Made by a program: the position numbers and the translations under genes. From the NCBI GenBank assembly GCA_038078835.1, contig JBBTQI010000005.1, positions 43,901-107,900 on the forward strand: a stretch of DNA of 64,000 nt. The letters run 5' to 3'. Positions within the stretch are counted from its first letter, which is position 1, and every line of letters begins with the position of its first letter. Under the pieces are notes generated by a model, which had not been told where the DNA came from, searched no databases, and worked only from the letters and a program-made list of their open reading frames with translations. The DNA comes from Patescibacteria group bacterium (lineage in GTDB: Bacteria; Patescibacteriota; UBA1384; XYA2-FULL-43-10; 1-14-0-10-43-13). Shown here one piece after another: positions 1 to 64,000 of the stretch.

Positions 1-1967
1 GATTGACTTTTTTCTTTGCTGTCCAGGGGAACAAGACGAAATCGTGTCCAGCTTCCCACCCCAACATAATCATGCCGCTCCAGAGAGTAGTGTTTCCCCT
101 TTATCTCAATTGCGATATTAAATTGAGTGTAATCATAAAAACCGCGAGCAAGTCTCTCGAGAATTTTCCCACCACCTGTCCGTGAGTCAAGTGGACGCCA
201 TCTCCAAAGGTAGCGCTCAAACCGCTCTCGATCATCCGGGAGCCGGCCAGCAAATTCATAATCATTTTTCTCCGCCCACTCCCTGGCCGCTCTCTCCCGT
301 TCTGCCGCCCGCTGATCTTCCCGATTGTCTGATACTTCTTTACCGTCATTATCTGCATCGGTTTTTTTCTTTCTCTCCGGCTTGACTCCTGTTGCAGGAG
401 AAATTAATTCTCCAGTATCAGCACCTGACGCCGAGCCGGCACCAGAGGGCGAAGTTGGTGGAAGCGGGGGGCCAGGATGATTGAGCAAACCGGAACCATC
501 CGAATCGCCACCAGATGAGACGGAAGCGTCTTGGGTCTGTTCGGCTGTCCTTCCTTTGTACGCACTAGCCGCTTCAGCCAATTCCTTCAACCCGCCAGAC
601 TCAATTCTCAAATCGTCCCGCGGAGACCGAACTGTTGTTATGTTATCAACTAATTCATTGGCAATGATTCCTGCCCCAACGCCAACCAAAGCTTCGGTTG
701 TATATCCATCAACCTGTGTTTCCGCAACTTCAGCCACACGGTGAAGAAATGCTTCCTTGGTCATCGATCCACCCATAGTATGCATTGCTTGCTGCCCTTG
801 CTCTACTTTATCAGCTAGGGCTCGCAATAATCTCTCCATCCCACCCTGCCCGAGCATATTAGACAAACCAAGCAGTTCTTGTGCCTGTTGTGTTGTGGCA
901 ATGTTGTTGGCAAGCTGAGGATACTCTTCCACTGCGTCAGCCAAACTATCAAGGTCAGGAGCTTTAACATCAAACACGACTTCACCTTCATGTAAATGCA
1001 CGTTGTGACCTTCATGGCCCCGGAGGTGTTCATAAATCCCGTTCCAAATTCTCGCATTTTCCGCGGTCATCCCCTCAACTCCCGGCTGATGCATCAGCCC
1101 CCCACCATGCATCTCGATGCCACGCTCAGAGAGAACTGATTGGGCTTTTTCCATAAGATCAGAGTGCTGAAAATGGGTCATTCCTTCGGCAGCGGCACCC
1201 CCAAAGAGCAATCCGCCAGCTAACGAGGCGCCAAACTTGGACCAACCCCATTTGCGCCGAATCCCTTTGAGCTCTTTGCTCTTGCTTTGAATATGTGCTT
1301 CCGAGGTTTGCTGTTGTACTTCCGTCAATTTATCAATAAAACCAAAAAGGGCGGACCGATCAATTTGCCCCAAACCCTCTTTCTTTATCCGCGTCGCCGC
1401 AGTTCGCATCTTTTTTGCGTCTAATGATTCTGGCCCGGCTTCACCGCTGTTTAATACCGAACTTAAACAATCTTTCGCGGCACTTTGAAGTTTGCCAACG
1501 GCTTGGCGGTTAAACTTTACAACATCGTCCTCGAGTGCATGTTCCCGCTCTACTACTGTCTGATCGCCAATTTTGGATTTATTTTTCCGCCAATCAACGA
1601 GTAATCGTCCAATGTTAGAGCCGATAATTCCTCCAGCAATGCCTGCCCCTGCCACCGGCGCGGCCGTGCCAAGCAAAAAGGCAACTGCCGCACCAACACC
1701 AGCACTGATGCCGGCACGCTTCAAAAATTGAATGATCTCTTCCCTTCGTTCGGCTTTTTTGTCACCGGCAAATCGCTCTGTGTGGCTGTGCCGGTTTAAT
1801 TGTTTCTCGGAAACTGCCGCCATACGCAAAATAAGCTTTTGCAACTCTCTTTGTCGACGTTTTGACTCTTTTTCAAGTTTCCCCTGCTCGGGCGCCGGAA
1901 CTCTCTCGCTCAAATCAGTCGGAGAATTCAGGCTCGCCTCAACGGGGACACTGCCGCCTTCTGCCAT
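1..1967 (-). CDS. Large hypothetical protein, N-terminal ~655 aa in window (C-terminus continues past position 1); two Gly-zipper hydrophobic segments (AGISAGVGAAVAFLLGTAAPVAGAGIAGGIIG; GASLAGGLLFGGAAAEG), His-rich patch HEGHNVHLHEGE
   Basis: Reverse strand has no stop from ATG at 1967..1965 (preceded by GGAGGGG) down to base 1; missing from ORF track only because no stop lies inside the window; TAATG stop/start overlap with upstream gene. Confidence 0.6.
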   Translation of the reverse strand, partial: MAEGGSVPVEASLNSPTDLSERVPAPEQGKLEKESKRRQRELQKLILRMAAVSEKQLNRHSHTERFAGDKKAERREEIIQFLKRAGISAGVGAAVAFLLGTAAPVAGAGIAGGIIGSNIGRLLVDWRKNKSKIGDQTVVEREHALEDDVVKFNRQAVGKLQSAAKDCLSSVLNSGEAGPESLDAKKMRTAATRIKKEGLGQIDRSALFGFIDKLTEVQQQTSEAHIQSKSKELKGIRRKWGWSKFGASLAGGLLFGGAAAEGMTHFQHSDLMEKAQSVLSERGIEMHGGGLMHQPGVEGMTAENARIWNGIYEHLRGHEGHNVHLHEGEVVFDVKAPDLDSLADAVEEYPQLANNIATTQQAQELLGLSNMLGQGGMERLLRALADKVEQGQQAMHTMGGSMTKEAFLHRVAEVAETQVDGYTTEALVGVGAGIIANELVDNITTVRSPRDDLRIESGGLKELAEAASAYKGRTAEQTQDASVSSGGDSDGSGLLNHPGPPLPPTSPSGAGSASGADTGELISPATGVKPERKKKTDADNDGKEVSDNREDQRAAERERAAREWAEKNDYEFAGRLPDDRERFERYLWRWRPLDSRTGGGKILERLARGFYDYTQFNIAIEIKGKHYSLERHDYVGVGSWTRFRLVPLDSKEKSQ

Positions 1968-2326
1968 TACCCCTCCGGGTTATCATCATCCTTTATTGTT
2001 AAACCCATTGAAACCATATCCGCCGCAGTTTTTAACTCTGCTTTATACCTGACTGCTTCTTCGATAATTATCGCTTCAACGGGAATTGCGTGCTCGCTGA
2101 AAAATTTTACAGCTGCTTCCTCGTCGGCAGCATCGCTAACCGCTTCTAAAAGCTGCTTTTGTTCCAACTCCTCGAGTAATCTCAGATTAACGCGATTCTC
2201 GATGGTTTGGAGCATTTTTGCTTTCAATGCACTCTTCTCCTCGTCGGACAGACCGCTTAACCCGATCAAGGTAAAAATATCACTATCGACAAATTTCTCA
2301 ACATCAACAATCTTACTTGAGTTCAT
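1967..2326 (-). CDS. Hypothetical acidic 119-aa protein, first gene of a two-gene operon
   Basis: Track ORF 1967..2386 trimmed to internal ATG at 2326 that is preceded by AAGGAG; stop overlaps next start (TAATG). Confidence 0.5.
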   Translation of the reverse strand: MNSSKIVDVEKFVDSDIFTLIGLSGLSDEEKSALKAKMLQTIENRVNLRLLEELEQKQLLEAVSDAADEEAAVKFFSEHAIPVEAIIIEEAVRYKAELKTAADMVSMGLTIKDDDNPEG

Positions 2327-2357
2327 ATCCCGCTCCTTATTACCTTTTATCACCATT

Positions 2358-2386
2358 AGTATACAAAAGATCCTTATGAAAAGCAA
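2358..2386 (-). promoter_or_regulatory. Sigma70-like promoter for the 2326..1 operon (-35 TTGCTT, 17-nt spacer, -10 TATACT on minus strand)
   Basis: Read on reverse strand: TTGCTTttcataaggatcttttgTATACT, about 30 nt upstream of the AAGGAG/ATG. Confidence 0.45.
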
Positions 2387-2433
2387 AAAGGCTTTCGCTA
2401 GTTAGATACAGTCTAACCTCAGCGAAAGCCTTT
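2387..2433 (-). terminator. Strong rho-independent terminator ending the GC-rich operon (13-bp stem aaaggctttcgct/agcgaaagccttt with nested 6-bp inner hairpin)
   Basis: Perfect 13-bp inverted repeat; on the minus strand it is followed by UUUUUGCUUUUC; sits exactly at the GC-content boundary. Confidence 0.6.
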
Positions 2434-2596
2434 AGCGGTACTTGCCCCGCGGCGGCCTCATCCGCCCGGGAAGGTTGGTCCAGGGAAACTCCTTGTCGTT
2501 GTTCCCGAACTGCTCCTCCCCGAGCTTCTGCCGCCACGAGGCGATCTCGTCAGAGAGAAGGTGGAGATTGCGCTCCACCTCCTCGGGTTGGCCCAG

Positions 2597-3157
2597 TCAA
2601 CTGCCCTCTTTGCCGCGCTTCTCGCGCAGGGCGGCCAGACCGGTCTTGGGCTTGGAGGCCGGCGGTGCCGAGGTTGCCATCTCCGGCGATGCCGGCTCCT
2701 TGCTCTCCTTGAGCGGGGACTCCGGCTCCGAAGACTTCTTCTCCTCCTTCTCCGCGGCCGGTTTGGGCGCAACGATCGGCTTGGGAAGCTCCGAGTTGTG
2801 ACCTTCCCGGGGACCAATCGCCAACGCTTCCCGGCCGGCCTTGACGGCCAGCCAGAGATCGAGGATGTATCCGCCCGCCAGGGTGTAGTTGAACCCCTGG
2901 GGACTCACCTCGACCGAGCCGGCCGGCTCGTCCAGCCGAACCTGCTTCTCCTCGCCGGCCTTCTGAAGGAAGACGCCCTTTGCCTTGGTCGCCACCGTGT
3001 TAGTGGGACCCTGGAAAAGGACATGGCCTTCGGCCGGGTCGGCGCCCTCGTTCTCAACGCGGATGCAAAGGAGATAGATATTCCCTTCTGGCACCCCGGC
3101 CTGGTTGATCGGCTGCTTTATCTCCGCGTCCCACGCGAAAGCAGTCACCTCTGTCAT
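2597..3157 (-). CDS. Hypothetical protein (GC-rich island 1), Lys/Pro/Glu-rich C-terminus
   Basis: 186-aa ORF, about 65% GC; start ATG 1 nt after upstream stop with GGAGGAGG inside the upstream gene end. Confidence 0.5.
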   Translation of the reverse strand: MTEVTAFAWDAEIKQPINQAGVPEGNIYLLCIRVENEGADPAEGHVLFQGPTNTVATKAKGVFLQKAGEEKQVRLDEPAGSVEVSPQGFNYTLAGGYILDLWLAVKAGREALAIGPREGHNSELPKPIVAPKPAAEKEEKKSSEPESPLKESKEPASPEMATSAPPASKPKTGLAALREKRGKEGS

Positions 3158-3158
3158 A

Positions 3159-3683
3159 TCACTCCTCCTCCTTCTCCGCCTCGGCCTCGGCGACCTTGCG
3201 GACCGCTCGTGCCAACGGATCCGGCAAAACCTTCTCCCCTCGCAGGATCGAGAGCATAGCGGGCATTGTCACGTAGGCCTCGCCGCTCATGATGTACGGG
3301 GAGTAGTCCTGCCCAGCGTCGCCGACAACCTCGTAGGTCCAGCGGCCGCTCTGGCGGGAGCGCTTGATGACGACCTCGGCGCCGTCACCATCAACCCAGG
3401 CCGGCTTACTGCCGCGCTCGACACCGTGAGGGTAATCGGCCTCCACAGCGATCGGAGCGATCAGCGCTTCCTCGCCACTTGACCGCTTCGCCTTAACAGC
3501 GAAATCAGGAAAGTAGTTGAGGAAGAGATCGGCCGCGATGTCGCCGAGATTCTTGCCCCCATACCGTCGCTGGTTGTTGGGCTGAGCAATCTCGGCGATC
3601 TCCGAGAGCCTGAAGTAGAGCCAACCAAGCGGGCCGCGAACAGCCGGCGGCTGAACTCTTGGGAAAACCGTACTCTTGGCCAT
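3159..3683 (-). CDS. Hypothetical protein (GC-rich island 1)
   Basis: Track ORF 3159..3728 trimmed to ATG (MAKSTVF...) preceded by GGAGGAGGG. Confidence 0.5.
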   Translation of the reverse strand: MAKSTVFPRVQPPAVRGPLGWLYFRLSEIAEIAQPNNQRRYGGKNLGDIAADLFLNYFPDFAVKAKRSSGEEALIAPIAVEADYPHGVERGSKPAWVDGDGAEVVIKRSRQSGRWTYEVVGDAGQDYSPYIMSGEAYVTMPAMLSILRGEKVLPDPLARAVRKVAEAEAEKEEE

Positions 3684-3899
3684 TTCTGTAAACCCTCCTC
3701 CGGTTTTAGAGGACCGGAAACCTGTCACGCGTTTCAGATTTGACAGCGTAATGGAAAGAAGCTACTCACATTCTATGAGTAATTTTTTTTCATTAATAGG
3801 TCGGATGAGACCGAGCCGCTTGGCGGCTCGGTCTCCAAATCCCCTGATTAGAAGTACGAGTTGCTTGGACAGGGATAAGTCCCCAAGCAACTCTTGGCG

Positions 3900-4448
3900 C
3901 TAAAAAGCCGGTCCGCCGGCCGGCGGTCCGGCCGGACCGCCCAGGGGTGCGGCGGAAACGGCCACGGTGCCGGCCAGCAACGGACCTGGATTCATCTGCT
4001 GCTGCCAGTCGTTGCCCTGAAGGGGCAACAAAGCCGGTGCTGCCGGATTGTGGCCGACGCTCCAGCCAATACTGATCGGCTGGCCGTTGGCGTCCGCCCG
4101 AATCGAGACGGTCACCTCGATCAGTGTCCGGGGCGGCAAGGTGAAGTTGAAGCCCCACCCCGCTGGATCGATCATCCCGGTCTTGTTCTGTGGCACCTGG
4201 CCACGGGGCTCACCGCTCGGCCCACACTCACAGGAGACATACGTTGCCGTCGCATTGGCAACATTGCTGACTCCCGCTGGGTGGATGAAGGCGATGTTAC
4301 CCTTGCCCCTGCCAGTAGAGACAGGATTGGCAATCCGGATCACGACCTTGTAGTCGCAATCCGGAGGTACTACCGCGCCGATCAGGCTGTACAGCGCGGG
4401 CTGGTTAGCGTCGTTCAGCCCGAGCAGACTGGCTTGAACGTGAAACAT
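3900..4448 (-). CDS. Hypothetical protein (GC-rich island 1), Gly/Pro-rich C-terminus
   Basis: 182-aa ORF with AAGGAGGGG RBS; stop region carries a GC palindrome. Confidence 0.5.
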   Translation of the reverse strand: MFHVQASLLGLNDANQPALYSLIGAVVPPDCDYKVVIRIANPVSTGRGKGNIAFIHPAGVSNVANATATYVSCECGPSGEPRGQVPQNKTGMIDPAGWGFNFTLPPRTLIEVTVSIRADANGQPISIGWSVGHNPAAPALLPLQGNDWQQQMNPGPLLAGTVAVSAAPLGGPAGPPAGGPAF

Positions 4449-4461
4449 TTACCCCTCCTTC

Positions 4462-4995
4462 TCATGGGTGGTGGCCAATGAAGTGTCCCGTGTTTGGCGA
4501 TGGAACCCGGTGAGTGTTGGCCACCGTGGTTGTTACCTGGGCACCCGCGACGGTCGTGCCGGGAGCCAGCGGCTGGGTAGTCGCTGGAGCGCCCGGCTGG
4601 TTGACGGTTGGTGCCATCGGTTGAACGACGACCCCCTGCGTCACCAACTGATGACGGTTCCTGATCGCCCAAGCTACTGCGAGAGCGATGGCGGCAAGCA
4701 CCACGATACCAGCGATGATCCACATATCCGTGTGGGAGGGACCATCATCCGGCATGGCGATGTAAGTCGGAGCCGGAACCGCTACGGTTGGAGCAGGTGC
4801 CGAACTGGGGGGTGCAAGTGCAACCCTAGCCGGCGACAGTGCCTTACTGGGCTCTGCCGAGTGTGCGACCGCAGCCGGCGTTGTCTGCTGGCGACGCGCC
4901 GCCATCTCCCTCAAACTCCACCAGGAGACGAGGAGGACGGTGAGCGCCATGGAAGCCAGCAAAGCCGTCCTTCTTGATATCCTTGGTATCCTCAT
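4462..4995 (-). CDS. Hypothetical membrane protein (GC-rich island 1), two predicted TM segments
   Basis: Track ORF 4462..5070 trimmed to ATG (MRIPRISRRTALLASMALTVLLV...) preceded by GAGGGG. Confidence 0.5.
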   Translation of the reverse strand: MRIPRISRRTALLASMALTVLLVSWWSLREMAARRQQTTPAAVAHSAEPSKALSPARVALAPPSSAPAPTVAVPAPTYIAMPDDGPSHTDMWIIAGIVVLAAIALAVAWAIRNRHQLVTQGVVVQPMAPTVNQPGAPATTQPLAPGTTVAGAQVTTTVANTHRVPSPNTGHFIGHHP

Positions 4996-5011
4996 CTTAC
5001 CCCTCGTTTCC

Positions 5012-5716
5012 CTAGCGTGAGACCAGCAAGAGGGTGAGAAAGACCAGAATGGCCATAATGCCCGCGGCAATGAACGCCTTGGGCCATGTCATTCCGAGTT
5101 CTCGCCAAATCTGCTGATGCTCGACGCTGTTTTGGAGCTCGCGGCGATCCTCCCGTCGATCCTGGGCCTCGTCCCGCACATCGCTGTGCAGGTTGGCCCG
5201 CTCAATCGAGCGGTTAACGGCAGTCGCCAGCTCCTCGCGAGTTGTAAACGACTGCCATTCCCGGCTTCGCCAAGTGGTGTAGGGGCGGCGGCCCACCAGG
5301 CGGTTGTTGGCAAGCGCCCGCTGAACCTCACCCATCGCCCACTCGCTCGCCGCACCGGATGGCAGTTTGGCCGGGACAATTCTGATGAATGTCCGGCCTT
5401 GTACTATCCGCCGCTCCACGACCTTCATGTGGCGACCATGTCCGACCACTGTCGTGGTAACACGGCCGCCGTGGTTGGCGGTGCCGGCTTGGCCGGCGGT
5501 CGGCACAGTGGGCTGGTCGGCGGACGAACCAACGGGCGGGTTTTGATGCCCCTCGCTGTCCTCCAGCCGCACTCTCGGCTCGCCCTTCTCTTCGGGCGAA
5601 CCGAGTGACGACGGGCCACCACGATGGGTCGTCATCACCTCTGCTCGCGCCCAGACGGGCGCGGCGTTGCTGGCAAACAGGGCTGCCAGCAGGCCCGCGA
5701 TGAGAACTCCTCTCAT
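5012..5716 (-). CDS. Hypothetical secreted protein with N-terminal signal peptide and C-terminal TM anchor (GC-rich island 1, first gene)
   Basis: 234-aa ORF; GGAGGAAGGAG RBS; signal peptide MRGVLIAGLLAALFASNAAPVWA; C-terminal hydrophobic segment. Confidence 0.55.
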   Translation of the reverse strand: MRGVLIAGLLAALFASNAAPVWARAEVMTTHRGGPSSLGSPEEKGEPRVRLEDSEGHQNPPVGSSADQPTVPTAGQAGTANHGGRVTTTVVGHGRHMKVVERRIVQGRTFIRIVPAKLPSGAASEWAMGEVQRALANNRLVGRRPYTTWRSREWQSFTTREELATAVNRSIERANLHSDVRDEAQDRREDRRELQNSVEHQQIWRELGMTWPKAFIAAGIMAILVFLTLLLVSR

Positions 5717-5937
5717 AGAGTTCTCCTTCCTCCGCTTAAGAATTATCCCCGCCTTTCGTTGTGGGATCCTTGGAGCGGATGGAGGGAGCCGATGCTGGCG
5801 TGCCCTCCCGTCAAATAGATACTAAGGCCAAAGGCATTAAGCCTCCATTTGATGAAAGGGCACTATTTTCTTGTCAAGGTGCTAATTCGCGCCAGAACGA
5901 ACCCAGTTTTTGATGGCGTGAATTCGGTGTCTGACGC

Positions 5938-6025
5938 AAAAGTGTGCTGCACGGTATAAATACGGGCGGAGGGGGAACCCGTATTCCTTCGGCTTGCGCC
6001 AAAGGAGTACCGCACAGCACACTTT
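5938..6025. repeat. Structured palindromic element A (about 88 nt): 18-bp outer stem, inner hairpin with loop CGGAGGGGGAA, second hairpin; core GGCGGAGGGGGAACC at 5965..5979
   Basis: aaagtgtgctgcacggta...taccgcacagcacacttt outer stem; atacggg/cccgtat inner stem; homologous to element B at 6628..6722. Confidence 0.55.
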
Positions 6026-6083
6026 CGCCTCCAGACAATTCGTCATCTGCTAGCTCTATATTTAGAGCCCAAAGTCATACTAC

Positions 6084-6113
6084 TGGATCCCCGATCGAGT
6101 CGGGGATGACAAC
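6084..6113. repeat. Hairpin repeat family H1, copy 1 (tggATCCCCGAtcgagTCGGGGATgacaac)
   Basis: 8-bp perfect stem; related copies at 15837, 19746-19855 and 42552. Confidence 0.5.
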
Positions 6114-6204
6114 ATTTCATTGTTCATTCCCGGTTGGTCAGTGTAACAGCGCATTATAGCATAGCAAGTGGTCGCTGTCAAGGTTTTATCCACAGAAAAC
6201 TTTG

Positions 6205-6233
6205 TTGACAGTAACATCCTGAAGGCTTAATAT
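6205..6233 (+). promoter_or_regulatory. Near-consensus sigma70 promoter (TTGACA, 17 nt, TAATAT) for the coiled-coil gene; perfect DnaA-box 9-mer TTATCCACA lies at 6186..6194 just upstream
   Basis: TTGACAgtaacatcctgaaggctTAATAT followed by AAGGAG and ATG at 6252. Confidence 0.6.
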
Positions 6234-6251
6234 CTTATCATAAGGAGAAAA

Positions 6252-6527
6252 ATGGCACTCGACAAAAACGACATTAAAATTATCAACGATCTCTTAATGA
6301 AGTCGGAAGATCGAATAATCTCCAAGGTTGATTCGAAGATTGATTTTGCTGTTGAAAAACTTGAACTTCGACTCGAGAATGTCGAACATCGATTGGAGAA
6401 TGTTGAGCTTCGACTCAAGAACGTCGAAAGAAGCATCGACGATCTAATTGAAACAAATCAAGCCTTTCTTGAGCTCTTCAATGACCACGAAAAAAGAATT
6501 ACCCGCCTTGAAACAAAAGTACTCTAG
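6252..6527 (+). CDS. Small coiled-coil protein (91 aa) with imperfect ENVE.RL heptad-like repeats
   Basis: ORF with strong promoter and AAGGAG RBS; sequence ...LELRLENVEHRLENVELRLKNVERSIDDL... Confidence 0.6.
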   Translation: MALDKNDIKIINDLLMKSEDRIISKVDSKIDFAVEKLELRLENVEHRLENVELRLKNVERSIDDLIETNQAFLELFNDHEKRITRLETKVL

Positions 6528-6627
6528 TTGACAATCCTCCTTCTCTTGGGTTCGTCTCAAAACCTGCGGGGTTGCCGGCGAATCTGCGCTATGGAGGGTT
6601 GTTTTATCTCTCTGACGGGAGAAAACA

Positions 6628-6722
6628 AAAAGTGCGGCAAGGCGCTGTATAGTCAAACGCAGGCGGAGGGGGAACCTACGACTCGCCGAAGCGAGTAAGA
6701 CTACACAGCGCGCTACCGCACT
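6628..6722. repeat. Structured palindromic element B (about 95 nt), homolog of element A; identical core GGCGGAGGGGGAACC at 6662..6676 in the same orientation
   Basis: agtgcgg..gcgctgtatagtc / gactacacagcgc..ccgcact outer stems; inner hairpin loop CGGAGGGGGAA; hairpin actcgc-cgaa-gcgagt. Confidence 0.55.
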
Positions 6723-6784
6723 GATTTGCTCTAATTGCTCAGAACATCTGATGTTATCATACCTAAATTTTTTTGTCAAGAGGA

Positions 6785-7993
6785 TTATTCTTGGCGCAAC
6801 TCCCGCATCAGGTTTAGATATTGCCAGAGGTTGTGGAGCGTGGCCAGACGCAAACCCAAAATCTCATTGGATCGCAGAAGATGGGAGATGTAAGCACGAG
6901 AGAAACCGGCGGTGCAAGCGGGACAGGCGCAATTTTCATCAATCACTTTTGGATCCTCGCGATATCGGGAGTTTAGGAGATTAATTAACTCGTAGCCCTC
7001 ACCCCCACCCTCTCCCCGGAGGGGCGAGGGGATTTGTTGTTGGTCGTTGGAACGTTCGTCGTCCATTTCTGATTTGCAAACATAGACAGAACCGTGCCTC
7101 GCTAAACGTGTCGGCAGGACGCAGTCAAACATATCCATACCCAAACGGGTTGCCTGAATAATATCATCGGGGGTTCCCACACCCATAAGATAGCGCGGTT
7201 TGTCTTGGGGTAGAATCTCCCCCATTAATTTAACTATGTCCCACATATCGCGCGTCTCCAGATCAACCGCCAAACCGCCCACGGCATAACCGTCAAAGCC
7301 GATCTCCGCCAGTGCTGCGGCGCACTCTTGCCGCAAAGTAAGATCCAACCCACCCTGGACAATAGCAAACAGCAGCGGCCGGAGGCTGGAGGCCTGTCCG
7401 TTGAGCCTTGGGCCTTGGGCGCGGGCAAGAAAATGTTTTTTTGCCCGCTTCGCCCATTCGATCGTTAGTTGTGTCGCGCGCTTGATCTCCTCCGGCGTCG
7501 CCTTGCCGCTCGGGCACACGTCAAGCGGCATTAAGATGTCCACGCCCAGATCGAGCTGAATATCGATAACCCTTTCCGGTGTGAAAAAATGCTTCGAGCC
7601 GTCAAGGTGAGAAGTGAACTCGACGCCATCATCACAAATTTGCACCAACCCATCCGCCTGAGGCCTGAGGCCTGAGGCCTGAGACGAGTTTTTAGCCAGG
7701 CTAAAAACCTGGTAGCCGCCGGAGTCCGTAAGAATCGGTTTATCCCAGCGCATAAAGGAGTGCAGACCACCCAATTTTTTAATAAGCCTCTCGCCCGGCC
7801 GGAGATAGAGATGATAAGTGTTGGCCAAAATAATTTCGGCCCCAAGTTCTTTGAGCTCCCGCGGCGCCACCCCCTTGACACTGCCCGCTGTCCCCACCGG
7901 CATAAAAAAGGGAGTGCGAATAAGACCGTGGGGAATAGTCAACTCGCCAACGCGAACAGCGCTTTCTAGTTTTTTAATCAGTGAAAATGGCAT
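6785..7993 (-). CDS. tgt: Queuine tRNA-ribosyltransferase (tRNA-guanine transglycosylase)
   Basis: Tgt-like N-terminus (...FFMPVGT...), Zn motif CACPACTAG...H, catalytic region LTDSGGYQVFSL. Confidence 0.9.
   Translation of the reverse strand: MPFSLIKKLESAVRVGELTIPHGLIRTPFFMPVGTAGSVKGVAPRELKELGAEIILANTYHLYLRPGERLIKKLGGLHSFMRWDKPILTDSGGYQVFSLAKNSSQASGLRPQADGLVQICDDGVEFTSHLDGSKHFFTPERVIDIQLDLGVDILMPLDVCPSGKATPEEIKRATQLTIEWAKRAKKHFLARAQGPRLNGQASSLRPLLFAIVQGGLDLTLRQECAAALAEIGFDGYAVGGLAVDLETRDMWDIVKLMGEILPQDKPRYLMGVGTPDDIIQATRLGMDMFDCVLPTRLARHGSVYVCKSEMDDERSNDQQQIPSPLRGEGGGEGYELINLLNSRYREDPKVIDENCACPACTAGFSRAYISHLLRSNEILGLRLATLHNLWQYLNLMRELRQE
7656..7683. repeat. Tandem heptanucleotide repeat (gcctgag x4, 28 nt) inside tgt coding sequence
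   Basis: Four perfect 7-nt units; encodes SQASGLRPQA in the Tgt frame. Confidence 0.8.
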
Positions 7994-8002
7994 AGGTTAA
8001 TA

Positions 8003-8029
8003 TTACCAAAAAAGCCCTTCTGCGGCTTT
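8003..8029 (-). terminator. Rho-independent terminator downstream of rplL (aaagcc-gcagaag-ggcttt + U-run on minus strand)
   Basis: 6-bp stem plus T-tract; two further hairpins with GCTTGC loops at about 8120-8170. Confidence 0.5.
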
Positions 8030-8206
8030 CTTGGTTTTAATTCGTTTATTACAAGATACGATAATGCCCGAAGGGCGACAGAGCGTAAAAAAAGGTATGG
8101 CTCTGGTTCAATACCGCGGAGCTTGCTCCGCTACAAGGTGAGTCCAGAGCTTGCTCTGGGGTTAATACCTTTTATATTCGTGCGCACTATCTGTGTCATC
8201 TGTGTC

Positions 8207-8683
8207 TTACTTAAGTTCGACTGTGGCGCCGGCGGCTTCAAGCTTAGCCTTGGCGGCTTCGGCCTCTTCCTTCTTGGCACCCTTTAAAACCTCTTTGGGT
8301 GCACTCTCCACCAAAGTCTTGGCCTCAACCAAACCAAGATCGGGCTTAACTTCGCGAACTGCCTTGATCACTTGGATCTTCTGGGCACCGGCGTTAGTCA
8401 GAACAACATCAAAGATCGTCTTCTCCTCAACTTCGGGCGCGGAGACGCCAGCGGCGGGAGCACCCGCCATAGCAACGGGCGCGGCGGCGGAGACACCGAA
8501 CCGATCCTCAAGCGCCTTGACCAGCTCAGACAACTCCAAAACCGACAAGCCCTCGATCTGCTTGATGAGATCGGCGAATTTACCCGAGAGTTCCCTCGAC
8601 TCCGCTCGGGATGAATCCTCCGGATTCACCTTCTTTTCTTCAACTACCTTAGTGGCAGTCTTAGTTTTTTCTTCCTCAGCCAT
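8207..8683 (-). CDS. rplL: 50S ribosomal protein L7/L12 with about 30-aa N-terminal Lys/Glu-rich extension
   Basis: [32 protein letters not shown] and ...[32 protein letters not shown]. Confidence 0.9.
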
Positions 8684-8775
8684 AATACTTCCTTTCCGTC
8701 TAGCAATCTAGTATTTAGTAGGCTAGCTAATTAGCTAACTTGCTAGCACGCTAACTTGCTGAATAACTATTTACT
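8684..8775 (-). promoter_or_regulatory. TAGC-rich promoter/leader module upstream of rplL, near-identical to the module upstream of rpmG
   Basis: Reverse complement matches 60055..60157 over about 90 nt including ...gattgctagacggaaaggaagtattATG. Confidence 0.5.
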
Positions 8776-9285
8776 TTCCCGATAATTACTTAAAACATTA
8801 ACCAACCCCCGAATGTTCCCGGCCAGGACATTAACCAGACCCGACATTGGCGCGGCAACTGTTCCCACGACTCGAGCATAAAGCTCTTCGCGCGACGGCA
8901 AAGCCGCCAGACGCCCTACTCCCTCAACATCAATAAAGCGGCGCCCCAAGAGACCGCCCAGAATCTCAAGAAATTCGTGGCTCTTGGTATAAGTATTTAT
9001 CTCTTTAGCCGGCGCAACCTCGTCGGCGTGGGCAAAAGCAATGGCGATCGGTTTATCAAAAATATCCTCCGGCATCTCGATGCCCTCTTCTCTTAAGGCA
9101 ATCCGAGCCAGAGAAGCCTTAACAACATGAAAATCAATCTGCTGCTGATGCAATTTGCGGCGCAACTCCTCGGTCTCGCTAACCTTTAATCCCTTGTAAT
9201 CAACAACAACAGCCGACTTGGCACCGGAAAATTCACTCTTAAGTCGCCGAAGCTCATCTGCTTTTTGTTCCTTTGTCTTTGCCAT
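8767..9285 (-). CDS. rplJ: 50S ribosomal protein L10
   Basis: Track ORF trimmed to MAKTKEQKADEL...; L10 fold motifs; lies upstream of rplL. Confidence 0.9.
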   Translation of the reverse strand: MAKTKEQKADELRRLKSEFSGAKSAVVVDYKGLKVSETEELRRKLHQQQIDFHVVKASLARIALREEGIEMPEDIFDKPIAIAFAHADEVAPAKEINTYTKSHEFLEILGGLLGRRFIDVEGVGRLAALPSREELYARVVGTVAAPMSGLVNVLAGNIRGLVNVLSNYRESK

Positions 9286-9442
9286 ACAGTTCCTTAAACA
9301 AAAAATCCTGCCGGTGCAGGAAACATAAGCAAAAACACTTATATTGTCTCCTGCACAAGGTTGAAAGTTTAATTCGCCACAGCGAACCTTGTGGTCTTGG
9401 GAATTCAATTGCTAATTTACCAAAACCGGGGGCAATTGTCAA

Positions 9443-10258
9443 TTATTTCTTGGTGCTCTTGATATCCATCTTTATACTCGGACCCATCGAAGTCGTCAGA
9501 AAGAGCGAATCGATTCGGCGCGGCAAATGACCAAGAAGAGCGTCGATGTTCTGTTTGATTCTCTCGGGACCAAAGGAGATTTTGCCGACCGGCATATGAA
9601 CAATATTAAATTTATCTGCCCGGTACTCAACCTTGCCGCCCTTGAGTTCGGAGATGGCCGCCGGAACATCGGCGGCGGCGGTTCCGGCTTTGAGCGAGGG
9701 CATCAACCCCTTTGGACCGAGCGTTTTGGCGACAGCCGCCAACTTGGGCATAACTTTTAAATCAGCCACCAAAAGATCGAAATCAATCTCGCCGCGCTTG
9801 ACTTTGGCGACTAGCTCATCAATATTTTTTTCAGTCGCACCAAAAATCCTCTTCTCTTTGGCCACGCCGCCCGGAAATGTGACTGTGCCGCGGATATTTT
9901 TTTCCTTTTCGTTAACCTTGGCGTGCAGTTCGACTGTGGCATCGAATTTGGCCGGTGAGGTTTGGAGAGCAAGATCGATTGCCTCTGCGACCAGATACTC
10001 TCTCTCCGCCTCAATCCGGCCGGCCAGGGTCCGATAGCGCTTGCCGTGGAGCAACCGCTTGGGCTGTTCGGTTGCCGTTGGTTCTGCCGCCTTCTCCGCC
10101 TTCTCCGCCTTCTCCTCTTTTTCGGCTTTCTTAATTTCTTCCCTCTTAACTTCTTCGGTTTCTTTGCGCTCCCTTTCCCGCTCCTCCGCCTCCTTGAGAA
10201 TCTTCTTTTCGTCGCCAACCTCATCCGGGACAATTTCCTTAACCTTTTTGCGAGCCAT
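9443..10258 (-). CDS. rplA: 50S ribosomal protein L1 with about 70-aa Lys/Glu-rich N-terminal extension
   Basis: L1 core (...GTVTFPGG...KFNIVHMPVGKISF...); 9-nt tandem repeat gccttctcc x3 at 10087..10113 encodes EKAEKAEKA. Confidence 0.9.
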   Translation of the reverse strand: MARKKVKEIVPDEVGDEKKILKEAEERERERKETEEVKREEIKKAEKEEKAEKAEKAAEPTATEQPKRLLHGKRYRTLAGRIEAEREYLVAEAIDLALQTSPAKFDATVELHAKVNEKEKNIRGTVTFPGGVAKEKRIFGATEKNIDELVAKVKRGEIDFDLLVADLKVMPKLAAVAKTLGPKGLMPSLKAGTAAADVPAAISELKGGKVEYRADKFNIVHMPVGKISFGPERIKQNIDALLGHLPRRIDSLFLTTSMGPSIKMDIKSTKK

Positions 10259-10355
10259 CTTATCTCCCTGTGGTACCAGCGATCACTCTTGCGATCTCCC
10301 ACATTAATTTGTGATACTCAAGTCTAACATATCTAGAACAACGAATCAAGATGGA

Positions 10356-10982
10356 CTAGACAACTTGAACGGTATGAGCTGGTATCTCGCTCTCCTTCTG
10401 CCCCAAAAAGGGCACGATGTATTCAATAACTTCATCCGTGATTCGCGCCAAAATGGGCGTCTCCCGATCCGAAAACGGCTGAAGAACAAAGCTGGCCGTA
10501 TCAATTTGAGTGTCGGGGCTCTGATCTTTCGCAACATTACCCCTGAGCTCAGAGATCCCCAGGCGGATCCGGGTAAACTCATCCGTACCCAACAGGTCGA
10601 TAATATTCTGCAGACCTTTGTGTCCGCCGCTTCCGCCGCCGTGGCGGACGCGGGCGTAACCCAGCGGCAGATCAACATCGTCGCTGACAACAATGATGTC
10701 CGCCGGAGCGATTTTGTAAAAGTTAATAATTTTTCTCACGGCCTCGCCGGAGAGATTCATAAAAGTTTGCGGTTTGACCAGCAGCACATCCTCGCCGTCA
10801 GCACTTGTTTTAATAATCTCGGCCCTAAAATCTTTTTTAAGCTCAAATAAGCAGGGTCCCGTTGCCGGTGCCAATTCGGGATGTTTGGCCAGTTTAGTCA
10901 CAAAGTAAAATCCGGCATTATGGCGCGTGCCGTCGTACTGCTCCCCCGAGTTTCCCAATCCGACTATTATTTTCATTATCAC
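10356..10982 (-). CDS. pth: Peptidyl-tRNA hydrolase
   Basis: MKIIVGLGN...YDGTRHNAGF... Pth signature. Confidence 0.9.
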   Translation of the reverse strand: MIMKIIVGLGNSGEQYDGTRHNAGFYFVTKLAKHPELAPATGPCLFELKKDFRAEIIKTSADGEDVLLVKPQTFMNLSGEAVRKIINFYKIAPADIIVVSDDVDLPLGYARVRHGGGSGGHKGLQNIIDLLGTDEFTRIRLGISELRGNVAKDQSPDTQIDTASFVLQPFSDRETPILARITDEVIEYIVPFLGQKESEIPAHTVQVV

Positions 10983-11284
10983 AATCCGGGGATGTTGAGG
11001 TTGCCCATCACGCCCTTCATCTTCTCGGCGGCGTGAGCTTGGGCGCGGGCAACAGCCTGCGAAACGGTGTTTTTAATCTCCTTCTCCAACTCTCTTTTAT
11101 TTTCCGGCCGAAGCGCGTTCTCGTCAATATCAATCTCCGTCATATGCTGTTCGCCATTAAAAATAACGGTGACCCAACCGCTATTGCTCTTTGCCTCGAT
11201 CTCGGTCTCTTTTAGTTCCTTCTGAATCTGGCGCGCTTTCTTTTGCAGCTCATACAGATCCTTCATCTTGCCAAAATCAACCAT
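10979..11284 (-). CDS. ybaB: Nucleoid-associated protein YbaB/EbfC
   Basis: 101 aa, ...MKDLYELQKKARQIQKELKETEIEAKSNSGWVTV... Confidence 0.85.
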   Translation of the reverse strand: MVDFGKMKDLYELQKKARQIQKELKETEIEAKSNSGWVTVIFNGEQHMTEIDIDENALRPENKRELEKEIKNTVSQAVARAQAHAAEKMKGVMGNLNIPGL

Positions 11285-11294
11285 AAAACTCCTT

Positions 11295-11975
11295 TTATAT
11301 CGGTTTAATAATTTTTGAAACAGCGAATATGATTATACTTAAACCGAGACTTAAAATCAACAAAATGACAACAGTCGAGAGAACGAGAGCGAGTTGATCG
11401 GGAATGTAGGGGGTGATATCGGGGCGAATGCTGGTGTAACGATAGAGACCATAACCGATCAGGCCAAGTAATCCGACCGTAAAAGCAATGTTCATTAAAT
11501 CCTGGGCGCTCGGATTCATTGTCACTGTAATTGAGAGCAAAAGGTAGACCAGAATTAGCGTCTTCTTGCTCTCCATATCGAGACTGCGGGCTAAATCAAT
11601 GATATGATTAAGTATGCTCTGGTATGAAAAGTTCACAACATCAAACTCAACCTGCCTAAAACCGATAAATTTGGAGAGGACATAGATTGCCGCCACCCCC
11701 ACAACCAGCGGTGCCAGCGAGATAATAATCTGGCCGAAGATCGGGACCTTGGGCCGCTTGTGCTCGACACTGCCGCCCTTAGGATCAAAAAGATTAACGG
11801 CGTGGAGCTTGGCCCCGGTCAGCAGGCAGGCAGTGGTATGAGCCATCTCGTGAAGTATGACGCCGGGCGCGACAAACCAGCGGTAACGGCCGCCCAAAAG
11901 AGAACGCGACAAGAAGAAGTCGATCATTATAGCAATGACCGGTATCGCTCCCAATAATATCGCTATTTCCTTCAT
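11295..11975 (-). CDS. Polytopic membrane zinc-metalloprotease-like protein (HEMAH motif)
   Basis: Track ORF trimmed to MKEIAILL with AGGAGG RBS; HExxH plus multiple TM helices. Confidence 0.55.
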   Translation of the reverse strand: MKEIAILLGAIPVIAIMIDFFLSRSLLGGRYRWFVAPGVILHEMAHTTACLLTGAKLHAVNLFDPKGGSVEHKRPKVPIFGQIIISLAPLVVGVAAIYVLSKFIGFRQVEFDVVNFSYQSILNHIIDLARSLDMESKKTLILVYLLLSITVTMNPSAQDLMNIAFTVGLLGLIGYGLYRYTSIRPDITPYIPDQLALVLSTVVILLILSLGLSIIIFAVSKIIKPI

Positions 11976-12117
11976 CACCCCTCCTAAGCACACAAACTAG
12001 GTAGCCCAAACCCAGCTTACCAAATATTAACCAGGGAGGCAATTTTACTTTAAAGGTGTGTGCAGATAAGCAATGAGGCAATGAGAATGAGTGTGAGGGG
12101 AGAGTGAGGCAAGAGTG

Positions 12118-12853
12118 AGGGGACGGTTCTCTTTTAGATACAGTTTTACACTTTTTAAGTCTTTATCTTCCGATCTATCTTGTCTTGTTCTCTATAACGT
12201 TGAATGTCGCTACCCCAGATGGGTTTCCGATATGATTCCTCGATTATTTGAGCAACGAGCAATCCTTGGTAGTTGGTTTGTCGCTCCGCTTCGTTCTTTC
12301 CCATTGCCTCGTACATGAAATCAGGTGTGATAAGAGGATTTTTCTCACCCATAGAATAAAATCGATAACTGGAGTAAAGATACTCCTCTGGACTTTTTGC
12401 CAGATCGGCTCTGATTGGATTGAGTTCAATATATTTTCCGCACTGGATAAAGTAAGCATCTTTGCCAATAGTTTGGCTTTTAAAACGATCCTGCCAAAAG
12501 TGGCCCACCCAATTATATTTTTGTTGGTAATGGTGAAAATATGCCAAGTTTATTTTTTTCATAAAGACAGAGAACTCGCTGGCATGCTTTGTCTGAATCT
12601 GAAAATGGGTATGCGTTGGCATAAGACAATAATGATAGAGGTCAAAAGGGTGTTCTATCTTGTATTTCGCAAGTAATTCCAAATAGTACAAGTAGTCATC
12701 GGGCGACCTAAAGACAACACTGCGGTTATTGCCTCGCGTCATAATATGATAGTAACTTTGTGACAAGAGAAGCCTTTTTGCCCTGGGCATATAGCAATAA
12801 TACCAAGATTGACAAAAAAGTGTAATTTTGTAATCAAAAGAGAACCGTCCCCT
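12118..12853 (-). mobile_element. REP-associated (RAYT-like) / IS200-like Y1 transposase unit bounded by perfect 18-bp inverted repeats (aggggacggttctctttt / aaaagagaaccgtcccct)
   Basis: 18-bp perfect inverted repeat at 12118..12135 and 12836..12853 flanking the Y1 transposase gene; short repeat clusters outside each inverted repeat. Confidence 0.55.
12155..12790 (-). CDS. IS200/IS605-family Y1 (HuH) tyrosine transposase, RAYT-like
   Basis: Track ORF trimmed to MPRAKRLL; HuH motif LYHYCLMPTHTHF and ...WQDRFKS... catalytic Tyr region. Confidence 0.75.
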   Translation of the reverse strand: MPRAKRLLLSQSYYHIMTRGNNRSVVFRSPDDYLYYLELLAKYKIEHPFDLYHYCLMPTHTHFQIQTKHASEFSVFMKKINLAYFHHYQQKYNWVGHFWQDRFKSQTIGKDAYFIQCGKYIELNPIRADLAKSPEEYLYSSYRFYSMGEKNPLITPDFMYEAMGKNEAERQTNYQGLLVAQIIEESYRKPIWGSDIQRYREQDKIDRKIKT

Positions 12854-12892
12854 TTCCGCAGTCCCCTTTCCGCAAGCGTCCCCTTTCCGCAA
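12847..12892. repeat. Three tandem copies of gtcccctttccgca(a) just outside the right inverted repeat
   Basis: cgtcccctttccgca gtcccctttccgcaa gcgtcccctttccgcaa; gagtgagg-type repeats at the left end (12070-12120). Confidence 0.7.
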
Positions 12893-12951
12893 GCTTCCTG
12901 AGGCAGAATCAGTGATTGCTTTGTAGTTTAAAATTCTAAATTTGTTGAGCT

Positions 12952-13752
12952 TCATAGAATTATAGTTTGCTTTTCATATAATATTGGCAAAGCGTCCTGC
13001 CTCATACGAAATTTTGTGCCGTGGTTATGGCCGGTGCGGGCGTCGAAATCCACAAGAATTTTTCCTTCTTCCAGCGCTTTCAAAAATCCTTCAAAACTGA
13101 ATTTCTGCAACATCATCACTTTTGTGTAATGATAAAATTCTTTTTTCCGAACGATTTTGACTTCGGCTTGAACATAAAAACAGTTCAGCAATTTTGTTCC
13201 CGCTTTGTGTTTCAAGTCATCAAAACCCCAATACGGTTGTGGATTTAATTCACTTAGACCGACCCTCTTTTTGACTAATTTTTTCCAACCGGAATGTTTT
13301 TCAGCTATTTTTTTGCTGTTGAAAGAAATTAAAACCTTCTGCTCCTTTTTGTCTATCTTCACAAAAAACCCTCGGTCGGAAACCGATGAACCACAGATTG
13401 TTTGCCTAAAACTCATTTCTTCAGATTTATATTTTGTCCCGGCTTCTTGGTGCCCCCAGCCATAAAGGGGTAAAAGAATTTTTGGGACAAATCCTACTGC
13501 TCGAGGTGATGGCTCCATATGAAAAAGTGTTGTGAGAGAACAGGTATTTATCCTCTGGGTCTTGAGTTCCCACTCTGCTGCGTTTGGAATTGGTAAATTA
13601 TTTTCCTGTATCCCGAGTAAATCCTCAAGCGTATTACCAATTCCACCGCTATTACCATGTCTCGCATTTGGAATCCAACCCTTTTTAACAATTTCCTTGA
13701 ACTTTTCAATGAGTGATTCTTTGGAAAATAGTACCGGTTTCTTTATCATCAC
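12952..13752 (-). CDS. Type II restriction endonuclease, MvaI/BcnI-like
   Basis: Pattern matches recalled BcnI/MvaI blocks (GNTLEDLLGIQENN...EWELK..., LTTLFHMEP); about 40% GC versus about 50% genome; adjacent MTase. Confidence 0.65.
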   Translation of the reverse strand: MMIKKPVLFSKESLIEKFKEIVKKGWIPNARHGNSGGIGNTLEDLLGIQENNLPIPNAAEWELKTQRINTCSLTTLFHMEPSPRAVGFVPKILLPLYGWGHQEAGTKYKSEEMSFRQTICGSSVSDRGFFVKIDKKEQKVLISFNSKKIAEKHSGWKKLVKKRVGLSELNPQPYWGFDDLKHKAGTKLLNCFYVQAEVKIVRKKEFYHYTKVMMLQKFSFEGFLKALEEGKILVDFDARTGHNHGTKFRMRQDALPILYEKQTIIL

Positions 13753-13757
13753 GCTCC

Positions 13758-14510
13758 TTATATTAGCTTACCCTGAGCAGTATGTTTTTTTATTCTCTCT
13801 TCTGCCATTTTGCAGTACTCTGGCGATACATCTATTCCGATATAGTTCCGATTAAAATTAATCGCAGACAGAGCAGTCGTACCTGAACCCATAAATGGAT
13901 CGAGGACTACATTTGCATTTGTTGAGGAAATTATGCGGTTGATTAGCTTTACAGGAAAAGGTGCGGGGTGGCCATTTTTCATTTCTTGGGTAAATTCCCA
14001 AATATCACCATAAGCATTAGCCTTAGGAGACAGTTTAAATTTGGGCTTAGCAATCAAATAGATAACTTCGTAAGTCGGTAAAAAATATCCGGCGTTGAAG
14101 TTGAGCCCGCCTTTTCTTTTCCAAATGATAATTTGCCTTACAGGAAAGCCGCTAACTATATCTTGACGATCTTGCAAAAGTCCTGCTTGCACCCTCCATT
14201 TATGGTTATAAAAAATGGCTCCATTCTCGGGAATAATACGCATTGCCTCATTCAGAAATTCTCTTTGCCATTGAGCGTATAACTCGTGGGGCATATTGTC
14301 ATCATAATTTGCGTATCCTTTTTGCAAAGCAGCATTTGCCCATTTGCCGCCACGCCCATCTTTCATACCATTACCGGTTGAATTCTTTAAATTATATGGC
14401 GGTGAAGTGATTACCAAGTCAACTACTCCATTAGGAATCTGCTTCATCACTTCAACGACATCACCACAGATTATTTTGTTGATAAAATCATCCGGATATT
14501 TCATTTTCAC
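13758..14510 (-). CDS. Beta-class DNA N4-cytosine/N6-adenine methyltransferase (motif IV DLVITSPPY before motif I DPFMGSGTT)
   Basis: SPPY and FxGxG motifs in beta-class order; cognate MTase of the adjacent REase. Confidence 0.8.
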   Translation of the reverse strand: MKMKYPDDFINKIICGDVVEVMKQIPNGVVDLVITSPPYNLKNSTGNGMKDGRGGKWANAALQKGYANYDDNMPHELYAQWQREFLNEAMRIIPENGAIFYNHKWRVQAGLLQDRQDIVSGFPVRQIIIWKRKGGLNFNAGYFLPTYEVIYLIAKPKFKLSPKANAYGDIWEFTQEMKNGHPAPFPVKLINRIISSTNANVVLDPFMGSGTTALSAINFNRNYIGIDVSPEYCKMAEERIKKHTAQGKLI

Positions 14511-14571
14511 TCTACCCTCACTAAACTGACCTGACCGATACCGAGGCGGCTAAATTAGAAACAGATTAATT

Positions 14572-14627
14572 TGGTGGACTGGGAGGGACTCGGACCCTCT
14601 ACCTCCGCAATGCGCCCCGTACCACAT
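14572..14627 (-). pseudogene. Degenerate partial tRNA copy (D-loop to CCA end, about 56 nt) immediately 3' of tRNA-Ala
   Basis: TGTGGTACGGGGCGCATTGCGGAGGTAGAGGGTCCGAGTCCCTCCCAGTCCACCA aligns to tRNA-Ala from GTGGTACG to AGTCCACCA but lacks the 5' acceptor and D-stem. Confidence 0.5.
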
Positions 14628-14701
14628 TGGTGGACTTAGCGAGAATCGGACTCGCGTCTCCACAATGCGAATGTGGCGTCGTACCACTAGACCATAAGCC
14701 C
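14628..14701 (-). tRNA. tRNA-Ala (anticodon CGC)
   Basis: 74 nt cloverleaf, G3:U70, anticodon loop TTCGCAT, encoded CCA. Confidence 0.8.
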
Positions 14702-14743
14702 AAGTGGGTACGGGGTAAAAATGCAGCGTTCTAAATTTAAATA

Positions 14744-15796
14744 TTAATTACCAGCCCCTAACTTTGCTTGCCACTTGAGCTCGGCTTCGATGAAGGGATC
14801 GATCTCGCCGAGTAAAACCTTATCGGGATCTTTGGATTCATAATTCGTCCGATGGTCCTTAACCAATTTATAGGGATGCAGGACGTAGGAGCGAATCTGA
14901 TTCCCCCACTCCGGCGCCGCAAATTCACCCCGGATCTCCTCGATCTTCTCCCGCCGCTGATCAAGCATCAGTTTGGCCAGACGGGAACGCAAAACCTTGA
15001 GGGCATTCTCCTTATTTTGGAGCTGACTTCGCTCGTTTTGGCAAGTGACAACAATGCCGGTCGGCAGGTGGGTCAGCCGCACCGCCGAATCAGTCGTGTT
15101 AACGGATTGGCCGCCGTGACCGCTGGCCCGAAAGACATCAACCCGCAGATCCTTGGGGTCAATACTTATCTCCCTGTCTGTTTCGATCTCGGGCAAAACC
15201 TCAACCAGCGCGAAGGAGGTTTGACGCAGGGCCTTGGCGTTAAAGGGCGACTGCCGCACCAGGCGATGGACACCGGACTCGCCCTTGAGCTTGCCAAAAA
15301 CGTAAGAGCCGGCAATCTCCAAGGTGGCACTTTTAATACCCGCCTCGCCGCCGCTTGACCGGTCAAGGATTTGGGCCGCCAGATTGTTCTGCTCGGCCCA
15401 GCGCAGATACATCTCAAAAAGCATCTCCGTCCAGTCCTGAGCATCAACGCCACCCGCGCCGGCATAGAAGTTAAGGAGGGCATTGTGATCGTCGTACTTG
15501 CCGCCAAGATAAGTATAAATCTCAAGCTCGGCGATCTCAGCGTGAAGCGCCGCCAGCTCCTCTGGCGAGGCAATTTGGGCAATCTCATAAATATCGTCAA
15601 ACTTTCTGATCTCTTCCCCGAGTTTCTTGAGTTCCTGCGACTTGGCCTGGGCCGTTTTTTCGTCCAACCAAAAATCAGACGATTGCATCTCTGCCTCGAT
15701 CGCCGCAACCATGGATTTCTTTTCATCAATTTTCAAAATGTCTCGCAACTCCTCGAGACGATTTTTGATGTCGGTCATACGATCACATTCTATCAA
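14744..15796 (-). CDS. prfB: Peptide chain release factor 2 (no frameshift site present)
   Basis: GGQ and SPF motifs; single uninterrupted frame (alternative start at 15778). Confidence 0.85.
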   Translation of the reverse strand: MIECDRMTDIKNRLEELRDILKIDEKKSMVAAIEAEMQSSDFWLDEKTAQAKSQELKKLGEEIRKFDDIYEIAQIASPEELAALHAEIAELEIYTYLGGKYDDHNALLNFYAGAGGVDAQDWTEMLFEMYLRWAEQNNLAAQILDRSSGGEAGIKSATLEIAGSYVFGKLKGESGVHRLVRQSPFNAKALRQTSFALVEVLPEIETDREISIDPKDLRVDVFRASGHGGQSVNTTDSAVRLTHLPTGIVVTCQNERSQLQNKENALKVLRSRLAKLMLDQRREKIEEIRGEFAAPEWGNQIRSYVLHPYKLVKDHRTNYESKDPDKVLLGEIDPFIEAELKWQAKLGAGN

Positions 15797-15836
15797 ATCT
15801 GAAACAAAAAATCACCCTTCGACTGCTTGCTATTGT

Positions 15837-15866
15837 TGGATCCCGCATCAAGTGCGGGATAACAAA
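15837..15866. repeat. Hairpin repeat family H1, copy 2 (ggATCCCGCAtcaagTGCGGGATaacaaaa)
   Basis: 8-bp stem; in prfB-DUF11 intergenic region. Confidence 0.5.
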
Positions 15867-15897
15867 AGGGTAAATCAGGGTGACTTTTATCGTTATT

Positions 15898-15935
15898 CAC
15901 CTCCGAGGTGTTTGGGCACATTCATCTCGGAGGTG
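15898..15935. repeat. 38-nt palindromic element, intergenic copy (CACCTCCGAGGTG-TTTGGGCACATTCAT-CTCGGAGGTG)
   Basis: 10-13 bp arms; homologous copy inside cysS at 23249..23286. Confidence 0.6.
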
Positions 15936-15941
15936 TTTTAA

Positions 15942-18017
15942 CTACATTCCCAGGATGTCGTTGGCGGCGCCGAGAACTTCGAGTTGGCCGCTAATAAGGC
16001 GGCGATACTTGACGTAAGTTCCGGCAATACCGGCCATCATCGTTGCCAGAAAGCTGGCCCCGGCGGCGGCGCCGCTTGGCGGCAAAACGGGTGTCGGCGG
16101 AGCAGGCGGCGCCAACGCGGCCTTAACTTTAGTTTTGGCAATACTGGTCAGCGTGATCTTGTCAAAAGTCAGGGTGACAGTGTTAACCAGGACTTCGTCG
16201 GGGGCTAGAGTGGGAGCAAGAACAGCTCGAAACTTAATGTAGCCCGACTCATCCGGCCCAATCATATCCAGCTTAAAGCCGACACCGGTAATACCGTTGA
16301 TAATGGTCTTCTCCGCGCCGCCGGCAATCGACAAAACGGTTGTGCCCTCAAGGTATTGAACATTTGGCGGCAGAGTGTCGACAAACTTGACGAGATCGGC
16401 AAAAGCATTGCCCCTGTTGCTAAAATCAATCTTATATTCCAGAATATCACCGGGGAAAGCCTCGTTCTCTTTAGCAAAATCACTTTGGCTCGCCGTCACA
16501 TTCCGAACCGTTTTATCCAGCGCCAGCTCAACTTTCTTGGCCGGCCGCACCAGTGTGATCAGAATCTCGTCGCCGTATTTGTTGTAGAGCTTGTCGTCGA
16601 AGCTAAAACCGCGCGCCGGGTTAGCCGGCAGAGGATCCTTAACTTTAACGGTAAATTTCCGCTCGATTGTCGCGCCGGGATCTAACGTCACGGTCGGATA
16701 TTTGACCGCTCCGCCAGCGACCGTACCGCCATCCGAAACAGATACAACATTGGCATATTCCAGAATATCGGCAATATTATCTTCGACTTGATATTCCAGC
16801 GGCGCAACGCCGTTATTTTTGGTAATCAGCGCATATTCAATCTCATCACCGGCCTTGGCCGTTGCCGTAGAGACGTTCCCGTCTCGAGGCGCCGCCTGCT
16901 CACCCGAAGTCAAATTCACAGCCCGTTTGTGCTGTTCAACATTTGCCGCCGCCGGCAAAATCTTAACCTGCGCCGTGTCGGTAAGCGTAATCGCACCGGC
17001 AATCAGCTGGGCCGTATTGGTAACGATCGTCGGGGCGGAGACGTTGGCGACAACTTTGGCTTGAAAGCGAAGAGAGTGGGTCTCGCCGGGATTTAAGGGA
17101 TGCCCCATCGGCCAGCCGCCCCAAAAAAACTGGCCGGCATTCGGATCGTCGGGCAATGGCGTAACCGTTGTGCCGGCAATATGAGCCAGCGTACCGGGAA
17201 CGTATTGAAGTTCCGGCGGCAGAAGATCGCTCAGCAGAATATTATCAACCGGAGCCGAGCCGGGGTTAGTCGCAGCCACATCGAACTCGACAACCTCGCC
17301 AAAGAGGGCGGCAGTGAGCTCGGAGAAATTTGTCTCTGCCTTGACGGGAGCAATATTGCGAACGGTCTTGTTGAGATCGAGATTAATCGCCTGCGGCATC
17401 GCCCTAAACTTAAAGGTGATAAAACCGGCAAAGTCCCAACAGCCATTGATATCACCAATGTTAGCGGAAAAACCATCAAGAGTTGGCGCGACTATAATCG
17501 GCTGGGGATTAGTCGAACCCAAATCGGTTGAATTAGGAAACCAGTTTACGGAGTTAAGATCAAGACCAATATCGGCATTTGCGTTTAGCGCCACCGTCAA
17601 GCCCGGCCGGCCGACAACGGTACCGTCAGGCAGAATTGTATCAGTAACGGTCTCCGCGTTATCGGCCGAAATTGCCGCCTCAAAGAAAGCGACTTTGTTT
17701 GTCGTCTGCTTTGGCGCCGCCACGGTGATAGTGGTGTTGCGGGCCACCGTGCCCTCAATAATATTATGATAATAGATGACACCAAGAAACTCATCGCCGA
17801 CAGTGCCAACTACCGGATCGCGCGGCACAACTTGCGGCGGCACGGCCGAGATGTTGCGGCCAGTAAAGAGCTCGTGATCGCCAACAAGGCCGTTAAAGCG
17901 CGGTGTGTCAGCCCGGCTTGAAAGTGCCGGCCAGACCGCAAGAGAGAGAAGCGACAACAGTACAGAGGCGCCAACAATCTTTTTTAGCTTTGTCGCAAGA
18001 TATTGACCGTAACTCAT
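15942..18017 (-). CDS. Large surface protein with DUF11-type conserved repeat domains, signal peptide and LPXTG-like C-terminal sorting signal (LPPSG + hydrophobic + KYRR)
   Basis: 691 aa; LDKTVRN... repeat starts; C-terminus ...VLPPSGAAAGASFLATMMAGIAGTYVKYRRL... Confidence 0.7.
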   Translation of the reverse strand: MSYGQYLATKLKKIVGASVLLSLLSLAVWPALSSRADTPRFNGLVGDHELFTGRNISAVPPQVVPRDPVVGTVGDEFLGVIYYHNIIEGTVARNTTITVAAPKQTTNKVAFFEAAISADNAETVTDTILPDGTVVGRPGLTVALNANADIGLDLNSVNWFPNSTDLGSTNPQPIIVAPTLDGFSANIGDINGCWDFAGFITFKFRAMPQAINLDLNKTVRNIAPVKAETNFSELTAALFGEVVEFDVAATNPGSAPVDNILLSDLLPPELQYVPGTLAHIAGTTVTPLPDDPNAGQFFWGGWPMGHPLNPGETHSLRFQAKVVANVSAPTIVTNTAQLIAGAITLTDTAQVKILPAAANVEQHKRAVNLTSGEQAAPRDGNVSTATAKAGDEIEYALITKNNGVAPLEYQVEDNIADILEYANVVSVSDGGTVAGGAVKYPTVTLDPGATIERKFTVKVKDPLPANPARGFSFDDKLYNKYGDEILITLVRPAKKVELALDKTVRNVTASQSDFAKENEAFPGDILEYKIDFSNRGNAFADLVKFVDTLPPNVQYLEGTTVLSIAGGAEKTIINGITGVGFKLDMIGPDESGYIKFRAVLAPTLAPDEVLVNTVTLTFDKITLTSIAKTKVKAALAPPAPPTPVLPPSGAAAGASFLATMMAGIAGTYVKYRRLISGQLEVLGAANDILGM

Positions 18018-18033
18018 CTTACCTCACGTAGTA

Positions 18034-19593
18034 TTAATTAATGATATCGGGAAAAGCTGGAAGCGGCACAATAACCGAAATCGCCGCACTGCTCGAAATC
18101 GGTGCGATTCCCTGGGCGCTGGCGTAAGCGGTGTTAATTAGCTCCTCGCCATTATTGGGACAGCCGATAATCTTAACTTGAAGGGTAATATCGGCGCTGG
18201 TGCCGACCGGAATGGTGCCCAAGGCCAAACCGGCGGGGGTAAAGATATCGTCTCCACTGGGAACAATCTGGCCGCCAAGACGAACGCTGCCGAGCCCCGG
18301 AATAGTGTTTTTGGGGATAATATCGCGCACGACCAGACCGGGCAGATCGGCACTGCCGGTGTTGGCAATGGTGATTTTATAGGTAACAATATCATTTAGC
18401 CGGAAAGTCGGTCCGCCGATAACCGTCTTATCGATCTTTAAGTTCGGCACCCCGACAAAAACATGAATGGTCGCCTGATCGCGATCCTGTTCGATATTGT
18501 TCACATAAAGGATGGCCAGATTAACCAAGTGAGACCAGCCCGCCGGAAAGCTCGGGGATAACTTAACCCGGTAGGTAATCGTCAAGAGGCCAGCCGGTCC
18601 GGGTAGAACATCGGGCAGAGCCAGGCCGCCGGTAAATATAGTCTCGCCGCCGCCAAGCAGATTGCCATTAATATCTTTGATTTGCAGCGAACCGGGAACA
18701 TAAGCCGAGAGCGGCGGCAGATGGTCAACGACCGCAACATTTGTCGCCACGGTCTGGCCGTCATTGCGAACCCGAAGCCGGTAGATTGCCTCCCCGCCCG
18801 GAGCAGCCTCTGTTTCTTTGAGTGAAAAATCGGGATTGGCCGCGGCCGGCGAAACAAATTTATCCATCACCAGCTGGGCCGGCGCCAGAACCTTTACTTT
18901 AAAGTAAACAAAACCGGAGTACTGCCAGCAGCCGGCAATATCACCAATGCTGATGCCGTAAGAGTTGGTGGCGATGCCGTCGGGCAGGTCGGAAATAATC
19001 AAATTATCAAGATTGTTCAGATCACGGGTCATAAGTTTGGTGGAACCCGGCATGTACTCAACCCGGGCCGGCGTATTTAAATTAATCGTACCGCCGGAGA
19101 GACCAATGGTGCCCAATCCGGGCACGACGGTGTCGGTAATATAGGGAGTCTCCTGCGACCAGAGATAGCTGGCGGCGACAATCTGATTGGAAACGCCGGA
19201 GGGAATGTCGACGCGAACCGAGGTCTGGTGAGCAACCGTGCCGGGGACACCGTTATGAAAATAAAGCAAAAAAGCAACTTCGTCACCGATATCGGCCGAG
19301 ACCGGATCAACCCAGTCCGTCCGCTTGGTCACGTTGCTCACCCGCAGCATCTCCAGATCGCCCTGGTTGGAACCATCGGGCGCCGGACCAAGGAAGTTAA
19401 AACGAGGACTTGTTCCCAGGCTGGGGGCACTCTGAGTGTTGGCCTGAACACCCTGATCAATCGAGCGCGGTGCGGCAACAGCCAGTAAGAGGGCCGAAAT
19501 TGCCACCGAACCCAAAATGATCCGCTTGACCTTCGTCCAGAGAATCAGTGATTCGATTGAGGGTCGCTTTCGTTTAAATATTCGACTAAGCAT
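18034..19593 (-). CDS. DUF11-repeat surface protein, paralog of the upstream gene
   Basis: 519 aa; signal peptide; shared blocks (IAGCWQYSGFVYFKVKV versus INGCWDFAGFITFKFRA). Confidence 0.7.
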   Translation of the reverse strand: MLSRIFKRKRPSIESLILWTKVKRIILGSVAISALLLAVAAPRSIDQGVQANTQSAPSLGTSPRFNFLGPAPDGSNQGDLEMLRVSNVTKRTDWVDPVSADIGDEVAFLLYFHNGVPGTVAHQTSVRVDIPSGVSNQIVAASYLWSQETPYITDTVVPGLGTIGLSGGTINLNTPARVEYMPGSTKLMTRDLNNLDNLIISDLPDGIATNSYGISIGDIAGCWQYSGFVYFKVKVLAPAQLVMDKFVSPAAANPDFSLKETEAAPGGEAIYRLRVRNDGQTVATNVAVVDHLPPLSAYVPGSLQIKDINGNLLGGGETIFTGGLALPDVLPGPAGLLTITYRVKLSPSFPAGWSHLVNLAILYVNNIEQDRDQATIHVFVGVPNLKIDKTVIGGPTFRLNDIVTYKITIANTGSADLPGLVVRDIIPKNTIPGLGSVRLGGQIVPSGDDIFTPAGLALGTIPVGTSADITLQVKIIGCPNNGEELINTAYASAQGIAPISSSAAISVIVPLPAFPDIIN

Positions 19594-19745
19594 TCTATCC
19601 TTTCCTTGGCGCCAATGGTGTTTGTGCTTTGGCGCTCTAAATTATCATAAGCAAGTAATAATTGTAAAGCGAGAACTCCATATTTTATTCGCTCTATAAT
19701 TTAATTCTATTCCCAAGCAATAATTTTTCAATTATTACTGCTGTC

Positions 19746-19855
19746 GTGCAGTTGTCATCCTCAACCTGATTCAGAAATCACTGTATGGATCCTACATCCC
19801 ATTCGACTGCGCTCAGGGTCTGAGTGAAATCGAAGACAAGTGCGGGATGACAGAG
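19746..19855. repeat. Extended/split H1-family element (gtgcagttgtcatcc ... about 75 nt ... aagtgcgggatgacagag)
   Basis: Termini match the compact copy at 42552..42580; internal tggatcctacatcc also matches the family consensus. Confidence 0.4.
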
Positions 19856-19898
19856 AAGGAGAATGACACAACGTGGGTAATTATTGCCTCGGAATAGT

Positions 19899-19930
19899 CC
19901 AGCACCACTCGCCGCAGCGAGTGGTGCTGG
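19899..19930. other. Perfect 14-bp stem / tetraloop hairpin (ccagcaccactcgc-cgca-gcgagtggtgctgg) 28 nt downstream of the GC-island-2 gene; no U-tract
   Basis: Perfect inverted repeat seen directly. Confidence 0.5.
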
Positions 19931-19957
19931 GAAACGGATCTTCCCTCCTTTCTCCTA

Positions 19958-20752
19958 TTACTGGATGCCGCCGTTGAGGTTGCTCGGCGGCGGCAGAGGC
20001 GGAGCAGTTGGTCCGTCATAACCTGGTAGGGTGGTGCCGCCTACACCACTCCAACTACCCGGCACGTTCAGCGCCGGATCCCAGGACAGCGGCGGCGGCC
20101 CGATCCCGGACTTAAACGTCCCCGCTTGCTTGGGATTGATGATCTTCGTCTGGGACGGCACCCGCCGTCCCAGAATAGCCGCCGTCCGGATGAGCGGACG
20201 GGTTGTGACCGTCCGCGTTCCGACAGCCACGGTTCGAGCTGGGGCAGAGGGCTTCCAACCAACCATCGGCACCCGAGCGCGTTCCTGCGGCGATATCACC
20301 GTCACCTGTGCCGGCGGCGCAGTGACATTCACTACCGGTGCTGGACAGGGTTGTAGCGACGGCGCTGGAGCGGGTTGAACTCCCGGCGTCAGCGTAGCCG
20401 ACACCGAGAGAAACGTCTCTGCCTTCTTGGTCTCGCCCCAGCAGCCCCAAGAGGGGTTGCCGCAGTCGAGCCGGCGGACGATGCTGTACTTGCCGGCGGC
20501 GCAGGTGTACTCCACCCACGTTCCGGCCAAGTGCACGGCGTTGTGTGGTTTGGGCCGACCCCTCTCCCAGCGCCAAACTCCACCGACAACCGCCGCCGGC
20601 AGGCGGCCGTAGAAGTGGCCGGCCGGGGGCTGCCGCGCCGGCCCTGACCAACCCGGCCAGGGATCCCAGCAATAGATGGCGGCATCGGGCAGGGCCGCTT
20701 GTGCCACCCCACCGATGCCGACGATTAACGCCGCAAGCACTATCACTCTCAC
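19958..20752 (-). CDS. Secreted Cys- and Pro-rich hypothetical protein (GC-rich island 2), GTG start
   Basis: Track ORF trimmed to GTG (VRVIVLAALIVGIGGVAQA signal peptide) preceded by AAGGAGGTGGG; about 65% GC. Confidence 0.5.
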   Translation of the reverse strand: MRVIVLAALIVGIGGVAQAALPDAAIYCWDPWPGWSGPARQPPAGHFYGRLPAAVVGGVWRWERGRPKPHNAVHLAGTWVEYTCAAGKYSIVRRLDCGNPSWGCWGETKKAETFLSVSATLTPGVQPAPAPSLQPCPAPVVNVTAPPAQVTVISPQERARVPMVGWKPSAPARTVAVGTRTVTTRPLIRTAAILGRRVPSQTKIINPKQAGTFKSGIGPPPLSWDPALNVPGSWSGVGGTTLPGYDGPTAPPLPPPSNLNGGIQ

Positions 20753-20763
20753 TGCCCACCTCC

Positions 20764-22110
20764 TTATCGCCCAACCCAACCTGTGGCCGTGATGGTCAGG
20801 GTTGGCGTCGGGCTTGATGCTGAAAGCTCGAACCAGCCGGAACAGGTCCGGCCGGTGCCGACGATGGAGTGCCGCCACTTGTACTTGCCTGGCGGCAGTT
20901 CGATTGGCGGCGCGTTGGGATTGGCACAGGAGCGCGCCGGACAGACCGGCTGACCCATCACGCTCAGGATCTCGATCGTCTGCACCGACAGGGCGCAGTT
21001 CATCTGGTTAATGATCCTGATTGTAAGGCGGATACTCCCGGTCGGAACGTTTGGCACATCCGATGACGGCTGGCCGGCCTCGACCCGAGACACTCTAGTC
21101 TTGAGGTTGGCAATGTCGCCCTCAACCTGCTCCAACCTGGTGCCGATGCCGTCGACCTTGACGTTCAACGCACCAAACCCGTTCTGTATCTGCTGGGAGA
21201 GATCTCCCGCCGGCAGATGGTCGGCCGGATGGGCGGACGCGCCTTCCGGTAATGGCAGCTCGGTTAGCCCGGCTGTTGCTGTTCCCTCAGCAAGCAACGC
21301 CTCGAGGCGTTGCGCTTCCTGCTCCTGCGTCATGAAGCCGCCCCGGGCAAACTTGGCATTACTGAGGTGTTCTCGCATGGCCGACGTAACGGCCACTCTC
21401 CATGCCTGCTTCCAGAGCCTAAACCTCGGGTCACAGTCAGCCTGGTCCTCGTCGATCAAGTACGGGTCGGTCAGGCCGGGCGGGAGCGGACAGATACCGC
21501 TAATGTATCGCTTACTGCTCGCGGTTTGGTCGATCACGTCAAACCCGGACCCGCTGACGTTGGCCGTCCTTCCCCGGTCAACGAAACGAAACAGTAACAG
21601 GTATCTCCTTTCTCTCCGCACGACCGAGAAAGACCGGACCAGGAAGTCACAGTTGACGCCGGCTGTGATCGACTCGGTTTCGATCACATACCGGTTTCGG
21701 TCAATCTTCTGCCACTTGTCGTCAGCGGATGCTCCGCGGATCACGACCTCCGGCCGGGTATCAACGACATCACCCCTCGAGTTAACGATGGTGAGGTCGG
21801 CCCGCAGATAGCGGAACATTGGCCAGAAGACAGGGTCATACTTGATGACCGTGATCGCCCCCGGGTCCCACAGCACATCGGCACCATCTCCGACCGCGGA
21901 ACGGCTCGCGCTTAACTTGACGGCGATGCCGAAAGTCTCGGCAGTGACCTTCTCTCTCGCGATCAGCTTACTGACCTCTTCGCTCTCGACAACCAGTTCA
22001 GTGGTGCCGAGAAAACGAGCCTGCACGGGCATGATGCTGACCGGCACTACGAGGGCCGTCAGCACCAACACAGAAAGCCAGATGGCTCTTGTGCCTCTCA
22101 TTTTACCCAT
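20764..22110 (-). CDS. Secreted hypothetical protein, 448 aa (GC-rich island 2)
   Basis: Signal peptide MRGTRAIWLSVLVLTALVVPVSIMPVQA; about 65% GC. Confidence 0.55.
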   Translation of the reverse strand: MGKMRGTRAIWLSVLVLTALVVPVSIMPVQARFLGTTELVVESEEVSKLIAREKVTAETFGIAVKLSASRSAVGDGADVLWDPGAITVIKYDPVFWPMFRYLRADLTIVNSRGDVVDTRPEVVIRGASADDKWQKIDRNRYVIETESITAGVNCDFLVRSFSVVRRERRYLLLFRFVDRGRTANVSGSGFDVIDQTASSKRYISGICPLPPGLTDPYLIDEDQADCDPRFRLWKQAWRVAVTSAMREHLSNAKFARGGFMTQEQEAQRLEALLAEGTATAGLTELPLPEGASAHPADHLPAGDLSQQIQNGFGALNVKVDGIGTRLEQVEGDIANLKTRVSRVEAGQPSSDVPNVPTGSIRLTIRIINQMNCALSVQTIEILSVMGQPVCPARSCANPNAPPIELPPGKYKWRHSIVGTGRTCSGWFELSASSPTPTLTITATGWVGR

Positions 22111-22198
22111 CCCTCCCTTCCCCTTGCGGGGCGAATATCACGCCTGAAACCTCGCCCCGCTGGGGATAGGGCGGATCGAGCGTGAAATATCTTCTGCC

Positions 22199-22236
22199 CA
22201 CCTGGAAGATGAATGTGACCAAACATCTTCCAGGTG
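22199..22236. other. 13-bp stem hairpin (cacctggaagatg-13 nt-catcttccaggtg) in the 5' region of island 2; a second hairpin gcggggcga/tcgccccgc lies at 22126-22160
   Basis: Inverted repeats seen directly. Confidence 0.45.
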
Positions 22237-22699
22237 AGATTCATATGTAAGGTACCCCCGCCAAACCTGACCCCAGATCGGCCGGGCGGGAGAATTCGCT
22301 TTGGCAAGCGACGGGTACCCTCGCACTTCATCCCCCGCCAAAGATAATTAGGACAGAGCAAGTAAATTTATTTCATTATGATAAGCTTGTCAAGCTGTCA
22401 CTGATCTGCCGGAAACAGATAGCAGGTACCCCGGATGATCAGACAGAGAATTTATGATGGCAGGTGCAGTAAAAAACAGTACACCCGGCCTTTGGCTTGA
22501 TTTTGACCTTTGACATTTGAGATTTGCGATAACACCTGCTATTATGCTTTGCCGCCCTTTAATTCAGCCAGGAAGATGGCGAGGAATAATAGAGGCCGGC
22601 TAGGCCAAGCCCAGGCAATTTGTGGGGCTATCAATGCCAACCGACCCGTAAAACCTATCATCCTAATTTCCCAGTCTTCCCAGCCGAGTTAGAAAACGG

Positions 22700-22795
22700 C
22701 AAGAACCTTATAATTTAGCAAGTTAGCATTTTAGCAATTTAGCTAACTAGCTAGCGTGCTAATCTGCTAGCAAGCTACTTGTATCTTGGTTGTTG
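22700..22795. repeat. TAGC-rich module, looser copy (gcaagttagc...tagctagcgtgctaa...gctagcaagc)
   Basis: Shares vocabulary with the rplL/rpmG upstream modules. Confidence 0.35.
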
Positions 22796-22898
22796 AAATG
22801 GTCCTGGCAGTAAAAAAACAAAAGACGAACCACCTGTTGTGGGCTATTTCTGAGTCCTCTCCCGCCACTCTCAAAAACAAAGCTACCTTAGCATTAAT

Positions 22899-24272
22899 TT
22901 AGATTTTTGTCAATAAGTAGCCCGTTTTTTTGTCCTCGATCCGCCACCCCTTCCCTTCGAGTTCTTGGCGGATTTTATCAGATAGAGCATAGTCTTTTTG
23001 CCGGCGAGCCTCTTCTCTCTTGGCGGCTAATTTTTTGATCTCGGGCGGGATGGCAAGTTCTTCTTTTTCTCCTAATTTGAGCCCTAAAACCTCATCCATT
23101 TTTTGCGCCGTCGCAGTCCTAATTTCGGCCGAAACGGATTCGTCTCGCGCCATCTCCCAAAGAGTCGCCAGCCCGCCGGGCGTGTCCAGGTCGTCTGAGA
23201 TACGATCGTAAAATTTATTGAGGTAATCCTGGTTAACCTCTGCGCCACCACCTCGGAGGTGTTTAGGCACATTCACCTCCGAGGTGATCTCCGGCATCAA
23301 CCGATTCAACCGCTCGCGGGCATTTTTGGCCGCTTCGAGACCAGCCCAGGTAAAGTTCAGCTTGGTTCGATAGTGCGCTCCAAGCACGAGATAGCGAAAA
23401 TCCAGCGGCGAAAAGCCGCGCTCCGTCAAATCCTTAAGATTATAGACATTGCCCAAACTTTTGGCCATCTTCTGGCTGTCAACCAATAAATGTTCGCCAT
23501 GGACCCAAAAACGGACAAAGTCTTTGCTGCTCAGCGCCTCCGATTGAGCAATTTCATTTTCGTGATGAGGAAAGATCAGATCAACCGCGCCGGTGTGAAT
23601 ATCAATCGTCTGACCCAGAGTCTCCCCGGCCATAACAGAACACTCAATGTGCCAACCGGGCCGGCCCCGGCCAATCTTTGTCTCCCAATAAATATCGCCG
23701 TCATCTTTATCCCAAGCCTTCCAGAGAACAAAGTCGGCGGGGTTTTCCTTGGTATATTCATCCTGGCTAACACGCGCCCCCGCCCTAATCCCGGCCCGAT
23801 CCAGTTTGGCAAGCTTGCCGTAATCCTTGAACTTATCAATAGAGAAGTAAACAGAACCGTCTTCGCCCCGATAAGCAAAACCGCGCCGCAGAAGTTCAGC
23901 AACAAAGTCAGCCATCCTCTCAACATACGCTGTTGCCCGGGTAACGAGATCGGGGAGGAGAATATTAAGCGCGGAGAGATCCTCAAAAAAAATCTTCTCA
24001 TAGCGCCGGGTGAGCTCCCGCAGCCTGGTCTTGTCGCCGCCGCTCTTTTTAATCGTCTTGTCATCAACGTCGGTCACATTCATAACGTGCTTAACGCGAA
24101 AATCGTTAGCCAAGAGGGTTCGCTTCAAGACATCATTAAAAAGATAGGTCCTAAGGTTCCCGATATGGGCAACATCGTAGACGGTCGGGCCGCAGCTGTA
24201 TAAGGTGGCAAGGCGATTATGGAGCGGCGCAAACTCCTCCAAGCGATTGGTCAGGGTGTTGTAAAACTTCAT
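22899..24272 (-). CDS. cysS: Cysteinyl-tRNA synthetase
   Basis: HIGN and KMAKSLGN class I motifs; CysS-like throughout. Confidence 0.9.
   Translation of the reverse strand: MKFYNTLTNRLEEFAPLHNRLATLYSCGPTVYDVAHIGNLRTYLFNDVLKRTLLANDFRVKHVMNVTDVDDKTIKKSGGDKTRLRELTRRYEKIFFEDLSALNILLPDLVTRATAYVERMADFVAELLRRGFAYRGEDGSVYFSIDKFKDYGKLAKLDRAGIRAGARVSQDEYTKENPADFVLWKAWDKDDGDIYWETKIGRGRPGWHIECSVMAGETLGQTIDIHTGAVDLIFPHHENEIAQSEALSSKDFVRFWVHGEHLLVDSQKMAKSLGNVYNLKDLTERGFSPLDFRYLVLGAHYRTKLNFTWAGLEAAKNARERLNRLMPEITSEVNVPKHLRGGGAEVNQDYLNKFYDRISDDLDTPGGLATLWEMARDESVSAEIRTATAQKMDEVLGLKLGEKEELAIPPEIKKLAAKREEARRQKDYALSDKIRQELEGKGWRIEDKKTGYLLTKI
23249..23286. repeat. 38-nt palindromic element embedded in-frame in cysS (13-bp perfect arms cacctcggaggtg/cacctccgaggtg, loop tttaggcacatt), encoding TSEVNVPKHLRGG
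   Basis: Perfect 13-bp inverted repeat; homolog of intergenic copy at 15898..15935. Confidence 0.6.
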
Positions 24273-24290
24273 ATCTAGAACTTAACAGGA

Positions 24291-24602
24291 TTAGACCGTG
24301 GCGGCAAGGTTTTCATCCTCCAACCCGAAGCTCTCCATCTCAAAGGAGTCAATGAGGTCAAGATCGTCGTCATCCAAATCATCAAACTTTTTAAAGAGAC
24401 GCTTCCCCGACCGAGACCGCGGCAGACTCCCCGCTTCATCCTCTCCCTCGTCATCCAAATCATCAGCCGAATCATCATCGCTCGCCGCCTCGATAATGCC
24501 TCTGTCCAGAGCCGGATAACCGCAAATCTCGCAAACCGGCCCGGGCGCATCGATCCCGCAATTCTCGCAAAAGTACTGTTCCATCTCTTCTTTCTCCGTC
24601 AC
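24291..24602 (-). CDS. Small acidic zinc-ribbon protein (CxxC...CxxC)
   Basis: 103 aa; AAGGAGG RBS; promoter TTGACA-17-ATAAAAT with AT-rich TGGGATTT repeats upstream. Confidence 0.5.
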   Translation of the reverse strand: MTEKEEMEQYFCENCGIDAPGPVCEICGYPALDRGIIEAASDDDSADDLDDEGEDEAGSLPRSRSGKRLFKKFDDLDDDDLDLIDSFEMESFGLEDENLAATV

Positions 24603-24823
24603 ACTCCTCCTTTTTTAGCTTTTGTTTTTGGCAATCCCTCAGATTTTATCCAGCAGCGCTTGCATATGTCAAGAAGAAGTTATCCACCACCAAAAATATC
24701 AAAAATCAAGCATCAAATCACAAATAAGTTCCAAATTACAAATACCGGATAATAAGCGTTTAAAGATTGATTATTGGAAACTGGGATTTATTTGGGATTT
24801 GTTATTTGGATTTTGGAATTTAC

Positions 24824-25426
24824 CTAGTATTCTCTTCTTCCCTCGAGCGATCTTTTGATCGTCACCTCGTCGGCATACTCCAGATCGCCGCCGACCGGTA
24901 AACCGCGAGCAATGCGTGTTGTCTTGATGTTTATTGCGGCGGAACGCATCTTGTCCCGGATGTAGGCGGCCGTGGCCTCGCCCTCAAAGTCAGGATCGGT
25001 CGCCAGGACAACCTCGCTGATACCGTCGCCATGGAGGCGATCAAGCAACTGGTTAATGCGCAACTGTTCCGGTCCAATGCCCTCAATCGGCGAGATTGCT
25101 CCACCCAACACGTGGTAGAGGCCGGTAAAGCCGCCGGCTCTCTCCAGGGCGATAACATCAAGCGGCTCCTCAACCACTGCCAGGAGGTGGCGATCACGCC
25201 GCTCGTCGGAGCAGATCGGGCACACCTCCGCCTCGGCAATGTTAAAACAGTGCCGGCAGAATTTAAGGTTCTCTCGCAAACCAAGAACTGCCCGGCCCAA
25301 GCTTGCAATATCATCCTTGGGCTTGGTCAGCAAATAAAAAACCAGCCGGGCGGCTGTTTTGGGTCCGATTCCCGGAAACCTGGAGAATTCATCAATTAAA
25401 TTTTGAACCGCTTTGGGTAGCATCAC
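24824..25426 (-). CDS. recR: Recombination protein RecR
   Basis: HhH N-terminus, C4 zinc finger, Toprim. Confidence 0.9.
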   Translation of the reverse strand: MMLPKAVQNLIDEFSRFPGIGPKTAARLVFYLLTKPKDDIASLGRAVLGLRENLKFCRHCFNIAEAEVCPICSDERRDRHLLAVVEEPLDVIALERAGGFTGLYHVLGGAISPIEGIGPEQLRINQLLDRLHGDGISEVVLATDPDFEGEATAAYIRDKMRSAAINIKTTRIARGLPVGGDLEYADEVTIKRSLEGRREY

Positions 25427-25435
25427 TTAAGTACT

Positions 25436-25484
25436 AAGTGTGAAAGAAATTCCTTATTAACTCAGTACTTGGAACTTTCACACT
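25436..25484. repeat. AAGTGTGAAAG...CTTTCACACT hairpin, copy 1 (topA-recR spacer)
   Basis: 10-11 bp terminal inverted repeats; second copy at 60324..60404. Confidence 0.45.
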
Positions 25485-27639
25485 ATTTTGCGGGGTCTTC
25501 CCAGGTCGCGTATTTGCACTTGGGATAGCGGGAACAGCCCCAAAAAACCCGGCCCTTCTTCGTCCGGCGCTGAATAACCTCGCCCTCTTGGCACTCTGGA
25601 CACTTCTGACCGAATTTCTCAACAATTGATTTTGTGTTCTTGCACTTGGGGTAATTCTCGCAAGCCAAAAATTTACCAAAGCGCCCCTCCTTAATAATCA
25701 TCCGGCTGGAGCATTTCTCGCACTTCTCACCCTCGGCCTCGGAGAGTTTTTGAACTTCGCCGTCATCAACCACCAGAGAAGATTTCTTTTCCGCTTTTGA
25801 TTCGAGGGGCTTGGAAAACTTACACTCCGGATAGCCGGAACAAGCCATAAATTTGCCGAAGCGCCCCAGACGAATGACAATCGGCTTGCCGCACTCCGGG
25901 CACTTCTCCTTCGTCTCCTCCACCGGCACAATATCGCTCTTGTCGATCTCCTTGTTTTTCGCGCTGAGATTTTTAGCAAAGGGCTCGTAAAAATCGCGGA
26001 TAACCGGCACCCACTCCCGCTTGCCCTCGGCCACATCATCCAGTTCATCCTCCATCTTGGCCGTAAATTGATAGTCGACGATATCGGCAAAGTGTTTGAT
26101 CAAAAGATCGGTCACAATCTCGGCAATCTCGGTGGGCAGCAACCTTTTTTGCTCGGAGACGACATAACCGCGATCCTGAATGGTGGAGATCGTCGGGGCG
26201 TAGGTGGAGGGTCGGCCAATACCCAGACTCTCCAGCTTTTTGACCAGGGTCGCCTCGGTGTAGCGCTTGGACGGCTCGGTGAATTTTTGATCGGCAATCA
26301 AATTATGGCATTCCAGCTTTTCGTTATTGGCTAGTTGCGGCAATTCACCGCCCGAGGCTTCAATTTCGTCATCCTTGCCCTCGGTATAGAGCCTGATAAA
26401 ACCATCAAAAAACAAACGCTCCCCCTTGGCGAGAAAAACGAATTTTTCTTTAGTCTCGGGGGATATTCTGGCGTCAATTACCTCAAAGACGGCCGGTCTC
26501 ATCTGCGAGGCAAGGGTTCTCCGCCAGATAATATCATAAAGTTTCTGTTCCCTGGCATCGCTCGAGACCTTCTCTCCGCCAGCCGGCGGATCAAAATGGG
26601 TTGGTCGGATCGCCTCGTGCGCTTCCTGCGCCCGCTTGGTTTTAGTGTGGTATGTTTGAGATACGGCCGGCAGGTATGCGGCGCCAAAGCGACTGCTTAT
26701 AATACCGCGAATTGCTTTCACGGCTTCAGTTGAGAGATTGGTGGAGTCGGTACGCATATAGGTAATGTGACCGTTTTCGTAGAGTTTCTGGGCCAGCATC
26801 ATTGTCTGTTTGGCGGAAAACCCGAGCTTGCGCGAGGCCTCCATCTGTAGAGTTGAGGTGATAAAAGGGGCCGCCGGCCGACGCTCCGCCTCCCGCTTCT
26901 CCACCGCCAGAACTTTATAGTTTGCATCCTTAAGGGCACGTTTGATTTCCTCAGCCGTTTTCTTGTCTTTGATGTCGAGCTTGCCGACCGATTTGCCGTC
27001 CCACTCAATTAAAAACGCCCGAAAGATTTGATCGTCATTGATTTTAGAGAGGTCGACAGCCAAAACCCAGTACTCCCTGGGCTTAAAACCTCTGATCTCC
27101 CGCTCCCGCTCAACAATCAATCGAACGGCGACCGACTGGACCCGGCCGGCTGACAAGCCCGATTTCACCTTTCGCCACAACAGGGGTGAGAGCTTGTAGC
27201 CAACCAGGCGGTCCAAGACGCGGCGGGCCTGCTGGGCATCAACCAAACGAAGATCAATCCCCCGCGGCTGTGCCACCGCCCGCTCGATAGCCGACTTGGT
27301 TATCTCCGAAAAAACGATGCGCTTCACCCGCGAGTCATCCGGTTTAATTTTAAGCGCATAAAGCAAATGCCAAGAGATGGCTTCACCTTCGCGGTCTAAA
27401 TCAGTGGCTAGATATATCGAGCCGGCATTGTTGGCAGCTTTTTTTAACTCCGATATAACTTTCTTAACCTTGGGCACGATTTGGTAATCAGGGACAAAAT
27501 CATTCTTGATATCAACACCGAGTTCTTTCTGCGGCAAATCGCGCACATGACCAAAAGAGGCCAGAACCTTAAAATCCTTGCCCAAGTATTTTTCGATTGT
27601 CTTCGCCTTCGCCGGCGATTCTACAATAACAAGATTCAT
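25483..27639 (-). CDS. topA: DNA topoisomerase I with C-terminal zinc ribbons
   Basis: Toprim and TopoIA core; three Cx2C...Cx2C ribbons at the C-terminus. Confidence 0.9.
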   Translation of the reverse strand: MNLVIVESPAKAKTIEKYLGKDFKVLASFGHVRDLPQKELGVDIKNDFVPDYQIVPKVKKVISELKKAANNAGSIYLATDLDREGEAISWHLLYALKIKPDDSRVKRIVFSEITKSAIERAVAQPRGIDLRLVDAQQARRVLDRLVGYKLSPLLWRKVKSGLSAGRVQSVAVRLIVEREREIRGFKPREYWVLAVDLSKINDDQIFRAFLIEWDGKSVGKLDIKDKKTAEEIKRALKDANYKVLAVEKREAERRPAAPFITSTLQMEASRKLGFSAKQTMMLAQKLYENGHITYMRTDSTNLSTEAVKAIRGIISSRFGAAYLPAVSQTYHTKTKRAQEAHEAIRPTHFDPPAGGEKVSSDAREQKLYDIIWRRTLASQMRPAVFEVIDARISPETKEKFVFLAKGERLFFDGFIRLYTEGKDDEIEASGGELPQLANNEKLECHNLIADQKFTEPSKRYTEATLVKKLESLGIGRPSTYAPTISTIQDRGYVVSEQKRLLPTEIAEIVTDLLIKHFADIVDYQFTAKMEDELDDVAEGKREWVPVIRDFYEPFAKNLSAKNKEIDKSDIVPVEETKEKCPECGKPIVIRLGRFGKFMACSGYPECKFSKPLESKAEKKSSLVVDDGEVQKLSEAEGEKCEKCSSRMIIKEGRFGKFLACENYPKCKNTKSIVEKFGQKCPECQEGEVIQRRTKKGRVFWGCSRYPKCKYATWEDPAK

Positions 27640-27677
27640 AGATTTAATTGTCCCAGAATTCTTATATCACCATTTGC

Positions 27678-28766
27678 TTAACTGATTTTTCTGTAACGAC
27701 CGCCGCCAATATTTTCAATCATACCTTTCATCTCCAACATTGTCAAAGCGGTGTTGATGGCAATGATGTTTAATTTGCTCTCTAAAACCAAGTTATCAAC
27801 CGCCTGTTCGCCTGAGCTCAATAGGGCTAATATTACGCTCTCCTCCGCCGTTTCCGGCAAAATTTCCCTGGCCTTAACCTGCGCCTCTTTAAGCTGAACC
27901 GGCAGCTCCTCCAAAATGTCCTCGATCGACATAACCAGCTTGGCGCCTTTCTGAATTAGTAAGTTTGTACCCTTGGAATAAGGCGAATCAATCGGTCCGG
28001 GCACGGCAAAGACCTCGCGGTTGTACTCCAGGGCCGCCAGCGCGGTGATAAGCGACCCCGACTCCTCCCCCGCTTCGATAACGAGAGTGCCGAGAGTTAA
28101 GCCGGCGATGATGCGATTACGAGCCGGGAAATTGGAGGGATAAGCAGGCGTGCCGGGTGGAAATTCCGAGACAACTGCCCCGCCCGAATCGATAATTTCG
28201 CGGGCCAAAGAAAGGTGGCTTCCGGGATAAACCCGATCCAGGCCGCAACCCAGCACTGCAACGGTAGTGCCGGCCGATTTGAGAGCAACCCGATGGGCCT
28301 CGCCATCGATTCCCAGGGCCAAGCCAGACACAATAGAGAGATCGGCCCCAACGCACTGGCGGGTCAACTCCCCCACGACCCTCCGGCCATAGTGAGTGTA
28401 TTTGCGGCTGCCCACAATGGAGATTCCGGTCGCCTTGAGAGCCGCAGCATCGCCCCGGAGGTAGAGAATCGCCGGAGCGTCGGGAATTTCGGCCAAAAGC
28501 GGCGGATAAACCTTATCATACAAAGTAAGATAACCGATATTTAGCTTTTGTAGGCGCTCAATCTCCTGAGCCGGGGAAAACCTGGATCGAGCCTCCAGAA
28601 ACAGACCGGCGATTTTGGGCCCAAGACTCTGACTGATTGCCGTCTCGCCTAACCGCCAAGCTTTTTCCAGATCAGAAAAAACCGCCAGGATCTTCTTGAT
28701 TGTCTGACCACCGATCTTTTCGTGAGCGCTTAGAGCTAAAATAAAAGGAGTATTTTTTTCTTTCAT
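27678..28766 (-). CDS. dprA: DNA processing protein DprA/Smf
   Basis: Rossmann-like DprA core (GSRKYTHYGRRV...LALGIDGEAHRVAL...). Confidence 0.85.
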   Translation of the reverse strand: MKEKNTPFILALSAHEKIGGQTIKKILAVFSDLEKAWRLGETAISQSLGPKIAGLFLEARSRFSPAQEIERLQKLNIGYLTLYDKVYPPLLAEIPDAPAILYLRGDAAALKATGISIVGSRKYTHYGRRVVGELTRQCVGADLSIVSGLALGIDGEAHRVALKSAGTTVAVLGCGLDRVYPGSHLSLAREIIDSGGAVVSEFPPGTPAYPSNFPARNRIIAGLTLGTLVIEAGEESGSLITALAALEYNREVFAVPGPIDSPYSKGTNLLIQKGAKLVMSIEDILEELPVQLKEAQVKAREILPETAEESVILALLSSGEQAVDNLVLESKLNIIAINTALTMLEMKGMIENIGGGRYRKIS

Positions 28767-28900
28767 CCGTGTTTCATAATATCAATTTTTACCCAAGAGA
28801 GTAAGTCAGGGGGTTGGCTATTTTTTCGTTCTCATATATCACTTTGGGTGAAAATGTGGTAATATTTTCTTCGAAGTCCACAAGAAGGGAGGTAGCGAAC

Positions 28901-29284
28901 GTGGCCTATGTTGCTGTTTTCGTGGTTGATGGGCAAAACCGGATTCTGGCAATTCAGTCACCGCCCCAAACCAACTGGAATGTTCCATTAATGGAAAAAT
29001 CCGGCAGTGGGACACCAATAAGTCAGGCTCGGTTCCTGCTTAGACAACTAGGCGTACCCAACCAACCCAATCTCATTCTGGGCGGTAAATGTGATCCGAG
29101 TAAGAGAACACCTGATCACTTTTGTCTGGTGTCGGTCCGGGATGGTCAACCCATTTCTCTGCCCCGGGGAACACAACATCGCTGGGTAACATTGAGGGAA
29201 TTCTACCAGCTGCATCCCGAGTCCCAGACATGGGAGGGACTCAGTCGAATGGCGGTCCCCCTGACAGCGGGGGGTATTTCGTGA
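28901..29284 (+). CDS. Hypothetical protein (plus strand)
   Basis: GTG preceded by AAGGGAGG; track ORF from TTG at 28814; hairpin plus T-run after the stop. Confidence 0.4.
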   Translation: MAYVAVFVVDGQNRILAIQSPPQTNWNVPLMEKSGSGTPISQARFLLRQLGVPNQPNLILGGKCDPSKRTPDHFCLVSVRDGQPISLPRGTQHRWVTLREFYQLHPESQTWEGLSRMAVPLTAGGIS

Positions 29285-29341
29285 GTATGCACTTCTCGCT
29301 CCGCACTGACCATTGGTCGGTCCGGAGCAAGACCGGAGAAA

Positions 29342-31204
29342 TTAATCAGAATTTGATTGATGGTTCCGGTCTTTTTTGATGCGATCGACCGCCATTTTTA
29401 AGAGTTTCGAGTAAAGAACGAGTCCGACCGCTTCCATGCTGCCGTGCTGTTCACGCCCCAGGATGTTGCCGCCGCCGCGGATTTCCAAATCAGAAAGGGC
29501 GATATTAAAACCGGAACCCAGTTCGGTGTTTTCCGCCAGGGACTTGAGTCGCTTCACCGCATTATCGGTGATTTTTTTATTGCCGTAAGTTAGAAGAGCG
29601 TAAGCTTGGCGAGCACTCCGGCCGATCCGGCCGCGAATCTGATAGAGTTGAGCCAAACCAAAATGATCGGCCTCCTCTACAATTAAAGTGTTGACATTCG
29701 ATAAATCAAGACCGTTCTCAATAATGGTCGAGCAAACAAGAAGCTGAATCTGACCGGCGGTAAACCGGCTCATCACCCGGGCCAACCTCTCCTCCGGCAA
29801 TTGACCGTGCGCCACCTCGATGGCAACTCCCGGAAAAAGTTTTTTGAGTTGAATTTTTTTGCCCTCAATTGTCGCCACCTCGTTGTGGAGGTAATAAATC
29901 TGCCCGCCCCGGGCAACTTCGCGGTTGATATAGCCCCTGATCTTGTCCTCGTTCCAACGCGTAATCTCCGTCGTAATTGCCTTGCGGCCGCCGGGCGGTG
30001 TGTTGATTTGCGAGATGTCGCGAATACCCGCAAGAGACATAAAGAGTGTCCGGGGAATTGGCGTGGCAGAGAGCGTCAAGACATTCACCTCGGCACGCAT
30101 CCTTTTAAGCCTCTCCTTCTGCTTGACTCCGAAACGCTGCTCTTCATCAATAATGAAGAGGCCGAGATTTTTAAGATTGATATCCTTGCCCAGCAATCGA
30201 TGAGTACCGATTAGAATATCGATTCGACCCGCCGCTAATAATTCGGTAATTTTCTGCTGTTCCGCCGATTGAACAAAACGGCTTAAATGTTCAATCACCG
30301 CCGGTAAGTTCGAAAATCGCTGGCGAAAATTGACGAGGTGCTGCTCGACTAAAATTGTCGTTGGTACCAGCATCACCACCTGATAACCGTTAGCCGCCGC
30401 TTGAGCCGCGGCGCGAATTGCTACTTCGGTCTTGCCAAAACCGACATCGCCGGAGATGAGTCGATCCATCGGAACATTTTTGACCAGGTCGCCGAATGTC
30501 GCCGCGACCGCTTCGGCCTGATCCGGCGTATCGATATAGGGAAAGGTCCCGATTATCTCCTCATTCCAATGCTTGTCGATTTTCCACCTCTCCCGCTGAG
30601 ATATTTCCCGCGCGGCATATAAATCAAGCAGTTCTCGTGCCAACTTTATGACATTTTCATACGTTTTTTTGTAGGTCTTCTGCCAGCTCTGACTGCCAAG
30701 GCGACTCAATTTTGGCTTGCGCCGCCCAACACCGATATAGGAGGAGAGTTTTTCTGCCATCTCCGGCGGCACGTAGAGCATATCGCCATTTAGATATTCA
30801 AGGAAAAGATAGGCCCTATCCTGCCTGTCAACCTGCTTGGTACCAATGCAGCGAAAGCGGCCGACGCCATGGTCTTCGTGAACAATGAATTCGCCCGGAC
30901 GGATTCGGCTGCCATCCGGCAAGATCAGAACATTGGCCGCAATCTCCGCCTCCTCCGTCTGAGAGATTTTCTTGCCCGTGCTTCCATCAAAACTTGCGAT
31001 GGATTCAAGCTCCGGACCAAAAAACTCTAACCGAAGCGGGACAGCGGCAGAAGCGGCGAAAATCGAGAGTGTCCCGCCAAGAAGACTAAACTGCCCCGGA
31101 AACTCGATTGTCTCGACCCGTTCATAACCAAAATCGATCAGTTTGCCTGCTAAATCACCGGGGTTGTATTTTTCGCCAACTTTTAGCTTAAAGTCCTTAG
31201 CCAT
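29342..31204 (-). CDS. mfd: Transcription-repair coupling factor, short form lacking the N-terminal UvrB-homology module
   Basis: RNAP-interacting block IVHEDHGVGRF, SF2 helicase motifs (GDVGFGKTE, DEEQRFG), TRG region; 620 aa. Confidence 0.8.
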   Translation of the reverse strand: MAKDFKLKVGEKYNPGDLAGKLIDFGYERVETIEFPGQFSLLGGTLSIFAASAAVPLRLEFFGPELESIASFDGSTGKKISQTEEAEIAANVLILPDGSRIRPGEFIVHEDHGVGRFRCIGTKQVDRQDRAYLFLEYLNGDMLYVPPEMAEKLSSYIGVGRRKPKLSRLGSQSWQKTYKKTYENVIKLARELLDLYAAREISQRERWKIDKHWNEEIIGTFPYIDTPDQAEAVAATFGDLVKNVPMDRLISGDVGFGKTEVAIRAAAQAAANGYQVVMLVPTTILVEQHLVNFRQRFSNLPAVIEHLSRFVQSAEQQKITELLAAGRIDILIGTHRLLGKDINLKNLGLFIIDEEQRFGVKQKERLKRMRAEVNVLTLSATPIPRTLFMSLAGIRDISQINTPPGGRKAITTEITRWNEDKIRGYINREVARGGQIYYLHNEVATIEGKKIQLKKLFPGVAIEVAHGQLPEERLARVMSRFTAGQIQLLVCSTIIENGLDLSNVNTLIVEEADHFGLAQLYQIRGRIGRSARQAYALLTYGNKKITDNAVKRLKSLAENTELGSGFNIALSDLEIRGGGNILGREQHGSMEAVGLVLYSKLLKMAVDRIKKDRNHQSNSD

Positions 31205-31379
31205 CGTTCGATTTTAACACATCTTGCCGTACCCTGTCAGGCGCCGCCACAAGACCCTTGGCTGTACGGTATCATCTTATAGATACAAAAAATACTCACT
31301 TGCTCACGATCGGAAACAAAATGAGTAATTTTTATCGAAGTTGTTTTGTTATAATGACTTGTTTAAATTGGCGCCAACT

Positions 31380-31811
31380 TTAACCTTTTTCAACTTCAAC
31401 GCCCATACTGCGGGCGGTGCCGGCAACTATCTTCATCGCCGCCTCAACATCGTTGGCATTAAGATCAGTCATTTTCGTTTCGGCAATCTCTCTCAGTTGA
31501 GCCTGTGTCAACTTCTTGGCCAATTTATTTTTTTTGGAGTTGTCGGCCCCCTTTGGCACACCAAGCGCCTTTTTAATCAGCACTGCCGCCGGAGGTGTCT
31601 TTAGGCGAAAAGCATAGGTGCGATCCTCGTAAACCGTGATCTCAACCGGAATAATAGTATCACCCAGTCCCCTCGTCTGCTCGTTAAACGCCTGAGTAAA
31701 CTCCATAATATTCAAACCATGCTGGCCCAAGGCCGGGCCAACCGGCGGTGCCGGAGTTGCTTTGCCCGCCGGAATCTGAAGTTTTAAAATTGTTTTAACT
31801 GTCTTCGCCAT
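31380..31811 (-). CDS. rplK: 50S ribosomal protein L11
   Basis: [32 protein letters not shown]... Confidence 0.9.
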
Positions 31812-31918
31812 CGTTACTCCGTAACCGCACAAATGGATAACTAATAACCTAAATGACTAATGACGAATGAATTTATTAGTTATTCGTCATTAGGACTAAT
31901 TTGTCATCCGTTTCTGCT
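31812..31918 (-). promoter_or_regulatory. nusG-rplK intergenic leader, homologous to the pilT-pilC intergenic region
   Basis: Shared blocks aaatggatRactaata, ttattcgYcatt, taattYgtYatccgtttYtgYttt; contains a 12-bp stem hairpin. Confidence 0.4.
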
Positions 31919-32557
31919 TTAAACTTTTTTAACTTGCAAAAAATCTAATGCCACTGGTGTCTCGCGGCCGAACATACTAACCAAAACCTTAATCTTGCCG
32001 CGATCCTGATCAATCTCTTCAACCTTGCCCTCAAAACCCTTGAGTGCCCCGTCGGTAATCTTGACTAAATCTCCCTCACGGAAATCAATTTTGAACTTCG
32101 GCTCCTCAACACCCATTCTCTTTCGAATCCGGTCAATCTCCTCTTTAGACATCGGTGTCGGCCGAACGCCAAAACCGATAAATCCGGTCACATTGGGCGT
32201 GTTTCGGACAACGTACCAGGAGTCATCAGTCACCACCATATCAACCAAGACATAGCCCGGGAAAATCCTCTTTTCGACCACGCGGCGCTTACCGTTTTTT
32301 ATCTCAATCTGTTTCTCCTTGGGCACAATAACATTGAAAATCTTGTCTTGCATTCCCATTGAGTCTATTCTCTGCCGCAACGAGTCCTTAACCTGATCTT
32401 CGTAGCCGGAATAGGTATGAATAACATACCAGTTGCGCTCCCCTGATTGCTTTAGGGTTAGAAACTTCTTCTGGGGCGGCTTAGCTATCCCGTCGGCCCC
32501 ATTCGGTAACTCGGCAATTTTAACCTCTTGGTCTTTTTCTTGATCTTTTTTACTCAC
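31919..32557 (-). CDS. nusG: Transcription antitermination factor NusG
   Basis: NGN domain (WYVIHTYSGYE) and KOW. Confidence 0.9.
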   Translation of the reverse strand: MSKKDQEKDQEVKIAELPNGADGIAKPPQKKFLTLKQSGERNWYVIHTYSGYEDQVKDSLRQRIDSMGMQDKIFNVIVPKEKQIEIKNGKRRVVEKRIFPGYVLVDMVVTDDSWYVVRNTPNVTGFIGFGVRPTPMSKEEIDRIRKRMGVEEPKFKIDFREGDLVKITDGALKGFEGKVEEIDQDRGKIKVLVSMFGRETPVALDFLQVKKV

Positions 32558-32558
32558 G

Positions 32559-32753
32559 CTATCCCCTTTCTACAAGGTATTCAACCACTTGAGCCAGGCC
32601 GTAATCAACGGCGGCAGTGGTTGCTGTTGCGGTAACAACCGCCAAAATAACAATGACGGTGTTGTTGATCACCTCGGTTCGCGAGGGCCACTTAACCTTT
32701 TTTAACTCGCCCCAAGAATCAACAAAATATCGGGTTAGACGATTATTTTTCAT
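32559..32753 (-). CDS. secE: Preprotein translocase subunit SecE
   Basis: 64 aa, ...ELKKVKWPSRTEV... plus a single TM helix. Confidence 0.8.
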   Translation of the reverse strand: MKNNRLTRYFVDSWGELKKVKWPSRTEVINNTVIVILAVVTATATTAAVDYGLAQVVEYLVERG

Positions 32754-33069
32754 CTTTTCTTATTTCCAAAACTTTAATGCGAGTCAAATCTTCACGCTGG
32801 CCCAGAGTCCGCTTGTAGCGCTTTTTGGCGTGAAACTTAAAAACCCTGAGTTTTTTGCCGTGAAAATCACCCAGAACTTCGGCTGCCACTTTGGCTTGAC
32901 CCAGAGAGGGTTGACCGATGTTAACGTTTTTTTCATCGGCAATCAACAAAACATTATCAAAAATGATTTGATTGCCGCTTCTGTCAGCAGGCGCAACGAG
33001 ATCGATCTCGCACTCCCTGCCCGGTGTCAGTTTGTATTGGTTTCCTTTATATGAAACTATGGCGAACAT
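32743..33069 (-). CDS. rplU: 50S ribosomal protein L21
   Basis: Track ORF trimmed to MFAIVSYKGNQYKL... Confidence 0.8.
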   Translation of the reverse strand: MFAIVSYKGNQYKLTPGRECEIDLVAPADRSGNQIIFDNVLLIADEKNVNIGQPSLGQAKVAAEVLGDFHGKKLRVFKFHAKKRYKRTLGQREDLTRIKVLEIRKDEK

Positions 33070-33180
33070 TATTACCCTGTTTCCTGTAAACTTACAAGGG
33101 CACAAAGCCCGGTTCAAACTAAAAAAGCCTGCTGGCCTATCTAGTAGATAGTTTAACAGAGACGCTCAAAAAGTCAAGGG

Positions 33181-34296
33181 CTAAAAGGTGAGTTTGTTGT
33201 GACGGATAAAAACACTCTGGACCAGGCCGATAAGAAAGAGGGTCATAATTAAAGACGTTCCGCCGGCCGAGAGGAGAGGCAGGGGTATGCCCGTCACCGG
33301 TGCAATGCCCAAATTCATACCAACGTTAATCGCAACCTGGAAGAAAAGCATGCCGGCACTCCCCAGAGAAAGCAGGACACCAAAATTATCCCGGGCAAAG
33401 CGAGCCAGACTAATCAACTTGCTAATAAGCGAAAGATACAAGAGAAGAAAAACGCTCGAACCGAGAAAGCCAAGGGACTCCGCCAAGCCGGCGAAGATAA
33501 AATCCGTGTGCGGTTCCGGCAAGAACCGCAACTGGCTCTGGCTCCCCCGCCCCAAACCCCTCCCCCACAGTTCACCCGCACCGGCAGAGATTTGAGCTTG
33601 GCGCACATTGTATCCGCTCCCGTAAGGATCAGAGTTGGGAAAAATAAAAGTTAAAATCCGGTTTCGCTGATAATCTTTAAGGATATCCTCAAAGGGTCCA
33701 ATACGAAAAGCGGAAAGGAAAAAGGTGCTTGATATCAGAATAATAAGACAAGCAAATGTGGCAATCTGCCAACGTGTTGGCCGAGAGGCCAAAAGGATAA
33801 CAAAATAGACAAAACAAATCACGATCGCCGTACCCAAGTCGGGTTCGCGCAGAATCAGGACGAGAGGCAAAGCCAGAATGATAATCGAGAGCAAGATATC
33901 AAACCATTTTATCTTTTTGATTCGCCTGGAAAAAAACGCGGAGAGATAAACCACCATAAAAACTTTTGCCACCTCGGATGGCTGAATTTGAAAAAACCCG
34001 AGATAGAGCCAGTTTCTGGCACCATTGACCGTTTTGCCGAAAAGCTCGACAGCGATCAAGAGAATAATCGAACAAAGATAAAAAACCCAACTTGTTCCGC
34101 GGAAAAAGCGATAATCAACAAAACCAATCGCTATCATCACAAACACGCCAATCAGCGCGTAAATCAACTGGCGAGTTGCCACCACGATCTCGTCGCTGCC
34201 AAAGACAAGACTATAGATCATTGAAACGCTGGTAGTGACAAAAATAAGAGGAATAAGATAGAGGGCAATATCAAATGTTTTAATTTTCTTCGGCAC
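33181..34296 (-). CDS. SEDS-family peptidoglycan polymerase (FtsW/RodA)
   Basis: 10-TM SEDS protein with conserved PEPHTDFIF block. Confidence 0.85.
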   Translation of the reverse strand: MPKKIKTFDIALYLIPLIFVTTSVSMIYSLVFGSDEIVVATRQLIYALIGVFVMIAIGFVDYRFFRGTSWVFYLCSIILLIAVELFGKTVNGARNWLYLGFFQIQPSEVAKVFMVVYLSAFFSRRIKKIKWFDILLSIIILALPLVLILREPDLGTAIVICFVYFVILLASRPTRWQIATFACLIILISSTFFLSAFRIGPFEDILKDYQRNRILTFIFPNSDPYGSGYNVRQAQISAGAGELWGRGLGRGSQSQLRFLPEPHTDFIFAGLAESLGFLGSSVFLLLYLSLISKLISLARFARDNFGVLLSLGSAGMLFFQVAINVGMNLGIAPVTGIPLPLLSAGGTSLIMTLFLIGLVQSVFIRHNKLTF

Positions 34297-34305
34297 TCTA
34301 CCTCC

Positions 34306-37284
34306 CTACCGAAATTTTTGGCTAGTGCGGGAGAGACCGACCCAGATCTTCTCGCCATCAATATCGTACTCCTTTTCGCCCTCCACTCGAAACTTGCCCC
34401 GATTGATGCCCTTGGCCAATATCTCCGAGGCAATCAGCTCTCCTTTCTTCTCCAAGACCTGAGTAAGCGGAGACGAACTCGTTTCGTAAAACATCATAAT
34501 CCGATCTTCTACCTCAAAACCACTCTCCTTGCGAAGAGATTGAATGTTTCGAATCAGCTCGCGCATCAAACCCTCCTGCTTTAATTCGGGAGTGATGGTA
34601 AAATCCAACTCGACATCGCCGCTCTCCTGCCAAATGACCGCCTTGACATTAACCTCTTCTTTAATTATCTCCTCTAAGTTGGCATCGAGTTTCTTGCCGC
34701 TGTAAGTTAATGACTTTAGGGGCTGGCGAATCTTAATGTTTTGTTCCGCCCGTCGGCTCAAGCCCCGCTCAACAACCTGCCGGACATTCGCCATTTCGGC
34801 CAGAATCGTGCTGTCGTAGCTTCTCTTCTTGGGAAAGTCGGTCAGATGGACCGACTCCGGATCGCTCTCTTGGCGCAAACCAAGATAAACTTTCTCGGCA
34901 AACATCGGTGTGAATGGTGCTGACAATTTCATAAATTCGCTTAAGACGTAATACAATGTCTCATAAGCAGACTTTTTATCCTCGTCATCTTCCGTTTTCC
35001 AGAAACGGCGCCGTGAACGGCGAACATACCACGTCGACAACTCGGCGACAAAATCACTCATCGCCCTTGCCGGACGATATGTTTCAAACCTGTTGAGATC
35101 CTCCGTCACCTCGCTTGCCAGTAACCGGAACCTCGCCGTTATCCAGCGATCAAGAACATTTTTGGAAACCGTTTTTCCGGCTGGGCTAAATTTATCAATC
35201 GAGGCGTACGTCACAAAAAATGAATATACGTTCCAGAGCGTCAAAAAGAAATTCCGCGACAGCGCCACCATCTCTTTGTCGGAGTAGAGCTTGGAATCAC
35301 CGGGCTGATTAACGGAGTAGAAAAACATTCTGGCCGCATCGGCGCCATACTTGTCAAAAACCTCACGCGGAAAAACAATATTCCCCTTTGACTTGGACAT
35401 CTTTTTACCATGCTCGTCGAGGAGATGCCCCAAGGAAATAACATTTTTGTAGGCAGGCTCATCACTTATAGCGGTCGAGACGGCCAGTAGAGTATAGAAC
35501 CAGCCTCTGGTCTGATCAACCGCCTCGGCGATAAAATCGGCCGGAAACTGACACGTCCTTGGCGTGTCATCCCGAGCGGTGCTGCCTGAAGTCAAGGGAT
35601 CTTTACAATCAATAAGCTCCTTGTTTTCAAAAGGATAGTGCCACTGGGCATAGGGCATCACCCCGGAATCCAGCCAAACATCCATCACCTCGGCCACCCG
35701 CTTCATTTGGCCGCCGCAGCTGCAATCAAAAACCACTTCGTCAATTTGGGGTTTGTGCGGATCAATATCGCCAACATCGCCCAAGGATGTTACAACTCTA
35801 TGTGCCTTGCACTTGCCGCACTCCCAAATCGGCAGAGGCGTTCCCCAGTAGCGGTCGCGAGAGATGGCCCAATCATTAATATTCTCCAGCCAGTTACCGA
35901 AACGACCCTCTTTGAGATGGCCGGGGATCCAGTTTATCTTTTTGTTGTTAGCCAAGAGCCTGTCGCGCAACTTGCTCATAGCAATATACCAGGAGTCGCG
36001 AGCAAAATAGAGAAGGGGCGAGTCGCAGCGCCAGCAAAAAGGATAGTCGTGAGCAATCTCTTCCCGCTTAAACAAAAGGTTTCGCTCGGTTAAATCAACT
36101 TTAATTTCGGAGTCAGCGTCCTTAACAAAACTTCCCTGCCCCGCTCCGGCCAGAAGCGTACCCTTCTCGTCAACGGTTTTTAAAACTTTTATATTATTTT
36201 TTTGATGGCCCCAAATATAGTCGTCCTCGCCAAAAGCGGGAGCGGTATGGACAACACCGGTGCCATCAGTGTCGGAGACAAAATCAGCCAAAATTAATTT
36301 GTAAATTTTCTCGCCGGCCTCGGCAAATTCCTCTCCTTCGGGATAAAGCGGTTTATAATCACGCTGATCATCTCTAGAATATTTTTCGATAACTTCCCGA
36401 CCGGAATAAGAACCAAGAATTTTTGCGCTATCTTTATCGCCCTTTAGCGCCCCGCTCAATACCTCCCCTACCCGATTCCGAGCAATGACTAATTTATCCC
36501 CCCGATATTCAACAATTTGATAGTCAATGTTCGGCCCCAAAGAGAGGGCGGCATTGCCGGGCAGTGTCCAGGGTGTTGTTGTCCAAACCAGAAAATATGT
36601 TCCGGGCTCCTTCTCTGATTCAAGTTTAACATAGACGGACTCTTCGACTACCTCTTTGTAGCCAAGCGCAACCTCGTGCGAGGAGAGAGCGGTGCCGCAA
36701 CGCGGGCAGTAAGGCACAACTTTGTGGCCCCGATACAACAGGCCCCTTTTGTCGATCTCGCCGATCGCCCACCAGACCGTCTCGATATATTTTGGGTCAT
36801 AGGTAATATAGGGGTCGGAGAGATCGAGCCAGTAGCCCATCCTCTGCGTTAGCCACTCCCACTCCGATTTGTACTTCCAAACCGATTCCCGGCAAAGCTG
36901 ATTAAATTTGGCGATTGAGGCCTTTTTGTCGCCCGGCACCAGGTTTTCGATCTCACCCTTGCCGGAGATGCCGAGTGACTTTTCAACCTCAAGCTCAACC
37001 GGCAATCCGTGCGTATCCCAGCCGGCCTTGCGCCAAACCATATAGCCTTGCATGGTTTTGTAACGGGGGAAAAGGTCCTTAAAGGAGCGCGCCTCAACAT
37101 GATGCAAGCCCGGCCGGCCGTTAGCCGTTGGCGGGCCCTCATAGAAAACAAAGTTCTTTTTGCCCTTGTTTTTGGCTAAAGATTTTTTAAAGATATCGTT
37201 CTTTTGCCAAAACTCCAGAACATCTTCCTCGGCTTTGGGCAAATCCAATTTTGGGTTAACTTTCTTGAACATCACAATCATCAA
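34306..37284 (-). CDS. ileS: Isoleucyl-tRNA synthetase
   Basis: HIGH-class motifs (PPTANGRPGLHH, KMSKS), zinc-binding C-terminal domain. Confidence 0.9.
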   Translation of the reverse strand: MMIVMFKKVNPKLDLPKAEEDVLEFWQKNDIFKKSLAKNKGKKNFVFYEGPPTANGRPGLHHVEARSFKDLFPRYKTMQGYMVWRKAGWDTHGLPVELEVEKSLGISGKGEIENLVPGDKKASIAKFNQLCRESVWKYKSEWEWLTQRMGYWLDLSDPYITYDPKYIETVWWAIGEIDKRGLLYRGHKVVPYCPRCGTALSSHEVALGYKEVVEESVYVKLESEKEPGTYFLVWTTTPWTLPGNAALSLGPNIDYQIVEYRGDKLVIARNRVGEVLSGALKGDKDSAKILGSYSGREVIEKYSRDDQRDYKPLYPEGEEFAEAGEKIYKLILADFVSDTDGTGVVHTAPAFGEDDYIWGHQKNNIKVLKTVDEKGTLLAGAGQGSFVKDADSEIKVDLTERNLLFKREEIAHDYPFCWRCDSPLLYFARDSWYIAMSKLRDRLLANNKKINWIPGHLKEGRFGNWLENINDWAISRDRYWGTPLPIWECGKCKAHRVVTSLGDVGDIDPHKPQIDEVVFDCSCGGQMKRVAEVMDVWLDSGVMPYAQWHYPFENKELIDCKDPLTSGSTARDDTPRTCQFPADFIAEAVDQTRGWFYTLLAVSTAISDEPAYKNVISLGHLLDEHGKKMSKSKGNIVFPREVFDKYGADAARMFFYSVNQPGDSKLYSDKEMVALSRNFFLTLWNVYSFFVTYASIDKFSPAGKTVSKNVLDRWITARFRLLASEVTEDLNRFETYRPARAMSDFVAELSTWYVRRSRRRFWKTEDDEDKKSAYETLYYVLSEFMKLSAPFTPMFAEKVYLGLRQESDPESVHLTDFPKKRSYDSTILAEMANVRQVVERGLSRRAEQNIKIRQPLKSLTYSGKKLDANLEEIIKEEVNVKAVIWQESGDVELDFTITPELKQEGLMRELIRNIQSLRKESGFEVEDRIMMFYETSSSPLTQVLEKKGELIASEILAKGINRGKFRVEGEKEYDIDGEKIWVGLSRTSQKFR

Positions 37285-37639
37285 AAATCCACAAAAAAAC
37301 GCTTGCTTGTGTTTTTATCATACTCGAATCAGCCCTCTATTTCAACAGTCTTGCTCCGTGATTTCAGTCCGGAGACTATTCTTATCGAGCTTTTGGGTAC
37401 TTGATAATATTCCGATAGGGCATCGGTCACCGCTCGGTTGGCCTCTCCCTCCACCGGCTTGGCTCGCACCCACAGTTTGGCATGCCATCCAGCCCCATCT
37501 GCAACTGCTCAACCTTCGCCCCCGGCACCACTTTTATATTTATTCTCGGCATAACTACAACAACTTTGACCACTTATGGTGCGACCGCATCACAAGTGAT
37601 CATTTTGGGCCGAAAACCTTCAATAGTATTCATTTATCT

Positions 37640-38083
37640 TTACTTTCGGGTCCTAGCGGCTTCGTCCAGGGCCTCGTTGACGAGTTTGTCGGCGAGTTTG
37701 TTTTGCTCACGCGGAACGTGAATAAAAGAGATCCTTATTTTATGCGTTTGAACAAAGTTCTTAATTTTATCAATGAGTTCGCGCAAATGATCCTGCTTGA
37801 TCTTATAATTACCGCCGAGCTGTTCAACGACAAGCTTGCTGTCCAGGCGGCAGACAACCTCACCGCCATTACCGTCATTTTCCTTGAGCCACTTGCTTTT
37901 ACCCAAAATTTCACAAGCTCTAATAAGGGCTTGGTACTCCGCCTCGTTATTAGTGGCCTTGCCAATATACTCCTTGTGAGTGTGAATAATATTGCCGGCC
38001 TCATCACTAAAAACAACCCCGATCGCCGCCGGACCGGGATTGCCTCTTGAACCGCCATCTGTATTGATAAAAATAGTTTTCAT
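37640..38083 (-). CDS. rnhA: Ribonuclease HI
   Basis: Track ORF trimmed to MKTIFINTDGGSRGNPGPAAIGVV... Confidence 0.8.
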   Translation of the reverse strand: MKTIFINTDGGSRGNPGPAAIGVVFSDEAGNIIHTHKEYIGKATNNEAEYQALIRACEILGKSKWLKENDGNGGEVVCRLDSKLVVEQLGGNYKIKQDHLRELIDKIKNFVQTHKIRISFIHVPREQNKLADKLVNEALDEAARTRK

Positions 38084-38169
38084 GCCGCAATGAGAATACT
38101 CCCTTTCGATTATTATTCTACCTCCCCTAACCCCTCCTGCTCCAGGAGGGGAACTAAAATCCACGAAAA

Positions 38170-39186
38170 TTATAGGCCGAGGCCGACTTTATTCTTGACG
38201 TCTTCGAGGGTGCGCTGAGCCACGAGGGCAACCTCCTCGGCGCCGCGGTTTAAAATCTCCAGCAAACTGCTGTAATTCTCAATATACTTGTAGTAGCGCA
38301 CCTGAATCGGACGCAGGAATTCAATCACCGCTTCGGCTAGCGCCTCCTTGAACTCGGCGTAGCTTTTGCCGCTAAATTTCTTCTCAAGTTCACTGATGCT
38401 CCGACCGCTTACTTCACTGTAGATATTCAACAGGTTAGTCAGGGCCGGCTTGTCTGCATCCGCCCGCACCTCTGTGCCAGAATCGGTGACAGCTCGCTTA
38501 ATTTTATTGCGGATGGTGTCAACATCGTCGGTCAGAGCAATATAGTTGCTGGGCGAAGCGGACTTGCTCATCTTCTTTACCGGATCATCAAGACCCATTA
38601 TCCGGGCGGATTCTTTTTTAATCATCGGCTCGGGAACCGCAAAGGTCTGGCCATAGCGACTATTAAACCGTGTTGCCAGATCGCGCGTCAGCTCGACGTG
38701 CTGTTTCTGATCTTCTCCTACCGGCACGTGAGTCGTCTGATATAAAAGGATATCTGCCGCCATCAGCACCGGATAATCAAAGAGGCCGACCAAGGCGCCC
38801 TGCCGGGAAAATTGCCCGGTCTTATCCTTAAACTGCGTCATACGGCTAAGTTCGCCCATTGAGGTGAAGGTTTTTAATATCCAGGCCAGTTCGGTATGTT
38901 CGGGACGGGTTGATTGAACAAAGATATGAGACCTCTTGGGGTCGATTCCCGCTGCCAAATATATTGCCGCCACCGCCAAAATATTTTTTTTGAGCTCTTT
39001 GGGGTCTTGGGGCACAGTGATAGCATGAAGGTCGACAACACAAAATACGCACTCTGTGCGTCCCGAACTTGATTCGGGATCCATTCCGTACTTGTCCTGG
39101 AGTTCGACCCACTGCTTAATCGCTCCAAGATAGTTGCCCAGATGCAAAATCCCTGACGGCTGAATACCGGAAAAAATTCTTCTCAT
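38170..39186 (-). CDS. trpS: Tryptophanyl-tRNA synthetase
   Basis: SGIQPSG..HLGNY and KMSKS motifs (start trimmed to MRRIF). Confidence 0.9.
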   Translation of the reverse strand: MRRIFSGIQPSGILHLGNYLGAIKQWVELQDKYGMDPESSSGRTECVFCVVDLHAITVPQDPKELKKNILAVAAIYLAAGIDPKRSHIFVQSTRPEHTELAWILKTFTSMGELSRMTQFKDKTGQFSRQGALVGLFDYPVLMAADILLYQTTHVPVGEDQKQHVELTRDLATRFNSRYGQTFAVPEPMIKKESARIMGLDDPVKKMSKSASPSNYIALTDDVDTIRNKIKRAVTDSGTEVRADADKPALTNLLNIYSEVSGRSISELEKKFSGKSYAEFKEALAEAVIEFLRPIQVRYYKYIENYSSLLEILNRGAEEVALVAQRTLEDVKNKVGLGL

Positions 39187-39263
39187 AGAATATTCCTCTT
39201 TGTCCAAAAACATAAATCGAAGATTTCTCTCGCCGACGGCGAATCGAAATGACTGTTATAATC

Positions 39264-39902
39264 TTAATCGTAATTTCGCGAAGTGGCAAGAGATTTGATC
39301 GTAACGGCGGCATTATCGGCAATATTTTCGCCCCTCCGAATGACCTCAACCGAAAATCCGACGAAGGGCTGGCGGGTTGCCGGCATAACCGAGGGCGCAA
39401 AACCGGACAGCCGCAATGTTGTCTCAAACTCCTCGTCAACAATCGCCGGAGTGCTGGCTACCTCGCTAATTATCGCCTGGTTAATCTGGTTTAGGGAGGA
39501 ATATTTTTTATAGCGAAGGCGGCCGGCGGAGTTTAGGTAAAAACCAACACCGTCTGAGAGCCCGACAACGAGCGCGTTGGCCTCGGTCGTCTCCGGCGCC
39601 GTATTGCCAACCGCCTGGCAACTGTTGTCGCTGCAATTTAAAATCGCCAAACCCCGAAACTCCAGCGAATGAAGGCTGAATCTTCGACTGTCGTCAGCCT
39701 GGCGAATATCGCGCGTCAGCATATCGGTAATGCGCCGAGCATTTTCCGATACTCCCCGCATTGCTTTGAGCTTGCGCTGATAGGTGATCGCCTGAGTTGT
39801 TGTCGCCGTTACCAAAACCATCATCACGGCAAAAATCGTGGCGGCAATTAATATCTCCATTAGAGTAAAGCCGGGGGTCTTTTTATGGATTTTTTGCGTC
39901 AT
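39264..39902 (-). CDS. Prepilin-type N-terminal cleavage/methylation protein (pseudopilin)
   Basis: GFTLMEILIA class III signal. Confidence 0.7.
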   Translation of the reverse strand: MTQKIHKKTPGFTLMEILIAATIFAVMMVLVTATTTQAITYQRKLKAMRGVSENARRITDMLTRDIRQADDSRRFSLHSLEFRGLAILNCSDNSCQAVGNTAPETTEANALVVGLSDGVGFYLNSAGRLRYKKYSSLNQINQAIISEVASTPAIVDEEFETTLRLSGFAPSVMPATRQPFVGFSVEVIRRGENIADNAAVTIKSLATSRNYD

Positions 39903-39926
39903 CTTTTTTTATGGATTTTTTGCGTC

Positions 39927-40499
39927 CTAATAGTTTGGCCGCCAGTTAGTCAAAATCTCGCTGAGACGATATGAATCACTCCGCCAGCGCACCTCGATAT
40001 CAACCCGGAGAGCATTACTGTCGCGATTTGTAATCCCCCGGGCCAAAAGGTCGCCGGCGGGTCGGCTGATTCTAACCGAACGGATAAACTCCAAGCCGTC
40101 TACTGTTGTTGCGTCCTGGTTGGCCGAACCATCGGCAATTAGATAATAGCGGTCGCCCGATAAGCGCAGATAACCGGCAATATCGCCGTCCGTTGTAATC
40201 CGGGAGAGGGCAGAGGCCTTGTCCGGCGTCAGCGAGTCCCAGCCAGTGGCGTTGTCGCCATCGATCCAGTTAGTATCTCTAATCTGCCGGACAATCTCAA
40301 TCCCCTCCCCCGCCAGGTAGGCGGCTTGAGCCCGTTCGGTCAGATGGTCGCTGGTATCCATCGCCGCCCGGCCAACTGTTACCAGTGCGCCCAGCAAAGT
40401 CATAATGATAACGGCCGAGATTAGAACTTCGAGCAGACCAAAACCGGATTTTGTCTTTAGGGGGAGGAAACTCCTTACTTTTGAATGATGATTCGCCAT
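39927..40499 (-). CDS. Pseudopilin
   Basis: GFGLLEVLIS prepilin motif. Confidence 0.7.
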   Translation of the reverse strand: MANHHSKVRSFLPLKTKSGFGLLEVLISAVIIMTLLGALVTVGRAAMDTSDHLTERAQAAYLAGEGIEIVRQIRDTNWIDGDNATGWDSLTPDKASALSRITTDGDIAGYLRLSGDRYYLIADGSANQDATTVDGLEFIRSVRISRPAGDLLARGITNRDSNALRVDIEVRWRSDSYRLSEILTNWRPNY

Positions 40500-40960
40500 G
40501 GGTCGGGCACTATTGAATAAGAAACGTTTTTATTAATCTTGGTGTCGGAGTAAATAAAGATCACTGTGCTCTCCGTTGGGCGCACGACATTGTCGAGCGC
40601 GTCTCTCAGTTGGCAAATTTGACCCGGCGAAAGACACTCCAGGCGATAATTTCCAGCCACCGACTCATTTTCGCCCAGATTTATCGCGCCCACAACCTGA
40701 GACAGATTATTGGTTAACTCGATTGTCCCGCCGGCCGCATCCGGCACCAAACGATAACTCTCGACATCTTTTTCCGGATTTTTCGCCCGCGTAATTGCCT
40801 GGGCGGCAAGCGACTCGATTTCGGCCGCGCGGTTATCGAAGCGATTCTTCTGGCCGTAATCCTCCATCGCCGGAATCGCCGCCAGGGCCATCATCACAAT
40901 AATGGCAGTTGTGATTGCCACCTCAATAAAGGTAAACCCCCTTTTCCGAACTGGACTCAT
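40475..40960 (-). CDS. Pseudopilin
   Basis: RGFTFIEVAIT prepilin motif. Confidence 0.7.
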   Translation of the reverse strand: MSPVRKRGFTFIEVAITTAIIVMMALAAIPAMEDYGQKNRFDNRAAEIESLAAQAITRAKNPEKDVESYRLVPDAAGGTIELTNNLSQVVGAINLGENESVAGNYRLECLSPGQICQLRDALDNVVRPTESTVIFIYSDTKINKNVSYSIVPDPWRIIIQK

Positions 40961-40961
40961 A

Positions 40962-41723
40962 TTAATAACCGAACAAATTATTGAAGTACCAATTAATAAT
41001 ACTCCGGCCGGAGACTAAAGCCAGAAGCATAGCAACAATCAGAAAGGGAGCAAAGGGCAGGGCATCCTTGAGCTTTTTCCCGCCAAAGGCGATTAAGCCG
41101 ACGCCAAGGACTGAGCCGAGAACAAAGGAGAGAAAGAGGCCCAAAATAACCAGGGGGTAACCCAGCAGTAAACCAAGTATGGCGCCGATCTTGATATCGC
41201 CCGACCCCATCCATCTTTCTCGGGAAACAAGTACTAAAAGACCGGGAACGCCGCCGCCAATCAAACCGCCGGCAAGAGACTGGCCAAAACCCATATTGCC
41301 AAAGTACCAGCCAAAGAGAAGTGTCAGACCAAGCGTTGCCCAAGCAAACTCCTCCGGAATAAGCTGGCGGAGAAGATCGTAGACAAAGACCACGGCCAAG
41401 AGGGCGAAGACGGCACCATAAAAAAGAAGGTGCCAGGAAAAGCCGAACTCCAGATAAAGCAGGGTGACCACCAGCGCAAAACCGGCCTCAACCAGAGGAT
41501 ATTGCCAGGAGATCGGCTGACTGCAGTGCCGGCAACGCGCTTTCAGCAAAGCAAAGGAGAGAAGCGGCACAAGATCATACCACGCCAGATTCTTTTTGCA
41601 GTTGGGGCAATGAGACCGGCCGCGCCAAATTGAATGCAGATCATCGATGCGGGCAATAACCACATTTAAAAAACTGCCGGCCGCCAAACCAAGCAAAACC
41701 GATAAAATCAAGCCGTTGTACAT
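40962..41723 (-). CDS. pilD: Prepilin peptidase (A24 family)
   Basis: N-terminal CxxC...CxxC zinc motif and the usual A24 TM core. Confidence 0.85.
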   Translation of the reverse strand: MYNGLILSVLLGLAAGSFLNVVIARIDDLHSIWRGRSHCPNCKKNLAWYDLVPLLSFALLKARCRHCSQPISWQYPLVEAGFALVVTLLYLEFGFSWHLLFYGAVFALLAVVFVYDLLRQLIPEEFAWATLGLTLLFGWYFGNMGFGQSLAGGLIGGGVPGLLVLVSRERWMGSGDIKIGAILGLLLGYPLVILGLFLSFVLGSVLGVGLIAFGGKKLKDALPFAPFLIVAMLLALVSGRSIINWYFNNLFGY

Positions 41724-41784
41724 TATTTATCCTCAATTCAAAACCTGCTCAACCCCCCAGCCCCGAGGGCAATAATCAAGATAC

Positions 41785-41870
41785 AAGCTCTAGTCTAGCA
41801 GCACATTAGCAAGCTAGCATATTAGCTGATTAGCTATCTTACTAACACGCTAACCACTGATTGGTTATTG
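41785..41870. repeat. TAGC-rich module, looser copy between pilA and pilD
   Basis: Reverse complement carries ttagcgtgYtag...tagctaatYagcta...gctagc. Confidence 0.35.
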
Positions 41871-41933
41871 CATCCTGGTCGTTGCCCATAGGGCTAGGGA
41901 GTCTTAGCAGGGCCTAAAATTCCGGCCTAACCT

Positions 41934-42395
41934 CTAATCGTTGCCGACATAGTAATCGGCGGTATAGCCGGTTGCGGCACCGTAGCCGGTTGGCGGAGTG
42001 GTCAACCTGTCCGGATCATTATTGTTTTCCAGGTCGGCCATAAGATAATAGTTGACCGCCGGATTGGCATCCGACTGATACGAATAGGCGGTGTCAGCAT
42101 CGGCCTGGGGATCATTCGGGATCGTCTTAATATACGGCGAGGAACCACCCGAAAGCGGAGTCGTCAGGGTAGCGGCAACAGTCGCGGCAGTCGTACTCGC
42201 AACATAGGTGCCGTTAGCCTGATCGGCAGCGTAAACCTCCAAGGCGGTTTTAAGCTGGCGCAGATCGCTCTTTCGGGTCGCGTCCCGGGCTTTAGCGCGG
42301 GCGCCGCCCAGAGCAACCAGAACCATCGACGCCAGGATGCCGATAATAGCAATAACAACCAAAAGCTCAATTAAGGTAAAACCCTTTTTGTTCAT
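41934..42395 (-). CDS. pilA: Type IV major pilin
   Basis: [22 protein letters not shown]... then a variable C-terminal domain. Confidence 0.85.
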
Positions 42396-42551
42396 TGTCT
42401 CCTCCTTTTCATTCTAAATTCCAGGACTGTATCGACCTACCCTCCTGCCAGCCGCGTTTGACGCGGCACTCAGGAGAACAATCCTCGATACTTAATAAAA
42501 CACGATTTGTATTTGGTAGTTTGTATTTAGTAATTACGCTTGATGTGCAAT

Positions 42552-42580
42552 TGTCATCCCCGACCCGATCGGGGATGACA
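42552..42580. repeat. Hairpin family H1, compact copy (tgtcatccccga-cccga-tcggggatgaca), between pilC and pilA
   Basis: 12-bp perfect stem; on minus strand reads cgGGgatgacaaTTGCAc (weak sigma54-like GG/TTGCA spacing). Confidence 0.5.
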
Positions 42581-42624
42581 GATTAAGGGAGAGGTTTGGT
42601 ATTTTGTATTCAGGTGATACGTGA

Positions 42625-43821
42625 TCACTGTATCTGAGCCAGGTTATAGATGGGCACAAGAATAGCAAAGACCAGGAAAGCAACACCAATACCTATTATA
42701 ACTAAAACAACCGGTTCAATCAAAGTGGATATCGTCTTAATGCGGTTAGACGTGTCCTCCTCAAAGTAATCGGCCACTCGCCCGAGCACCTTGTCGAGCT
42801 GGCCCGTCTCCTCGCCAACCGCAACCATCTGGCCGAGCATTTGAGGAAAAACGGGATTTTTGATCAGTTCGGTCGAAAGCGGCACCCCCCGCTCAATCCG
42901 GGTAATCATATTAAGAATGCTCTCTTCGTAGATCTCATTATTCACAATTGTAGCACTAGTCCGCAAAGAGTCCAAGAGGGAAACGCCAGCGCCAATAAGC
43001 ATCTCCAAGACACGAGAAAAACGACCGATATAGATGCCCTCAATAAATTTTCCCAGGACAGGCACCTCGATTTTGGCCAAATTGACGGTTCTCGATCCTG
43101 ACTCCGAAGCAAGCCAAAGCCGCAAAACCAGGCCGATGATCAGCAAAACAATCAACAGGGCCCACCAGTAAACAACAAAGAAATCCGAAATCGCCAAGAG
43201 CATCCGGGTCGCCAGCGGCAGTGTTGCCTGCGCCTGCTCAAACATCTGTTTTAGCTGCGGCACAATCGTCATAAGCATATAAACAGCGACACCAATCATT
43301 GCCAGGAGTAAAAAGACGGGATAATACAAAACGCTCTTTATGCAATTGGTAAAGGAGTGCTGCTTCTCCAGCTGATTCGCCAACTGATTCAAAACCACAT
43401 CCAACCGGCCGGTTGTTTCGCCGGAGTTAATAACGCTGACAAAAACACGGTCAAAAGCCTCGGGGTGCTTGGCAAGAGCGCGCGAGAAACTCGCCCCCTC
43501 CTCAAGATCACGGTAGAGGTCGTGATAGATGCGACGCAAACGCTCGTTTTGGGCTTGAGCCGCCACAATCGTAAGCGCCTTGGTCAGCGGCAATCCGGCC
43601 GATATCATCGTGGAGAGCAAGCGGGCAAAAATCGCTTTGTCGCGCAAAGTGATGCGCCGGCCAAACGGCAAAATAAAGCGGTGCCTCTCTGCCGCCACAA
43701 CCTCCAGGGGGACAAGGCTATGATGAAGCAGGATTTGCTCCGCGTCGGATTGACCGGGAGCCTTAACGGTCCCGGTAACGACTTCTCCCTTGCTGTCTTT
43801 TGCTTTATATAAAAATCTCAT
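42625..43821 (-). CDS. pilC: Type IV pilus inner-membrane platform protein PilC/GspF
   Basis: Two GspF repeats. Confidence 0.85.
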   Translation of the reverse strand: MRFLYKAKDSKGEVVTGTVKAPGQSDAEQILLHHSLVPLEVVAAERHRFILPFGRRITLRDKAIFARLLSTMISAGLPLTKALTIVAAQAQNERLRRIYHDLYRDLEEGASFSRALAKHPEAFDRVFVSVINSGETTGRLDVVLNQLANQLEKQHSFTNCIKSVLYYPVFLLLAMIGVAVYMLMTIVPQLKQMFEQAQATLPLATRMLLAISDFFVVYWWALLIVLLIIGLVLRLWLASESGSRTVNLAKIEVPVLGKFIEGIYIGRFSRVLEMLIGAGVSLLDSLRTSATIVNNEIYEESILNMITRIERGVPLSTELIKNPVFPQMLGQMVAVGEETGQLDKVLGRVADYFEEDTSNRIKTISTLIEPVVLVIIGIGVAFLVFAILVPIYNLAQIQ

Positions 43822-43939
43822 CGCACTACGTGCTCCAGAAATGGATGACTAATATTCATACCCCATCCAACTTCCCCTATCTCAGGGGGAAGAGCCATTC
43901 GTTATTCGCCATTTGGTTAATTCGTTATCCGTTTTTGTT
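43822..43939 (-). promoter_or_regulatory. pilT-pilC intergenic leader, homologous to the nusG-rplK leader
   Basis: See 31812..31918; has an extra cttcccc-tatctca-ggggaag hairpin. Confidence 0.4.
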
Positions 43940-45043
43940 TTAATAAACCATCATCTTAAAACTCTTGGTGTCTAGGGACCATCCCAATGCATCCTCGAGA
44001 CTAATATCGCCCCGAGAGACAAATTCAGCCAAAACCTTGTCCAGACTTATCATACCCTCTGAGGCAGATGTCTGGATGACATTGGGAATCTGGTAATTTT
44101 TGCCCTCGCGAATCAAGCTCTTGATCGCCGAGTTGGCCATCATAATCTCCGCCGCCAAGACCCGGCCGCCGCCGATTCGCGGAATAAGGCGCTGCGAGAC
44201 AACACCAAGCAGAACCGAGGCGAGCTGGCTTGAGATTTGCTGTTGGAGGTGGGGCGGAAAGACGGAGACAACACGATCGGCCGTCTGAGCCGCCGAATTG
44301 GTATGAGCCGTTGTAAAAACCAGGTGGCCGGTTTCAGCAATAGTTAAAACCGCCTCGATCGTCTCAAGATCGCGCATTTCACCGACAAGCACAACATCGG
44401 GATCTTCGCGCAAAGCGGCTCGAAGCGCTCGAGCAAAGGTGTTGGTGTCATTGCCGACTTCCCGCTGTGAGATAATACTCTTTTTGTGCTCAAAGACGTA
44501 CTCGATCGGATCCTCGATCGCAATAATATGTTTGCGTTGTTCCTGGTTGATCTTGTCAACAATGGCGGCGAGCGTCGTTGATTTACCCGAACCGGTCGGG
44601 CCGGCCACAACAACCAGGCCTTGGCTGTGTTCGGAGAATCGCTCCAGTATCGGCGGCAAACCCAGATCCCCGAAACCGCGAATTTCTTTAGGAATAAGAC
44701 GAAGCGAGGCGGACAAACTGCCCCGCTGGTAGTAGATATTTGCCCGGAAACGAATCTCTTTGTAGCCGAAGGAAAAATCAACCTCCTTCTTTTGCTTGAC
44801 GGTATTGAGCATCTCAGCTGTTGCAAAGGAAGAGATAATATCTAAAACTTTCTCGGCGGTTAAGACCGGCACGTCCGGAATATCGAGCAGTTTTCCATCA
44901 ATCCGAACCGCCACCGGCACACCGACATTAAAGTGAATGTCTGAGGCACCCTTCTCCAGGGCATAGTTAAGATAGCTGGCAATCTCGGACGCGGCTTTTT
45001 CACTCACATTCCCTCCTAGTTCCTTGTTTTTATCTTTCCCCAT
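43940..45043 (-). CDS. pilT: Twitching-motility ATPase PilT
   Basis: Walker A GPTGSGKST, Asp/His boxes. Confidence 0.85.
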   Translation of the reverse strand: MGKDKNKELGGNVSEKAASEIASYLNYALEKGASDIHFNVGVPVAVRIDGKLLDIPDVPVLTAEKVLDIISSFATAEMLNTVKQKKEVDFSFGYKEIRFRANIYYQRGSLSASLRLIPKEIRGFGDLGLPPILERFSEHSQGLVVVAGPTGSGKSTTLAAIVDKINQEQRKHIIAIEDPIEYVFEHKKSIISQREVGNDTNTFARALRAALREDPDVVLVGEMRDLETIEAVLTIAETGHLVFTTAHTNSAAQTADRVVSVFPPHLQQQISSQLASVLLGVVSQRLIPRIGGGRVLAAEIMMANSAIKSLIREGKNYQIPNVIQTSASEGMISLDKVLAEFVSRGDISLEDALGWSLDTKSFKMMVY

Positions 45044-45091
45044 TATAACACATTACCAATGTATCTCAGCCTCCGCACGTGTTCTTTGTGT

Positions 45092-47533
45092 TTATGTATT
45101 ATTCAATGTTGCCTGCAAAACCTCATCGATCGTGGTTAATCCCTGCAGGGCCTTTAATATTCCATCCTGGCGCATAGTAATCATCCCCGACCTGATTGCC
45201 GCCTCCTTTATTTCGTTGGCCGATCGCCGGGAAATGGCCAGCTCCTCAATCTCGGGGGTTATTCCCATAACTTCAAAAACCCCAACCCTCCCCCGAAAAC
45301 CCTGCGAACAATTCTCGCAACCCCGACCGTAGTAAAAGTGAATATCGCCGCTAAAGCGACTCCGGTCAGCATAATTCCGGGGCGGTATCTTTTGCAATTC
45401 GGCCGCAACCTCTTCCTTTAGCTTCTCCGGCACCTTCATCTCCTCTTTGCATTTAACGCAGATGCGCCGGACCAGACGCTGGGCAACAACAACATTAATC
45501 GATGAGGTAATCAGAAACGGCTCAACACCCATATTAATCAAACGCGGCAGGGTTCCGGCCGTGTCGTTGGTGTGCAAGGTTGTCAGTACCAGGTGGCCGG
45601 TTAGGGCGGCGTGCGTGGCCATTCCCGCCGTCTCGACATCTCTCACCTCTCCCACCATAATAACGTTTGGATCCTGGCGCAAAACGCTTCTTAAGCCCGT
45701 CGCAAAATTAAATCCGATCTCCGGCTTAACCTGACACTGGCTTACACCCGGCACTTCATATTCGACAGGATCCTCAAGCGTCACAATATTGATTCCGGGA
45801 ATGCTTAAGCGGCTAAGCAGAGCATAGAGAGTCGTCGACTTGCCGGAGCCGGTCGGGCCGGTGGCTAGAATAATCCCATAAGGCTGACCGATTGCCTGAA
45901 TGGTCAAATTAAAGGCGCTACCCTGCATACCCAAGTCTTCGAGCGAGAGAATAGTCTGGTCTTTGTCCAGTATCCTCAGCACAACCTTCTCGCCGTGAAT
46001 GGTCGGCAAGGTCGAAACCCGAACATCAACGTTTCTGCTCTTAAAGATCAGACCGAATCGTCCGTCTTGGGGGATTCGGGTTTCATCAATTTTGAGGCGC
46101 GACATAATTTTTATCCGGCTGATAATTGGAGGATGGAGCTTGAGTGGAACCTTAACGATGTCGCGCAAGATCCCGTCTACCCGGCAGCGTACGCGCAAGT
46201 GCTTGCTCCCCGGCTCAAGGTGAACATCGGATGCTTTATTAACGAGAGCATAATCAATCACCCCGGCCACAATCTTGGGTACATATGCCTCGCTTACGAT
46301 CTCTCCCAGGTCTTTATCGGTGGAGATCTCGCGGCCGTCCAGTAAAACATCCAGTTTGTTCTCCTCGAGTGCCTGCTGGTCGCGCTTTTCCTTAACAGAA
46401 ACCTCCTCTGCCGCCGCCGGAACCTTTAGTCGGTCCCCCTCCGCACCTGCCGGCAACTCTGCCGCTTGAATCGGCTCATTCTCAATCTTCACCTCTTTTT
46501 CTGTCTCCCCTCCGGGTGATTTGGCTGATTCTTCGGCCTTCGGCCTTTGGCCTTCGGCTATTTGCCTTTCCCCCTCCTTGGGTTCGCCCTCCTCAAAAGC
46601 ACGGAGTTGGGGCACCTCGTCAATGGTAATGGCGGGATCGTCTTTGGGCACAAAAAGAGACTCAAGAAAAGATGCGGACCATGCCTTATTTCCCCCCTCC
46701 CGGACCGGCTCCTCTTCAACCTGAGATTCCGTCTCCTCTTGGCTGCCCTGATCGTATTTTTTTAAGACGTAGTCAATATCCTCACGGGAAGTTGCAAAGA
46801 GTTCAATCGCAACCCCGTTTTCCTTAACAATATAATCAATAATCTTTTTGGTCAAAACAGAATCAGGCTCCTCGCAGGCAATCATTAAGCCGCCCGTCTG
46901 TTTTTCAGCAAAGACCACCAGACGATATTTGGCAATAAAATCCTTGGGCATCTTGTGCAAAAGATGAACGGAAATATTTTGGTTGCGCAAATAAACAACC
47001 GGCAGACTTCCCCTCTTCATCAGCAAAGCGCTTTTGTTTTGGCTGCCGTATTGTTTTAGGGCGCTGATAAAATCATTTTCGCCGGTAATATACAATTCAA
47101 CCGTCAATTCCCTTTTTTCCAACAAATTAGCCAAGCCCACGGCATATTGAGCCAAAAGATCCGCCGGACGAGCAACGGCAAGCCTTAAAATGTTGTCATT
47201 TAGACCAAAGGGCACAACACCGTATTTTCGGGCAAATTTTTCCGGTACTGCCGCCAAAGCCTCCTTGGAGATCTCAAAATTTTGCAGGGAGACAAAGGGG
47301 AGTTTTAAGAGAATGCCGTAAGCTTTATTTATGGTGTCGCGAGTAACCAGGCGGTTTTTGGTTAAAAAGTTTTCAATCTCGCGATTAGTCCGAAAGTGTT
47401 TTTTAAGTTTGTCGGCATCGCTTAGATCCAAGGTATTCTGCACGACAAAAACATCCAGGATCGATTGACCGGAGGCATTGTAACCGTTAAGCAACCGAAG
47501 GGCGTTTTGCGGCTTTTGGGTAATTTGAGACAT
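45092..47533 (-). CDS. pilB: Type IV pilus assembly ATPase PilB/GspE with long acidic N-terminal region
   Basis: GPTGSGKST Walker A, C4 zinc motif, GspE core. Confidence 0.85.
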   Translation of the reverse strand: MSQITQKPQNALRLLNGYNASGQSILDVFVVQNTLDLSDADKLKKHFRTNREIENFLTKNRLVTRDTINKAYGILLKLPFVSLQNFEISKEALAAVPEKFARKYGVVPFGLNDNILRLAVARPADLLAQYAVGLANLLEKRELTVELYITGENDFISALKQYGSQNKSALLMKRGSLPVVYLRNQNISVHLLHKMPKDFIAKYRLVVFAEKQTGGLMIACEEPDSVLTKKIIDYIVKENGVAIELFATSREDIDYVLKKYDQGSQEETESQVEEEPVREGGNKAWSASFLESLFVPKDDPAITIDEVPQLRAFEEGEPKEGERQIAEGQRPKAEESAKSPGGETEKEVKIENEPIQAAELPAGAEGDRLKVPAAAEEVSVKEKRDQQALEENKLDVLLDGREISTDKDLGEIVSEAYVPKIVAGVIDYALVNKASDVHLEPGSKHLRVRCRVDGILRDIVKVPLKLHPPIISRIKIMSRLKIDETRIPQDGRFGLIFKSRNVDVRVSTLPTIHGEKVVLRILDKDQTILSLEDLGMQGSAFNLTIQAIGQPYGIILATGPTGSGKSTTLYALLSRLSIPGINIVTLEDPVEYEVPGVSQCQVKPEIGFNFATGLRSVLRQDPNVIMVGEVRDVETAGMATHAALTGHLVLTTLHTNDTAGTLPRLINMGVEPFLITSSINVVVAQRLVRRICVKCKEEMKVPEKLKEEVAAELQKIPPRNYADRSRFSGDIHFYYGRGCENCSQGFRGRVGVFEVMGITPEIEELAISRRSANEIKEAAIRSGMITMRQDGILKALQGLTTIDEVLQATLNNT

Positions 47534-47656
47534 CGTGTTTCTAAAATCAAAACACTAACCGAGTAATAATCAATGAAAGAGATGAGGTATAAACAATAAC
47601 CAAACAGTTTGGTAATTGCCGCTTAGTGATTGGTTATTGTTTTTTGATTATTGGAT

Positions 47657-47917
47657 TTAGGGTTGTTCAAACGGATTTTCGCGCCCCATTTTATTGATCG
47701 GCACCGCCAGCGGCAAATTGCTGAGATTCTCCCGGCCGTCCAAGAGCCCCTTGGCCTTAATCTTTATCGTTTCGATCTCCACCGGCTGAAGATCAAGCGA
47801 AACGGCATAACTCTCCAGCGAGGCCCGAGAAAGCGTCCAGAGCCAGAAAAAAACCGCCAATGTACCGGCCAGAATAATCATTCCGCCAAACAAACCCAAA
47901 GTTCTGATCATATTCAT
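47657..47917 (-). CDS. Small single-TM protein of the pilus operon
   Basis: 86-aa ORF in pilus cluster. Confidence 0.4.
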   Translation of the reverse strand: MNMIRTLGLFGGMIILAGTLAVFFWLWTLSRASLESYAVSLDLQPVEIETIKIKAKGLLDGRENLSNLPLAVPINKMGRENPFEQP

Positions 47918-47923
47918 CTCCCG

Positions 47924-48505
47924 CTAAACTCCCCCCTCGGAAACGCCGCTAGCAGAGACACTCGGCGATACGCCAGCCCGGCGATATGCTTCGATCTGAA
48001 GCGACAAGGATAAGCCGTTGTCGCCCTCAGACAGGCTCAGGGATTTAATATTCATAAAGCGAATACTTTTCTCAAGAGAGGTAATAAATTGATTCAGCTC
48101 CGTAAAACTACCCTTAACACTAAATGAAATCTGAATTGCTCCGGGCGTTGCCGCTGCGGTACTGCTTGAAGCGGCAGTGTTGTCGCTAATTTGAATTGAG
48201 GGAATGTAGGTATTATGCTTGGCCGCGATTGCCTCCAGCTCAACTATTAAATCCTCCTTGCCGGTGCCTTCGGGAACCGCCACCAGCATTTGATCAACGA
48301 TCGCGCCCAGGTCGCTCATGCTTTGCTTGGCTGTCTTGAGCGACTCCAGCTTTGCCCGGGCTGACTCTATCTCGCTTTTGGCTAAATAGTAGTCGCGCCG
48401 GTTCTGCTTATACCCGGGAATAATTAAACTAAAGGAGAGATAAAAACAGACACCAACGGCAAAGATAGTCAAAGCCAGAAAAGACGTCTTGTTGTCCCGC
48501 CTCAT
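47924..48505 (-). CDS. PilO-like pilus assembly protein (by topology and context)
   Basis: N-terminal TM then coiled-coil and periplasmic domain. Confidence 0.5.
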   Translation of the reverse strand: MRRDNKTSFLALTIFAVGVCFYLSFSLIIPGYKQNRRDYYLAKSEIESARAKLESLKTAKQSMSDLGAIVDQMLVAVPEGTGKEDLIVELEAIAAKHNTYIPSIQISDNTAASSSTAAATPGAIQISFSVKGSFTELNQFITSLEKSIRFMNIKSLSLSEGDNGLSLSLQIEAYRRAGVSPSVSASGVSEGGV

Positions 48506-49107
48506 TGGACCCCCTTTGTTGTGCTGGAAACAGCCTCCGGTGAGACCGATTTATCAATTTTAGCCGTAATTGAAAAGCTGGCCGTGGCCTTACCCTCGGT
48601 ACTAAGAGAGACGGCTGAGGTGCCAATGTCAACATCCTTGAGCGCCGACCAGCTCTTTAGCGCCAGGGAGAGATCGGCAATCGAGCGATAGGATGAGGTC
48701 TTGCCGTCAATCGCCAGGGTGCCATCGGATTTCATAGAAATAGCACTAACCTCAACATCCGATGTTACCCGCTTGTAAAGTTGAGTCAAAAAGGTTGAGG
48801 CGGGATAACTTTTCGTTTTGGCCTCGGAGAGTTTCTCCACCGCGGCCTTAAAACCGGCCGCCTTCTCCTCGACATCGGCATAAGTGGGACTGGCTATCTC
48901 GGAGATAATTTCGTTTCGCTCCTGTTGCTTCTCGGCCAATGTGCCGGCCAGATTGCGGCTGGCGAGCCAAAAATACGCTGTCGCGCCGATAGCGGCAAAA
49001 ATTGCCAGCCAACAAAAAAGAACACCGAAATCAAACCCCGGTCGCTCACCAAAAGTAACCAGATCGTCCTTACCCTTTGCCGCCTTGGTCGGCGAAGCAA
49101 ACTCCAT
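48502..49107 (-). CDS. PilN-like pilus assembly protein (by topology and context)
   Basis: N-terminal TM then coiled-coil; 4-nt overlap with downstream gene. Confidence 0.5.
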   Translation of the reverse strand: MEFASPTKAAKGKDDLVTFGERPGFDFGVLFCWLAIFAAIGATAYFWLASRNLAGTLAEKQQERNEIISEIASPTYADVEEKAAGFKAAVEKLSEAKTKSYPASTFLTQLYKRVTSDVEVSAISMKSDGTLAIDGKTSSYRSIADLSLALKSWSALKDVDIGTSAVSLSTEGKATASFSITAKIDKSVSPEAVSSTTKGVQ

Positions 49108-49212
49108 AAACCCTCCTAGACTCTAACCCAATGCAACGATACTATCAATATAATAAACCCTATCCGGCAACCGGTCAATGCTTTAGAGGAATTGTGCGAC
49201 ATTGGTGTTGTC

Positions 49213-50493
49213 TTAGAAACGCTTGGTTGCCCCCAAGAATAGCCCGGAGATTGTAAATTTGGGAGGTTTGCCGCTTCGCATTGACCTACCGTCCGGCGAG
49301 ACGGCAAACTGAAAGAAAACATGGGTACCCTCGCCGCCCTTTTTTAAATAAATCCTCGGCAACAGTAGAGTTTCATTTCCCGTATAGACCTTCATATTAT
49401 TCAAACAAGCGAATGCCTCCATCGCCAGATGAGCGCCGGTAATAAGGCGGCGAGTTGCGGCGCTCATATTGCCGCCCTCAACTTCTTCATTGAGAAGGTT
49501 GAAGATGTCTTTTGTGCCCTTAGTGTGTACTCGTTCTAGAACAGAAAACTCCTGGTCCGTTATTAAGCCTTTATCCTTCATCCTTTGCAACACTGCAATA
49601 TAAGGATTTAGTCCCTCGCGCCCTCGACCCTGATTGATGGCGAATTCGGTTGTAGCATAATCAACATTAGTAAAAAAGAAATCAAGCGCTTCTATAACGC
49701 TATCAAAATTGGTGTCTTTAACTTTGATCGCCATTTCTTCTTCCAGGGTGTTTGTGACATAGTCTTCAAGCTGGCGATATGCCCTGCTGGTTTCACCGGT
49801 TTTATTGGCATCAGCCAAGGTGTCAAGTATTACTTTCTGAAAGTTTTGATTAAATTCCTGATCTGGATTTCGGCCCGAATCCCGATTGTCTCGATTAAAT
49901 TGCTCGATAGTTTCCCTGACATATTGTTGGTATTCGGCCATTCTTGCGGCGGCAGTGGAGATGGTAGCGCTTTGCGTTTCAGGGCTGTTGATGGTTTCTG
50001 CAACCTCCCTTTCAAGAGTAGGCGCTATTGTTTCAATTGCGGTTGGATCCGGCGCGTCTTTGGCGAGTGTTTGTATTTGCTGTTCCGTTTTTTTGATTGC
50101 GCGCTCGGTGTGTCCCGGTGTTCCGATCTCAGTTAAATTTTCCTCTGTTTCATATAGATAATCGGCTAGCTTGTCATCAAGTGATTCAAGGGGGCAATCT
50201 GTTTTAGTGCAGCGGACACCGTTTACAGTCACTTCCTCGCTTTTGGCCCCGGTGAATCTTTCTGCGAGACTGGCTGTTGCTCTTGCTACTGCCGCTTCTG
50301 TGGCGACGTGTTCGTTTTCTGCTTTTACTCCAGAGACCGAGAGACTGAGTAGGAAGGGAACAAGAACCCTGACAAAGCGATTATTTTTATTATCCCTTAA
50401 CCACTGCATAAAACGGTTATTTCCGCTATCTCCTTCTCTGTTTTCTGTTTGCGATACAGGGCTGTCAATAGTGCTTGGACCAAATTCACTCAT
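49213..50493 (-). CDS. Hypothetical secreted protein (signal peptide at the internal Met, about 398 aa mature)
   Basis: ORF between the giant protease and pilN-like gene; RFVRVLVPFLLSLSVSG signal-like segment. Confidence 0.5.
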   Translation of the reverse strand: MSEFGPSTIDSPVSQTENREGDSGNNRFMQWLRDNKNNRFVRVLVPFLLSLSVSGVKAENEHVATEAAVARATASLAERFTGAKSEEVTVNGVRCTKTDCPLESLDDKLADYLYETEENLTEIGTPGHTERAIKKTEQQIQTLAKDAPDPTAIETIAPTLEREVAETINSPETQSATISTAAARMAEYQQYVRETIEQFNRDNRDSGRNPDQEFNQNFQKVILDTLADANKTGETSRAYRQLEDYVTNTLEEEMAIKVKDTNFDSVIEALDFFFTNVDYATTEFAINQGRGREGLNPYIAVLQRMKDKGLITDQEFSVLERVHTKGTKDIFNLLNEEVEGGNMSAATRRLITGAHLAMEAFACLNNMKVYTGNETLLLPRIYLKKGGEGTHVFFQFAVSPDGRSMRSGKPPKFTISGLFLGATKRF

Positions 50494-50541
50494 ATTTCCT
50501 CCATCCTTAATTTATTCTTTTGTTTAAATAAAAGGTATCAC

Positions 50542-53500
50542 CTATTTTTCCTTCGTCAGCGGAATATTTAAATACCTAAATCCCGGCGGCCAAAATTGGC
50601 TCAGCATATAATCATAAACGAAGCGGACATTGTTTATGCCGGCGATATCAAACTTATTGGCGACAAAAGAACCGCGAAACTCGACGTTGCCGGGATCATC
50701 AACAATGATATCGTCTTGGCAAAAGAGAGATGCTTCAATGGCGTTATTGCCGCCAAAATAACAATCTCCTGCTTCAAGGCTAACTATCATGATCGTGCTA
50801 ACTACAACTGAATCCTCAACCGTGCCGGCGGCGGAATTGCAACGTAAAACAAAACGCGTGTTGGTATTAACGGTTGTTGAATATATCCCGGTCAAATTCG
50901 TCGAAGAAATCAATTGCGCCCGCCAACCTGAATCACCGCTTAGAGGAGTACAGGTTGTAACGGAGGTTAAGTTCCAGGAAATGTTCACTGCCGATCCCCG
51001 CTCCACTGTAATTTGATTATCCTGACCATTAGCCAGGAGGCTCACCGCCGCCGGAGGCGGGGGCGGCAACGTGCTGGTTAACACAAAATCATCAGATGCA
51101 CTATTGTTGGCCTTGTCGACAGCTGCTAGTCTCAGTGTATATCTCCCAGGGCCATCGGTTTGAACTGCCGTGACCGGAGAGTTCGGCTGGCCGAATGACA
51201 CATTCCCCGGCCCCGACACTTTCGACCACGAGTAGCTGGCGATACCAGACCCCGGCGCCGGATCAGTAGCACTCCCCTCTTGGGTAAAAGCACCGCTTAC
51301 GCTTTTATCTGCGCCAGCACTTACCACCGGAGCAACACTATCATAAAAAAGGGTAAGCTGACTGGAGGCAATATTGCCATTTCCTTCGCTATCATTTGCA
51401 GTATTAGCTAAAATATTCACCGAAACATTACCTTGATTTATCGGATATACAAAGAAAGAATATTCTTTGTTGTCGGCGGTTGTCAAACCGGATACCGTTC
51501 CATTAACAACCTGAATATCAGACAACTCAAACCCCGAGACGGCCCGATCAAAAACCGCTGTTACCGGAATCGGAACATCTCTATTGAACTCCCGTGAAAC
51601 AGACAGTGTCACCGAGGGATTGGTCTTTACCGGCACCTCAAAAGTATATTCCAGCAAATTGCCGCTCTCGTCAAAACCGCCGATTCTAAATGTGATAATA
51701 TCATTTGTCGTTAAGCCTACCGGTATTTCAGCCTTATACCCCCCAAGATCTGCCAGCACAAGAGCCATGTCATTAAAATTGGTTCCGTCAGTCGAGTAAG
51801 CGGAATTAACATTGGCAACAGCTTTATACTCACCTAATCCGCCATCGTCCAGCTCGAATTCAAGAGAGTTGCTCTTTTGGGGGTAGTAAAATTCGCTATA
51901 TTTCCCCGCCGTAAAGAAATTAAGCCGAGCTATACTGGGAGGATTCGGATCAGTTTTCCCTGAATCAAATTTGGCATAAACCTTGGCATGAAACTCTTTC
52001 CCGTCGACGTGACTAATCAAAGAATCATGATAGAACTCATAAACTGAACCGGGAATATTAGAAAACTGGGAAAACTCCTCGATGATTTTTGGATAATCAC
52101 CAATCATAAATCCTGACAAATTCTTATTAACAACTTCAGTGCCCTCTTTAACCAACCTAATTTTTGAAGCATCAGAATCAGTAACCGAATAATCCTGACC
52201 AATAAAATAACTACTATCAGCCGGCCAATATGTCCAAACATTTAAACGGTAAAAGTTATCAACAAACATTCCGTTCCAGTGCTTTGGTGTAAAGCCGCTT
52301 TGAAACCTGCCACCAACTAGGGTACGGATGCGACTTTCATCTGCAAAATAATATGAAGTGATTTTGTTACTAGATGGATTAAACTGGTATGAATGCTGAA
52401 CAGGCATACCACGATCTTTCGATAGAATACTATGTTGGCCCACCATATCCTCAAAAGGAAGCGCGTATATTCTTACAGTATTCCAAACCCTGGATGATTT
52501 CCTGGAAATAAAAGCTGTAAACGCACTCCCTCCACCCAGTGGGGCATAAATAACTGACAACACAGAATTTAGTATATCTGTAGGATACTTGCTCTGATAA
52601 TAATCAGTATTTCTAACATCTATTTCCCTTGTAATAAAATCACTCGGTTCATTTTTAATAAGAATATCATCATTAATGCCGTTAAAAGACAGGGAAAATA
52701 AGTGGGCAACTTGTGTCGGCTGAGGTTCTCGAACGCTAACCAATCCAAATGAATAATCAGAACTCATGTCGCTAAAATAAAAATCATTAAAAAAGGAATC
52801 GTTGGGCTCGTTCCAACTCCAAGTCCCGTACAATCTTATCCCCCTTCCATGAGGGCGATAAAATGCCCCCATGGAATAACTGCCCAGATCGTTTATCCTA
52901 TTTCCGTTTATATCTTTGAACTCTTTTTTTACCTTATGATTAGCCGAATTAAAGTCAACCGTAAACTCGATACTTCCATCACCATCATTCTGCTTAAGTG
53001 ATTCATTAAAGATAAAATAGGTAGACGATCCAACAAAGTTAGGGTCATAATGCAACACCGATACCCTTGTTATCACATCATAAGGACCGCTTCCGTCTGT
53101 AAAAATATCGTTATCTCCCTCGGTTACAAATTTTTCAACTATATCATTTGCCCAGTCGTTCTGCTGGTTGCTTCTATCATAAAAAAAGGATTCTGCTCTA
53201 ACAACGAGTTGGTTACTGCTAGCGGGCAGATTGATCATTTTGGCCACAGCTTTAAAGTATTTGGTAAATTTAACGTGAATTTTATAGTCGCCGGCAATCA
53301 TAATACCCTTGTATTGGCCGTTTGCCAGATTCCCGTTGGCAACCGAGATTGCAACCGGAACCTCTCTGGTTTCAGACGGTAAGAGTGTTACAGCGCTCGC
53401 CGCTTCTCCAGTAATCGCTACAGCAGAAGGAAACTGAGAAAGAGAAAAGGGCACTTCTTTGCTAATATCTGTCCTAAAATTTTTTAGAGTAAAATTCCTG

Positions 53501-55602
53501 CTTGAAGTCCACTGCGTCTGCGAGGGGGGATCAATACCATAATCCATCTCCAGAGAGGGCGATATTTCTATGGTAGGCAAGATATGTATTTTAACCGGAA
53601 TGGAATATTTTACCGCTCCGTCAAGCCGAAGCAGTATTGATGCACTATAGTATCCGGCCCGGACAATATCATTATCAACATTTAGAGTAAGTGTAAAACT
53701 GTCAGATGGCGCCAAATTTAAAGTTTCTTTGTTGGCACTCAAAACAACGCCGGCAATATCCGCACTGACAATAAGATCCACCGGATTTGCGGCCTGCCCC
53801 GTCTTGCTAATAGTAAAGGCCTGACTTGAAGCTGAGTATCTGTTTTGTGGGTTGCTGTCAACGCTCCAGTTTGAAGGAGAAGCGCTTAAATCTGATGTCT
53901 TCTGAAGCAACGAAGCAACATTAACCAGGCCGGCACCCTGAGCTTCATACTCCAAGCCCAGACTAATAGCAGAATCCTTTATTCTTTGCTTAATCTGTGC
54001 CGGTGTAAGTGTCGGCTCGGATTGTTTTAACAGCGCCGCCGCGCCGGCAAGGTGAGGTGTCGCCATACTGGTGCCGGAGAGTCTTACGTGAGTATCATTT
54101 AAGCAGGTATCCGCTTCTCCGGCAAAGGCTGTTCCCTGACGAGCGGCACAAATGCTTACTCCGGGCGCTGAAATATCAGGCTTTGGGATATCCTCCCCGT
54201 TATAATTTAGCGGCCCTCGAGAGCTAAATTCAGCGACCGCTTGAATACAGTAGCCATCTCCAATTTGTGACGGCTGGCAAGACGCCGCTACGGTTATGGC
54301 CGTTCTGGCCGTGCCGGGCGACTCTATTGTTGAATCTCTTGGGCCTGAATTTCCGGCAGCGACTACTACCACAACCCCCAAAGCAGAGATTTTATCAACC
54401 GCTTTGCTTGTCAGGTCGTCAGGGTTGCCGCGACCCCCCAAGCTTAAATTAACAACATCGAGACGATCCGAACTGTCGCCATTCTGATCAGGATCCCCCG
54501 ACCGTTCGATTGCCGCAATTACATCAGATATGAGGCCCGACCCATTAGTGTCTAGAACCTTATAGGCGACTACCGAGGCGTCCGGGGCAACGCCATCCAG
54601 CATCCCGCTGCCTGCCGCTATTGCCGCAACATGAGTTCCATGACCATGGTCATCTATCGGATCGTTATCACGTCCGACAAAATCATATCCGCCGATAACC
54701 TTACACCCTTCTCCCAGACAGCCACCTAAATCAGAATGAGAATAATCGACACCCGTGTCTATTATCCCTATTTTAATTCCCCTGCCCCTAATTGGATTGC
54801 TGTTATTATCAATAAAGTTATATACCTCGCCAGCATGGATTTCGGAAACCGAAGTATTAAGTGTCGCTCTCACCTGGCGGTCAAGCCAAACTCTTCTTAT
54901 ATCGGGACTCTGCCTAAGATCATCAACAGCATCTGCATTAATTTCAGCCGAAACAGCATTCGCAATCAACAGATCGTCCTTAATTAATCCGTTCGCTTTT
55001 CTTCTTAGAAAACCGTCCTCAAAAAGCCGTTTTGTTCTTCTTTTGTCTCGCTCCAATTCCTTCTCTATTTCTTTCTTTTCAGACAAGTCAGGCTCTTCGT
55101 AATAAGTTTTTCCTTTTTTTTCGTATTCGATAATCACCGGAACGGTTGTCTTGGGATCTTTTGCAAATCGATTCTCAATTGCCGGCTCGATTTTTTCTTC
55201 GCCCGTCCCGGCATCCTCTTCTAGATCTATAATAGTTGTGTCTGGCCCCTTGGGCACCAAATCGCCCCCGCCAAACAGCTGAGCATCAACATCGCCGGCC
55301 GCCTCGATGGTGTAGGTCGATCCCTCCGGCAGCAATATGTTTTCGCTTTTTTTCTCTCCGGTTTCATGAGGTTGTTTTTTTTGAACAATTGCCGCCTGCC
55401 CCGTCTCAAGATAAGATGAATTATTTGCGTTAGCCAGCGAGATTTTCTCCTTTCGAATCTGCTCCCGGGTTAAAACAAATGGCTCTGTTTTAAAATATCC
55501 TTGTGAATAAAAATAATACGCTGCTCCGACAACAAGAAGCGCAATAATTAGGATGCCAGCAACCAAGCGTTTTTTTTCTTTTACCTGCTTCAACAACCTC
55601 AT
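50542..55602 (-). CDS. Giant (1686 aa) membrane-anchored S8 subtilisin-like serine peptidase with extensive C-terminal beta-rich domains
   Basis: N-terminal TM; catalytic triad blocks IIDTGVDYSHSDL, HGTHVAAIAAG, GTSMATPHLAGAAALL. Confidence 0.85.
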   Translation of the reverse strand: MRLLKQVKEKKRLVAGILIIALLVVGAAYYFYSQGYFKTEPFVLTREQIRKEKISLANANNSSYLETGQAAIVQKKQPHETGEKKSENILLPEGSTYTIEAAGDVDAQLFGGGDLVPKGPDTTIIDLEEDAGTGEEKIEPAIENRFAKDPKTTVPVIIEYEKKGKTYYEEPDLSEKKEIEKELERDKRRTKRLFEDGFLRRKANGLIKDDLLIANAVSAEINADAVDDLRQSPDIRRVWLDRQVRATLNTSVSEIHAGEVYNFIDNNSNPIRGRGIKIGIIDTGVDYSHSDLGGCLGEGCKVIGGYDFVGRDNDPIDDHGHGTHVAAIAAGSGMLDGVAPDASVVAYKVLDTNGSGLISDVIAAIERSGDPDQNGDSSDRLDVVNLSLGGRGNPDDLTSKAVDKISALGVVVVVAAGNSGPRDSTIESPGTARTAITVAASCQPSQIGDGYCIQAVAEFSSRGPLNYNGEDIPKPDISAPGVSICAARQGTAFAGEADTCLNDTHVRLSGTSMATPHLAGAAALLKQSEPTLTPAQIKQRIKDSAISLGLEYEAQGAGLVNVASLLQKTSDLSASPSNWSVDSNPQNRYSASSQAFTISKTGQAANPVDLIVSADIAGVVLSANKETLNLAPSDSFTLTLNVDNDIVRAGYYSASILLRLDGAVKYSIPVKIHILPTIEISPSLEMDYGIDPPSQTQWTSSRNFTLKNFRTDISKEVPFSLSQFPSAVAITGEAASAVTLLPSETREVPVAISVANGNLANGQYKGIMIAGDYKIHVKFTKYFKAVAKMINLPASSNQLVVRAESFFYDRSNQQNDWANDIVEKFVTEGDNDIFTDGSGPYDVITRVSVLHYDPNFVGSSTYFIFNESLKQNDGDGSIEFTVDFNSANHKVKKEFKDINGNRINDLGSYSMGAFYRPHGRGIRLYGTWSWNEPNDSFFNDFYFSDMSSDYSFGLVSVREPQPTQVAHLFSLSFNGINDDILIKNEPSDFITREIDVRNTDYYQSKYPTDILNSVLSVIYAPLGGGSAFTAFISRKSSRVWNTVRIYALPFEDMVGQHSILSKDRGMPVQHSYQFNPSSNKITSYYFADESRIRTLVGGRFQSGFTPKHWNGMFVDNFYRLNVWTYWPADSSYFIGQDYSVTDSDASKIRLVKEGTEVVNKNLSGFMIGDYPKIIEEFSQFSNIPGSVYEFYHDSLISHVDGKEFHAKVYAKFDSGKTDPNPPSIARLNFFTAGKYSEFYYPQKSNSLEFELDDGGLGEYKAVANVNSAYSTDGTNFNDMALVLADLGGYKAEIPVGLTTNDIITFRIGGFDESGNLLEYTFEVPVKTNPSVTLSVSREFNRDVPIPVTAVFDRAVSGFELSDIQVVNGTVSGLTTADNKEYSFFVYPINQGNVSVNILANTANDSEGNGNIASSQLTLFYDSVAPVVSAGADKSVSGAFTQEGSATDPAPGSGIASYSWSKVSGPGNVSFGQPNSPVTAVQTDGPGRYTLRLAAVDKANNSASDDFVLTSTLPPPPPAAVSLLANGQDNQITVERGSAVNISWNLTSVTTCTPLSGDSGWRAQLISSTNLTGIYSTTVNTNTRFVLRCNSAAGTVEDSVVVSTIMIVSLEAGDCYFGGNNAIEASLFCQDDIIVDDPGNVEFRGSFVANKFDIAGINNVRFVYDYMLSQFWPPGFRYLNIPLTKEK

Positions 55603-55614
55603 TCTGGTTTCAGT

Positions 55615-56481
55615 TTAATTTTCTAAAGCAACAATCCCAAGCTGATCGCTTTCTTTGGCACGTTTTATTTTGGTCATAACAGGAACGGTTAATCTGCCCT
55701 TAATAATAATTGTGCCGCGGCCATGGTAGGTGTAGATCTGATTAGGATTTAATACTAAATCGCCGTTCACTATCCACGTCTTACCCTCGGGGTAATTGGC
55801 GGCATCGCTGTTATCCATATCGGCAATGCCGGAGATTCCCCCGTTATCCTTGCCCTGCAGATGCCACTCCGTTTGCGATGCCAGAATTGCGGCATTAACC
55901 GGCGGCGCCTCGGCGGCCAGAACTTTCATCTTCTTCTCAAATGACCGATAAGCCTCGCCGGAGATGGCGGATTGGGATTGGTTATTGAGTGAATAGTTCT
56001 CCACCTGCCAGGTGGCGTCGACAATCTCGGAGAGAGTGCGGCCGGATTGGGCCAAATTCTTGCCCCAGTATTTGAAGTTATCCGCGCCGTAAGTGTCGCC
56101 GATGACGGTCGTTTCCCTGGGATAAAACAGTGTTGCCAGTTCGGTTTTCGGTTTATCGTTAATGTAGCTCTTGCCGGTCATTGCCTTGAGGCCGACATTG
56201 AGGCCGGCCGGCACGGTCACGCCAGTAAAACAAGCCGGGGTTTCCAGGTTGCAACCGGCAATACTTTCATTAAAGCCAAAGAGAATATCGGGGTAAAAGT
56301 TAATCACCGCCTCATTCCCCTGCCACCCGCCGTAATAGGTCTTTTGGTTTGGCGTGCCGGGTTCCTGCACCAATGTAGTCTGACCGACCATCACCTCGGG
56401 TAAGCGATAAGACGCTGCCCTGACGGACGAGAAAGGCAAAATCAGGATTGTAAATAATGACAAAATACCAAAATATTTCAT
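55615..56481 (-). CDS. Hypothetical secreted protein
   Basis: Signal peptide MKYFGILSLFTILILPFSSVRA (track ORF trimmed). Confidence 0.55.
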   Translation of the reverse strand: MKYFGILSLFTILILPFSSVRAASYRLPEVMVGQTTLVQEPGTPNQKTYYGGWQGNEAVINFYPDILFGFNESIAGCNLETPACFTGVTVPAGLNVGLKAMTGKSYINDKPKTELATLFYPRETTVIGDTYGADNFKYWGKNLAQSGRTLSEIVDATWQVENYSLNNQSQSAISGEAYRSFEKKMKVLAAEAPPVNAAILASQTEWHLQGKDNGGISGIADMDNSDAANYPEGKTWIVNGDLVLNPNQIYTYHGRGTIIIKGRLTVPVMTKIKRAKESDQLGIVALEN

Positions 56482-58964
56482 TGCACCTTGCACTCATAAA
56501 CAAATTCTTCCGATGCCTGTACCGGCGTTCTTTGCCAAACATACGTGTCGCCTTCACGCACCCCGGCCGGATTAGCATAGGCGGTCGGCAAACATTTTTC
56601 CCCCGAAGATGATTTGAGGAGTTCGTCGGTAATTTTAACCGACAAGCCGGGCGTCAGTTGTTCGACTCGAAGATGAACATATATCGTGTCTCCAACCTGC
56701 AGAGCGTAGGGATTAAAATCGCCTCCTTGTCCCGGCCGATCCCTTGCTTCAAGCCATTTTTTGATAGCAATACCCTGATCGGCCTCGGTTTTATTAACCA
56801 GAGCGATCACACCCTTCTCCGCACCGGTGGCAGAGATCCCGCTATCCTGCTGACAGATCGTGTGAACATCGATCTTTGATTTGATTGTATCGTAACTTTG
56901 AGCGCTTTTACTGTAAACAATCGTGACATAGCCGCCGCTGCCGCCGGAGATCTTGCTGCAGAAATTAGGATCGGACCAGCTGATTTCCTCGGTTTGCTCG
57001 CTTTTAGCCGATATCGGCAAGTTCGCCGGAGTATTGGCAGTAATGCTTATTTCCCCGACCTTAATAACAATTTTTCCGGCCGCACCGTAGGCATGGTATT
57101 TATTCCGGGGCGCCGATTCCGGGTAATAGCCGACAAAACCGGCTGTGCTGTCCGCGCCGATAAAATCAAAGGCCGAAAAACCAACGATCTCCAGCTTGTT
57201 AGCCGTCAACTTTAGCGCGCCGCCGCCCGAGCCGCCGGTCATAAAATAACGTATGGGATCAATAAGTTCAGAAGAACCGCCGCCGCCCGAGCCGATATAA
57301 GGCTGGTTAATTGAAATAATCATCTCGCCGGCATCACTATAATGGGTGGGCTCGCCCTTTGCCGCGGCATCAGTACACACCAGCGCCCGACAGGAGGAAC
57401 CGCTCCGGCTGTGCCAGCCGCCGCCGCCCGGACCATTAAGGGGATTAACAAAGGGATTAATACTGGCACCGACTGATAGTCCGCCGCCCAATCCGGCTCC
57501 GCGCTCATTTTCGGTAAGGGCACTGCTGTGGCCGTAACCCCAGCCCGGGTAGCCGACACCGTTCAAGTCGATCAGCGGCTGGGACGGTCCGCCGCCGCCA
57601 TCAAGTGTGACGGTGCCGGCAACATTTAACGTCAAACCGGAGTAGATCCGCCGCTCAGCCGTCCCGCCGGGCAAGTCAAAGGCATGATAGTTTAGAGGCC
57701 AATTGCCGTGACGGGAGGAAACATAGCGCGTCGGAGCGTTTATCTCCGTCCGCGAGTCACCCAGGGGGGTAGCATCCTGCAGTGCGCCGGCGGCATTGTT
57801 GGCCCCATAGGTTAGGCGAAATTTATTTGATTCGTTCGGGTAATAAATTCCGTATCGAGCACCAGCCAGATCAACACCAACATCCATCTCCGCCTTTTCA
57901 GCCGTTTTCCGATAATCATCGTTAAAGTTAAGTGACTGGAGGTTGAACCCCCGATTTAAATAATAGGCAAATTTTAATTTACCATTCACATTGGAACTGT
58001 CAGTGGAATATTGAGAACTTAACAAGTAATCGTGGGAACGAATGTACCAATTGTTGGTGCCCGCGACGTTCCGGAGGTTGGTTTGGAAAAGGCTGAGATT
58101 GGCGGAACCGGTGGTATTAACAAACCTGGCCCGGAACTGCAAAACCTTCTGGCTCCCGCTGCTGTTGCACATATCAACCGGAGTACCCACCTGACCAAAG
58201 GTAGTGTTAACATTGGACCCGTACGCTGCCGGATTGTTGCTTCTCCGATAAACAGTCCACCAGCGGTCCTGGTAAACCTGAATCTGAACGGCGTCGTCAA
58301 CCGCCGGATCACTTGATTGTTCGCTAATTCGATCTGCCTCATACGGCATATTAGACGGAAGAATATTAGTCGGCGCAAAGTGCAGCCAAGCGCACTGGCT
58401 GTTCGAAGGAAGAAACAGGTAACCCTCAAATTCCGCCCCCCAGTAACCCTTGGTGTACATCGGGCGGTTTAGCTTGCCCTCGGCATCAGCGTAGGGTTGG
58501 GTAATGCGGCCATTATCCTTAACGGTGATGTTTCCGAAGTTTTGCTCGCCCTCCATAATAACGGTAGCGCCGGTGATTGTTAAATTCTTATCAAGGCCAG
58601 CTATATTACAAGGGGAAACCCTGCTGGGCGGCGTAGTACTGTAATCATCACAAACGATTGGTTGCGCCAAGTATGAATAATGGCGGATATCTACTCCGGA
58701 AATTATATCAGGATTGGGAATGGCATAAATCACGCCGTTCTTGTCAACAACATAATTTCGGTAATCCAATCTTGAATCAGAACCAAAGATTTCAACATTG
58801 CCGCTGCCCCCATAGTTCATCCTCACCGCCGCTTCTGTTACCTGCGGCTTATCCAGAACAACCAGTTGAACCAAAATGGCCGTGACAAAAAGACCGGCGA
58901 TGATGGTTGCCAGTCTGATCCGGCGGCGTTTGGCAAAACGTTCCGAGAGCGAAATCTGCGCCAT
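56478..58964 (-). CDS. Large (828 aa) TM-anchored extracellular protein with Gly-rich GGGG/GSGGG segments
   Basis: N-terminal TM anchor; beta-rich, Gly-rich repeats. Confidence 0.6.
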   Translation of the reverse strand: MAQISLSERFAKRRRIRLATIIAGLFVTAILVQLVVLDKPQVTEAAVRMNYGGSGNVEIFGSDSRLDYRNYVVDKNGVIYAIPNPDIISGVDIRHYSYLAQPIVCDDYSTTPPSRVSPCNIAGLDKNLTITGATVIMEGEQNFGNITVKDNGRITQPYADAEGKLNRPMYTKGYWGAEFEGYLFLPSNSQCAWLHFAPTNILPSNMPYEADRISEQSSDPAVDDAVQIQVYQDRWWTVYRRSNNPAAYGSNVNTTFGQVGTPVDMCNSSGSQKVLQFRARFVNTTGSANLSLFQTNLRNVAGTNNWYIRSHDYLLSSQYSTDSSNVNGKLKFAYYLNRGFNLQSLNFNDDYRKTAEKAEMDVGVDLAGARYGIYYPNESNKFRLTYGANNAAGALQDATPLGDSRTEINAPTRYVSSRHGNWPLNYHAFDLPGGTAERRIYSGLTLNVAGTVTLDGGGGPSQPLIDLNGVGYPGWGYGHSSALTENERGAGLGGGLSVGASINPFVNPLNGPGGGGWHSRSGSSCRALVCTDAAAKGEPTHYSDAGEMIISINQPYIGSGGGGSSELIDPIRYFMTGGSGGGALKLTANKLEIVGFSAFDFIGADSTAGFVGYYPESAPRNKYHAYGAAGKIVIKVGEISITANTPANLPISAKSEQTEEISWSDPNFCSKISGGSGGYVTIVYSKSAQSYDTIKSKIDVHTICQQDSGISATGAEKGVIALVNKTEADQGIAIKKWLEARDRPGQGGDFNPYALQVGDTIYVHLRVEQLTPGLSVKITDELLKSSSGEKCLPTAYANPAGVREGDTYVWQRTPVQASEEFVYECKVQ

Positions 58965-59102
58965 AAACCCCTCACTTTAAAAACCACAAGCACTAAATCC
59001 AAATTACTTACCATTATAGAACAAGCAGCAACTGTTGACAATAAGCCAAAGTAAAAGTATAAATGGTTGCTTATCTGATTATTTAAACCGAAAGGAGAAA
59101 TC

Positions 59103-59651
59103 GTGGTAATACGCACATACCTACACCGGATCATCCGCACCGGATTTTTGCTCTCTGCCGGGTTGGTTGTAGCGGCGGCGGCGGGCCAGTTTGCCAGGGG
59201 CGAGGAGATGCCAACCAAGCGGCCGATTGAGCAACCGCTGATGAAGAAATTTACGAAGAAGGCAAAGAGGAACCGGATTATCGTTCAGACAAACAAGGAG
59301 GTCTATGCCCCCGGCGAATCAGTCGTTTTCACGATTATAAACAAAAGCAAACAAACGGTCTTTCTTCGCAACTCCGCCCCCTGGCAAGTCGTTAACTTCC
59401 GCGCCGCCGCCGTCTTTACTCCGATTGCTGTCCAAGCCATTGTCCCGCTCTATCCCGGACAAGAAAAAAGCTGGGTCTGGCAACAGAATGGCAACCAAGC
59501 AAAACCGATTCTCCCCGAAAACTACCAAATAGTTTTCCCCCGTCTTGGCGCCGCCTCTCCCCCCTTTTCCATCACATCCGCCCTCAGACCGCCCTTCGTG
59601 CCTCTGCCGCTTGATCCCCCCTTCAAAATGCCCCAGATATTTCCTGGCTAA
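59103..59651 (+). CDS. Hypothetical secreted protein (GTG start)
   Basis: AAGGAG RBS; signal peptide; terminator after the stop. Confidence 0.55.
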   Translation: MVIRTYLHRIIRTGFLLSAGLVVAAAAGQFARGEEMPTKRPIEQPLMKKFTKKAKRNRIIVQTNKEVYAPGESVVFTIINKSKQTVFLRNSAPWQVVNFRAAAVFTPIAVQAIVPLYPGQEKSWVWQQNGNQAKPILPENYQIVFPRLGAASPPFSITSALRPPFVPLPLDPPFKMPQIFPG

Positions 59652-59675
59652 GACAAGAAATTTTCATCTTATAGC

Positions 59676-59706
59676 GACCCGGGTCGTTTTCCGGCCCGGG
59701 TTTTTT
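59676..59706 (+). terminator. Rho-independent terminator (cccggg stem + TTTTTT)
   Basis: gacccgggtcgttttccggcccgggtttttt. Confidence 0.5.
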
Positions 59707-59743
59707 CCTTGGGACCAGAAATGAGATTAATTTGTGCACCTCG

Positions 59744-59772
59744 TTGATTTATTCGGCGCAAAATGTTACAAT
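59744..59772 (+). promoter_or_regulatory. Sigma70-like promoter of the tRNA-rpmG-tRNA cluster (TTGATT, 17 nt, TACAAT)
   Basis: TTGATTtattcggcgcaaaatgtTACAAT about 30 nt upstream of tRNA-Thr. Confidence 0.55.
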
Positions 59773-59804
59773 TACAGACGTTGCGGGGATATTTTTTGGT
59801 TTCT

Positions 59805-59880
59805 GCCGATGTAGCTCAGCTGGTAGAGCACACCCTTGGTAAGGGTGAGGTCACGGATTCGAGCTCCGTCATCGGCTCCA
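59805..59880 (+). tRNA. tRNA-Thr (anticodon GGT)
   Basis: Cloverleaf, anticodon loop TTGGTAA, canonical TTCGAGC T-loop, encoded CCA. Confidence 0.85.
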
Positions 59881-59885
59881 TCCGT

Positions 59886-59971
59886 GCCGGGTTGGCGGAG
59901 TAGTCAATCGCACTTGACTGTAAATCAAGCGCCTTCGGGCTTCGGGAGTGCAAATCTCTCACCCGGCACCA
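59886..59971 (+). tRNA. tRNA-Tyr (anticodon GTA), long variable arm
   Basis: Anticodon loop CTGTAAA; variable hairpin gcc-ttcg-ggc; acceptor GCCGGGT/ACCCGGC; CCA. Confidence 0.8.
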
Positions 59972-59972
59972 C

Positions 59973-60047
59973 GCCGTCTTAGCTCAACGGTAGAGCAACT
60001 GTTTTGTAAACAGTAGGTTATCGGTTCAAATCCGATAGACGGCTCCA
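59973..60047 (+). tRNA. tRNA-Thr (anticodon TGT)
   Basis: Anticodon loop TTTGTAA; T-loop TTCAAAT; CCA. Confidence 0.85.
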
Positions 60048-60054
60048 CGAAATA

Positions 60055-60157
60055 AGTATTATGTATCAAGCAGTTATTCAGCAAGTTAGCGTGCTAGCAA
60101 GTTAGCTAATTAGCTAGCCTGCTAAGGTACTAGATTGCTAGGCGGAAAGGAAATATT
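60055..60157 (+). promoter_or_regulatory. TAGC-rich promoter/leader module upstream of rpmG (near-identical to rplL upstream module)
   Basis: ...cagcaagttagcgtgctagcaagttagctaattagctagcctgctaaggtactagattgctaggcggaaaggaaatattATG. Confidence 0.5.
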
Positions 60158-60325
60158 ATGGCCAAAGAAGCACGAAAATTAGTTACTCTTGAGTGTACTG
60201 AATGCAAATCAAGAAATTACCACACAGAGAAACGCCTTAAAGGACAGGGTGTGATTTCTCGTTTGGAGTTTGAAAAATACTGCCCGAAAGATCGCAAGAG
60301 AACTGTACATAAAGAGACAAAATAA
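60158..60325 (+). CDS. rpmG: 50S ribosomal protein L33 (55 aa; below the ORF-track length cutoff)
   Basis: [55 protein letters not shown]; zinc-ribbon CxxC...C; classic tRNA-rpmG-tRNA-Trp context. Confidence 0.85.
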
Positions 60326-60404
60326 GTGTGAAAGTTAATAGAGGAAGGGAATCTATTATATAAATCTGCTTCCATTAAACTTGGCACTTTCACACTTTCA
60401 CACT
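60324..60404. repeat. AAGTGTGAAAG...CTTTCACACT hairpin, copy 2 (rpmG / tRNA-Trp spacer)
   Basis: Shared termini with 25436..25484, including cttggNactttcacact. Confidence 0.45.
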
Positions 60405-60409
60405 CACTC

Positions 60410-60485
60410 AGGGGAGTAGCTCAATTGGTAGAGTAACGGTCTCCAAAACCGTCGGTTGTGGGTCCGAGTCCCGCCTCCCCTGCCA
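60410..60485 (+). tRNA. tRNA-Trp (anticodon CCA)
   Basis: Anticodon loop CTCCAAA; acceptor AGGGGAG/CTCCCCT; TCCGAGT T-loop as in tRNA-Ala. Confidence 0.85.
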
Positions 60486-60487
60486 AT

Positions 60488-60518
60488 AAAATCCCATTCT
60501 AAAAAATGGGATTTTATT
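60488..60518 (+). terminator. Rho-independent terminator (aaaatcccat-tctaaaaa-atgggatttt + T)
   Basis: 10-bp perfect stem then TTATTG. Confidence 0.6.
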
Positions 60519-60543
60519 GATTAATTAGCCGCATTTTAGTAGT

Positions 60544-60759
60544 ATGATGGTACTATGCAAGAAAAATTGGAAAAACTGGCGGGAGACTGGAAGTCGCGGC
60601 AATGGTTTAAAATTTGTCAGAGAAAACGTCAGTTTGAAAAATTATCATCTGGTGTTTATCTCCGGCCAGGCAGCAGCGTCATTGAATGATAAAATGGAGA
60701 TTGAAGGAACAGAAAGACCTGTCCATGGCACGCTAGCAATTATCGAGAAGACAATATGA
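60544..60759 (+). CDS. Uncertain small ORF upstream of the STAS-like gene (71-aa frame overlapping ATGA; a 44-aa alternative frame from 60556 is equally plausible)
   Basis: No SD for either frame. Confidence 0.25.
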   Translation: MMVLCKKNWKNWRETGSRGNGLKFVRENVSLKNYHLVFISGQAAASLNDKMEIEGTERPVHGTLAIIEKTI

Positions 60760-61037
60760 AAATTGAATTAAAAAAATTTGGCGAATTATTGATTTCCCGG
60801 CCGGCCGGCAGAGAGGCATTTTTAGCAATGTCTGCCTACCTAACTCGGGATCTTCGGGAAGACGAGACAATCGAGCTGGATTTCTCCGGCGTGAAGGTTT
60901 TGACTCCATCTTGGGCTGACGAAGTGATTACAAAACTGGCAGAAAAATTTCCGCATATTCAACTCGCAAATACCGACAATGCAACCGTCCAGGCAACTCT
61001 AAAAACCTTGAGGGAATATTCCGGTTTAAAACTCTGA
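60756..61037 (+). CDS. STAS-like (DUF4325 / anti-sigma-antagonist fold) small protein
   Basis: 93 aa, ...IELDFSGVKVLTPSWADEVITKL... typical STAS-like pattern. Confidence 0.55.
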   Translation: MKIELKKFGELLISRPAGREAFLAMSAYLTRDLREDETIELDFSGVKVLTPSWADEVITKLAEKFPHIQLANTDNATVQATLKTLREYSGLKL

Positions 61038-61320
61038 CTTGCTCAAAAATTAATTTTTCCCTTCGCTTATCACATCCTGCCAAAAATAACTCAGCAATTG
61101 CCGGGTTATTTTTGTGGTACTCAAATTTTAAACTCTTATCGTAAAATTGGCAGCTAATTGAGGAGTGTTCCCGGTTCCCCCGGTTCCGCAACTCTCGCAA
61201 CCCCCTGTTATAACCGAGGGGATCGCGATGTATGGCCGCGCTGATAACAACTCGCACTCTGGCAATATTTAGTGTTTTCTGCTAAATTAGCCTTGCCACT
61301 ACGGCGGAGGGAGAGAACCG

Positions 61321-61746
61321 ATGCTGATAATGCCGACGGGCGCAATGCACGCCCATATCACGTTAGGTCAGGATGAGACTGTGCGGATCAAGTTCACGGA
61401 CGACAACCGACCCAGTCTCTCGATTGCGGTCGGAAGGGATGGTAAGATCTCGCTCAATGGCGAGGGACTCACGCCTGACAACTTCTCGCTCACCGAAAGA
61501 ACTCCGCTCGACTGGAAGGAGACGAGAGATCCGGTCAGGGAGATAGCAGGACATAGTCTTGTCCTTTTGCTCGAGGGCAAGGATGAACAGGTCTCGGCCC
61601 GCGATCTGCAAACCGACCTCAGATACTTCGCCACCCGGGTGAGGCAGATCTGCACTGATGTGCCCAGTCGGATCCTGGACCACCAGCGCCGCCGGAAGAT
61701 TATCGAGATCCTCTGTCAGCTTGATAAAGCATTCCAGCAGTTCTGA
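61321..61746 (+). CDS. Hypothetical protein (141 aa)
   Basis: GGAGGG RBS; terminator follows. Confidence 0.5.
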   Translation: MLIMPTGAMHAHITLGQDETVRIKFTDDNRPSLSIAVGRDGKISLNGEGLTPDNFSLTERTPLDWKETRDPVREIAGHSLVLLLEGKDEQVSARDLQTDLRYFATRVRQICTDVPSRILDHQRRRKIIEILCQLDKAFQQF

Positions 61747-61762
61747 TCGTCTCCACCCACCC

Positions 61763-61797
61763 GGCCTCAGCCGCCGCGCGCTGAGGCCATTTTTTTA
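61763..61797 (+). terminator. Rho-independent terminator (ggcctcag-ccgccgcgcg-ctgaggcc + TTTTTTT)
   Basis: 8-bp stem and T-run. Confidence 0.65.
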
Positions 61798-61883
61798 TCA
61801 CAAAAATCCAGGCGCTTAGTCCTGGATTAGGTCGTCGCTTTTCGGTTCAACACTGCTCCCTGTTTATTATTCAATGCAAAAAA

Positions 61884-62258
61884 TCACCGCTTTCCCGCCA
61901 ACCACTCCGCCTCGTCTGAAATGTAAGATGGATAAAAATCAAGCTGTTCTGCTGAGATATTCATCTTGGCGGCGCCATACTCTGCCGCTTCTCTCCAAGC
62001 TGTTTGGTCGTTAGGATCCAAGCGAAAAACTCGATCTCGGAAAACCACGATCAGAGTTTTGCCCTCATCAAAGATGTGCCAATAGTACGGTTCATTACTA
62101 ACCATTGCCGGCTGAATCTTTTTTATCGCAGCTTCCGGTTCCGGTATCTTGATTATGTGCAGATGCCAATCATCATCAATCTTTGTGTTTAGAATATTAT
62201 AATTTTCCAGGACCGTTTTGTCTGCCAGCGACTCCTCAATAATAACAGCGTGATACAC
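61884..62258 (-). CDS. Hypothetical protein (124 aa, GTG start)
   Basis: AAGGAG 4 nt upstream of GTG. Confidence 0.45.
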   Translation of the reverse strand: MYHAVIIEESLADKTVLENYNILNTKIDDDWHLHIIKIPEPEAAIKKIQPAMVSNEPYYWHIFDEGKTLIVVFRDRVFRLDPNDQTAWREAAEYGAAKMNISAEQLDFYPSYISDEAEWLAGKR

Positions 62259-62287
62259 AACACTCCTTGCCTTGGTTGCCTATAAAT

Positions 62288-62476
62288 TTACTGGGCGAAA
62301 AATCCGAGCGCTTCGTAGACCAGAGTGGCTGGCCAGACGATGGCCTTGAGAACTCCGAGAATACCCACCCAAAACGATGTCGCCACGCTAATATAATAGA
62401 TAGCCGCCCCAATAAAACCCAAACCGTAAACAGCGTTGCTGCCTCCGCCGCAAGCACCGCACATCTTTTCCTTCAT
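62288..62476 (-). CDS. Small hydrophobic CxxC membrane protein (62 aa)
   Basis: GGAGG RBS; two TM-like segments. Confidence 0.5.
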   Translation of the reverse strand: MKEKMCGACGGGSNAVYGLGFIGAAIYYISVATSFWVGILGVLKAIVWPATLVYEALGFFAQ

Positions 62477-62544
62477 CTTTCCTCCAATCTGCTGCTCCCC
62501 TTACTTCTCGCTTCGCTCGAAGAATATTATCGAGCATGTTTAAC

Positions 62545-63276
62545 TTACCGCACCCTAAAAGCCTGAGAGTGGGAGCGCTGTTTGTCCTCGGCTTGAGAAG
62601 CCAGGACCCGATATTCCTTATTCTCCATATCCAGTGCGGCAGCGCGTTTGAGAGATTTAGCCGCCTTGGCAAACTGGCGCACCTCCATATAGGCCTTGCC
62701 GAGAGCGGCGTGCCAGTCGGCCCGGCCGCGATCCAGATTAACCGCCTTGTGAAAATTATCAATCGTCCCCGATTTATTCTCGTCTTTTAGGTCAAGTTGG
62801 CCTAGGCCAAAGTAGGCCTCACCGTTTTCCGGATTGCATTTGACGGCAGTTTTGTACGCCTCGCGAGCATCATCAAAAGCGCCGCGCAGTTGAGCAACCC
62901 GGCCGACAATGACATAGGCTTGAGAGCACTTTTTGTCGCGGACAATGGCTTGCAGGGCCAGACTCTCCGCCTCCCGCAGATCTTGTGCCTGCAGAGCCTT
63001 GTCGGATTCATACAGGAGCTGAGCGATCTCCGGGTCATTCTCAAGATAGCGCTGTCGGGCCAGATCGATCTCGCTTGGGGCAACAATCTTCTCCTGGCCG
63101 CGGATTATCTCCCGCTGGATCTCCTCGATATTATCTCGTTTCACCCGAAAAACCTTTTGCCACAAGCCAGCCACCCTCACTCCCGAATTTGGCCCGTCAA
63201 CTTTGGTCTGCGGAAAGTGCCGAAGCATCAAAAACAGTGCTAAGGCCAAACAAATTACGATTAGTATTTCGATCAA
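62545..63276 (-). CDS. TPR-repeat protein with N-terminal TM anchor
   Basis: Multiple TPR-like 34-aa repeats (..AYFGLGQL.., ..ALGKAYMEV..). Confidence 0.7.
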   Translation of the reverse strand: MIEILIVICLALALFLMLRHFPQTKVDGPNSGVRVAGLWQKVFRVKRDNIEEIQREIIRGQEKIVAPSEIDLARQRYLENDPEIAQLLYESDKALQAQDLREAESLALQAIVRDKKCSQAYVIVGRVAQLRGAFDDAREAYKTAVKCNPENGEAYFGLGQLDLKDENKSGTIDNFHKAVNLDRGRADWHAALGKAYMEVRQFAKAAKSLKRAAALDMENKEYRVLASQAEDKQRSHSQAFRVR

Positions 63277-63293
63277 CTAACCTCCAACCCCCG

Positions 63294-63998
63294 CTAATGC
63301 CGAATTGACAAGAGAAGGTTTTCTAAAACTAAGCGCATATTCGCATTGCCGCCGATCACTCGGCGTGCCCGTTCGACCTCTCTGATCGCCCAAACCAGAT
63401 GCACCTGCGGTGTCCGGCACAGCCGGGTCCGCAGAAAAGCCTCCAGTTGATCCAAAAACCGGTCAACCTGATTATCCTTGGCAATCTTTTCGACTTCGCG
63501 AAAAGCTTCCGAATTGTTAAGGTTAAGAATCATCTCTATCCTTCGCTCATCTTCTCCGGTGCAATCTTCCTCGCCGGTCACGCGAATCAGCCGGCAACGC
63601 GATCTGATTGTCACTAAGACCGCTTCCGTCCGCGCCACCAATATGAACATCGCGCCCCGCGGCGGCTCCTCCAGCGTCTTTAAAAGAATATTGCCCGAGG
63701 ACTGGTTTAGACGCTGACTTTCATAAATTACCGCCAAGCGCCCGCCTCCGGCCGAACTCAAATGGAGCCAGTGGAGCAAATTGCGAATCTCCTCAACCTT
63801 AATCTCGCCGGCCCGCCCCGACTCGCCGGCCGGCCGAAGCTCTTTGACATCAAAGCGGTCAAAGCCCCGAGCGCGGATGACGTAATCAAGCAAGCCTCGA
63901 ATTCTCCTCTCAGCCGAGCCGACAATAAGGTATGCATGAGACCAGGAATTTCGCGCCTGTTCAAGCTCTAAAAAATCTTGCGCTTTCATCATCACCAA
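63294..63998 (-). CDS. holB: DNA polymerase III delta-prime subunit
   Basis: AAA+-like clamp-loader with LKTLEEPP motif. Confidence 0.75.
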   Translation of the reverse strand: MVMMKAQDFLELEQARNSWSHAYLIVGSAERRIRGLLDYVIRARGFDRFDVKELRPAGESGRAGEIKVEEIRNLLHWLHLSSAGGGRLAVIYESQRLNQSSGNILLKTLEEPPRGAMFILVARTEAVLVTIRSRCRLIRVTGEEDCTGEDERRIEMILNLNNSEAFREVEKIAKDNQVDRFLDQLEAFLRTRLCRTPQVHLVWAIREVERARRVIGGNANMRLVLENLLLSIRH

Positions 63999-64000
63999 TC

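Follow-up and report, generated by a model that had tools for sequence, protein, structure and literature searches.

What is a perfect palindrome doing inside the gene of an essential aminoacyl-tRNA synthetase, translated and in frame, and how might it have come to be there? The window analysed here (the whole stretch of 64,000 nucleotides) comes from a Patescibacteria genome of Hainich groundwater, and its cysS gene contains such a sequence. The initial annotation had reported this 38-nt palindrome, together with a near-identical second element between prfB and a DUF11 gene. The first report is confirmed: the arms of the cysS element pair at 13 of 13 positions and the reading frame that contains it is uninterrupted. 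The second element is at the site and in the gene context originally given, with its right arm slightly misparsed. A third copy had escaped that reading altogether (Table 1). We think it probable that the three sequences are copies of a short palindromic DNA repeat of the REP-like kind, tolerated in cysS as a translated passenger.

Table 1. Positions of the hairpin copies and of the genes referred to in the text
Feature	Position in window	Strand	Remarks
Y1 transposase gene	12155..12790		NF047646 (REP-associated tyrosine transposase) is the best-matching model (E 5e-18)
prfB	14744..15796	-	on the other side of the copy A spacer
Copy A of hairpin repeat	15898..15935	+	intergenic; loop TTTGGGCACATT; one G.T in stem
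DUF11/CLIPPER surface-protein gene	15942..18017	-	stop codon adjoins copy A
448-aa secreted-protein gene	20764..22110	-	downstream of copy C
Copy C of hairpin repeat	22199..22236	- (opposite to A and B)	intergenic leader; loop TTTGGTCACATT on the minus strand
cysS	22899..24272	-	intact 457-aa ORF that contains copy B
Copy B of hairpin repeat	23249..23286	+ (loop reads TTTAGGCACATT on the plus strand; defines orientation)	in frame within cysS

Three copies of one hairpin

The repeat unit, as we would define it, is 38 nt long: a stem of 13 bp closed by a loop of 12 nt that is conserved. Copy B is CACCTCGGAGGTG-TTTAGGCACATT-CACCTCCGAGGTG; copy A is CACCTCCGAGGTG-TTTGGGCACATT-CATCTCGGAGGTG, with 12 Watson-Crick pairs and the one G.T making up its stem; copy C, reported by the repeat finder, is CACCTGGAAGATG-AATGTGACCAAA-CATCTTCCAGGTG, with CACCTGGAAGATG/CATCTTCCAGGTG as its arms. 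Once copy C is reverse-complemented, all three align without gaps. Each copy begins with CACC and ends with GGTG, 10 of the 12 loop positions are invariant (consensus TTTRGKCACATT), and the family pattern was written as CACCT-N8-TTTNGNCACATT-N8-AGGTG. The surroundings are dissimilar. Copy A follows the DUF11/CLIPPER stop codon at a distance of 2 nt and precedes the start of prfB by 101 nt; copy C precedes that of the 448-aa secreted-protein gene by 88 nt, within the 788-nt spacer after cysS and with a promoter-like site (22393-22365) upstream of it. The flanks of the three copies have no mutual similarity, and homology ends at the foot of the hairpin. No target-site duplication flanks any of the three, and no flanking tetranucleotide is conserved across them. 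The neighbouring genes are all on the minus strand.

The match between copies A and B is not a matter of chance: a degenerate pattern of 25 nt matches these two sites and no others, and in 100 dinucleotide-preserving shuffles it matches nothing. The suspicion that the similarity might be no greater than that of shuffled sequence, with no further copy to be found, is thus set aside by these shuffles and by the third copy. A covariance model of the family (R1) gives 64-67 bits to the three copies and at most 14.5 bits to everything else in the window and in five loci. Recurrence across independent assemblies excludes an assembly artefact: the cysS copy is identical in three of them (ENA ERZ1292626, ERZ1292632 and Logan ERR3858116), and both intergenic copies recur in each of two ENA samples. 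The identical CysS protein is also encoded on the 117.8-kb ENA/NCBI contig Hain_H43_02um_R3_33 (ERZ1292635), of part of which the window is the reverse complement.

Pairing is standard in all 39 stem cells (13 pairs in each of three copies), and in 4 of the 13 stem pairs both sides have changed with pairing kept. Sliding the partners by one to three columns lowers pairing to 41-49%. With three sequences to compare, the covariation score is matched by 15 of 500 shuffles, and the covariation in the stem is accordingly no more than suggestive of a hairpin that has been maintained.

The copy in cysS as a probable translated insertion

The host protein has 100% identity to the 'cysteine--tRNA ligase' that NCBI lists for a MAG of a Patescibacteria group bacterium. 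It aligns end to end with solved CysRS structures and keeps the residues that are invariant among its homologues, including C27, C211, H236, E240 and K268-M269-x-K271-S272; going by these retained residues, the enzyme is presumably functional. Read in the cysS frame, copy B runs from the third base of I329 through codons 330-341 (TSEVNVPKHLRG) to the first base of G342; the encoded peptide, (I)TSEVNVPKHLRG(G), is residues 329-342 and comes some 57 residues past KMAKS. The protein reads TSEVNVPKHLRGG across the element. Three of the six reading frames of copy B are open, as read directly from its sequence.

Alignment of 32 homologues places the element in the sole hypervariable stretch between the RERLxR helix and the Yxx(F) helix. 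The segment between conserved anchors measures 50 aa in this CysS; among the 103 homologues that have both anchors the mode is 39-40 aa (49 proteins), which makes the loop some 10 aa longer than the homologue mode, as had been anticipated for a lineage-specific insertion. The element's peptide is found in this loop in none of 120 listed homologues, and hence no orthologue among them carries it on non-palindromic DNA. The AlphaFold2 model of CysS has a mean pLDDT of 85.7; at residues 329-343, between confident helices 309-325 and 348-359, pLDDT is below 50, and the loop is predicted to be disordered. The nearest non-identical CysS among 5.8 billion proteins is only 62% identical, so that there is no empty site to show. 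That the cysS copy is a lineage-specific, in-frame insertion in a tolerant loop is nevertheless well supported.

On the account that we favour, an insertion of about 12-13 codons, by chance in frame and without stop codons, would have entered the disordered stretch that joins two helices beyond the catalytic domain. In that position the element would be translated as a neutral passenger peptide that does not disable the enzyme, and the structural tolerance of the loop would be the filter that lets insertions of this kind survive.

A resemblance at the edge of the element should be mentioned. The native codons that directly follow it, GCA GAG GTT AAC (AEVN; GCAGAGGTTAAC), resemble the TCG GAG GTG AAT (SEVN; TCGGAGGTGAAT) of the element itself, with 8 of 12 bases identical (minus-strand reading, 23230-23248 against 23270-23285). 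The likeness may be due to microhomology where the element went in, or it may be coincidence.

DNA unit or RNA signal

Hairpins next to genes bring RNA functions to mind. The copies might act as 3' stabilisers or terminators, or as regulators in the leader of the surface-protein operon, with the cysS copy serving as a translational pause or regulatory site. REPs beside stop codons are known to affect mRNA (PMC3733652); copy A is placed just after a stop codon, where one relative (L029) has a canonical terminator hairpin, and copy C is in a probable 5' leader. The folds are also very stable (-20 to -29 kcal/mol): -27.9 kcal/mol for the RNA of copy B (z -5.6 against shuffles), -29.2 kcal/mol for copy C (z -8.0), and for copy A -19.7 kcal/mol on the minus strand and -27.0 on the plus strand. 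The orientation of the copies relative to transcription is not conserved, however, copy C being opposite to A and B. No U run follows any copy on the transcribed strand, and a terminator scan lists none of the three; past copy A the minus strand, the transcribed one, reads AAUAACGAUAAAAG, and copy A does not qualify as an intrinsic terminator. There is no Rfam match to the hairpins: only tRNAs pass the gathering score, and a search over 15700-24400 with E up to 1 returns two chance-level snoRNA matches, neither of which overlaps a hairpin. Syntenic relatives lack an equivalent element. We regard a function as RNA hairpins as quite improbable. In RNA the loop would read AAUGUGCCYAAA in copies A and B and UUUGGUCACAUU in copy C. 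Since the loop is conserved in both orientations relative to transcription, the unit would appear to act at the level of DNA rather than as an RNA motif.

A DNA-level unit need not be a hairpin. The arms could instead be paired 13-bp near-palindromic half-sites, 25 bp apart, in duplex DNA that is bound by a dimeric regulator or a nucleoid protein, and each arm of copies A and B is indeed itself a near-palindrome (CACCTC-S-GAGGTG). In copy C 3-4 positions of each arm are altered in such a way that complementarity between the arms is kept, while the self-symmetry of each arm and its identity with A and B are reduced; this pattern fits a hairpin and not a sequence-specific duplex site. One of the copies, moreover, is within an ORF. 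Binding sites of this kind strike us as a very remote prospect.

A role in Shine-Dalgarno/anti-Shine-Dalgarno pairing, which the CACCTCC and GGAGGTG of the arms might bring to mind, was also considered and is ruled out by copy C, which has neither.

To see whether copy C might be an ancestral leader structure, the leader region that contains it was aligned with those of two relatives (L029 and L061), which are highly divergent; only a short GGTACCC-TC-CTTGC motif is common to them. In the form GGTACCC(G/A)TC(G/T)CTTGC it is found at ~22290-22320 of the window (minus strand) and at ~10455-10480 of L061, and more loosely at ~13660-13690 of L029, in leaders of orthologous secreted-protein operons. 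All three leaders also have a small hairpin just before the ribosome-binding site, and motif and hairpin together may constitute a conserved leader structure. The orthologous operon leader of L029 has, in addition, a long imperfect hairpin (~13530-13610), the foot of which, CACCTCCAC...GTGGAGGTG, resembles that of the hairpin family of the window; beyond the foot no likeness between them was found.

Copy number, and possible movement or local copying

The same genome was searched for further copies over ~84 kb, that is, the window and 10 kb on each side of it. Neither the pattern nor covariance model R1 finds another copy in the additional ~20 kb, or in the syntenic loci of relatives. In the GTDB representative genomes a first pattern has no match, and a second has 14 chance-level matches with no family member among them (one is a weak hairpin with 9 of 13 pairs, in an unrelated conserved locus). 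In JGI metagenomes the corresponding figures are none and 28, the latter again at chance level and without a family member, and in IMG/VR neither pattern has a match. The suggested hunt for more copies, and for their placement in coding sequence, has thus produced one more, which is intergenic, and no others in the ~84 kb or in the public collections scanned.

The initial annotation spoke of a mobile element. That the palindrome is repeated stands, with three copies; its mobility is presumed, from discrete boundaries, three unrelated contexts and two orientations, in copies that all lie within 7.4 kb (15898-23286). From these features we infer that a piece of DNA able to form a hairpin has moved, most probably in single-stranded form. 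A Y1/RAYT-type transposase may have been responsible, as may template switching at hairpins, which needs no transposase.

A purely local process may also account for the three copies. One hairpin would have arisen in situ, for example within cysS or in the leader of the operon for surface proteins, and hairpin-primed template switching or ectopic gene conversion, in the course of replication or repair, would have carried copies of it to two neighbouring sites, with no genome-wide family ever having existed. The clustering just described, with no copy in the remaining ~76 kb examined or in public collections, is what such an origin would predict, and the 8 of 12 bases shared by GCAGAGGTTAAC and TCGGAGGTGAAT could have served as microhomology for a template switch. 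Against it, the copies share the hairpin exactly and nothing of their flanks, whereas gene conversion usually drags flanks along; several pairing-preserving changes separate the copies, which are therefore not very recent; and dispersed hairpin families of related genomes do enter the same CysS loop, as described below. We consider such a local origin unlikely.

A Y1 transposase in the window

The window encodes one Y1 transposase whose best match is to a RAYT model, with a score of 65.4 bits that is below the 80-bit NCBIfam cut-off. On either side of the gene there are inverted repeats of 39 nt (12118-12156 and 12815-12853), which have no relation to the hairpin. A transposase flanked by inverted repeats has been called a 'TIRYT' arrangement (PMC3733652). 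In REP-RAYT systems the RAYT gene is flanked by REPs of its own family, which is not what is found here. The transposase occurs at a single locus, and the restriction-modification segment to which it belongs is absent from syntenic L029, in which an M50B peptidase gene directly follows prfB. Its candidacy as mobiliser of the hairpin is unsupported on these three grounds: unrelated flanking repeats, a single locus, and an island that L029 lacks.

The segment itself (12118-14510) is low in GC (~40%) and adjoins a tRNA-Ala gene (14628-14701); besides the RAYT-like Y1 transposase it encodes an N4/N6 methyltransferase and an MvaI/BcnI-type endonuclease. Three short tandem repeats of GTCCCCTTTCCGCA lie beside the transposase, at 12847-12895.

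The same loop in related genomes

The DNA of five long-loop CysS homologues from relatives (L029, L030, L059, L060 and L061) was examined, and in all five the extra loop residues are encoded by in-frame, hairpin-forming DNA of other families (fold z-scores against shuffles from -6.1 to -1.2). In L029 two inverted hairpins, TGTCATTCCCGA..TCGGGAAT / ATCCCCGT..ACGGGGATGACA, form a doublet of 70 nt in the loop, an arrangement that resembles a REPIN. The doublet is also present, in frame, in the neighbouring Dus gene; the peptides are CHSRPDRESTNSLLVDPRLHGDD and CHSRENGNLLLVDPRLRGDD. In L030 one hairpin family is likewise found in both CysS and Dus, and certain families are common to more than one genome. 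Translated palindromic repeats are thus recurrent in this clade of Patescibacteria, and the CysS loop is a repeated landing site for them. It is because hairpin repeats of unrelated families have been admitted to this loop in other Patescibacteria of the clade that structural tolerance is proposed as the filter. Reuse of the one loop might, beyond tolerance, reflect targeted insertion.

These comparisons invite a wider proposal: that Patescibacteria (CPR) generally carry several REP/REPIN-like hairpin families, which have repeatedly and independently entered the CysS inter-helix loop and loops of Dus in frame, making up a phylum-wide and undescribed counterpart of the RPEs. We put the chances of this at somewhat less than even.

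A second hairpin family, GGATCCCCGA-N5-TCGGGGATGACA, is present in the window at 6087-6111, 15840-15864 (33 nt from copy A) and 42552-42580, and at 6215-6245 of another locus (L023); it is intergenic at every site. A family related to these GGATCCCCGA..TCGGGGATGACA hairpins makes up the in-frame doublets of CysS and Dus in L029.

Translated palindromic repeats offer a route by which selfish or structure-prone DNA adds peptides to essential proteins. The main examples so far are from Rickettsia and a few REP-rich bacteria; the present one is from an ultra-small, streamlined genome of groundwater Patescibacteria. Most of the interest lies in the comparison across Patescibacteria, in which a single loop of CysS, and Dus as well, is host to different hairpin repeats time and again. 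The annotation and alignment of CPR proteins are affected, in that loop 'insertions' are encoded by repeats, and hairpin inserts are natural markers for strain typing. The question that is raised is by what means such repeats spread where transposases are as scarce as in these genomes.

Comparison with known repeats

The resemblance to Rickettsia palindromic elements that had been suggested for the cysS palindrome is apt as a functional analogy. In both cases a repeated palindrome is found both between genes and in frame within the ORF of a functional housekeeping gene, at a tolerant region. Like the RPEs, the repeat has several copies in its genome (three in ~84 kb), one of them coding and in frame in an intact ORF, that of cysS, the function of whose product is judged from its sequence. 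In the relatives the likeness extends to several housekeeping genes, CysS and Dus, that carry the same hairpin family. The repeat is not, for all that, a member of the RPEs: its 38 nt, its ~12 aa and its host in the Patescibacteria set it apart from RPE-1 to RPE-8 in size and lineage. RPE-1 is roughly 100-150 nt long and encodes 30-50 aa.

The likeness to REPs is structural. This is a GC-rich stem-loop within their 20-40 nt range, found in both orientations, near stop codons and without target-site duplication, and occasionally translated; a Y1 transposase with its best match to a RAYT model is encoded in the same window. It differs from the GTAG/CGTC-tagged REPs in having neither GTAG nor CGTC as an end tag (its ends are CACC/GGTG) and, as far as the ~84 kb searched goes, in its three clustered copies, where such REPs are numerous and dispersed through the genome. 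Nor is there a cognate RAYT as in REP-RAYT systems, the Y1 gene of the window being part of a foreign restriction-modification island. With bacterial MITEs (Correia/NEMIS, ERIC, RUP) the repeat shares the short non-coding unit with inverted-repeat ends that lands in or near genes; it departs from them in length (38 nt against 70-300 bp), in lacking a target-site duplication, and in that one hairpin makes up the whole of it, with no core between terminal repeats.

Intragenic REPs, translated ones outside Rickettsia among them, have been described from Opitutus terrae, Thauera, Thioalkalivibrio and R. conorii (PMC3733652); those of O. terrae, Thauera and R. conorii are of the GTAG/CGTC type. The novelty that had been claimed for the cysS element therefore holds for the Patescibacteria, for which a limited literature search found no report of translated palindromic repeats, and not for translated intragenic palindromes outside Rickettsia as such.

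Other features of the locus

Copies A and C, which are complementary at 79% over 39 nt, were also considered as the terminal inverted repeats of a 6.3-kb mobile island. This is ruled out by the four-gene surface-protein block, which is syntenic beside cysS and prfB in both L029 and L061. Within the window, positions 20001-22000 have a GC content of 62.8%, against ~50% elsewhere, and contain a proline-rich 306-aa ORF as well as the gene of the 448-aa secreted protein; the block is nonetheless syntenic in the relatives.

Arrays of an 8-nt periodic, TAGC-containing motif (for example TTAGCAAG and TTAGCTAA) are found at 8705-8777, 22705-22785, 41788-41868 and 60060-60148, one of them just downstream of cysS. 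Two stretches of these arrays, 8715-8768 and 60072-60125, are 98% complementary over 54 nt, and after each of them come an identical ribosome-binding site and start, GGAAAGGAAATATTATGGCCAAAGAAG. According to the gene tables of the locus, the GGAAAGGAAATATTATGGCCAAAGAAG sites are upstream of rplL (L7/L12) and rpmG (L33), and the arrays have the look of upstream or promoter modules that highly expressed genes have in common.
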